Assembly: GCA_021789795.1 (NCBI GenBank)
Contig: JAJYJA010000001.1
Location: 1-37,466 of the forward strand
Length of the DNA stretch: 37,466 nt
Origin: Deltaproteobacteria bacterium
GTDB lineage: Bacteria > Desulfobacterota > Desulfobulbia > Desulfobulbales > VMSU01
Direction: 5' to 3'
The position numbers were made by a program, and so were the translations under genes. Under the pieces are notes generated by a model. The model saw only the letters and a list, made by a program, of their open reading frames with translations. It did no database searches and had not been told where the DNA came from. Shown piece by piece: positions 1 through 37,466 of the stretch; position 1 is the stretch's first letter; every line of letters starts with the position of its first letter.

Positions 1-36
1 AGATGCCAATTCTGCGGCACTAAGCTGGATAGTTGC
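1..36 (+). mobile_element. Right-end fragment (tail module) of the MITE family, truncated by the window edge
   Basis: gatgccaattctgcggcactaagctggatagttgc aligns with the tail modules at 18655-18693 and 20434-20468 (ggtgccaatNNtgcggcact..gctggatagttac). The terminal GTTAC is degenerated to GTTGC. Confidence 0.55.
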
Positions 37-163
37 GAAAGATGTAAAGAAAATTCCGCATCAGGCCGATAGAGTGGAAAAGCGGGCCTTCCCGTGATGA
101 TCTCCGCCATCGGGCCGGGCTGGCCTGATGACTACCTACTTGACTATCCCCGCACCTTGAGCC

Positions 164-883
164 ATGAATAAGACTCAGACCTCAGCGCCCCACTGGCGGC
201 GACGCCTCCTTCCCCGCGAGCCCCGCCCGGCCCGGGCCCGGGCCGCCATCTGTGGCCTGGCTTGCTTTACCGTCCTCTACTGCTCCGCCGCCGGACGGGG
301 CGAGCCCCAGGCGCCCGCCGCCTCACTCCAGACGTCCCAGGCAGCCCTCGCCGACCGGAGTGAGGCGGCGCGCCTTGAGGCCGTCATCCGGCAGATGGCC
401 GGGGCCCTCTTCGCCCATCTGGGCGACGACGCCGACCCCAGCCAGGGCGACCTGGCCGGCGGCATCGTGGTCAGCAGCTTCGTGGATCTAAGGCAGTTGA
501 CCCGCACCTCCTCCTTTGGCCGTTATCTGGCGGAGCAGCTCATGGGCGAGTTCCAGCAGCGGGGCTACCGGGTGGTGGAGATCAGGAAGAGCAAGGACAT
601 CTTGATTCAGGAACGGCGGGGCGAGTACGGGCTGTCCCGGAATCCCGGGGAGATCACGCCCGAGGTCGCGGCCCAGGCCCTGGTCACCGGCACCTACACC
701 GTGACCGAGGACAGCATCCTGGTCAACGCCAAGGTCTTGGACAACCGGAGCGCGGTGCTGCTCTCCAGCGCCACCATGGTCTTCCCGCGCACCAAACTGG
801 CCAATCTGCTCCTGGCCGACAGCGCCTCCGCCCGTCCGCCCAGGACGCGCCCGGAGATGACCACCATGAAACGCCTCGAATGA
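164..883 (+). CDS. FlgO/LpoB-like (TolB-N-like fold) periplasmic or outer-membrane-associated protein, paralog 1
   Basis: Hydrophobic N-terminal segment. Core GGIVVSSFVDLRQLTRTSSFGRYLAEQLMGEFQQRGYRVVEIR...ALVTGTYTV..ILVNAKVLD fits the FlgO-family pattern as I recall it. Strong GC3 bias. ATGA overlap with the next gene. Confidence 0.6.
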   Translation: MNKTQTSAPHWRRRLLPREPRPARARAAICGLACFTVLYCSAAGRGEPQAPAASLQTSQAALADRSEAARLEAVIRQMAGALFAHLGDDADPSQGDLAGGIVVSSFVDLRQLTRTSSFGRYLAEQLMGEFQQRGYRVVEIRKSKDILIQERRGEYGLSRNPGEITPEVAAQALVTGTYTVTEDSILVNAKVLDNRSAVLLSSATMVFPRTKLANLLLADSASARPPRTRPEMTTMKRLE

Positions 884-1593
884 GGCCAAAGACCGTTAGG
901 GCCGACATGAAGCTCAGATCAACTCCCGCCTCGCCCTGCCCGCCGCCCCGCCGCCGAGTGACGCTGCTCGTCGGCCTGCCGTTGGCGGTGGCCTGCCTCC
1001 TCCCCCCTCACTCCTGGGCCGGCCAGGGCCCGGAACCGCCCGCCGGCCCGGCCGCCGAAGCTACAAGGCCCGCCCCCACGCCCCTGGCTCTCGACCTGGG
1101 CCGCATGTCGCGGGAGGTGGCGGGCAAGGTCTTCTACCAGCTCAAGGCCGACGGCCATGAGGACTCCCGCGCCCGGCTGGCGGTGGTCTGCGCGGTGCCG
1201 CTCTCCGACCTCAAGCGGGAGACCGAATTCGGGCGGATGGTGGCCGAATACTACCTGACCGACCTCGCGGACCGAGGCCTCAAGGTGCGGGAGCTGCGCC
1301 TGGGAAAAGACATCAACATCCTGCCCCAGGCCGGGGAATTCATCCTCTCCCAGAACCTGGGCGAGCTGGCGACCGATGCCCCGGCACTCGACTACGTGGT
1401 GGTCTCGACCTTCACCAACACCCGCAACACCCTCATCCTCCAGGGCCGGCTGGTCTCCCTGCAAGACGGCCTGGTCAGCAGCTCCTGGCGCTACACCTTC
1501 CCTCTCACCCGGGATCTGACCACCCTCCTTACCGACCAGCCCCGGCCCTGCACCATCGCGGTCAAGGGGTTCGCTGGCGGGCAACAGAATTAG
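880..1593 (+). CDS. FlgO/LpoB-like periplasmic protein, paralog 2
   Basis: Same layout as paralog 1: LAVVCAVPLSDLKRETEFGRMVAEYYLTDLADRGLKVRELR...YVVVSTFTNTRNTLILQGRLVS. Signal-like LLVGLPLAVACLL. Start is either 880 (ATGA coupling) or ATG 907. Confidence 0.6.
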   Translation: MRPKTVRADMKLRSTPASPCPPPRRRVTLLVGLPLAVACLLPPHSWAGQGPEPPAGPAAEATRPAPTPLALDLGRMSREVAGKVFYQLKADGHEDSRARLAVVCAVPLSDLKRETEFGRMVAEYYLTDLADRGLKVRELRLGKDINILPQAGEFILSQNLGELATDAPALDYVVVSTFTNTRNTLILQGRLVSLQDGLVSSSWRYTFPLTRDLTTLLTDQPRPCTIAVKGFAGGQQN

Positions 1594-1606
1594 GCGCGGA
1601 GGCGAG

Positions 1607-2113
1607 ATGACCAGGCAACTCTGGCGGCTCTTCCTGCCCCTGGCGCTGACCGCGCTCGGGACGTTTATCGCCGTCTCCGCCGTCCGGGCCACGGAAACCG
1701 CCGTCCCCGCCGAGGCACCCACCACCGTCACCTATCAGACCCCCGCCGATCTGGCGGAGCTGGTCAACACCGTCTGCGACGGGGCCAGGTCACGGTTCCA
1801 CGGCTTTTTTGGCCCCCAGGTGATCTGGGTTAAGCCCTTCCTCACCCTGGGACAGAAGCAGGGAAACCGGCCCACGGAGCTGGGGGCCACCCTGGCCGAC
1901 CAGATGACCGCGGTCATCAACAACGACACCCTGAGCACCAGGGGCAAGGCGAGCGGCTCGGTGACCCAGGGCCTGACCGGGGTGCTCCAGGAGCTAGACG
2001 GCTACCTGCGGATTAACATCAGCGGGGTGAACGCGGCCGGCGAGCGGGCCTCCTACGTGGTCAACGTCGAGATGTCGGAGCCCATCTACCGGGCCCTGCA
2101 CACCTATCCCTGA
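1607..2113 (+). CDS. Secreted protein, divergent third FlgO-like paralog (tentative)
   Basis: Signal peptide MTRQLWRLFLPLALTALGTFIAVSAVRA. VIWVKPFLTL....PTELGATLADQMTAVI and LTGVLQELDGYLRINIS loosely repeat the paralog pattern. GGAGG lies upstream of the ATG. Confidence 0.45.
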   Translation: MTRQLWRLFLPLALTALGTFIAVSAVRATETAVPAEAPTTVTYQTPADLAELVNTVCDGARSRFHGFFGPQVIWVKPFLTLGQKQGNRPTELGATLADQMTAVINNDTLSTRGKASGSVTQGLTGVLQELDGYLRINISGVNAAGERASYVVNVEMSEPIYRALHTYP

Positions 2114-2118
2114 TTGCC

Positions 2119-3972
2119 ATGCCGGAAGAAAAGGACGACTGGCTAGACGACCTGGAAGACGCCATCGCCGCCTCGCCCGAGAGCGGCCCGGCCCAGTCCG
2201 ACCTCAGTTCCCTGTTGATCGAGGATGAGGCCCAGACGCCCGCCCCCTCGCCGGGAGAGGAAGCTCAGACGGAAACGGATGAGCTTGATCAATCGGCGAT
2301 CGACGCCCTGCTCTCCGGGGGCGACGGGGCGGCGGCCGAGGCCGGGGAGCTTTCGCAGTCGGATCTCGACACCCTCCTGGTCAGCCCCCAGACGCCCGCC
2401 CCGGCCAAGGAGACCGCCGACCCAGATCAGGACGAGATCGACAAGCTGTTCTCCGAGGCCGACAGCCTCGACGCCGCCACCGAGGTACCCTTCCCGGAGT
2501 CGGAGACCGACTTCAAGGACCTCTTCGACGGTCAGGAACCGGCAGCCCCGTCCCCCACCCCGGCCCCGCCTCTCGACTTCGACAGCGACGAATTCAAGCT
2601 CGACACGGAGATCCCCGACATCCCGGACAGCATCGGCCTCGCCTCCCCGCCTGCGGAGCCGCCCCCCCCGGCGGACGAGGCCACCGCCGTCGCCGAACCG
2701 CCACCCGAGGCCGCCGCCCCCTCCCCAGCCGGAGAGGAGGCTCCGCCCGCCCTCGCCCCGTCCGCCGTCGCTGGACTCGGGGCCGGGCTCGCCCTGCTGC
2801 TCGCCAAGCGCCGGCTGCTCCTGGGGGCCGGGCTGCTGGCCCTGCTGCTCTTAATCGGCGGCGGGCTCTTTTTCGCCCGCCACCGGCGGACAGCCCCGGT
2901 TCCGCCCGCCGTGCAGGAGGAGACGGCGCCCGTCCCGGCGGCCCCGGAACCCGCCCGGCCGCCGGGGCCGCCCCCCCCGGCAGCGGCCCCGGCGCCAGGC
3001 GTCACCGCCATCCCGCCCCCGGCGGCCCCCGCCCCCCCGGTGGTCGCCGATCTCGATCTCACCCTGCCGGCGGACAGTCAAGAGCTGGTAATCACCCTGC
3101 ACGCCTCCGACCCGGACAACCGGGAGCTAAGCTACGACTTCGTGTCCATGCCCCAGCACGGCCAACTCTCCGGGCAGGCCCCCAACCTGATCTACACCCC
3201 CCAGCCCGGTTTCAGCGGCCAGGACAGCTTTTCGGTCAAGGCCGGAAACGGCGCCAGCGAGAGCGCCCCAGCCACCGTCCGCATCACTAGGCTGGCCCCG
3301 ACCAAGGCGGCCCCGCCGGAGACGAAGGCCGAGGCCAAGGAGGAGACGATAAGGGCCCAGGACGCCAGCTACACCGTCACCGGCGGCCAGGGCCGGAGGA
3401 TCGACTGGCGGCGGCTCTGGCGGGCGGCCAACCGGTCGTCAGAGACTTACCAGGCCCGGGTGGACATCCTGACCCCGCCCCGGCACGGCGACGTGCGGCT
3501 CAAGGGCGAGGCGGCGATCTATCGGCCCGCCTCAGGCTTTGCGGGCGCCGACACCCTCCGCTACCGCTTCCGTTTAGGCTCCCGGATGTCGGCGCCCGCC
3601 ACCCTGACCATGCGGGTGATCCAGCCCCGCCCCCCTAAGCCCCCGTTGATCCACCTGCAAGCCCTGGCCCCGGAGTACCAGACCGGCGACACCGTAAGCC
3701 TAAATGCCAGCCAAACCCTAGCCGGCAGCCGCCCCCCCGGCCTGATCTTCACCTGGGAGCAGCAGTCCGGGCCGCCGGTGCGGCTGCGGGCCCTAGACGA
3801 GTCCGAGTCGCGGGTGGACTTCGTGGCCCCGGCCTTCTTCAGCAACGAGGATGACCCGCGTCTGACCTTCCTCCTGACCGTGACCGCCCCCAACGGGCAG
3901 AGCGCCTCCCGGGAGGTCGTGGTCAGGGTCAAGTCCCGCCGTCACTCCGCCCTCTGGGGCCAAGGCCACTGA
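2119..3972 (+). CDS. Bitopic membrane protein: acidic N-terminal region with four FliM-N-like EIDALL motifs, Pro-rich linkers, one TM helix, and two cadherin/Ig-like domains plus one PKD-like domain
   Basis: Motifs AQSDLSSLL, DQSAIDALLSGG, LSQSDLDTLL and DQDEIDKLF (nt 2191-2451). TM LLLGAGLLALLLLIGGGLFFA (within nt 2770-2877). Ig-like signatures LIYTPQPGFSGQDSFSVKAGNG..ATVRI and AIYRPASGFAGADTLRYRF. PKD-like LNASQT....FTWEQQSGPPV...FVAP...LTFLLTVTAPNG. Confidence 0.7.
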   Translation: MPEEKDDWLDDLEDAIAASPESGPAQSDLSSLLIEDEAQTPAPSPGEEAQTETDELDQSAIDALLSGGDGAAAEAGELSQSDLDTLLVSPQTPAPAKETADPDQDEIDKLFSEADSLDAATEVPFPESETDFKDLFDGQEPAAPSPTPAPPLDFDSDEFKLDTEIPDIPDSIGLASPPAEPPPPADEATAVAEPPPEAAAPSPAGEEAPPALAPSAVAGLGAGLALLLAKRRLLLGAGLLALLLLIGGGLFFARHRRTAPVPPAVQEETAPVPAAPEPARPPGPPPPAAAPAPGVTAIPPPAAPAPPVVADLDLTLPADSQELVITLHASDPDNRELSYDFVSMPQHGQLSGQAPNLIYTPQPGFSGQDSFSVKAGNGASESAPATVRITRLAPTKAAPPETKAEAKEETIRAQDASYTVTGGQGRRIDWRRLWRAANRSSETYQARVDILTPPRHGDVRLKGEAAIYRPASGFAGADTLRYRFRLGSRMSAPATLTMRVIQPRPPKPPLIHLQALAPEYQTGDTVSLNASQTLAGSRPPGLIFTWEQQSGPPVRLRALDESESRVDFVAPAFFSNEDDPRLTFLLTVTAPNGQSASREVVVRVKSRRHSALWGQGH

Positions 3973-4012
3973 ATCCGGCGCCCGGCGTTGCCCCCTCCCG
4001 CCAGACCCCCGA

Positions 4013-4681
<669 letters not shown>

Positions 4682-4894
4682 GGAATTTCCTCCGTTGGTA
4701 AGCAGAGCGTGGGTCAGGGAACAGGTAGATCGGCCTGTTTGAGACGCCGTCAGCCTTGCCCTATACCAGATTCCCGGCCAATGCGCTTGTCGCTTTTGCG
4801 GTTGCCCGCCGCCCGCCCTCCTACCAAGTGGCAGTTACTCCCAAAAACGTCCGCCTCCCGGCAGGGGACGCGGGTTAGCGGGCGGCGAAAAAAT

Positions 4895-4924
4895 TTGACA
4901 GCCGCGTTTTTTTCTGCGTATCCT
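4895..4924 (+). promoter_or_regulatory. Candidate sigma70-type promoter for the 5020 gene and the MCP
   Basis: TTGACA (4895-4900), an 18-nt T-rich spacer, then TATCCT (4919-4924), about 95 nt upstream of the ATG at 5020. Confidence 0.35.
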
Positions 4925-5019
4925 TATAGGTATTCGCCCCAGGCCGTCCTAACCTGGGATCTGCCACGCCATCCCTGGACGTCGCCGGCTGGACAAACCA
5001 CTTTTACAGGAGAATATTT

Positions 5020-5346
5020 ATGAAAATCAAGGCGTTACTGTTGGCAGTACTGGCAATTTTCCTGTTCGCCTCCACCCAGGCCTCGGCCGAGACCCAGTGG
5101 CAGAAGACCCACCCGCGCCGGGTGCAGGTCAACCAGCGGCTAAAGAAGCAGAACCGACGCCTCCACCAGGAGGTGAAGGAAGGCGACCTGAGCAAGAAAA
5201 AGGCCGCCCGTCTGCACCGCAAGGATAAAGGTATCCGTCGGGAGGAGCGCGCCATGGCGCACAATAACGGCGGCCACCTCACCAAGCAGGAACAGGGGAT
5301 CATCAACCGCCAGGAAAACCGGGTCAGCCACCAGATCGGTCAGTAA
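5020..5346 (+). CDS. Small secreted, highly basic (Lys/Arg/Gln-rich) protein of unknown function
   Basis: AGGAG RBS. Signal peptide MKIKALLLAVLAIFLFASTQASA|E. Coding-type GC3 bias. The MCP start lies 36 nt downstream. Confidence 0.7.
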   Translation: MKIKALLLAVLAIFLFASTQASAETQWQKTHPRRVQVNQRLKKQNRRLHQEVKEGDLSKKKAARLHRKDKGIRREERAMAHNNGGHLTKQEQGIINRQENRVSHQIGQ

Positions 5347-5382
5347 GCAACGCCCGGCCAACTTTACCAGAGGTAACGCTCC

Positions 5383-7614
5383 ATGAAGAAGATGAAGCTA
5401 AGCGCCAAAATCACCGGCGGTTTCGGGATCGTCATCCTGCTGATGATCGGGGTGATCGGGGTCTATCAGTTCTCCTCCCTGCGCACCACCAGCGGCTTTG
5501 AAGACCTGCTGGGCGACGACATCTTAATCGAAAACCACGCCCTGCAGGCGGATGTCGAGCTGGAGGCGGCCTTAAACGCCCAGACCGAGTTTTTGGCCAG
5601 CAAGGGGCAGCAGGCGGTGGCGGCGCACCAAAAGGCGGTGGCCGGGTTTACCAAGCATATCCAGGCCCTCAAGGCGGTGGAGGACAAGAACAACCCCAAG
5701 CAGGCCAAGGTGGCCGCCGAGCTCCTGGCCGGGATGGGCGAGTACGACGCCCTGTTCGGCAAGATGACGCAGGCGGTGGCCGCCATCGGGGCCAACGATA
5801 ACGAGGGCGACCAGGGCCGCTTCCGCAAGGCGATCCACGACCTGGAGGACGACCTGAAGGAGCACGACCAGGGTGATCTGGCCACCGCCCTGGCCAGGAT
5901 GCGCCACGCCGAGAAGGACTTCATCCTCTCCGGCGGCGAGGCCAAGGGGGCGGCCTTCAAGACCGCGCTCGCCAACTACACCGCCACCCTGAACGCCTCC
6001 ACCTGCGAGGCGGAGGCCAAGGCGGCCCAGCAGAAGGCGCTCGCCGACTACCAGGCGGCGGCGGACAAGCTTATGGCCGGCGGGGCCGGGGATCGCGAGG
6101 CGGCGACCAAGGCCCTGGCCGCCTCGGGCGAGGCCATGGACACCGCCCTCAACTCGGTAAACGTCCCCGACATCCGCACCCGGCTGCTCTCCATCCGCCG
6201 GCACGAGAAGAACTTCATGCTCCGAGGCGAGGACACCTACCTCAAGCAGACCCACGCCGCCATCGCCAAATTCAAGGAGACGGTGGAGAAGTCGGGCATC
6301 ATGCAGAAGCACATGGGCCCGCTGCTCGCCGAGCTAGCCGCCTACCAGCAGGGCTTTGACGACATGAGCGCCAAGATGACCGCCCTGGCCCAGGACCAGG
6401 CGGCGGCGGCCAAGCTGGTCAAGGGGCGTATCGACCCGGCGATTAAGGAGATCGTCAACGAGAGCCGCACCACCGGCGACGCCACCTCGGCCAGCATCGT
6501 CGCGTTGGCCCAGCGTTTGTCCGGCATCGCCATCGCGGCCAGCCTGATCATCATCGTCTTCGCCATCGGCCTGGCCCTGGCCCTGGCCCGTTCCATCTGC
6601 GGGCCCATCGACCGGGCGGTCAAGGGGATCATCGCCGGCGCCGAGCAGGTCTCCGCCGCCTCGAACCAGGTCTCGGCCTCCAGCATCACCCTGGCCGAGG
6701 GCGCCACCGAGCAGGCGGCCTCGCTGGAGGAGACCAGCGCCTCGATGGAGGAGATGTCCTCCATGACCCGCCAGAACTCGGAGAACGCCGCCCAGGCCGA
6801 CGGCCTGATGCGCGAGTCCCTGGCCGTGATCCAGCAGGCCGACAGCGCCATGCAGGAGATGGGCCGCTCGATGACCGAGATCGCCCAGGCCAGCGCCGAG
6901 ACCTCGAAGATCATCAAGACCATCGACGAAATCGCCTTCCAGACCAACCTCCTGGCCCTAAACGCGGCGGTCGAGGCGGCCCGGGCCGGGGAGGCGGGGG
7001 CCGGGTTTGCGGTGGTGGCCGAGGAGGTGCGGAATCTGGCCATGCGCTCCACCGAGGCGGCCAAGAACACCGCGAGCCTCATCGAGGGCACGGTGGCCAA
7101 GGTGACCAGCGGCAAGACCATCGTCGAGCAGGCCACCTCCGCCTTCCACGGGGTGGCGGAGAGCAGCTCCAAGGTGGCGGGCCTGATCGGCGAGATCGCC
7201 ACCGCCTCCAAGGAGCAGGCCCAGGGATTTGCCCAGATCAGCCAGGCCATCACCCAGATGGACGCGGTGACCCAGCAGAACTCGGCCACCGCCGAGGAGT
7301 CGGCGGCGGCCGCCGCCGAGCTGAACACCCAGGCCAGCGCCATGATGGGCACGGTGCGCGAGATCCAGGTGCTGGTCAACGGCGGCGAGGAGCTAAAGAG
7401 GCCGCCCGCCCCGCCCACGCTGGCGGCGGGCCGCAAGGCCAGGCCCGAGGTCGCCGAACACCGGCGGGCGGGCCAGGCCAAGACCGCCCTGCCCCCGCCC
7501 GCCGCCAAGCGTCCGGCGGGCCCGGCCCCCAAGCCGGCCAAGAAGCCGGGGGCCGGGCCCTCGCCCGAGGAGATCATCCCCATGGACGACGAGCACAACT
7601 TCGAGGACTTCTGA
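5383..7614 (+). CDS. Methyl-accepting chemotaxis protein: large helical periplasmic sensor, no recognisable HAMP, long Pro-rich C-terminal tether ending NFEDF
   Basis: Two TM segments (about aa 10-30 and 380-402). [16 protein letters not shown] and the hairpin tip [38 protein letters not shown] are canonical MCP signalling motifs. Confidence 0.95.
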
Positions 7615-7650
7615 TTCGCTTGCAAGCCTGACGGACATGGGTTAGGGTAA

Positions 7651-7675
7651 AGGGCCGCCCGCTTGGCGCGGCCCT
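7651..7675 (+). terminator. GC-rich stem-loop downstream of the MCP (possible terminator, no U-tract)
   Basis: agggccgc / gcggccct form an 8-bp perfect stem with a 9-nt loop. It is followed by actccc, not a T run. Confidence 0.3.
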
Positions 7676-7707
7676 ACTCCCTAATCTAAAAACGCCCGAG
7701 GACAGGC

Positions 7708-9780
7708 ATGGACAAGCAGCTTCTCTTTGAAATCGGCGCCGAGGAGATCCCCGCCGGCTATCTCCTGCCGGCGGTGGAGGCCCTGGCCGCCAACCTGGGC
7801 CAAGGCCTGCGCGGCCTGGGCCTATCCTTCCAGGGAATCGGCGCCGCCGTCACCCCCCGCCGGCTGGTGGTGCGGGTTGATGGCCTGATCCCCCGCCAGC
7901 CGGACCGGGTGGAGGAGGTCATGGGCCCGGCCAAGAAGGCCGCCTTCACCGCCGACGGCCAGCCCACCAAGGCCGCCCTGGGCTTCGTAAGCTCCAGAAA
8001 CGCCTCCCTCTCCGACCTCAAGACCGTCCAGACCCCCAAGGGCGAATACCTCATGCTCCGCCAGGAGCGCCCCGGCCAGGATACCCGCGAACTCCTGCCC
8101 GAGCTGCTGGCCGAGATGATCCGCCAGGTGCCCTTTCCCAAGTCCATGCGCTGGGGCAGCGCCAAGACCACCTTCGCCCGGCCCATCCAGTGGCTTGTCG
8201 CCCTCTACGACGGCCAGACCGTGCCGCTCACGGTCGAGGGCGCGGGCGCGGCGGGCGAGGTGACCTACGGCCACCGCTTCATGGCTCCGCAAGCGATAAA
8301 AGTAAGGGATTATGACCAGTACGTGGCCGCCCTGCGGGAGGCCGGGGTGCTGGTCGAGCCCGAGGAGCGCCAGGCCCGGGTGCGGGCCGAGATCGACCGG
8401 GCGGCGGCGGCGGTGGGCGGGACTATCCTGCCCGACCCGGAGCTGGTGGACACGGTGGCCAACCTGGTGGAGTCGCCCCACGCCCTGGCCGGCTCCTTTG
8501 ACCCCAAGTTCCTGGCCCTGCCCCAGGACGCCCTGATCACCTCCATGCGCGAGCATCAGAAATACTTCGCCGTCCTGGACGAGCGGGGCCGGCTCAAGGC
8601 CAACTTCGTGGCCGTCAACAACACTAAGGTCAAGGACGCGGCCCTGGGCGCGGCTGGCCATCAGCGGGTGCTGCGGGCCCGGCTGGAGGACGGGCTGTTC
8701 TTCTTCCGCGAGGATCAAAAACAGCCGCTCGCCCAGCGGGTGGCGGGGCTCGAAGGCCTGGTCTTCCAGAACCGCCTGGGCACCATGCGGGAGAAGACCG
8801 AGCGGGTGCGGGCCTTAGCCCGCGCCCTGGCCGCCCGCCTGGCCCCCGAGCGGGTGGAGTTGGTGGACCGGGCCGCCTATCTCGCCAAGGCCGACCTCTT
8901 GACCGCCATGGTCAACGAGTTCCCCTCCCTGCAAGGGGCGATGGGCCGGGATTACGCCCGCCTAAACGGCGAGGACGAACAGGTGGCAATCGCCATCCAC
9001 GAGCACTACCTGCCGGTGCGGGCCGAGGGTCAACTGCCGGAGGGGGTGATCGGCGCCATCGTCGGCATCGCCGACCGCATCGACACCATCGCCGGCTGCT
9101 TCGGCATCGGCCAGGCGCCCACCGGCTCCACCGACCCCTTCGGCCTGCGCCGCCAGGCCCTGGGGCTGATCCGCATCGTCGAGCGCCACGGCTTTTCCCT
9201 CTCGCTCACCGCGCTGATCGCTCAAGCCCTGACCCTGTACGCCGATAAGCTTAGCGAGGGGCGGGAGGCGGCTTTAGCCCCCATCCTGGAGTTCATCCGG
9301 GGCCGCTACAGCAACGACCAGACGGCCCGAGGCGTCGAGCCCGAGGCGGTGGAGGCGGCGGTGTCGGTGGCCTTCGACGACCTGGCCGACTGCGGACGCC
9401 GGATCAAGGCCCTGACCGAGATCAGCCGTCAGCCCGCCTTCCCGCTCCTGGCCGGGGCCTTCAAGCGGGTGATGAACATCATCAAGGGCCGGCGGGAGAC
9501 GGGGGCGGTAAACCCCGGCCTGTTCGCCGACCCGGCGGAGACCGCCCTGCACCAGGCCCTGACCGAGACCCACACCCAGGCCCAGCCCGCAATCGACCAG
9601 GGCGATTACCTGGCCGCCCTGACCGCGATCCTGCGGCTCAAGGGCCCGGTGGACGTATTTTTCGAGCAGGTGATGGTGATGGCCGACGATCCCGCGGTGC
9701 GGGAAAACCGTCTGCGGCTTCTGGCCGCCATCGCCGCCCTCTTCCTGCAGATCGGCGACCTGTCGAAATTCAGCCGCTAA
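7708..9780 (+). CDS. glyS: Glycine--tRNA ligase beta subunit
   Basis: MDKQLLFEIGAEEIPAGYL, RRLVV, FPKSMRWG and the length (690 aa) are typical of GlyS. Confidence 0.95.
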   Translation: MDKQLLFEIGAEEIPAGYLLPAVEALAANLGQGLRGLGLSFQGIGAAVTPRRLVVRVDGLIPRQPDRVEEVMGPAKKAAFTADGQPTKAALGFVSSRNASLSDLKTVQTPKGEYLMLRQERPGQDTRELLPELLAEMIRQVPFPKSMRWGSAKTTFARPIQWLVALYDGQTVPLTVEGAGAAGEVTYGHRFMAPQAIKVRDYDQYVAALREAGVLVEPEERQARVRAEIDRAAAAVGGTILPDPELVDTVANLVESPHALAGSFDPKFLALPQDALITSMREHQKYFAVLDERGRLKANFVAVNNTKVKDAALGAAGHQRVLRARLEDGLFFFREDQKQPLAQRVAGLEGLVFQNRLGTMREKTERVRALARALAARLAPERVELVDRAAYLAKADLLTAMVNEFPSLQGAMGRDYARLNGEDEQVAIAIHEHYLPVRAEGQLPEGVIGAIVGIADRIDTIAGCFGIGQAPTGSTDPFGLRRQALGLIRIVERHGFSLSLTALIAQALTLYADKLSEGREAALAPILEFIRGRYSNDQTARGVEPEAVEAAVSVAFDDLADCGRRIKALTEISRQPAFPLLAGAFKRVMNIIKGRRETGAVNPGLFADPAETALHQALTETHTQAQPAIDQGDYLAALTAILRLKGPVDVFFEQVMVMADDPAVRENRLRLLAAIAALFLQIGDLSKFSR

Positions 9781-9788
9781 ACGAGCCG

Positions 9789-9998
9789 ATGCGCGTCAGC
9801 CACATCACCGATTACCTGGCCAAGGCCAACGCCTTCTTCACCCACAGCGCCCTGTCCGCCAACCTGCAACGCCAGGTGGACGGCAACCGCGACCTGCTGG
9901 CCAACATCGCCCGCCGGGCCGGCAACGACATCGCCAGTCAAGCGATCGTCGAGTCCCGGCGCCAGATCTACGGCGGGGCGGTGGATCGTTTAGTCTGA
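9789..9998 (+). CDS. Hypothetical small protein (69 aa)
   Basis: Strong third-position GC bias in this frame. The ATG lies 9 nt after the glyS stop. I recognise no family. Confidence 0.5.
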   Translation: MRVSHITDYLAKANAFFTHSALSANLQRQVDGNRDLLANIARRAGNDIASQAIVESRRQIYGGAVDRLV

Positions 9999-10031
9999 GG
10001 CCCTGGTATTCTAACCCTAGGAGAACCCACC

Positions 10032-10616
10032 ATGCGTAAAGTTATCCTCTTCCTGCTACTCGGCTTTCTGGCCGTCAACCTCGCCGGCTGCGGCTACAAC
10101 ACCATCCAGGCCAACGACGAGGCGGTGACCGCCGCCTGGGGCGACGTGGAGGCCGCCTACCAGCGCCGGGCCGACCTGATCCCCAACCTGGTGGAGACGG
10201 TGAAGGGCTACGCCGCCCACGAGAAGGACACCCTGATCGCGGTCACCGAGGCCCGGGCCAAGGTGGGCCAGATCAAGGTGGGGGCCGAGGTGATGAAAGA
10301 CCCCCAGGCCTTCGCCAAGTTCGAGGCCGCCCAGGGGGGCTTGAGCTCCGCCCTCTCCCGGCTGATGGTGGTGGTGGAAAAATATCCCGACCTGAAGGCC
10401 AACCAGTCGTTCCAGGACTTCCAGCACCAACTGGAGGGCACCGAGAACCGGATCAACGTCGCCCGGGTGCGCTACAACCAGGCGGTGCAGGCCTTTAACA
10501 CCTCGATCCGCACCTTTCCCAACAACCTGACCAACAACTTCCTGCTCCACCTCTCCCGCCGGGAGCCGTTCAAGGCCGAGGCGGGCGCCGCCAAGGCCCC
10601 GAGCGTCAAGTTCTGA
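10032..10616 (+). CDS. lemA: LemA family protein
   Basis: AGGAG RBS and an N-terminal anchor/lipobox (LAGCGYNT). WGDVEAAYQRRADLIPNLVETVKGYAAHE and FNTSIRTFPNN are LemA signatures. Confidence 0.9.
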   Translation: MRKVILFLLLGFLAVNLAGCGYNTIQANDEAVTAAWGDVEAAYQRRADLIPNLVETVKGYAAHEKDTLIAVTEARAKVGQIKVGAEVMKDPQAFAKFEAAQGGLSSALSRLMVVVEKYPDLKANQSFQDFQHQLEGTENRINVARVRYNQAVQAFNTSIRTFPNNLTNNFLLHLSRREPFKAEAGAAKAPSVKF

Positions 10617-10664
10617 TGGCGTCGCCAACAGACCGATCTACGGCGTTTTGCGAGATCATCAATT

Positions 10665-11576
10665 TTGACCGGGATACCGCAGGTGCGTCTTAACCTCTCA
10701 CCAGCTCGCCTGCGGCTGGCCGTCCTTTGGCTGGCCTTGGCCGGGATCCTGGCCCTGACCGCCCCCGCCTGGGGGCTTGAGCCGCCCGCCTTCCACGGCT
10801 ACGTCAACGACTACGCCCACCTGCTCCGGCCGGAGACGGTACAGCTCCTGGATCAGGCCTTAAGCGACTTCGACCGCTCCGACTCCACCCAGGTGGCGGT
10901 GCTGACCATTGACTCCCTGGCGGGCGACAACCTGGAGGACTTCAGCATCCGCACCGCCGAGCGCTGGAAGATCGGCCAGAAGGGCAAGGACAACGGCGTC
11001 CTGCTGCTGGTGGTAAAAAATGACCACAAGCTGCGGATCGAGGTGGGCCGGGGCCTGGAGGGGGTGCTGACCGACCTGCTGGCGGGCCGGATCGTCGATA
11101 ACGTCATCCGCCCCCTGTTTAAAGAGGGCCGCTACGACGAGGGGGTCAAGGCCGGGGTGGGGGCGATCATCCAGGCCTGCCGGGGCGAGTTCAAGGCCGA
11201 CCCCCGCGCCCTGGCCCGGCGCGCTCAGGGCCAGGGGCCGCCGCCGGCCTTGGCCTATTTCCTCTTTGGCTTCCTGGCCATCGCCTTCTTGGGCCGGATG
11301 TCCAAACCCCTGGGGATAGTGGCCGGGGCGGTGCTGCTGCCGCTCGCCGTCTTTCTCGGGCTGGGCTCGCTCGGCTGGCTGGCGCTCCTCATCCTCTTGC
11401 CCGCCGGGGCCTTGGGTGGCTTTCTGCTGCCCCTCATCCTCGCCAACCTGCTCTTTGGCGGCGGGGGCGGGTTTGGCGGCTTCGGGGGCGGCGGCTTCGG
11501 CGGGGGTGGGGACAGCGGCTTCGGCGGCTTTGGCGGCGGTGATTTCGGAGGCGGCGGCGCCTCGGGGGGTTGGTGA
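10665..11576 (+). CDS. TPM-domain protein (YgcG-like) with C-terminal TM segments and a Gly/Phe-rich tail
   Basis: YVNDYAHLL...QVAVLTIDSL....LLLVVKNDHKLRIEVGRGLEG is TPM/methanol-dehydrogenase-beta-like. The tail is GGGGFGGFGGGGFGGGGDSGFGGFGGGDFGGGGASGGW. The start is uncertain (TTG 10665 or GTG 10683). Confidence 0.85.
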   Translation: MTGIPQVRLNLSPARLRLAVLWLALAGILALTAPAWGLEPPAFHGYVNDYAHLLRPETVQLLDQALSDFDRSDSTQVAVLTIDSLAGDNLEDFSIRTAERWKIGQKGKDNGVLLLVVKNDHKLRIEVGRGLEGVLTDLLAGRIVDNVIRPLFKEGRYDEGVKAGVGAIIQACRGEFKADPRALARRAQGQGPPPALAYFLFGFLAIAFLGRMSKPLGIVAGAVLLPLAVFLGLGSLGWLALLILLPAGALGGFLLPLILANLLFGGGGGFGGFGGGGFGGGGDSGFGGFGGGDFGGGGASGGW

Positions 11577-12223
11577 TGACAGACGCGGAACATTTCTTTT
11601 CCGAGCCGGAAAAGTTGCAAATCGCCCAGACCATCTCCGAGGTGGAGAAGAGCACCTCGGGCGAGATCCGCCTGCTGGTGGAGGATCGCAGCGACGCCTA
11701 CCCCGAGGCGACCCTGCTGGGCGGCTTGCTGATTGGCGGGATCGTGGCCCTGGCGATCACCGACCGCTTTTTCCACGACTCCCTGTGGGCCTATATCCCC
11801 TGCGCCTTTGTCTGTTTCCTGCTCGCCGGGGCGCTGCTGAAACTACTCCCCGGCCTGCGCCGGCTCTTCGTGTTCGCCCATCGGGCGGAGCGCCGGGTGC
11901 GCGAACACGGGGCGCTGCTCTTCTACGCCCACGGACTGCACAAGACCCGCGAAGGCACCGGGGTGCTATTCCTGCTCTCCCTGTTCGAGAAGCGGGTCTG
12001 GGTCCTGGCCGACGCCGGCATCTACCAGAAGTTGCGCCAGGAGGAGTTGCAGACCTACACCAGCAAGATCGTGGCCGGGATCAGCAAGGGCAACAAGACC
12101 GAGGCCATCTGCGCCGAGATCCGCCGCCTGGGCGAGACCCTGGCCCGGCACTTCCCGCCCCGTCCCGACGACACCGACGAGCTGGCCAACGAGGTCATCG
12201 TCGAGGGCAAGCAACCGGATTGA
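11570..12223 (+). CDS. TPM-domain protein (second member of the LemA-TPM-TPM triad)
   Basis: FFSEPEKLQIAQTISEVEKSTSGEIRLLVE, two TM segments, then GVLFLLSLFEKRVWVLADAGI. Overlaps the upstream gene by 7 nt (GTGATGA). Confidence 0.8.
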   Translation: MVMTDAEHFFSEPEKLQIAQTISEVEKSTSGEIRLLVEDRSDAYPEATLLGGLLIGGIVALAITDRFFHDSLWAYIPCAFVCFLLAGALLKLLPGLRRLFVFAHRAERRVREHGALLFYAHGLHKTREGTGVLFLLSLFEKRVWVLADAGIYQKLRQEELQTYTSKIVAGISKGNKTEAICAEIRRLGETLARHFPPRPDDTDELANEVIVEGKQPD

Positions 12224-12238
12224 GCCGGAGGGCGCCGC

Positions 12239-14200
12239 ATGGAGCAGGAGCACGCCGTCACCTTTCTGCCCGCCAACCGCACGGCCAGGTTGCCGGAGGG
12301 CCTAAGCCTGATCAAGGCGGCCCGGGCCTTGGGGTTGCACATCAACTCCTCCTGCGGCGGGGCCGGGGTGTGCGGCAAGTGCCGGGTGAAGATCGAGCAG
12401 GGCCAGGTCGAGGGCGGGACCAGCGAGAAACTTAGCGCCGCCGATCTGGCCGCCGGCTACCGCCAGGCCTGCACCGCCCTGGTGGCCGGAGAGGTCACGG
12501 TCCGCATCCCGGTGGAGTCGGGGGCGAGCGGCGGCGCCTTCTCCACCGTGGCCCCGGAGCGGCAGCGGGCCCGGATGCACCTCTTCGACCTGGAGGCGTT
12601 GCGGCAGGAGGGGCTGTTCGAGCCGCCGGTGGAGAAGCTCTGCCTGGAGCTGACCCCGCCCAGCCCGGCCGACAACCGGGCCGACGCCGGACGGATGATC
12701 CAGGGCCTGGCCGAGCAGTACGGCCTGCGCCAGGTGGCCGTCAACCTGCCGGTGCTGCGCCGGCTAGGAAGGGTGATGCGGGAGAGAAATTTCCTGATCA
12801 CCGTCACCGTGGCCCGTTCGGTGAACGGCAAGTTCCGCAACCAGATCGTCAACGTCCAGCCCGGCTGCTGGTCGGGCCGCAACTTCGGCCTGGCCATCGA
12901 CATCGGCACCACCACCATCTACGGCCAGCTCCTCGACATGCACAGCGGCGCCATCCTGGCCGAGGAGGGCGACTACAACCCCCAGATCAGCTACGGCGAG
13001 GACGTCATCTCCCGGATCGTCTTCGCGGAGAAGGCCCCCGGCCTGGCCACCATGAACGAGCTGGTGGTGGCGGCCATCAACAACCTCATCCACCGCCTCC
13101 TGGCCCGGCCCCTGCCGCCCTCCCCCGGCCTGAGCGAGACCCCCATCGGCCGGGAGGAGATCAACTCGGTGACCGTGGCCGGCAACACCACCATGACCCA
13201 CCTCTTCCTGGGCCTGGAGCCGGCCCAGATCCGCCGCGCCCCCTACGTGCCGGTCTCCACCTTCTTCCCGCCGCTTAGGGCCACCGACCTGGGGCTCGAT
13301 CTGCCCCCCCACGCCCTGGCCTTGGTCTATCCTTCGGTGTCGAGCTACGTGGGCGGGGACATCGTGGCCGGGGTCATGGGCTCCGGCATGTACCGCACCG
13401 GCCTGCTCACCCTCTACATCGACATCGGCACCAACGCCGAGATCGTCATCGGCAACCGGGAGTGGCTGGTCTGCGCCGCCTGCTCCGCCGGCCCGGCCTT
13501 CGAGGGCGGCGGCATCACCCACGGGATGCGGGCCGCGCGCGGCGCCATCGAGGACTTCAGCTTAAACCCCGAGACCTGGGAGCCGATGAACATCACCATC
13601 GGCGACCGGCCGCCCATCGGCATCTGCGGCTCGGGGCTCTTGATCATCGTCGCCGCCCTGTTCCGACACGGGGCGCTCAACCAGGCGGGCCGCTTCAACC
13701 CCATCGACACCCCTAGGCTGCGGCAGGGCAAAAACGGCATGGAATTCGTCCTGGCCTGGGAGGCGGACGCGGGCGTCGAGCACGACATCGTGATCAACGA
13801 GGTGGACATCGACAACTTCATCCGGGCCAAGGCCGCCATCTTCGCCGGGGCCAAGACCCTGATCGAGGAGGTGGGGCTTGCGGTAGCCGATCTTGAGCAG
13901 ATCATCCTGGCCGGGGCCTTCGGCTCCTACATCGATCTCGACGCCGCCATGACCGTGGGCCTGCTGCCCGAGGTCGCCCCCGAGAAGGTGCTCTACGTCG
14001 GCAACGGCTCGCTGATGGGGGCCCGGATGAGCGAGCTTAGCAACCACATCCGCCGGGACGTGGTGGAGGTGGTGCGCAAGCTGACCAGCTTCGAGCTCTC
14101 CGAGGTGAGGCACTTCAAGGATCAGTACGTCGCCTCCCTCTTCCTGCCCCATACCGACAGCTCCCTGTTTCCCAGGGTTAACAAGTGGCTGAAGCCTTAA
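12239..14200 (+). CDS. 2Fe-2S ferredoxin-ASKHA fusion protein (RACo-like corrinoid activation/regeneration ATPase family)
   Basis: The N-terminus VTFLPANRTARLPEGLSLIKAA...SSCGGAGVCGKCRVKI is plant-type ferredoxin-like. The C-terminal ASKHA motifs are GLAIDIGTTT, LYIDIGTNAE and ICGSG. Confidence 0.8.
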   Translation: MEQEHAVTFLPANRTARLPEGLSLIKAARALGLHINSSCGGAGVCGKCRVKIEQGQVEGGTSEKLSAADLAAGYRQACTALVAGEVTVRIPVESGASGGAFSTVAPERQRARMHLFDLEALRQEGLFEPPVEKLCLELTPPSPADNRADAGRMIQGLAEQYGLRQVAVNLPVLRRLGRVMRERNFLITVTVARSVNGKFRNQIVNVQPGCWSGRNFGLAIDIGTTTIYGQLLDMHSGAILAEEGDYNPQISYGEDVISRIVFAEKAPGLATMNELVVAAINNLIHRLLARPLPPSPGLSETPIGREEINSVTVAGNTTMTHLFLGLEPAQIRRAPYVPVSTFFPPLRATDLGLDLPPHALALVYPSVSSYVGGDIVAGVMGSGMYRTGLLTLYIDIGTNAEIVIGNREWLVCAACSAGPAFEGGGITHGMRAARGAIEDFSLNPETWEPMNITIGDRPPIGICGSGLLIIVAALFRHGALNQAGRFNPIDTPRLRQGKNGMEFVLAWEADAGVEHDIVINEVDIDNFIRAKAAIFAGAKTLIEEVGLAVADLEQIILAGAFGSYIDLDAAMTVGLLPEVAPEKVLYVGNGSLMGARMSELSNHIRRDVVEVVRKLTSFELSEVRHFKDQYVASLFLPHTDSSLFPRVNKWLKP

Positions 14201-14991
14201 TCTTCCCGCTCTTGGCCGGGAATCCCGACCCCTGTTGGCTGGACGGGAAAAGCTATCCGCTCACCGTCCTCTTGGACGGCGTCCCGGAGTACCTGTTTGC
14301 CAAGGGGGTGGCCTCGGCGGCGGCCCTGGCGGCGGTGGCCGCCGACACGGCCCGCCTTTTGTCCACCCGCTATGCCGGACGGCGTTTGCTGCTGGTTGAG
14401 GTGCGGGAGGGGGGCGGGGTCTTTGCCGGCCTGGTGCGCCGGCAGCTGGCGGGCCTGGGGGAGGAGAGCGGACTGCGGGTGGAGACGGGGAGCATCAAGG
14501 TGCGGAGCTACGGCCAGGGAAGCCGGGCCACGGCCCCGCGGGTGGTCGCGCCGCTCTGCGACGCCCGGGGCCGGGAATTTGCCGACTGCTCGGGATTCGA
14601 CGCCGTGGCGCTGCTGGACGACCTGATCGACGCCGGGCACACGGCGGTCTGGCTGGCGGAGACTTATCTGCCCCGGTTCGCGGCCCGGGAGGTCAAGGTC
14701 TGCACCATGCTCGACAAGGCGCGGCCTAGGGGCCGGGAGATCGCGGCGGCGCTGGGCCGGGTGATGCTCTCCTCCGGCCTGCGGGTGGCCGACGACTGGC
14801 TGGTGGGGTACGGCCTGGACCTGACCGTCCCGGGAGGGGGCACGGCACCGGAACTGCACCTCTTCCGCCCGGCCCTGCCCGGCGGGGTTTACGCCTTCAA
14901 CACCGCCCTTGAGCCACGCCTGACCGCCGCCTACCAGGCCGATCCCCAGGGCTTACGCCGGCAGCTCGCCTCTTACGTGAGCGCGGGATAA
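14185..14991 (+). CDS. Divergent, elongated purine (hypoxanthine-type) phosphoribosyltransferase-family protein
   Basis: PRPP loop ALLDDLIDAGHT, plus CTMLDKARPR and DDWLVGYGLD, resemble HPRT. GTG start overlaps the upstream gene by 16 nt. At 268 aa it is much longer than typical HPRT. Confidence 0.6.
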   Translation: MAEALIFPLLAGNPDPCWLDGKSYPLTVLLDGVPEYLFAKGVASAAALAAVAADTARLLSTRYAGRRLLLVEVREGGGVFAGLVRRQLAGLGEESGLRVETGSIKVRSYGQGSRATAPRVVAPLCDARGREFADCSGFDAVALLDDLIDAGHTAVWLAETYLPRFAAREVKVCTMLDKARPRGREIAAALGRVMLSSGLRVADDWLVGYGLDLTVPGGGTAPELHLFRPALPGGVYAFNTALEPRLTAAYQADPQGLRRQLASYVSAG

Positions 14992-15053
14992 AGGTCACGC
15001 GGCGCTCCCGGCCCGTCCTTGCGACTCGATTCGTCCGCCTCCCTTGCGAGGGC

Positions 15054-17699
15054 CTATTCGCCGGCCCCCACCGTCACCTGAACGTAACTCTCCGGCCGGA
15101 TGTACCTGGCCGCCGCCTGTCGCACCTCCTCCGCCGTCACCTGGCCGATGGCCGCCAGGTAGCGGTTGCCGAAGTCCTGGCCCAGGCCGTAGGTCTCGCT
15201 CAAGGCCAGATCCAGGGCCTGGGCGCTGTTGGTTTGCAGGCCCAGATCGTAGTGCCCGGCCAGCAGCCCCTTGGCCTTCTCCAGTTCCTCCACGCTTAGG
15301 GGCTCGGCCCGCACCCGCTCAAGTTCCCGCCACAGGGAGGCGATGGCCTCCGCCCGCTTGTCCGGGCTGGTGCCGATATAGACCCCGAAGGAGCCGGTGT
15401 CCAGGCCCAGCAGGGTGAAGGACGACAGGCTGTAGGCCAGTCCCTGCCGGTCGCGCAACTGACGGAAGAGCCGGCCGCTCTGGCCGCTCAAGGCGGTGTC
15501 TAAAAGCTCCAGGGCATAACGATCCGGGCCGGTGAGGGTGGGGCCGATAAAGCCGATGACGATGTGCACCTGCTCCTTGTCCTGGGGCCGATGCACCAGC
15601 CGCGGCGGATGCGGGGCGGCGGGCGGGTTGATCCTCGGGGGCGCCAGACCATCCGCCGCCGGCCGCCATTGGCCAAACAGGCGACTGGCCCGTTCGTGGG
15701 CCTCGCTGGCCTTGATGTCGCCGGCCACCGCCAGCACCAGCCGCTCGGGCCGGGCATGCCGGAGATAGATGTCCCGCAACTCCGGGGCGGAGAAGGCGGC
15801 GATCGCCTCCGCCGCGCCCAAGCCATTCAAGGCGTAGGGATGCTCTTGAAACAGGGCCCGGTTGAACTCGACAAAGGCGGTGGCGGTCAGGGAATCCCGC
15901 TGCTGCCTTAAGGCCGCCAGCCGCTCGGGCCGGATCTTGTCCGCCTCCTGGGGGTCGAAGGCGGGGGTGGTCAGCACCTCGGCCATCAACTCCAGACCCT
16001 CGCCGAAGAAACGGGACAGAAAGGCCGCCTTGAGGCCGAAGGTATTTTTCCCCGCGAACCCGGAGAGGTCTCCGGCCATGTCGGCGATCTTGAGCGACAG
16101 CTCCCGGGCGTTCACCCTGGCGCTGCCCTTGGGCAGCAGGTCGGCGATAAAGGCAAAGGCGCCGTTGCTCTCCAGGCCTTCGGCCATCAGCCCGCCGGGG
16201 AAGACCGCCTGGATGGCCACCGTCGGCACCTGGGGCTCCTCCCGCACCAGCAGGGTGATCCCGTTATCCAGGGTGAAGCGGTGGACGTTGCCGAGGTAGG
16301 AGTCAATCAGCGAGGCCTCAGCTTCGGACTGCCCCCTGCCCTCCGTCCGGGCGATGCTGGCCAGCAGTTCTTCCTGGCCGAGGTCTAGGTCGGCCTCCCT
16401 GGGGAGAAGACAGCCCACGGTGAGGCGGCGGGGGTCGCAGTACCGGCGGGCCACCCGCTCCAGATCGGCCACGCCTACCGCCCGAATCCGTTCGAGATAG
16501 GCGTCCTCCCGCGGGTCGCCGGTCAACAGCTCAAACGAGCCCAGCACCCGGGCCTGGCCCTCGACCTTCTCCAGATTGAAGACAAAATCGCTCTCCAGGT
16601 TGCGTTTCACCCGCTCCAGCTCCCGCTCCTCCACCGGGATTAAGCGCAAGCGGGCCAATTCCGCCAGGCAGGAGTCGATGGCGGCCTTGATCTGCCCGTG
16701 CTCCAAGGTGGCGACAATCTGCAACAGGCCGGGATATTTGGGGGTAAAGGCCCAGGCGCGGATGCCGTACACCAGGCCCTGTTCGTCGCGCAGTCGCTGG
16801 TATAGCCGCGAGGCGTCGCCCTGTCCCATGACCCCGGCCAGGACATCAAGGGCCGGGGTGTCGGGGTGGTCGAAGGCCGGGATGGGGAAGATCAGGGCCA
16901 GCTGCGACTGGTTGACCGCCTCCCGCAAGGCGAAGATCCGAGGCTCCTGGGGCCAGGGTTCCTCGGGGAGCACGGCGGCCTCGCCCCCCTGGGCGGGCAG
17001 GTGGGAGAAGATCTGCGCCACCTGGGCCAGGGCCTCCGGATGGGGAAGGTCGCCCACCAGCACCACGGTGAAGTTTGCGGGCCGGTAATGCCGGGCCAGG
17101 TAGCGCAGGATGTCCTCCCGGCGGAAGGCGGCCACGGACTCGCGGCTACCGATCACCGGCAGCCGGTAGGGATGGCGGGCGTAGGCGTGACTCATGGTGG
17201 CGTCGAAGAACTTCACCTCCGGCCGGTCGGCGCGCATCCCGATCTCCTCCAGCACCACCAGCTTCTCCCGTTCGAGTTCCTGTTCGTCGAAGACCGAGTT
17301 GAGCACCGCGTCGGCCAGCACCGTAAGCGCCGTCTGCCACTCCCTGACCGGCAGGGTGGCATGATAGACGGTGTGCTCGAAGGAGGTGTAGGCGTTGATC
17401 TGCCCGCCCCGCTCCTCGATGGCGGCGGCCACCTCGCCCGGCCCCCTGATCTTGGTGCCCTTGAAGATCATGTGCTCGATCAGGTGGGTGATGCCGCCCT
17501 CGTCCGGACCCTCGTAGATGCTGCCCGCCCGCACCCAAATTTGGACGGTGGCCACCTTGACCCCCGGCGTCTCCTTGACCAGCACGGTCAGACCGTTGGC
17601 CAGGGTGTCTTTGTAGAGGCGGGGCTTGAGCTGCCGGACGCCGGGGCTGATGGTGGTCATGTTTTCCACGGTGGTCTGGTCGTTGGCCGATCGACTCAT
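15054..17699 (-). CDS. Tandem M16 (pitrilysin-family) zinc peptidase, two M16 units fused
   Basis: HxxEH motif in GGITHLIEHMIFKGT and a second, inactive-type M16 half. I place the start at ATG 17699 (MSRSANDQ), which forms an ATGA overlap with the lgt stop. The upstream 148 codons of the 1029-aa ORF overlap lgt out of frame and are Arg/Pro-rich. Confidence 0.85.
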   Translation of the reverse strand: MSRSANDQTTVENMTTISPGVRQLKPRLYKDTLANGLTVLVKETPGVKVATVQIWVRAGSIYEGPDEGGITHLIEHMIFKGTKIRGPGEVAAAIEERGGQINAYTSFEHTVYHATLPVREWQTALTVLADAVLNSVFDEQELEREKLVVLEEIGMRADRPEVKFFDATMSHAYARHPYRLPVIGSRESVAAFRREDILRYLARHYRPANFTVVLVGDLPHPEALAQVAQIFSHLPAQGGEAAVLPEEPWPQEPRIFALREAVNQSQLALIFPIPAFDHPDTPALDVLAGVMGQGDASRLYQRLRDEQGLVYGIRAWAFTPKYPGLLQIVATLEHGQIKAAIDSCLAELARLRLIPVEERELERVKRNLESDFVFNLEKVEGQARVLGSFELLTGDPREDAYLERIRAVGVADLERVARRYCDPRRLTVGCLLPREADLDLGQEELLASIARTEGRGQSEAEASLIDSYLGNVHRFTLDNGITLLVREEPQVPTVAIQAVFPGGLMAEGLESNGAFAFIADLLPKGSARVNARELSLKIADMAGDLSGFAGKNTFGLKAAFLSRFFGEGLELMAEVLTTPAFDPQEADKIRPERLAALRQQRDSLTATAFVEFNRALFQEHPYALNGLGAAEAIAAFSAPELRDIYLRHARPERLVLAVAGDIKASEAHERASRLFGQWRPAADGLAPPRINPPAAPHPPRLVHRPQDKEQVHIVIGFIGPTLTGPDRYALELLDTALSGQSGRLFRQLRDRQGLAYSLSSFTLLGLDTGSFGVYIGTSPDKRAEAIASLWRELERVRAEPLSVEELEKAKGLLAGHYDLGLQTNSAQALDLALSETYGLGQDFGNRYLAAIGQVTAEEVRQAAARYIRPESYVQVTVGAGE

Positions 17700-18472
17700 T
17701 GCTGACGCCGACGGATGAGGAGGGCGAGCGCCAGGCCGGCGGCGATCATGCCCAGACTTAGGATCTGACCCATGGTGAAGACCCCGATGAAGCCGATCTG
17801 GGGGTCGGGCTCGCGGAACAGCTCGGCCAGGATGCGGAAGACGCCGTAGGCGATCAAGAACAGGGCCAGCATGGCGCCCGGCCGGTGGGGCCGGTCCTTG
17901 GCCCGCCACAGGATCAGGAAGAGGAGCACCCCCTCCAGCAGGCACTCGTAAAGCTGGGAGGGATGCCGGGGGTGGGGGCCGCCGGTGGGGAAGATCATCG
18001 CCCAGGGCACGTCGGTCTCCCGGCCAAACAGCTCGCCGTTGATGAAGTTGCCCAACCGGCCCAGTCCCAGGCCGATGGGGATGGTCACCACGTAGATGTC
18101 CGCCGTCTTCCAGAAGTCGAGGCCCCGGGAGGCACAGAACCATACCCCGCCCAGGATGACCCCGATCAAGGCCCCGTGAAACGACATCCCCCCCTGCCAG
18201 GTGGCCGGGATTTCGGCGGGATGATCGAGGTAGTAGGGCAGGTTGTAGAACAGGACGTAGCCCAACCGCCCCCCCAGAATCAGGCTGAGCAACAGGGTGA
18301 AGTTCAGGTTCTCGAAGTGGCTGGCCAGATGGGTGTCGCCGCTGCGCTCAATCTGACGGCGCACCAGACCGTAGGAGGCCACAAAGCCCAGGACGTACAT
18401 CAGCCCGTACCAACGGATCCGCAGGGGGCCGAGCCGGACCAGCACCGGGTTGATGTGGGGATAGGGCAGCAT
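17696..18472 (-). CDS. lgt: Prolipoprotein diacylglyceryl transferase
   Basis: MLPYPHINPVLVRLGPLRIRWYGLMYVLGF, MSFHGALIG and LGRLGNFINGELFGR are Lgt signatures. Start chosen at ATG 18472 (the ORF extends to 18496). Confidence 0.92.
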   Translation of the reverse strand: MLPYPHINPVLVRLGPLRIRWYGLMYVLGFVASYGLVRRQIERSGDTHLASHFENLNFTLLLSLILGGRLGYVLFYNLPYYLDHPAEIPATWQGGMSFHGALIGVILGGVWFCASRGLDFWKTADIYVVTIPIGLGLGRLGNFINGELFGRETDVPWAMIFPTGGPHPRHPSQLYECLLEGVLLFLILWRAKDRPHRPGAMLALFLIAYGVFRILAELFREPDPQIGFIGVFTMGQILSLGMIAAGLALALLIRRRQQ

Positions 18473-18536
18473 ATTCACCTCGTCTTTGCAAACCATGCTG
18501 GCTGGTTAAGGCCGCCGCCCCACCAACCTAAAATTC

Positions 18537-18693
18537 GTAACTATCCCGCCGCGCCCCATCTGCTTTGTCACCAGCCGGCTCACATGCCGAAAGTATAGCT
18601 CGCCGGCTGGTTTCGCGCATCTGGGGCGCGGCGGGATAGTTACGGTCCCCAGCCGGTGCCAATTATGCGGCACTAACTAAGCTGGATAGTTAC
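18537..18693 (+). mobile_element. MITE, long (two-module) form: 107-bp hairpin module plus 50-bp tail module
   Basis: GTAACTATCCCGCCGCGCCCCA (18537-18558) pairs perfectly over 22 bp with TGGGGCGCGGCGGGATAGTTAC (18622-18643). The inner 10-bp stem is ACCAGCCGGC/GCCGGCTGGT. The tail ends in a second GGATAGTTAC (18684-18693). Flanking octamers are TAAAATTC and TAAGATTC (7/8). Confidence 0.8.
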
Positions 18694-18915
18694 TAAGATT
18701 CCAAGTTATCCCCTCCATATAAACAAGAAGCCCGCGCCCGCCAACCGAAAAATCGCCGCCGGCCCTCGGAAGGCCCACGGCCTGGCCCCGCCCCTTGTCC
18801 GCCTAAGGGTGAAAATGCTGTTTATCGATGGCGGCAAATACGTTATAGTGCCATCCTTGGACAGGACAACTCGCCCAAAAAATCAGTTCATCAACAAGGA
18901 CAAGGAGAAAAAATA

Positions 18916-19245
18916 ATGAGCGATGACAAAGTGTTACACGTAAAGGATTCGACATTTGACACCGAGGTGCTTAATGGCCCCCTGCCCTGCCTGGTCGATT
19001 TCTGGGCCCCCTGGTGCGGGCCGTGCAAGGCCATCGGCCCGGTGATCTCCGAGCTGGCCGCCCAATTCGAGGGCCAGGTGGCGGTCGCCAAGATGAACGT
19101 GGACGACAGCCCGGCCACCCCCGGCAAGTACGGCATCCGGGCCATCCCCACCCTGATTCTGTTCAAGGGCGGCAAGGTGGTTGATCAGATCACCGGCGCG
19201 GTCGGCAAGACCCAGTTGCTGGCCATGATCCAAAAGGCCCTGTAA
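18916..19245 (+). CDS. trxA: Thioredoxin
   Basis: AGGAG RBS. WAPWCGPCK active site, 109 aa. Confidence 0.97.
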   Translation: MSDDKVLHVKDSTFDTEVLNGPLPCLVDFWAPWCGPCKAIGPVISELAAQFEGQVAVAKMNVDDSPATPGKYGIRAIPTLILFKGGKVVDQITGAVGKTQLLAMIQKAL

Positions 19246-19254
19246 GCCGCCCGC

Positions 19255-20220
19255 ATGACGGCTGAGCAACTCAGGACGGCGTCTGCCCCGGAGGGGCGTA
19301 TCCATCAGCTCGCCATCGTGGGCGCCGGGCCCGGCGGCCTGACCGCCGGGCTGTATGCCAGCCGGGCCCGGCTGGACGTGCTCCTGCTGGAGAAGGGCGC
19401 CGCCGGCGGCCAGATCCTGGTCACCGACCGGATCGACAACTATCCGGGGTTCGTCGAGGGCGTAAGCGGCTTTGAGCTGGCCGACAAGCTGACCGCCCAC
19501 GCCCAGCGGTTCGGACTGGAAATCGACTCCAAGACGGTGGCCAGCATGGACCTGGCCGCCGAGGTAAAGACCATCAACTGCGAGTGCGGCGCCGTCCTTG
19601 GTGCCCAGGCGGTAATCCTGGCCACCGGCGCCCGGCCCAACCACCTGGGGGTGCCGGGCGAGCGGGAGCTGACCGGCAAGGGGGTGTCCTACTGCGCCAC
19701 CTGCGACGGGCCGTTCTACCGCGGGCTCGACATCGCGGTGGTGGGCGGCGGCGACACCGCCCTACAGGAGGCGGTCTATCTCACCAAGTTCGCCCGGACG
19801 GTCACCGTGATCCATCGCCGGACCGAGTTTAGGGCCTCGCCGGTCATCCAGGAGGAGGCCCGGGCCAACCCCCAGATCCGCTTCCTGCTCGACACCCAGG
19901 TCGCCGCCATCCTGGGCGACACCCAGGTGAACGCCCTGCGTCTGCGCCACCGCGACGGCCGGGAGGAGACCCGCCCCCTGCAGGGGGTGTTCATCTTAAT
20001 CGGCATCACCCCCAACAACGAGATGTTGCCCCTGGATCAACTGACGCACCAACAGGGGTTCGTGGTCACCGACTGCCTGATGCGCACCAACCTGCCGGGG
20101 GTGATGGCGGTGGGCGACCTGCGCCACGACTCGGCCCGCCAGGTGATCACCGCCGCCGGCGACGGGGCGGTGGCGGTCAAGTCGGTGGAGGCCTATCTGG
20201 AAACCCTGCGCCGCCCCTGA
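19255..20220 (+). CDS. trxB: Thioredoxin-disulfide reductase
   Basis: IVGAGPGGLTAG FAD motif, redox-active CATCDG, second GGGDTA dinucleotide motif. Confidence 0.95.
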   Translation: MTAEQLRTASAPEGRIHQLAIVGAGPGGLTAGLYASRARLDVLLLEKGAAGGQILVTDRIDNYPGFVEGVSGFELADKLTAHAQRFGLEIDSKTVASMDLAAEVKTINCECGAVLGAQAVILATGARPNHLGVPGERELTGKGVSYCATCDGPFYRGLDIAVVGGGDTALQEAVYLTKFARTVTVIHRRTEFRASPVIQEEARANPQIRFLLDTQVAAILGDTQVNALRLRHRDGREETRPLQGVFILIGITPNNEMLPLDQLTHQQGFVVTDCLMRTNLPGVMAVGDLRHDSARQVITAAGDGAVAVKSVEAYLETLRRP

Positions 20221-20263
20221 GGAGGGGCGGCCTTAACCTTAAAGATCTACGGCGTCCCCGTTC

Positions 20264-20303
20264 AACCGCCGCCGGGATTGGACAGCATGTCGGGGCGGTT
20301 TTG
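20264..20303 (+). terminator. Probable intrinsic terminator of trxAB
   Basis: aaccgcc(g)ccg ... cggggcggtt form a stem of about 10 bp with one bulge, followed by ttttgctt. It begins about 44 nt after the trxB stop. Confidence 0.45.
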
Positions 20304-20314
20304 CTTAGCCATCG

Positions 20315-20468
20315 GTAACGCCAGCCGCGCCCCATCTGCTTGGTCACCAGCCTGCTCACCTGCCAAAAAAGTAAGTTCGGCAGACTGGTCTCGCGACTCT
20401 GGGGCGCGGCTGATATAGTTACGGTACCAAGCAGGTGCCAATGCTGCGGCACTCAGCTGGATAGTTAC
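20315..20468 (+). mobile_element. MITE, long (two-module) form, with a perfect 8-bp target-site duplication
   Basis: Same family and orientation as 18537-18693. AGCCATCG occurs at 20307-20314 and again at 20469-20476, immediately flanking GTAAC...GTTAC. Confidence 0.85.
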
Positions 20469-20520
20469 AGCCATCGGCTATCTTTTGCAAGATCATCAAC
20501 CTGTTGGGAGTCTGCGCGCT

Positions 20521-21351
20521 ATGGAGAGGGAAGGTTTGCTTGGCTGGCCAGAGGCTGGTAAAAAACTGGCCATATTGATATTTATGGCCTGCACCCTGGC
20601 CACCCTGCCGGGGTGCGCGACCCTGGACGGGGTCTTCTCCTTCTTCGGGGTCGGGGGCGGCAAATCGAAGCCCAGCACCCCGGATGGCCTATCCATGCAG
20701 GCCATGGACTATTTCGAAAAGGGCGAGTACAGCGACGCCTTGAAGATCTTCAACGACATCAAGGAGCGCTTTCCCTTTAGCGCCTACAGTATGCTGGCCG
20801 AGCTGAAGGCGGCGGACTGCAAGTACTACCTCAAGGATTATCCGGAGGCGGTCTCGCTCTACAAGGGGTTCGCGGACAATCATCCCACCAACGAGGCCCT
20901 GCCCTACGTCCTGTTCCAGATCGGCATGTCCTACTACCAGCAGATCGACACCATCGACCGCGACCCAGGGGCCGCGACCGACGCCATCACCGCCTTCGAC
21001 AAGCAGCTCAAGGCCTATCCCGACTCGCCCTACCGGGCCGAGGCCGCGGCCCGGCGCCAGGCGGCCTTGAATTTCCTGGCCAATCACGAGTACTACGTGG
21101 CCATGTTCTACATCCGCACCGAGGAGCCCCAGGAGGCGGCCTCCCGCTTGCAGTACCTGCTCGACACCTACCCCAAGACCTCCATCGCGGTCAAGGCACG
21201 GAAGCTGATGGCGGAGATCAAGGCCGGCCACCCGCCCACCCGCACCTGGCGGGACTGGATCCCCGATCTCTCCCTGCCCGACTGGCATACCTTCACCACC
21301 CTGACCCCCGCCGGGGTCAGCACCGCGGCGCCCTCTCCCACCGGGAATTAA
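20521..21351 (+). CDS. bamD: Outer membrane protein assembly factor BamD (YfiO-type TPR lipoprotein)
   Basis: Lipobox TLPGC after a hydrophobic stretch. TPR-like YFEKGEYSDALKIFNDIKERFPFS...YVLFQIGMSYY...AYPDSPY...HEYYVAMFY. Start set at ATG 20521 (the ORF opens at 20485). Confidence 0.85.
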   Translation: MEREGLLGWPEAGKKLAILIFMACTLATLPGCATLDGVFSFFGVGGGKSKPSTPDGLSMQAMDYFEKGEYSDALKIFNDIKERFPFSAYSMLAELKAADCKYYLKDYPEAVSLYKGFADNHPTNEALPYVLFQIGMSYYQQIDTIDRDPGAATDAITAFDKQLKAYPDSPYRAEAAARRQAALNFLANHEYYVAMFYIRTEEPQEAASRLQYLLDTYPKTSIAVKARKLMAEIKAGHPPTRTWRDWIPDLSLPDWHTFTTLTPAGVSTAAPSPTGN

Positions 21352-21484
21352 GTCCAGTTATCATTCAAAACCATACCTTGCTGGTCTCGTTACGAATGCT
21401 GGCCGGAAGGGTTCTGGTGAAGGGGGGCCGCCACCAGGCTATCGCTTGGCGAGCCCATCAAGGCGGGGCTTTATTTGCGGGTGA

Positions 21485-22051
21485 TTAGGGGCGCGGGAAT
21501 CTGGGGTTACCCCGGATGAAGGCCCGGGCCACCGAGCCGGGCAGCAGGTGATTGGCCGCCTGGCCGCCCAGGAGGAGGAAGTCGTCGTCGGGCAGGGTGT
21601 TTTTCACCGCCTGGGCCTTGACCAGTTCGTCTTTCAGGTAGGAGACCTGGAGGTTAAGGTCGTCGATCTCTCGCTGGTGGGCCAGGCATTGGTCGGCCAG
21701 GGACTTGTTCTCCCCGGCCAGGCGGCTTAGTTCGCCGTTTTTTTCCTCGATCAGCCGCTGGTGCTCGTGGCGCTCGATCATCTCGGGCCGGTCCTCGGGC
21801 GGCGGGGCGGCGGCGCTCTCCACCCTGGCGGCCAGACGCACCTGGCAGCCCTGCAACTCCTGCCTCAGCAGCTCGCACTCCTCTTCCCACTTGCGATTTA
21901 ACTCCTCGCTCGCCTGCTCACCCTTAGCACGCTGGGATTCCCCCAGGGCCAACAGCCGCCGACGTTCGCGCAGGAAACGTTCTTGCAGAAAGATGAGGGT
22001 GGTTCCCGTCCCCAGGCAGAGACCAAGGAGGACGAAGAGGATGGATTTCAT
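21485..22051 (-). CDS. Membrane-anchored coiled-coil protein, downstream partner of the MamK-like actin
   Basis: N-terminal TM MKSILFVLLGLCLGTGTTLIFL, then heptad-like charged helices (ELNRKWEEECELLRQELQ; EIDDLNLQVSYLKDELVKAQ). The start lies 12 nt after the upstream stop. Confidence 0.7.
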   Translation of the reverse strand: MKSILFVLLGLCLGTGTTLIFLQERFLRERRRLLALGESQRAKGEQASEELNRKWEEECELLRQELQGCQVRLAARVESAAAPPPEDRPEMIERHEHQRLIEEKNGELSRLAGENKSLADQCLAHQREIDDLNLQVSYLKDELVKAQAVKNTLPDDDFLLLGGQAANHLLPGSVARAFIRGNPRFPRP

Positions 22052-22063
22052 GGCGGGCCGGGG

Positions 22064-23110
22064 TTAGGCCTCGGGGCCGGAGAATCCTATTTTGTCCCAG
22101 TGCTCCGGCGGCAGGTCGAGGCCAAGCTTCAAGGCCCCGGCGCAGCCGGTGAAGTCCGGGTCATCGACGCAACTTACCTTCACCGGGCCGAAATCGCCCA
22201 ACTGCCGCTCCACCATGGCCGCGATGCCCTTGAGCCGCGAACCGCCCCCGGCCAGATAGATGTTCCTTAACACCTCCGGCTGGCTCTCCGGGTCGTACCC
22301 CTTCATGATGGCCACGATGTTCTCGACGATGTCCGGGACGATGCTCTCGCACACCGCCCGGATCTCGCGGGTCAAGTCGTACTCGGCGGGCTTGCCGTCC
22401 CGGCGCAGGGTCACCAGCACCGGGGCCTCGGGCTCGCCGACGAAGGCATATTGCTCCTTGATGGTGCGCACCAGGTTGCGGGTGATCTGCACGTCGTAGA
22501 ACTTCTGCTGAATGGCCGATTCCAGCCGTTCGTCGATGTAATCCCCCGCCTTCAGGGTGGTGATCTGATCCTTCTGGCCCGGCACCGAACCCTTGACCCC
22601 GCAGATATCCACCGTCCCGGCCCCGATATCGACGATGATGGCGTCGCTCAACTTGTTGATGGCGTAAGCGACCATAAAGGGCTCGGAGACGATCAGGGCG
22701 GTGGTCATCAACTCCCTGGCGAGCTGCAACAGCAGTTCCTTGTTGACGATCGAGGCCCGGGAGGGCACCCCGATGATCCCGGCCACCGGCACCTCGGCCC
22801 CCTGTTTCGCCTCGTTGACCACGTGCCGCAAAAGCTCCAGGGCGGCGGTGTAGTCCTTTTCGCTGCCCTCCCGGATCACCCCGTCTTCCAGGGGGTGGTA
22901 GAGGGTGAGGGCGGAGCGGTGCCTGAGGGCCTCGTCGCCGAACACCTGAGTCTTGCCTAATAATTTTATGCCTATTATATCCTTGGGATAGCCGACGATG
23001 GAGCGGGTGATCCCCTGGTATCCTCGACTGGACATCACCGCCGTGCGCGAGGTGCCGAGATCGACGCCGATGATGAGGGGTTCGTCTGTTGGGTATTGGT
23101 CGTCTGACAT
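22064..23110 (-). CDS. MamK-family bacterial actin (actin-like ATPase)
   Basis: IGVDLGTSRTAVMSSRG, VGYPKDIIGIKLLG, VSEPFMVAYA, IIVDIGAGTVDICG, TLKAGDYIDERL, KEQYAFVG, LAGGGSRLKGIAA, VSCVDDPDFTGCAGALKLG and LPPEHW match, block for block, the MamK sequence as I recall it. Confidence 0.85.
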   Translation of the reverse strand: MSDDQYPTDEPLIIGVDLGTSRTAVMSSRGYQGITRSIVGYPKDIIGIKLLGKTQVFGDEALRHRSALTLYHPLEDGVIREGSEKDYTAALELLRHVVNEAKQGAEVPVAGIIGVPSRASIVNKELLLQLARELMTTALIVSEPFMVAYAINKLSDAIIVDIGAGTVDICGVKGSVPGQKDQITTLKAGDYIDERLESAIQQKFYDVQITRNLVRTIKEQYAFVGEPEAPVLVTLRRDGKPAEYDLTREIRAVCESIVPDIVENIVAIMKGYDPESQPEVLRNIYLAGGGSRLKGIAAMVERQLGDFGPVKVSCVDDPDFTGCAGALKLGLDLPPEHWDKIGFSGPEA

Positions 23111-23335
23111 GATGCCGTCCTGTTTTTGATGGGAAAAAACCCAGGGTCACGACTTTGGTGGCGGGGCGGGGAGGGCCATCTTCCCTGCCAGGACGAACGG
23201 GAAAGGCCCGTCCCTGGGACAACTCGCACCCCTACGTTTAAGGTAAATACAATGGGGGCGCAAAGATTGTCAAGTGAATTGCGGGGTTGCTAGGCCCAAG
23301 GTTGACCGACTCGCCGCCTGGCCTGGGATAACCCT

Positions 23336-23364
23336 TTGACCAAGTGGCCCGTCCATGCTATGTT
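23336..23364 (+). promoter_or_regulatory. Candidate sigma70-type promoter of hemL
   Basis: TTGACC (23336-23341), a 17-nt spacer, then TATGTT (23359-23364), about 64 nt upstream of ATG 23428. Confidence 0.45.
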
Positions 23365-23427
23365 ACGGCGATTTTAAGACCCCGCGCCTGGAAGCCGGGC
23401 CGCAACCATTTCACGGAGACCTTCCTT

Positions 23428-24720
23428 ATGAAGACAGACCTCTCGCGATCATTCTTTCACAGGGCGCAACAGTCCATTCCCGGCGGGGTGAGCAGCCCGG
23501 TGCGGGCCTGTAAGTCGGTGGGCTGCGACCCAGTGTTCATCGAACGGGCCAACGGCTCCAAGGTGTACGACGTCGATGGCAACGAGTACGTCGATTTCGT
23601 CTGCTCCTGGGGGCCGATGATCCTGGGCCACAACCACCCGGCGGTGGCGCGGGCGGTGACCGCCGCCCTGGCCAAGGGCACCAGTTTCGGGGCGCCCACC
23701 CCCTTGGAGGTGGAACTGGCGGAGCTGGTCTGCCAGGCCATGCCCTCGGTGGAGAAGGTGCGCTTCGTCAACTCCGGCACCGAGGCCACCATGAGCGCCA
23801 TCCGTCTGGCGCGGGGCTACACCAAGAAGAACGTGGTGGTCAAGTTCGACGGCTGCTACCACGGCCACGCCGACGCCTTCCTGGTGCAGGCGGGCTCCGG
23901 GGTAGTGACCCTGGGCATCCCCGGCAGTCCAGGGGTGCCGGAGGAGGTGGTCAAAAACACCATCTCCATCCCCTACAACGACTTCTCCACCCTGGAGGCG
24001 ACCTTAAGCGACGACTCCTTAAACATCGCCTGCCTGATCATGGAGCCGGTGGCGGCCAACATGGGGGTGGTGCCGCCCGCCCCCGGCTTCTTGGAGAAGG
24101 TGCGCGAGCTGACCGCCAAACACGGCATCCTCCTGATCTTCGACGAGGTGATCACCGGCTTCAGGCTGAGCCTGGGCGGGGCGCAGGCCAAGTTCAACGT
24201 CATGCCGGATCTTACCTGCATGGGCAAGATCATCGGCGGCGGCCTGCCGGTGGGGGCCTACGGCGGCAAGAAGGAGATCATGGGGCTGATCGCCCCGGAG
24301 GGCCCGGTGTACCAGGCCGGCACCCTGTCCGGCAATCCCCTGGCCATGGCCGCCGGCATCGCCACCTTGCAGACCCTGGCCGAGCCCGAGTTTTACCAGC
24401 GGCTGGACGCCAAGGCCGCCGCCTTTGCCGAGGGGCTTTCGTCCCTGGCCCGCAAATACGGCCTGCCCGCTACCTTGAACCGGGCAGGCTCGGTGCTCAC
24501 CGCCTTCTTCACCGAGGGCCCGGTCACCGATTTCAAGAGCGCCCTGGCCTCCGACACCAAGCTCTTCGCCGCCTTTTACCGGGAGATGCTGGCCCAGGGC
24601 ATCTACCTGGCGCCTTCCCAGTTCGAGGCCGCCTTCATCTCCGCTGCCCACAGCCAGGCGGAGCTGGACTTGACCCTGGAAAAAACTGAATTGACGTTCA
24701 GAAAATTGGCCAAGCGGTGA
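23428..24720 (+). CDS. hemL: Glutamate-1-semialdehyde 2,1-aminomutase
   Basis: SIPGGVSSPVRA, SWGPMILGH, FVNSGTEA, FDEVITGFR and the PLP-lysine context GKIIGGGLP. Start at ATG 23428 (the GTG 23344 extension would contain the predicted promoter). Confidence 0.95.
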   Translation: MKTDLSRSFFHRAQQSIPGGVSSPVRACKSVGCDPVFIERANGSKVYDVDGNEYVDFVCSWGPMILGHNHPAVARAVTAALAKGTSFGAPTPLEVELAELVCQAMPSVEKVRFVNSGTEATMSAIRLARGYTKKNVVVKFDGCYHGHADAFLVQAGSGVVTLGIPGSPGVPEEVVKNTISIPYNDFSTLEATLSDDSLNIACLIMEPVAANMGVVPPAPGFLEKVRELTAKHGILLIFDEVITGFRLSLGGAQAKFNVMPDLTCMGKIIGGGLPVGAYGGKKEIMGLIAPEGPVYQAGTLSGNPLAMAAGIATLQTLAEPEFYQRLDAKAAAFAEGLSSLARKYGLPATLNRAGSVLTAFFTEGPVTDFKSALASDTKLFAAFYREMLAQGIYLAPSQFEAAFISAAHSQAELDLTLEKTELTFRKLAKR

Positions 24721-24851
24721 AAAAGCCGTTGACTTTCCCCAAACCCCATGCTACCTAGGATGCTGTTTTTATCATGCAGGATGGCCTAGTTGCGTAAAAA
24801 TACCCAGATTTATCCGCCCCTGGCCGCCGGGAACCAGCCGGAGGCCGGGCG

Positions 24852-25082
24852 ATGAATCCGTATTCTCCCCGCCGGGATTTGATGCGGCGGCTGGCCGATT
24901 TGTCCACCATCGGCTTGAGTTTCGCCGCCAGCGTCTTTGTCGGCTTTGGCATGGGTTATCTGCTGGACGAGAAGGTGTTTCACGGCCGCACCACCCCCTG
25001 GGGGATGATGATCTTTTTGGGGCTGGGGGTGTTCGCCGGCTTCCGAACCCTCTATCAGTTGGCGCACCGCAAGGACCTCTGA
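24852..25082 (+). CDS. AtpZ/AtpI-family small membrane protein (F0F1 ATP synthase operon leader gene)
   Basis: 76 aa with two TM helices (LSTIGLSFAASVFVGFGMGYLLD; MMIFLGLGVFAGF), located directly upstream of atpI/atpB. Confidence 0.75.
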   Translation: MNPYSPRRDLMRRLADLSTIGLSFAASVFVGFGMGYLLDEKVFHGRTTPWGMMIFLGLGVFAGFRTLYQLAHRKDL

Positions 25083-25084
25083 CC

Positions 25085-25483
25085 TTGAATACCAGAACCG
25101 GCGACTTTTCGCTCTCCGTGGTCCAGGCCATGAACGGGCTCCTGGTGGTCGCCCTGCCCTTGGCCGCCGGATTGGCCTTCTCCTGGCCGCTGGCCAAGGC
25201 GGTGCTGGTCGGGGCGCTGATCGCCAACCTGAGCTTCCTGCTGCTGAAGAACGACTTGACCGGGCTGATGCAGGGGCCGGCCCAGGCGATGAAAGTCAGA
25301 TTTTTCATCAAGTATTACTTAAGATTAAGCGCCGTGGCGGTGCTCTTGTACTTTCTGGTTCGCTATGGCCGCCTGTCGGTGCTGGGTTTGCTGGTTGGTC
25401 TGTCAACCGTGGTAGCGGCTATCGTCGTTGCGGCGTTGAGTCAGATCAAAAATGTTTATCTTTCAGGAAAGGAGGCTGCGTAG
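25085..25483 (+). CDS. atpI: ATP synthase subunit I-like membrane protein
   Basis: About 130 aa with four hydrophobic helices, located between atpZ-like and atpB. The TTG start is uncertain (internal ATG at MNGLL). Confidence 0.65.
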   Translation: MNTRTGDFSLSVVQAMNGLLVVALPLAAGLAFSWPLAKAVLVGALIANLSFLLLKNDLTGLMQGPAQAMKVRFFIKYYLRLSAVAVLLYFLVRYGRLSVLGLLVGLSTVVAAIVVAALSQIKNVYLSGKEAA

Positions 25484-25488
25484 CCATC

Positions 25489-26220
25489 ATGGAGGAACCG
25501 ATACTCTTTATCTCGCTGATTCTGGAAAAGCTGGGACTGCCCATCCCCGCCCCCATGCCTCCCACCGGTCACTTCTGGGACGCCACCCAGATCTTGGCCC
25601 CGCATGTCACCTATACCTTCCTGGTGATGCTGATCCTGATCCTGGCCCCCAAACTGACCATGGGCAAGATCGAGATGATCCCCGGCAAGGGCCAGAACTT
25701 CTGGGAGGCGGTGGTGGAGGGCATCGAGGGCTTCATGGCCGAGAACATGGGCCGGGAGGGGGCGAGGATGATGTTCCCGATGCTGGCCACCTTCGCCCTC
25801 TACATCCTGGTGGCCAACATGATGGGGCTCATGCCCGGCTTCATCTCGCCGACCTCGAACCTCAACATCACCCTGGCCTGCACCCTAATCATCTTCGTCA
25901 CCACCCACATCCTGGGGCTCAAGTTCCACGGGGTGGGCTACATCAAGCACTTCCTGGGGCCGATCCCCTGGCTCATCCCCCTGATGCTTCCCATCGAGGT
26001 GATCAGCCATCTGGCCCGCATCCTGTCGCTCTCCATACGTCTTTTCGGTAACATCATGGCCAAGGAGACCCTGCTCGGCATCCTGTTCATGCTGGCCGGG
26101 GCCTATTTCGCCCCCCTGCCCATCCTCTGCCTGGGGGTGCTGGTCTCGGTGGTGCAATCCTTGGTCTTCGTGCTGCTGTCGATCCTCTACTTCTCGGCGG
26201 CCATGGAACACGCCCACTGA
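25489..26220 (+). CDS. atpB: F0F1 ATP synthase subunit a
   Basis: LSLSIRLFGNIMAKE contains the essential Arg. NMMGL.PG and the multi-TM profile also fit. Confidence 0.95.
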   Translation: MEEPILFISLILEKLGLPIPAPMPPTGHFWDATQILAPHVTYTFLVMLILILAPKLTMGKIEMIPGKGQNFWEAVVEGIEGFMAENMGREGARMMFPMLATFALYILVANMMGLMPGFISPTSNLNITLACTLIIFVTTHILGLKFHGVGYIKHFLGPIPWLIPLMLPIEVISHLARILSLSIRLFGNIMAKETLLGILFMLAGAYFAPLPILCLGVLVSVVQSLVFVLLSILYFSAAMEHAH

Positions 26221-26229
26221 ACGCGATTG

Positions 26230-26742
<513 letters not shown>

Positions 26743-26770
26743 TCCCGGTTCGTAACCAAAAGTAGTTTGC

Positions 26771-26810
26771 GAGAGGCCACGGGGCAACCTGTGGCCTCTC
26801 GGCGTTTATA
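26771..26810 (+). terminator. Probable intrinsic terminator after atpE
   Basis: gagaggccac / gtggcctctc form a perfect 10-bp stem with a 10-nt loop, followed by ggcgtttata (short T run). Confidence 0.5.
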
Positions 26811-26831
26811 GGCCGCGGCGCGGGAGGCGGG

Positions 26832-28175
26832 ATGGAGAAGAAGGTCTTTGTGGTCAGCCTGGGGTGCCCCAAAAACCTGGTCGATACCGAGGTGATGCTG
26901 GGTCTGTTGGGCCAGTTGGGCTACCGGACCTGCGCCGAGCCCGAGGAGGCGGAGCTTATCCTGGTCAACACCTGCGGCTTTATCCAGTCGGCAGCGGCGG
27001 AGGCGGTGGACGAGATCCTGCGCCTGGCGGCGGTCAAGGCGGCAAATCCCGAGCTCAAGCTGGTGGTGACCGGCTGCCTGGTGCAGCGTTACGGCCAGGA
27101 GTTGATCCGGGAGCTGCCCGAGGTCGATCTCTTTGTCGGCACCGAGAATTTGCTAGAACTCCCAGCCCAGGTGTCCGCCTTGTTCCAGGGGTCAAGCCCG
27201 TCGAGCCGGACCGCCCTGGGAGGCCCCAGGTTTTTGATGCACAGCGGCCTGCCCCGCCAGGTCTCCACCCCGCCGCACCGCGCCTATCTGAAGATCACCG
27301 AGGGCTGCTCGAACCGGTGCAGCTACTGCGTGATTCCCGCCATCCGCGGCCCGCTGCGCAGCCGACCCCTGGATGATGTGCTGGCCGAGGCGGCGCGGCT
27401 CGACCGGGCCGGGGTCAAGGAGCTGACCCTCATCGGCCAGGACCTGACCGCCTACGGCCTGGACCTGGCCGACAAGGACGCCGGCCTGCCCGAGCTGCTG
27501 GTCCGACTGCTGGCCGAAACCTCTATCCCCTGGCTGCGGCTGCTCTATCTCTACCCCCATCGTCTCGACGACCGGCTGCTGCGCCTGCTGGCGGACAACG
27601 GGCGCCTGACCCCCTACCTCGACATCCCCCTCCAGCACGTCAGCCCCAAGGTCTTGCGGGCCATGAACCGGCCGGCTCAGACCGGCGGCATCGAGGAGTT
27701 GTTCGCCCGCATCCGGGGCCTCCTACCCCAGGCGGCCATCCGCTCCACCTTCATCGTCGGCTTCCCGGGCGAGGACGAGGAGGATGTGCGGCGGCTGGAG
27801 AATTTTTTGCGCCGCGAACGGCTGGATCACGTCGGGGTCTTCGCCTACTCCAACGAGGAAGGCTCGGCGGCGGCCAAGTTACCGGGCCGGTTGGGGGAAA
27901 GGGAGAAGAACCGGCGCCGTGATCGCCTGCTGCGCCTGCAAGCCGGGATCTCCCTGGCCAAGAATCAGGCCCTGATCGGCCGGGTGGTGCCGGTGCTGGT
28001 CGAGGGGGTGAGCGCGGAGACGGAGTTACTGCTGGAAGGCCGGATGCCGACGCAGGCGCCGGAAATCGACGGTTGCGTCTATATTACGGACGGGAACTGC
28101 GCGCCAGGCGACCTGGTGCGGGTCAGAATCACCGAGGCCCACACCTACGACCTGGTCGGGGAGATAGTCGGGTAA
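26832..28175 (+). CDS. rimO: Ribosomal protein S12 methylthiotransferase (radical SAM, MiaB/RimO family)
   Basis: N-terminal VSLGCPKNLVDTE...NTCGF, radical-SAM CSNRCSYC, C-terminal TRAM-like segment, 447 aa. Confidence 0.88.
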   Translation: MEKKVFVVSLGCPKNLVDTEVMLGLLGQLGYRTCAEPEEAELILVNTCGFIQSAAAEAVDEILRLAAVKAANPELKLVVTGCLVQRYGQELIRELPEVDLFVGTENLLELPAQVSALFQGSSPSSRTALGGPRFLMHSGLPRQVSTPPHRAYLKITEGCSNRCSYCVIPAIRGPLRSRPLDDVLAEAARLDRAGVKELTLIGQDLTAYGLDLADKDAGLPELLVRLLAETSIPWLRLLYLYPHRLDDRLLRLLADNGRLTPYLDIPLQHVSPKVLRAMNRPAQTGGIEELFARIRGLLPQAAIRSTFIVGFPGEDEEDVRRLENFLRRERLDHVGVFAYSNEEGSAAAKLPGRLGEREKNRRRDRLLRLQAGISLAKNQALIGRVVPVLVEGVSAETELLLEGRMPTQAPEIDGCVYITDGNCAPGDLVRVRITEAHTYDLVGEIVG

Positions 28176-28235
28176 GGAAAGAAAGGCATCGGGCCACGTG
28201 GCCGCCGGACAAGGGCGGCCTGGCCTGGTTGCGGA

Positions 28236-28511
28236 TCAACTGTCCACCCGCTCCTTCAAGTCCTTGCCCACCTTGAAGAAGGGCAGCTTCTTGGGCCGCA
28301 CCGTGATCTGCTCGCCCGTCTTGGGGTTACGCCCGGTGTACGGTTTGTAGGTCTTGACCACAAAGCTGCCAAAACCCCGAATCTCGATGCTGTCTCCCCG
28401 CTCCAGCGACTCCATCATGGCCTCCAGGATGGTATTCAAAATAGAACTAGCCTGACGGACGGGCATTTTTAACTCCTGCGCTAGGGCCTCGATCAGCTCC
28501 GACTTATTCAT
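28236..28511 (-). CDS. ihfB: Integration host factor beta-like HU/IHF-family DNA-binding protein
   Basis: MNKSELIEALA..., IEIRGFGSF, GRNPKTGE, FKVGKDLKERV. GGGAGGG RBS. Confidence 0.8.
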   Translation of the reverse strand: MNKSELIEALAQELKMPVRQASSILNTILEAMMESLERGDSIEIRGFGSFVVKTYKPYTGRNPKTGEQITVRPKKLPFFKVGKDLKERVDS

Positions 28512-28576
28512 ATACCCTCCCGGGGGGAAAAGAAAGTTATGGATGTTTGACCGCTATAAGTTCTTTTTATTATAGG

Positions 28577-29347
28577 TCATTTTTTTGTTTGTAAAGAGAA
28601 AAATTTTTCTCTGTGGATTTTTTTTGCGGGCTTGGCCGGGGGAAAGAGGAGGTCGAGGTCGAGGTCGCTAAGCCGACGGTAGGCGCCCAGGGGTAGATCG
28701 CCGAGCCGCAGGTGGCCGTAGGCCAGCCGTTTTAAGTGGACCACCGGGTGGCCTATGGCCGCGAACATCCGTCTTACCTGACGTTTCCGGCCCTCGTGGA
28801 TGACGATTGAAAGCCGGCTGCCACCCTCTTCCCCGCCCAGCAACTTGATGCGGGCGGGCCAGGTGCGACGGCCATCCAGGTCGATGCCCCGCTCCAGGGC
28901 GGCGATGGCCTCCGGGCTGGGGCGGCCCTTGACCAGGGCCTGGTAGGTCTTGTTGATCTCGAATTTCGGGTGCAGGAGCCGTTGGGCCAGGTCGCCGTCG
29001 TTGGTCAGGATCAGGGCGCCCTCGGTGTCCAGGTCCAGGCGCCCGACCGGGAACAACCGTTCCTTAATCCCCGCCAGCAGCGAGGTGACCACCGGCCGGC
29101 CCTGGGGGTCGCTCATGGTGGTGACATAACCCTGGGGCTTGTTGAGCAGGATGGTGATCTTTCGGCCTGGGGGGGCGACCGGCTGACCCTTGACCGTAAC
29201 CCGCTGCCGGTCGGGCTCGATCTTGAGCCCCAGCTCAGCGACGGTCAGGCCGTCCACCGCCACCTGGCCCTGGCGGATCAGCTCCTCCGCCGCCCGCCGG
29301 GAACAAACTCCGGCCCGAGAGAGAAATTTTTGCAGCCGTTCTGGCAT
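28577..29347 (-). CDS. rluB: RluB/RsuA-family 23S/16S rRNA pseudouridine synthase
   Basis: S4 domain RLQKFLSRAGVCSRRAAEELI and the catalytic motif GRLDLDTEGALILTNDG. Confidence 0.85.
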   Translation of the reverse strand: MPERLQKFLSRAGVCSRRAAEELIRQGQVAVDGLTVAELGLKIEPDRQRVTVKGQPVAPPGRKITILLNKPQGYVTTMSDPQGRPVVTSLLAGIKERLFPVGRLDLDTEGALILTNDGDLAQRLLHPKFEINKTYQALVKGRPSPEAIAALERGIDLDGRRTWPARIKLLGGEEGGSRLSIVIHEGRKRQVRRMFAAIGHPVVHLKRLAYGHLRLGDLPLGAYRRLSDLDLDLLFPPAKPAKKIHREKFFSLQTKK

Positions 29348-29379
29348 GTTATCGTTTGAGGGCCAATAGGTGACCGGGG

Positions 29380-29814
29380 CTAACGGTAGTCGCCCCGGCG
29401 AAATTTTTCCGCCTCGATGGCGCTGACCGTGGCTACCCGGTCGATCAGCCGGGCCAGGGGGTCATGGGGAGGGAGTTGGGCCCGGATGTCAAGCAGGGTG
29501 GTGGTGTCGCCCTCCAGGGCCTCGATCAAGGGCAGGAGGTCGCGGCTGGAAAACTTGAGGTCGCCCAGGGCCTGGCTGAACGACTCCAGGAGCCCGATGG
29601 CGCTCTCGCTCATCGACACCCCGGCCAGCCGCAGCTCGGGGGAGACGGGCGTCTCCGGGCTTAAGGCCTGCGGGCCGGACGGGGCCTGGGTCTCCTCCGC
29701 GGGCAGCAACTGTTCGCTCAGGAGGTCGAAAAACGACCCCGGCGGGCTGGCCTTGCTCTTGGGCGGGGATTTTTTCTCGACTACCGGTTTCCCGGTCAGG
29801 GGATTGATGTACAT
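29380..29814 (-). CDS. Hypothetical protein (144 aa; Pro/Ser-rich N-terminus, helical C-terminus)
   Basis: GC3-biased frame. GGAGG lies 5 nt upstream of ATG 29814 (the ORF track opens at GTG 29820). I recognise no family. Confidence 0.55.
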   Translation of the reverse strand: MYINPLTGKPVVEKKSPPKSKASPPGSFFDLLSEQLLPAEETQAPSGPQALSPETPVSPELRLAGVSMSESAIGLLESFSQALGDLKFSSRDLLPLIEALEGDTTTLLDIRAQLPPHDPLARLIDRVATVSAIEAEKFRRGDYR

Positions 29815-29907
29815 GGTCACCTCCGGGGAGGAAAGAGCGGCAAAAATTGCCAGGCGGTTACGGTTGTTGCCTTAGCCTTGCAATTTTCCGGCCGCTTGTC
29901 GAGCTGG

Positions 29908-31677
29908 CTATCGCCAACGGGCCGGGAGCAGCCGGGCGATGCGGGCCTCCACCTGGGCCTTGGTCTTAGGATCGACCTCCAGGACGTGGGGATACCAGGG
30001 TTTCATCCGGCAGTCGAAGACGATGGGCGTGGTCAGGCCGACATGGAAGCGCCGGACGGTGGTGGCGGCGCCGTGCAGGTCGGCGGCCGGCTCGAAGCGG
30101 GTGAACACCGACCAGAGAAACCTCTTGAGGCTGGCGGTGGTGGCCCGGGCGTCGTCCACCAGGATAATCAGGGGCCAGTCGGCGAGCTCCGGGCTTGCCG
30201 CCAGCCGTTCGGGCAGGGCGCGGTCACCGGCGAAGGACGCCCCGTCCACCACCAGGGTGCCGGGCAGAAAGACCACCGGGTGGCCGACGCCCGCCGGCAG
30301 CTCGCCGGTGAAGGCCTCGGGCAGGGCGCGGACCGGCTCCCGGCCCAGGCCAAGCATCAGCGCCTTGGACCCCTTGTTGACCGAGGGGCCGGTGTAGTCC
30401 AGGGTATCCTGGGAGACGTTGGCCAGGACGAAGAGGTCGGTCTGCCAGTTGATCCGCTCAAGCACATGCCGCCACAGTCTGGGAAAATCGGCCACGTCCA
30501 GGTCGCCGTCGGTGACGATCAAAAACTTGGTGAGCGACAACTGGCCCTCGCCCAGGATGCGCAGGCCGGCGGCGAAGGCCTCCCGGGGGTAGCGATCCCT
30601 GACCCGGGCGGCGGCCAGGCTGTGGAAGCCGGTGTCGCCGAAGGTCTTTAACTGGCGCACCCCGCCCATCACCAGGGGGAAGAGCGGCGCGAGCAGGTCT
30701 TGCAGGAAGTCGCCGATGTAGTAGTCCTCCTGGCGGGGTTGGCCGACCACGGTGGCCGGATAGATGGCCTTTTTCCGGTGGTAGAGGCGCGAGACCTGAA
30801 ATACCGGGTAGTCGTGGGCCAGGGAGTTGTACCCATAGTGGTCGCCAAAGGGCCCCTCCTGGCGTCGCAGACCGGGCGGCACCAGGCCTTGGGCCGCAAA
30901 TTCCGCCGTGGCCACCAGGGGATGGTGGCCACCGGGGCTCGCCACCAAGGGCAGCTTTTGCCCCATGAGCAGCGAGGCCAAGAGCAACTCCGGGACGTTC
31001 TCCGGCAGGGGGGCGATGGCGGCCAGGATCAGGGCCGGCGGGCCGCCGATGTAGAGGGTCACTGGCAGGGCCTGGCCCCGCTGCTCCGCCTCGTGGTAGT
31101 GGTAGCCGCCGCCCTTGTGGATCTGCCAGTGGATACCGGTGGTCTGGTCGTCGTAACGGTGGATGCGGTACATGCCCAGGTTGTGGCCGTGGCCGTCCGG
31201 GTGCTCGGTATAGACCAGGGGCAGGGTGACGAAGGCCCCGCCGTCGGTGTCCCAGGAGGTGAGCAGGGGCAGTTCGGTAAGCCGGGGGGGATGTTGCTGG
31301 CACTCCAGGATCGGGGCCTGATTTACCTTCTTGGTGCCGATGGCCAGGGCCTGGCGCAGCAGGCCGCGCTTGGCCCAGATCATCCCCAGACTAGGCGGCC
31401 CCAGCCGCTCGGCCAGCTTTACCAGCTCGGCCACGAAGTTCTGGGGCCGACGGCCAAAGGCCAGCTCCAGGCGATGATGGGAGCCGAAGAGGTTGGTGGC
31501 CACCGGAAAGGCACTGCCCTTGACCCGGGTGAAGAGCAGGGCCGGGCCCTGGCGTTCGATCACCCGGCGGTGGATCTCGGCGATCTCCAGGTAGGGATCG
31601 ACCTCCTCTTCCACCCGGTGCAGCTCGCCCTCGGCGGCCAGCAGGTTAAGATAGGTGCCTAGGTCAGTCAGGGGCAT
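29908..31677 (-). CDS. UbiD-family (prenylated-FMN-dependent) decarboxylase, long form (589 aa)
   Basis: LLFTRVKGS.FPV..NLFG, MYR......D.TGIHWQIHKGG, GGPPA and FGDHYGY are UbiD-family blocks. The C-terminal extension is longer than in the roughly 490-aa UbiD. Confidence 0.85.
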   Translation of the reverse strand: MPLTDLGTYLNLLAAEGELHRVEEEVDPYLEIAEIHRRVIERQGPALLFTRVKGSAFPVATNLFGSHHRLELAFGRRPQNFVAELVKLAERLGPPSLGMIWAKRGLLRQALAIGTKKVNQAPILECQQHPPRLTELPLLTSWDTDGGAFVTLPLVYTEHPDGHGHNLGMYRIHRYDDQTTGIHWQIHKGGGYHYHEAEQRGQALPVTLYIGGPPALILAAIAPLPENVPELLLASLLMGQKLPLVASPGGHHPLVATAEFAAQGLVPPGLRRQEGPFGDHYGYNSLAHDYPVFQVSRLYHRKKAIYPATVVGQPRQEDYYIGDFLQDLLAPLFPLVMGGVRQLKTFGDTGFHSLAAARVRDRYPREAFAAGLRILGEGQLSLTKFLIVTDGDLDVADFPRLWRHVLERINWQTDLFVLANVSQDTLDYTGPSVNKGSKALMLGLGREPVRALPEAFTGELPAGVGHPVVFLPGTLVVDGASFAGDRALPERLAASPELADWPLIILVDDARATTASLKRFLWSVFTRFEPAADLHGAATTVRRFHVGLTTPIVFDCRMKPWYPHVLEVDPKTKAQVEARIARLLPARWR

Positions 31678-31943
31678 GCGTCGTCGGTATGGGTGAGGGG
31701 GCGGCCTGAGGAGCCATCGGTTTGGTTGGGGTCGAATAGAAACAGACGGTGATACTCGCCTTCCGAGAGATGCCGCCGCATCAGGCGCGACAGGTGATCG
31801 ACCAGGTCGCCTATCTCCGGGTCGCTCAGGCGCGGCAGCAGGGCCTCCAGCAAGGCCGGACGGCTGAAGCGTTGCAGGAAGGCGGCCAACGAACGTTCGT
31901 CGGTGGCCCGATCCCAGCCAAAGCTGATTTCGCGGGCGTCCAT
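31668..31943 (-). CDS. Hypothetical small protein (91 aa), translationally coupled to the UbiD-family gene
   Basis: Overlaps the ubiD-like start by 10 nt and starts 12 nt after the yjbQ stop. Coding-type GC3 bias. Confidence 0.5.
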   Translation of the reverse strand: MDAREISFGWDRATDERSLAAFLQRFSRPALLEALLPRLSDPEIGDLVDHLSRLMRRHLSEGEYHRLFLFDPNQTDGSSGRPLTHTDDACP

Positions 31944-31955
31944 GCCAAGCCGGGG

Positions 31956-32351
31956 TTAGAGCAGCCGCCAGTGGAGCTGGCGGGAGCGGGGGCCGTCGAA
32001 CTCGCAGAAGAAGATCCGCTGCCAGACGCCCAGCCGCAAGGCGCCCCGGTCAACGAACACTACCGCCGAGCTGCCGACCAGGGAGGTCAGGGCATGGGCC
32101 GGGGAGTTGCCCTCCTGATGCCGGTAGGCGCTGGACTCGGGGGCCAGCCGCTTGAAGATGGCGAGCAGGTCTTCTTGTACCGCGGGATCGGCCCCCTCGT
32201 TGATGGTCACCCCGGCGGTGGTGTGCGGGTTGTAAAGGTAGCAGACGCCGGACGGCTGGCCCAGGCCGGCGATCTCCTGGCCGAGTTGGCTGGTGACATC
32301 GATGAACTCCAGCCGCTTAACGCTGTTGACAGAGATGGTGCCGGTGTGCAT
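31956..32351 (-). CDS. yjbQ: YjbQ/UPF0047-family protein (secondary thiamine-phosphate synthase-like)
   Basis: IDVTSQL, NPHTTAGVTINEGADP.V..DL, H..GNSPAH..TSL.G.S, LGVWQRIFFCEFDGPR. Confidence 0.85.
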   Translation of the reverse strand: MHTGTISVNSVKRLEFIDVTSQLGQEIAGLGQPSGVCYLYNPHTTAGVTINEGADPAVQEDLLAIFKRLAPESSAYRHQEGNSPAHALTSLVGSSAVVFVDRGALRLGVWQRIFFCEFDGPRSRQLHWRLL

Positions 32352-32493
32352 AACTGGGAGACACTGGTTATTGTTGCTGGCCGTCCTGGCCGACCGTCTT
32401 GACCGGCTAACGCCTAAGCCACCTGTAAATTACTATGGAATCCATGTCAATCATTTTAGGCTGGCGGCCCGCCTTGTCCGCCGCCAGGGGCGG

Positions 32494-33207
32494 ATGCTGA
32501 TGCGTTACTATCCTATCTGTCTGCGGATCGAGGGCCGACGCTGCCTGGTGGTGGGCGGCGGCGCGGTGGCGGCGCGCAAGGCGCGGGGGCTGATCGAGGC
32601 CGGGGCCGAGGTGGTGGTGGTCAGCCCCGAGCTGGGGGCGGGCTTGCAACGCCTGCACGGCGAGGGCCGGGTGTCCTGGGTGGCGCGGGGCTACCAGGAA
32701 GGCGACAGCCAGGGCTTCTTCCTGGTGATGGCCGCCACCGACGACCCGACGGTGCAGGGGCTGGTCAGGGCCGACGCCAGCCGCCACCGCAGCCTCTTAA
32801 ACGTGGCCGACGTGCCGGAACGCTGCGACTTCATCCTGCCGGCGGTGGTGCAACGGGGGTCGCTCTCCCTGGCCATCTCCACCTCGGGCAAGAGCCCGGC
32901 CCTCGCCAAACGCTTGCAGGACGAGCTGGGCCAGTGGCTGGGGCCGGAGTACGCCCTGCTCAACGAGGTGATGGGGCTGATCCGGCCCCATGTCCGGCGG
33001 CGGGGCTGGTCGCAGCCGGAGAACGAACGCCTCTTCAAGGGCCTGATTGAGGGCGGCATCCTGGAGATCATCGTCCGGGCGGATGGCCCGGGGTTGATCG
33101 ATTACCTGGAAAGGGGGCTGGGCCAGACGCTTCCCGGCGATCTGGCCGGACAACTGCAAGGGTTGCTGGCGGCGGGCAGCGAAAGCCCTATTGTCAAGGG
33201 CCGGTGA
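32494..33207 (+). CDS. Precorrin-2 dehydrogenase / sirohydrochlorin ferrochelatase (CysG N-terminal / SirC-Met8-like)
   Basis: YPICLRIEGRRCLVVGGGAVAARKARGLIEAGAEVVVVSP Rossmann motif, and LSLAISTSGKSPALAKRL. Start set at ATG 32494 (the longer ORF would overlap yjbQ). Confidence 0.85.
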   Translation: MLMRYYPICLRIEGRRCLVVGGGAVAARKARGLIEAGAEVVVVSPELGAGLQRLHGEGRVSWVARGYQEGDSQGFFLVMAATDDPTVQGLVRADASRHRSLLNVADVPERCDFILPAVVQRGSLSLAISTSGKSPALAKRLQDELGQWLGPEYALLNEVMGLIRPHVRRRGWSQPENERLFKGLIEGGILEIIVRADGPGLIDYLERGLGQTLPGDLAGQLQGLLAAGSESPIVKGR

Positions 33208-33293
33208 TTCTAGTATCGTTTGGTATTGTCTAACGTTTAGGGGCGCTGCCATCAGCGCCCCGGCTTGTCATCATCTTCCCTGGGGCGTCCGCG

Positions 33294-34109
33294 ATGAATA
33301 TGCTCTTTCCCCTGACCTACCTTGGCTATCTCCTGGCCACCGCCACCTACCTCCTCTGGTTCATCAACCAGCAACGGACGGCGCGGCTGGCGGCCCGCTG
33401 GCTGCTCACCGCCGCCGGCATCCTGCACACCTTGAACCTGGGGGCCAGGTATTTCGAGGCCGGCCACACCCCGATCAGCAACATGCACGAGGCGGTCTCC
33501 TTCTTCGCCTGGTCGATGACCTGGGGCTTCCTCATCTTCCGCTGGCGCTACCGGGTCAAGAATTTCGGCACCTTTGTCAGCGTCGGCATCAGTCTCTTGA
33601 TGACCGTCGCCGCCCTGGCCTCCAAGGAGGTCACCCCCCTGCCGCCGGCGATGCGCAGCCTCTGGCTGCCGGTGCACGCCTCCATCGCCCTGATGGCCAA
33701 CGCCTTTCTGGCCATGGGCTTCTGCGGCGGGGTCATGTACCTGCTGCAGGAGCGGGAGATCAAGTCCCGGCGCTTCGGCATCTTCTACGAGCGATTGCCC
33801 TCGCTGGAGGCCTTGGACAACTTAAATCAGCACTGCCTGTCCGCCGGCTTCCCGCTGCTTACCTTAGGCATCATCACCGGCTCCTTCTGGGCCAAGCAGG
33901 CCTGGGGCAGTTACTGGCAGTGGGACCCCAAGGAGACCTGGTCGCTGATCACCTGGTTCATCTACGCCGCCCTGTTGCACTTTAGGTTCACCATGGGCTG
34001 GCGGCGGCGACGGGCCGCGATCATGTCGATGATCGGCTTTGCCGCCGCCCTGTTCACCCTCTGGGGGGTCACCTATCTGCTGGGGGGGATCCACGCCTAT
34101 GTCGGCTGA
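33294..34109 (+). CDS. CcsA/HemX-like cytochrome c assembly family membrane protein
   Basis: Multi-TM protein with the Trp-rich motif WGSYWQWDPKETWSLITW. Positioned immediately upstream of, and overlapping, hemA. Confidence 0.8.
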   Translation: MNMLFPLTYLGYLLATATYLLWFINQQRTARLAARWLLTAAGILHTLNLGARYFEAGHTPISNMHEAVSFFAWSMTWGFLIFRWRYRVKNFGTFVSVGISLLMTVAALASKEVTPLPPAMRSLWLPVHASIALMANAFLAMGFCGGVMYLLQEREIKSRRFGIFYERLPSLEALDNLNQHCLSAGFPLLTLGIITGSFWAKQAWGSYWQWDPKETWSLITWFIYAALLHFRFTMGWRRRRAAIMSMIGFAAALFTLWGVTYLLGGIHAYVG

Positions 34110-35403
34110 TAGTCTGTTGATCGTCGGGGTCAACCACAAGGTGGCCCCGGTCGAGATCCGCGAGAAGCTGGCCCACAATGCGGGCTGCGAAAATCCGGTG
34201 GTGGCGATCAAGACCCTGCCCGGCTGCCGGGAGTGCTGTTTTCTGGGCACCTGCAACCGGGTGGAGGTGATCTGCGCCAGCGCCGCCCCCGAGGCCACCG
34301 CCCGGCTCATCCGCCAGCATCTGTTCTCCGGGGCCGGCCTGTCAGAGGCCGAGATCGAGCGTTACAGCTACCTGCACGTCGGGCGGCAGGCGGTCAATCA
34401 CCTCTTCCGGGTGGCGGCGAGCTTGGACTCCATGATCGTGGGCGAGCCGCAGATCCTGGGTCAGCTCAAGAAGGCCTACCGGGCCGCCGCCGAGCTCAAG
34501 ACCGTGGGCCCGGTGCTGAACAAGTTCATCAACAAGTCCTTCTCGGTGGCCAAGCGGGTGCGCACCGAGACCAACATCGGCGGCAGCGCGGTGTCGATCA
34601 GCTATGCGGCGGTGCAACTGGCCAAGAAGATCTTCGGCTCCCTAAACGACAAGCGGGTGATGCTGGTCGGGGCCGGCGAGATGGCGGAGCTGGCGGCGGA
34701 GCATCTAATCGCCCAAGGCATCGCCGGGGTGGTGGTGGCCAACCGCACCCTGGAGCGGGCCATCACCCTGGCCCAGCGCTTCAACGGCACCGCCGTCTCC
34801 CTGGAGGGCCTGAGCGGGGAGCTTGAGAACGTCGACATCCTGATCAGCTCCACCGGGGCCACCGGCCTGGTGCTGATGCGCGACGACGTCAAGCCCATCA
34901 TGCGCCAGCGGATGAACCGGCCCCTGTTTCTGATCGACATCGCGGTGCCCCGGGACCTCGACCCCAAGCTCAACGACTTGGACAACGTCTATCTCTACGA
35001 CATCGACAACCTGAAGGACGTGGTCGAGGTAAACAAGTCGGAGCGCCAGAAGGAGGCGGACAGCGCCAGCCGCATCGTGGACGAGGAGACCGCCAAGTTC
35101 CAGCTCTGGCTGGAGGGCATGGGGGTGACCCCGACCATCGTCGCCCTGCGCAACAAGGCCGATACCCTGCGCCAGGCGGAGCTGGAGAAGACCCTCTCGC
35201 AACTCAAGGAGCTCTCCCCCAAGCAGGTCAAGGCCATCGAGGTGCTGGCCGCCTCGCTGACCAACAAGATGCTCCACCACCCCATCGTTTTCCTCAAGGC
35301 CAAGGGCGGCCCGGAGGAACAGGCGGGCCGCCTGGACAGCATCCGGCAGATCTACGGCTTAGACCCTGAAGATTCGGACCTTGACGAGGAAGATCAGCTA
35401 TAA
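34099..35403 (+). CDS. hemA: Glutamyl-tRNA reductase
   Basis: LLIVGVNHKVAPVEIREKL, catalytic-Cys motif GTCNRVEV, SLDSMIVGEPQILGQ, NADPH motif VGAGEMAE. Start at ATG 34099 (11-nt overlap with the upstream gene). Confidence 0.95.
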   Translation: MSADSLLIVGVNHKVAPVEIREKLAHNAGCENPVVAIKTLPGCRECCFLGTCNRVEVICASAAPEATARLIRQHLFSGAGLSEAEIERYSYLHVGRQAVNHLFRVAASLDSMIVGEPQILGQLKKAYRAAAELKTVGPVLNKFINKSFSVAKRVRTETNIGGSAVSISYAAVQLAKKIFGSLNDKRVMLVGAGEMAELAAEHLIAQGIAGVVVANRTLERAITLAQRFNGTAVSLEGLSGELENVDILISSTGATGLVLMRDDVKPIMRQRMNRPLFLIDIAVPRDLDPKLNDLDNVYLYDIDNLKDVVEVNKSERQKEADSASRIVDEETAKFQLWLEGMGVTPTIVALRNKADTLRQAELEKTLSQLKELSPKQVKAIEVLAASLTNKMLHHPIVFLKAKGGPEEQAGRLDSIRQIYGLDPEDSDLDEEDQL

Positions 35404-35442
35404 CGAGGCGTTATCCTCCCCTCGTCCGGCTTGGAAAAGTTG

Positions 35443-35471
35443 TTGACTTAGATGATAATAATTACTAACAT
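35443..35471 (+). promoter_or_regulatory. Candidate promoter with an embedded Fur/PerR-type operator upstream of the Fur-family gene
   Basis: TTGACT (35443-35448), a 17-nt spacer, then TAACAT (35466-35471). The spacer contains TGATAAT-A-ATTACTA (35453-35467), which matches the 7-1-7 Fur-box core TGATAATnATTATCA at 12 of 14 positions. Confidence 0.5.
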
Positions 35472-35501
35472 GGCCCAAACAGGCGGCTACGGCTTATCTC
35501 C

Positions 35502-35903
35502 ATGCTAGAAGATACCTCGCTTAGAATGACCAGGCAGCGGCGGGTGATTTTGGAGGAGCTGCGCGCCGTGACCTCGCATCCCACCGCCGACGAGATGTAC
35601 GAGATGGTGCGACGGCGACTGCCCAAGGTCAGCCTGGGCACGGTCTATCGCAACCTCGAAATCCTGGCCGAGAGCGGGGTGGTGCTGAAGATCGATGTCG
35701 GCGGCACCAAGAAGCGTTTCGACGGCAACGTGGCCGTGCACCACCACCTGCGGTGCGTGGCCTGCGGCCGGGTGGACGACGTGGAGCTGGACCCGGGGGT
35801 TGACCTGGAGGCCTTGGCCGCCGCCCGGACGGACTACGACATCCTCAGGCACCGGCTGGAGTTCGTGGGCGTCTGTCCGGCCTGCAAGGCCAAGGAGGGC
35901 TAG
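35502..35903 (+). CDS. Fur-family metalloregulator (PerR-like by context)
   Basis: RMTRQRRVILEEL...HPTADEMY...VSLGTVYRNLE, HHHL.C..CG and C.AC structural Zn site. Followed by rbr-dfx-ftn. Confidence 0.85.
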   Translation: MLEDTSLRMTRQRRVILEELRAVTSHPTADEMYEMVRRRLPKVSLGTVYRNLEILAESGVVLKIDVGGTKKRFDGNVAVHHHLRCVACGRVDDVELDPGVDLEALAAARTDYDILRHRLEFVGVCPACKAKEG

Positions 35904-35917
35904 GGGCGGGATTAGGC

Positions 35918-35946
35918 TTGCCGGGCAGCGGGGATCGGCCTATAAT
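35918..35946 (+). promoter_or_regulatory. Candidate sigma70-type promoter of rbr-dfx-ftn
   Basis: TTGCCG (35918-35923), a 17-nt spacer, then a perfect TATAAT (35941-35946). The region shares the heptamer ATAATAA with the operator candidate at 35455-35461. Confidence 0.45.
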
Positions 35947-35999
35947 AAAACTGGCGCTTTGACAACAATTTTTCCACCAACTGACCAAGGAGAACGCGC

Positions 36000-36575
36000 A
36001 TGGCAAGATTAAAGGGAACCGAAACCGAAAAGAACCTCTTAAAGGCCTTCGCCGGCGAGTCCCAGGCCCGCAACCGCTACACCTACTTCGCCTCCGTGGC
36101 CCGCAAGGAGGGCTACGTCCAGATGTCGCAGATCTTCGAGGAGACGGCCAACCAGGAGAAGGAACACGCCAAGCGGCTCTTCAAACTCCTGGAGGGCGGG
36201 GAATTGGAGATTGCCGCCAGCTTCCCCGCCGGGGTCATCGGCACCACCGTGGAGAACCTCAAGGCCGCCGCCGCGGGCGAGCATTACGAGCACACCCTCA
36301 TGTATCCGGACTTCGCCAAGGTGGCCAAGGCGGAGGGCTTCCCGGACATCGCCTATATCTTTATGGCCATCGCGGTGGCGGAGAAGCAGCACGAGAAGCG
36401 CTATCTCGATCTGGCGGCCAACATCGAGGCCGGCCGGGTCTTTAAGCGGGAGGGCCGGGTCACCTGGCGCTGCGCCAACTGCGGCTACCTGCACGAGGGC
36501 AACGAGGCCCCGGAAACCTGCCCGGCCTGCGCCCACGGCCAGGCTCACTTCGAGTTGCTGGCCGAGAACTGGTAA
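36000..36575 (+). CDS. rbr: Rubrerythrin
   Basis: [35 protein letters not shown], and the C-terminal rubredoxin-like WRCANCGY...CPACAH. Confidence 0.95.
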
Positions 36576-36614
36576 GGCCGCGTCCCATCCCATAATCCCA
36601 AAGGAGGAAGCGTA

Positions 36615-36989
36615 ATGGCAAAGCAAAATGAGATCTACCGTTGTGAACTGTGCGGCAACATGGTCGAGATGGTGCATGTCGGCGGCGGCGAGCTGGTCTG
36701 CTGCGGCCAGCCGATGACCCTGCTTGCCGAAAACAGCGTGGACGCCGCCAAGGAGAAGCACGTCCCGGTGATCGAGAAGGTGGCGGGCGGGGTGAAGGTC
36801 AAGGTGGGGGCGGTGGCCCACCCCATGACCGAGGCCCACTTCATCGAATTCATCGAGCTGATCGCCGGGGCGGCGGTCTATCGGCAGGACTTAAAGCCCG
36901 GCGCCGCCCCCGAGGCCTTCTTCGCCGTCCAGGCGGACAACCTCTCGGCCCGGGCCTACTGCAACCTGCACGGCCTGTGGAGGAGTTAG
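36615..36989 (+). CDS. dfx: Desulfoferrodoxin (2Fe superoxide reductase)
   Basis: Desulforedoxin-like N-terminus [13 protein letters not shown]....[11 protein letters not shown] domain KHVPVIEK....HPM...[17 protein letters not shown]. Confidence 0.93.
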
Positions 36990-36992
36990 GCC

Positions 36993-37466
36993 ATGCTGAG
37001 CGAGCGGATGCAGGGGGCGCTAAACGAGCAGATCAATGCCGAGCTGTACTCTTCCTACCTCTACCTGGCGATGAGCTCGCATTTTTCCTCGCTGAACCTG
37101 GCGGGCATGGCGAGCTGGATGCGGGTGCAGGTGCAGGAGGAGCTGTTTCACGCCATCAAGATGTACGACTTTGTCAACGAACGCGGCGGCCGGGCGATGA
37201 TGAAGGCCATCAGCCAGCCGCCGGGGGCCTGGGACTCGCCTTTAGCGGTCTTTGAGGCCGGGCTGGATCACGAGCGCAAGGTCACCGGCCTGATCAACAA
37301 CTTGGTCGATGTGGCCATCGCCGAGCGGGATCACGCCACCTCCATCTTCCTGCAGTGGTTCGTCACCGAGCAGGTCGAGGAGGAGGCCAACGCCAGCGGC
37401 ATCGTCAGCAAGCTCAGGATGATCGGCCATGACGCCAGCAGCCTCTTCGCCCTGGATCAGGAGCTG
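36993..37466 (+). CDS. ftn: Ferritin (non-haem, Ftn-type), 3-prime end beyond the window
   Basis: ATG 36993, open in frame to the window end (158 codons; absent from the ORF track because no stop is reached). LNEQINAELYSSYLYLAMS, QEELFHAIKMYDF, FLQWFVTEQVEEE. Confidence 0.88.
   Translation, partial: MLSERMQGALNEQINAELYSSYLYLAMSSHFSSLNLAGMASWMRVQVQEELFHAIKMYDFVNERGGRAMMKAISQPPGAWDSPLAVFEAGLDHERKVTGLINNLVDVAIAERDHATSIFLQWFVTEQVEEEANASGIVSKLRMIGHDASSLFALDQEL

Follow-up and report, generated by a model that had tools for sequence, protein, structure and literature searches.

The EIDAL motif of FliM and FliY is described in the literature as a high-affinity site for phosphorylated CheY (CheY-P). 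Both are C-ring proteins with CheC-like or SPOA domains; the motif is present in each as a single copy at the extreme N-terminus, and its docking surface on CheY is the α4-β5-α5 face. The same motif has been reported to be necessary and sufficient for the interaction of FliM and FliY with FlhG, a MinD-type ATPase involved in flagellar number and placement, although one Vibrio study did not detect direct binding between FliM and FlhG. HubP/FimV proteins are bitopic; their long cytoplasmic part is acidic, carries repeats and recruits cytoplasmic proteins involved in motility. HubP acts on FlhG at the poles of Vibrio and Shewanella. In V. cholerae, FlgO forms a C58 outer-membrane-anchored ring within the flagellar H-ring, whose proteins in Vibrio include FlgO, FlgP and FlgT.

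Here we describe an operon in a stretch of DNA of 37,466 nucleotides (the window) that brings together features of these systems. Each part is known: EIDAL as a docking peptide, FlgO as a ring domain, and the sigma-28 regulon. We found no earlier description of their combination, in which an envelope-spanning protein bears a multivalent array of docking motifs and is co-transcribed with FlgO-like proteins. An earlier note on this DNA was aware of no described equivalent, and our searches of the literature on CheY-binding motifs and on FlgO in Desulfo- taxa likewise found no description of such a system. The note suggested a non-flagellar chemotaxis output. We conclude instead that the operon probably encodes an accessory of flagellar motility or chemotaxis that has yet to be described.

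Organisation of the operon

The operon consists of four genes, all on the + strand. The first (positions 164–883) encodes a secreted protein of 239 aa with a FlgO domain (Pfam PF17680, E 4.7e-35), here called FlgO1, which matches V. cholerae FlgO chains 9yds/9yfg with an E-value of about 3.6e-13. Its stop codon overlaps the start codon of the second gene (ATGA). This gene (880–1593) encodes FlgO2, another secreted FlgO-domain protein, of 237 aa (PF17680, E 1.5e-23) and possibly a lipoprotein (LAVAC). A lipobox-like Cys is found by a strict regular expression in a minority of FlgO2 orthologs, and others have signal-peptidase-I-type sites. The third gene (1607–2113) encodes a small family-specific secreted protein of 168 aa, with a signal-peptide-like N-terminus and a conserved C-terminal VVNVEMSEPIYRALHTY. 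The fourth (2119–3972) encodes a bitopic membrane protein of 617 aa, here called the TM-Ig protein, in which a cytoplasmic motif array is followed by a TM helix, a Pro-rich linker and three Ig-like domains.

The earlier note counted three FlgO-like proteins. The first two carry the domain; the third has no match to Pfam or the PDB in profile searches, and its profile-profile likeness to FlgO is weak (hhalign probability 46%, pairwise E 2e-4). A single-sequence AlphaFold2 prediction for it has low confidence (pLDDT 55), and the Foldseek matches to this model are meaningless. The protein is present in 68 of 74 loci.

The comparison covered 75 loci with 10-kb flanks and an alignment of 37 orthologs of the TM-Ig protein. 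The operon is found in sulfur-cycling Desulfobulbia, in at least 74 species-level genomes. The gene order FlgO1, FlgO2, small secreted protein, TM-Ig is kept in 67–68 of the 74 genomes, and in the remainder the operon is cut by contig ends. In essentially all genomes that carry it, the TM-Ig gene shares an operon with the genes for FlgO-like secreted proteins. The genes next to the operon are rpe, an M16 peptidase gene and lgt. Within 10 kb of it, the 74 genomes showed neither che nor fla genes.

The organisation resembles the Vibrio H-ring in having a FlgO domain and in the secretion of the proteins that carry it, here with two co-transcribed FlgO-domain proteins. It differs in lying outside a flagellar cluster, in its inconsistent lipobox, and in that no genes for FlgP or FlgT partners were seen near the operon. 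The Vibrio H-ring account also lacks an inner-membrane partner with Ig domains and a cytoplasmic signalling tail, of the kind that the TM-Ig protein is predicted to provide.

It was also claimed that an MCP gene lies about 1.4 kb from the operon. It does begin 1.4 kb downstream, at 5383, but a convergent rpe gene stands between the two, and the MCP gene has sigma-70-like promoter candidates of its own. The MCP neighbour occurs in 2 of 75 loci, these being the window and a relative that is 83% identical to it (L007). The linkage is not conserved, and we reject it on the basis of synteny.

A conserved sigma-28-type promoter

A promoter of the sigma-28 (FliA) type is located upstream of FlgO1 at 45–72 on the + strand, with TAAAG as the -35 element (45–49) and GCCGATAG as the -10 element (65–72). 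The pattern T[ACT]AAG-N16-CCGAT, equivalent to T[ACT]AAG-N15-[GA]CCGAT[AG], is present upstream of FlgO1 in 60 of 61 loci. The exact element is found in 50 of these 61 and the variants TCAAG or TTAAG in 10 more, while the sequence of the spacer is variable. Within the window, TAAA-N15-17-CCGAT has 2 matches against 0.14 expected. The promoter pattern has a background rate of 0.02 per 700 nt. In 2.35 Mb it has 70 exact matches, 50 of which are at the operon position. A search upstream of the operon in the window yielded no sigma-70-like promoter. A sigma-54 promoter was also looked for, and none was found.

For comparison, the P. aeruginosa fliC promoter reads TCTAAAG / GCCGATAA (PMC12784957). 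The spacer seen here is 1 nt longer than that of the E. coli and P. aeruginosa consensus (reference TAAAG-N14-GCCGATAA; PMC12784957). Judged by its sequence, the operon promoter would be driven by FliA. FliA regulons do include a few non-flagellar genes.

The TM-Ig protein

The open reading frame at 2119–3972 is as the earlier note described it; the 617 aa that it encodes include one TM helix and, beyond it, three domains of Ig/cadherin-like type. The protein has one strong hydrophobic segment (233–253). The TM core (2815–2877, + strand) is the sole strong hydrophobic window in all 37 orthologs, and AlphaFold2 predicts a helix at 223–254. It is followed by a Pro/Ala-rich spacer, predicted to be periplasmic (2881–3030, + strand), which has low pLDDT and no secondary structure, and by three tandem β-sandwich domains (3031–3939, + strand), described as Big_9/cadherin-like, Ig-like and PKD-like on the basis of Pfam, AlphaFold2 and Foldseek. 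Pfam identifies Big_9 and Cadherin_5 at residues 306–390, and a K319L-like PKD at 525–604 that is below threshold. AlphaFold2, run with the 37-sequence alignment, places the domains at 305–392, 410–502 and 520–607, mostly with pLDDT >90. The Foldseek matches of the three domains are to tandem cadherin/Ig arrays and to cadherin/protocadherin, with E-values down to 1e-13.

The N-terminal 230 residues have a net charge of -50, which is also the ortholog mean for the tail, and AlphaFold2 predicts disorder with short helices at the motif sites. No signal peptide is predicted, and the K/R residues flanking the TM helix number 3.7 on average on its N-terminal side and 2.5 on its C-terminal side. The predicted topology is N-in/C-out, with a disordered acidic tail in the cytoplasm, in agreement with the earlier assignment.

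The TM-Ig protein is reminiscent of HubP/FimV in being bitopic with a long, acidic, repeat-bearing region on the cytoplasmic side. It differs in that its tail is N-terminal, which is the opposite orientation, and in the sequence of the repeats. Membership of HubP/FimV was considered and dropped, since Pfam and NCBIfam identify neither a LysM domain nor a FimV C-terminal motif. Membership of TonB was dropped because the defining domains are missing. Nor do these databases identify a FliM, CheC or FliMN_C domain in the 617-aa protein.

The motif array

Four spaced motif copies had been noted in the tail, and all four are present, here described as Qxx[IL]DxL[LF]. They start at residues 25, 57, 79 and 103, corresponding to nucleotides 2191–2217, 2287–2313, 2353–2379 and 2425–2451. 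Taken as features, all on the + strand, the first copy (AQSDLSSLL, 2191–2217) is of EIDAL type but degenerate; the second (LDQSAIDALLSG, 2284–2319) and third (LSQSDLDTLL, 2350–2379) are also of EIDAL type, with predicted helices at residues 59–65 and 80–87; and the last (DPDQDEIDKLFS, 2419–2454) is a variant with a predicted helix at 104–116. The last copy belongs to a distinct class, conserved as DPDQDEIDKLFSE in 34 instances. The consensus for the family is ELDQSDIDALLSG.

The motif is found in 37 of 37 orthologs, in 2–6 copies and always N-terminal to the TM helix. The Q is invariant in 102 of 102 instances, and the I, D, L and L are each at least 83% conserved. The conservation score is 0.80 for the motifs against 0.41 for the spacers. 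When the N-terminal 230 residues were shuffled 200,000 times with composition preserved, Q..[IL][DS].L[LF] was absent from 99.7% of the shuffles and its highest count in any of them was 2, compared with the 4 observed (p < 5e-6). The strong position-specific conservation, together with the shuffling result, means that neither chance nor low complexity explains the copies.

The array is not the only conserved feature of the tail. An N-terminal KDDWLDDL motif (residues 5–12; 2131–2154, + strand) is predicted to form a short helix at 8–17. Its D6, D7, W8 and L9 are invariant in the 37 aligned sequences, making it even better conserved than the EIDAL-type copies. The conservation profile and alignment reveal two further acidic motifs (ETDFKDLF and DEFKLDTEIPDIPD) at 2503–2628 on the + strand.

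The likeness to FliM is specific. The second copy (DQSAIDALLSG) is identical to the E. coli FliM peptide SQAEIDALLNG at 7 of 11 positions. An HMM of the motif, run with --max, scores 9.7 bits on E. coli FliM, where it aligns to residues 3–18, exactly the N-terminal stretch that binds CheY-P. Among 3,209 control ORF translations the highest score is 4.8 bits, and none reaches 6 bits. The motifs are real, conserved and multimerised short linear motifs of the FliM-N (EIDAL) type. They share with the FliM/FliY peptide the register L-[SD]-Q-x-[ED]-I-D-A-L-L-x-G, and like it would form a short helix within a disordered cytoplasmic segment of a protein from the flagellar regulon. The differences are that the motifs here are internal and in 2–6 copies, that the bitopic envelope protein carrying them lacks a CheC-like or SPOA domain, and that their first position, S in FliM, is mostly D, 'DIDAL' being commoner than 'EIDAL'.

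Proposed function

The placement of the module in the flagellar regulon, which we consider most likely, is based on the conserved sigma-28-type promoter, the FlgO domains and the presence of other array proteins in flagellar gene clusters. On this basis, we tentatively hypothesise, with a little less than even confidence, that the operon is a FliA (sigma-28)-controlled envelope module of Desulfobulbia flagellar motility/chemotaxis, whose tail captures CheY-P near the motor. The two FlgO-domain proteins and the small secreted protein would build, or become part of, an assembly that is periplasmic or associated with the outer membrane, with the periplasmic parts of the module interacting. The 617-aa protein would reach this assembly from the inner membrane by means of its Pro-rich spacer and three Ig-like domains. 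Its disordered acidic tail of around 220 residues would display 2–6 FliM-N-type docking helices alongside the other conserved acidic motifs, and the helices would capture phospho-CheY multivalently at the membrane. The outcome would be a local concentrator or sink for CheY-P, probably close to the motor. The proposal is similar in idea to the CheZ peptide and the CheY 'phosphate sink', in which a peptide tethers CheY-P or extra capacity for CheY-P shapes the kinetics of the signal. The array protein differs from CheZ in having no phosphatase domain, and the C-terminal CheY-P peptide of CheZ (ASQDQVDDLLDSLGF) has no match to the motif profile.

In favour of this proposal we count the conservation of the motifs, their likeness to FliM, the literature on EIDAL, the promoter, the operon structure, the FlgO ring, the other array proteins encoded in flagellar clusters, and motility in Desulfurivibrio, whose species are motile by 1–2 thick subpolar flagella and whose cultured strains are flagellated. 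Against it are the location outside a flagellar or che cluster, the lack of FlgP/FlgT nearby, the longer promoter spacer, the non-flagellar genes in FliA regulons, the unmatched CheZ peptide and the D in first position. Two further objections are that the motif class also binds FlhG, and that so short a motif is not unique.

The motif array would probably bind CheY-P, with FlhG as the main rival partner. If FlhG were the ligand, the protein would be a membrane landmark or a sponge for FlhG, comparable to HubP in its role towards FlhG at the poles of Vibrio and Shewanella. We regard this as unlikely, even though the EIDAL motif is reported to suffice for the interaction, the protein is bitopic with acidic repeats on its cytoplasmic side, and the gene for another membrane protein with such an array lies immediately behind flhF-flhG-fliA and ahead of a DUF2802 gene. 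However, a late-class sigma-28 promoter would suit the operation of the motor better than early assembly or the control of number, the protein lacks a LysM or FimV domain, there is no flhG near the operon, and direct binding of FliM to FlhG went undetected in the Vibrio study.

We give a similarly low probability to the suggestion that the protein, as an envelope scaffold of the flagellar regulon, uses its tail to bind a different partner, such as components of the C-ring, export apparatus or stator, or a c-di-GMP effector. The resemblance to EIDAL would then be convergent, reflecting a generic acidic amphipathic helix. In its favour are the several different conserved motifs in the tail, the superior conservation of DDWL, the unmatched CheY-P peptide of CheZ, and the search of the motif profile against the PDB, in which the top match is a docking domain helix of a PKS. 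FliM is not listed in that search, since its filters drop short matches. On the other hand, the profile selects the exact docking peptide of FliM above 3,209 controls, and the register L-x-Q-x-x-I-D-A-L-L-x-G is common to both over 12 positions.

The earlier suggestion was of a scaffold that recruits CheY-P and couples MCP signalling to a non-flagellar structure in the periplasm or at the surface. The operon is indeed outside flagellar clusters, and Ig/PKD-like domains are typical of such structures. However, we consider the suggestion very unlikely, and the 'non-flagellar' label is not supported, in view of the promoter conserved in 60 of 61 loci, the role of FlgO as an H-ring component, the other arrays in flagellar clusters, the flagellated Desulfurivibrio, and the adjacency to an MCP in only 2 of 75 loci. 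Cable bacteria have che genes and are not known to have flagella; no relative was seen in genomes titled as cable bacteria, which is a weak argument in the same direction. Finally, an ordinary envelope or adhesion protein, whose acidic low-complexity tail has no signalling role, would commonly have Ig-like repeats and Pro-rich linkers, but this is highly improbable and largely refuted by conservation, given that the motifs are position-specifically conserved while their copy number and spacers vary, and given the shuffling result.

If the tail binds CheY-P, the chemotaxis signal would be shaped in a new manner, with an envelope-anchored structure capturing CheY-P locally, buffering it or serving as a sink. 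Binding to FlhG would make the protein a new landmark for the control of flagellar number beyond the γ-proteobacteria. Either way, it offers a testable handle on the diversity of motors and chemotaxis in a clade that has been little studied but can be cultured (Desulfurivibrio, Hydrosulfovibrio).

Other motif-array proteins

Two unrelated EIDAL-array proteins were found elsewhere, both inside flagellar gene clusters. Array proteins at two loci (L006 and L085) are encoded after flhF-flhG-fliA, and one at a third locus (L084) is beside fliOPQR-flhBA-flhF and a single-domain response regulator. The array membrane protein that lies between flhF-flhG-fliA and the DUF2802 (FipA-like) gene has at least four copies of SQADIDALLQG and a TM helix. 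The finding points to a wider class of EIDAL-array proteins.

A more speculative extension of our preferred reading, which we think possible but rather doubtful, is that the FlgO-like proteins ring a (sub)polar motor as in Vibrio (C58), so that the associated inner-membrane subunits hang 3–6 CheY-P docking peptides each into the cytoplasm around the C-ring, and that EIDAL arrays in three unrelated families are a general form of wiring. If true, the operon would encode a 'CheY-P antenna or buffer' of a kind not known before, by which switching is tuned, and EIDAL arrays would be an unrecognised general way to wire chemotaxis or FlhG signalling to envelope structures.

A HMMER search with the N-terminal 150 residues of the TM-Ig protein against all representatives gave 17 matches, and the tail is family-specific except for P0049 and P0053. 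A profile of three tandem motifs, run against a set of 5.8 billion proteins, matched only six tiny proteins and missed its own family, probably as a result of bias correction. These six matches led to the other array proteins. A homolog search with P0042 found a single relative, at the informative locus L085.

The transmembrane protein and its topology

The last gene of the operon, here called the TM-Ig gene (2119-3972, + strand), codes for 617 aa. The four FliM-like motifs noted earlier from the sequence are present at residues 25, 57, 79 and 103 (nt 2191-2451), within a region (residues 1-230) in which A, P, D and E are abundant and the net charge is -50. An AlphaFold2 model, built from a 37-sequence alignment, shows the N-terminal region as disordered apart from short helices at 8-17, 59-65, 80-87 and 104-116, all but the first of which coincide with motif copies 2-4. 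There follow a TM helix (223-254), a Pro-rich spacer without structure, and three confidently predicted β-sandwich domains (305-392, 410-502 and 520-607). Foldseek matched these domains to tandem cadherin/Ig arrays, and Pfam identified Big_9 and Cadherin_5 at 306-390 and, below threshold, a PKD-like domain at 525-604, in agreement with the periplasmic Ig/PKD-type domains proposed in the earlier note.

The protein database contains 37 full-length orthologs, each with a single strongly hydrophobic window (mean hydropathy 1.8-2.8 over 19 residues; the second-best window has a mean of 1.1). Lys and Arg are slightly commoner on its N-terminal side (3.7 vs 2.5), and the N-terminal tails average a net charge of -50 and lack a signal peptide. 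All the partners encoded upstream do have signal peptides. Together these features argue strongly for an N-in/C-out topology, which would place the motif-bearing N-terminus in the cytoplasm.

Other short motifs are also conserved (window 2131-2154, 2503-2628 and 3931-3957), namely an invariant N-terminal DDWL, ETDFKDLF, DEFKLDxxIPDIPD and a C-terminal SRRxSA[LI]W. Some orthologs (P0030, P0032 and P0052) have an additional C-terminal extension, CPxGxCPGxLLPWPYxD.

The motif array

Relatives of the TM-Ig protein were found in 74 species-level genomes. Where the hosts are named below phylum they are Desulfobulbia or Desulfobacterales, and include Desulfurivibrio, Desulfurivibrionaceae, Desulfobulbaceae MAGs and Desulfobia; three are isolates (Hydrosulfovibrio ferrireducens, Desulfurivibrio sp. 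D14AmB and strain M19). The motif is kept in 37/37 orthologs, in 2 to 6 copies and always N-terminal to the TM helix. Its consensus over 102 distinct instances is E-L-D-Q-S-D-I-D-A-L-L-S-G, in which Q never varies and I, D, L and L are 83-96% conserved, and the last copy forms a separate class, DPDQDEIDKLFSE. Mean column conservation is 0.80 for the motifs vs 0.41 for the spacers, and is 0.91 for the N-terminal motif KDDWLDDL. In 200,000 shuffles of residues 1-230, the pattern Q..[IL][DS].L[LF] was absent from 99.7% and occurred at most twice, compared to four times in the real protein. The motif repeats are thus a conserved feature, beyond what shuffling produces. Variable copy number, with free spacers around fixed motifs, is the pattern that would be expected if a disordered tail displayed docking peptides.

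An HMM made from 66 motif instances was scored without filters against E. coli FliM (MG1655 record). It scored highest at residues 3-18, DSILSQAEIDALLNGD, with 9.7 bits, compared to a top score of 4.8 bits among 3,209 ORF translations from the fetched loci, which bears out the proposed likeness to the FliM N-terminus. However, the HMM did not match the C-terminal peptide of E. coli CheZ, and at whole-PDB scale the top filtered match of the motif profile was a PKS docking helix. The resemblance is therefore specific to peptides of the FliM-N type, but given the shortness of the motif it is not unique. The protein is not itself a member of the FliM/FliY family, having no CheC-like or SPOA domain and a motif that is internal and multiple, nor of HubP/FimV, since neither a LysM domain nor a FimV motif is present.

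The operon and its promoter

Two of the three proposed FlgO-like partners are confirmed by Pfam, which finds FlgO domains in the ORFs at 164-883 (E 4.7e-35) and 880-1593 (E 1.5e-23). Lipidation of these proteins is inconsistent. In Vibrio, the H-ring containing FlgO accompanies sheathed flagella. The first FlgO-like protein matches the V. cholerae FlgO chains (PDB 9yds/9yfg) with E about 4e-13; in that structure FlgO makes up a C58 outer-membrane-anchored ring of the H-ring. The two FlgO-domain proteins belong to the FlgO family by domain, but differ in having no FlgP/FlgT partners and in not being encoded in a flagellar cluster.

The gene order FlgO1, FlgO2, small secreted protein (1607-2113), TM-Ig is kept in 67-68 of the 74 genomes, the others being loci cut by contig ends. 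Adjacent genes of the window's operon are separated by 5-13 nt or overlap. The conserved neighbours are housekeeping genes (rpe in 57 loci, an M16 peptidase in 54, lgt in 42), and no flagellar or che gene cluster recurs among the neighbours in these loci. Receiver-domain matches are limited to 6 loci and lie at varying distances from the operon. The suggested linkage to an MCP gene is not sustained: an MCP neighbour is found only in the window and in one 83%-identical relative (L007), and has its own sigma-70-like promoter candidates. In L001 (4692-6832) and 19-24 other loci, genes for Trypsin_2 (DegP-like) and HSP33-like proteins are inserted directly 3' of the TM-Ig gene on the same strand, possibly extending the operon in a subset of genomes.

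A conserved sigma-28-type promoter element, TAAAG-N16-CCGAT, is found upstream of FlgO1 in 50 of the 61 loci with enough sequence, and a TCAAG or TTAAG variant with the same spacing in 10 more; it is missing from just one, which has little upstream sequence. On the two strands of all loci together (2.35 Mb) there are 70 exact matches, 50 of them at this position; the background is 0.02 per 700 nt. The two boxes and the distance between them are constant, whereas the spacer sequence varies freely. The window copy, TGTAAAG...GCCGATAG (45-72, + strand), lies 92 nt 5' of the start codon; the pattern has 2 matches in the window vs 0.14 expected, and a search for sigma-70-like promoters upstream of the operon gave none. 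The boxes agree with the sigma-28 consensus for P. aeruginosa fliC, TCTAAAG / GCCGATAA (PMC12784957), the spacer being one nucleotide longer. One reservation is that the FliA (sigma-28) regulon of E. coli, though made up mostly of flagellar and chemotaxis genes, includes a few others.

Other motif-array proteins

A search for other carriers of the motif gave two unrelated families. In the first (P0042/P0055), from Desulfobacteraceae-type flagellar clusters (L085:9738-10700 and L006:5955-6161), a bitopic protein carries four or more copies of [YM][VI]SQADIDALLQG ahead of a TM helix; the assembly of L085 contains a frameshift. It lies immediately 3' of flhF-flhG-fliA and 5' of a DUF2802 (FipA-like) gene, within a full flagellar cluster. 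The second (P0049, L081:10001-13003; P0053, L084:8870-10618) is a soluble 1000-aa protein of tandem TLGQDEIDALLGGGK / VSQDDIDALLAG, with about 25 motif copies in P0049 and no Pfam domain. Its gene comes after a Maf/MptE-like gene and in L084 adjoins fliOPQR-flhBA-flhF, followed by a single-domain response regulator gene. Three separate families with such arrays suggest a broader class.

Possible function

The best-supported explanation is that the operon is an envelope module of the FliA regulon. The FlgO-like proteins, perhaps with the small secreted protein, would form a periplasmic or outer-membrane-associated assembly, from which the bitopic TM-Ig protein would reach into the cytoplasm, where its tail would present several docking helices of the EIDAL type (the FliM N-terminal motif).

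The N-terminal EIDAL region of FliM, to which residues 3-18 correspond, is described as the CheY-P docking site, and the motif both as a high-affinity CheY-P site and as the element needed for interaction with FlhG. CheY-P is tentatively favoured as ligand of the tail, because the FliM docking peptide is what the motif most resembles and because a late expression class would fit a part in motor operation. FlhG, which reads the same motif, is a serious if rather unlikely rival; one of the other array proteins is encoded in the flhFG-fliA neighbourhood. With a similarly low probability the tail might bind some other partner within the flagellar context, a reading kept partly because the invariant DDWL and two other acidic motifs lack an explanation. 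The non-flagellar chemotaxis output proposed in the earlier note is poorly supported and improbable, as the sigma-28-type promoter, FlgO homology and array proteins of flagellar clusters point to the flagellum. A plain envelope protein is also poorly supported, and very improbable.

A further line pointing to the flagellum is that cultured Desulfurivibrio are described as motile, vibrio-shaped cells bearing 1-2 thick subpolar flagella, and Desulfurivibrio dismutans as having the same number of 'thick' subpolar flagella (PMC12142623); an older genome report describes AHT2 as non-motile, though listing 82 cell-motility genes. Given the association of H-ring and sheath in Vibrio, a sheathed flagellum or an atypical basal structure may by analogy occur in this clade. 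No description of a system like this operon was found in the literature library searched; the constituent parts are known, but not their assembly.

Other features of the window

Just 5' of the MCP gene is a small secreted ORF of 108 aa (5020-5346, + strand), rich in Lys, Arg and Gln and with no Pfam match, preceded by sigma-70-like promoter candidates (4895-5018). At 10032-12223 (+ strand) a LemA gene precedes two TPM-domain genes, a membrane trio that is common but poorly understood. The mechanical ORF of the M16 peptidase (15054-18143, - strand; 1029 aa) overlaps lgt (17696-18496, - strand) by about 450 nt; as its orthologs have about 870-890 aa, translation probably starts at a more downstream codon. 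At 22064-23110 (- strand) there is a divergent actin/MreB-like protein, with only 79 bits to MreB_Mbl and weak matches to Actin, Salactin and Alp7A, adjoined by a 188-aa ORF without a Pfam match (21485-22051, - strand).
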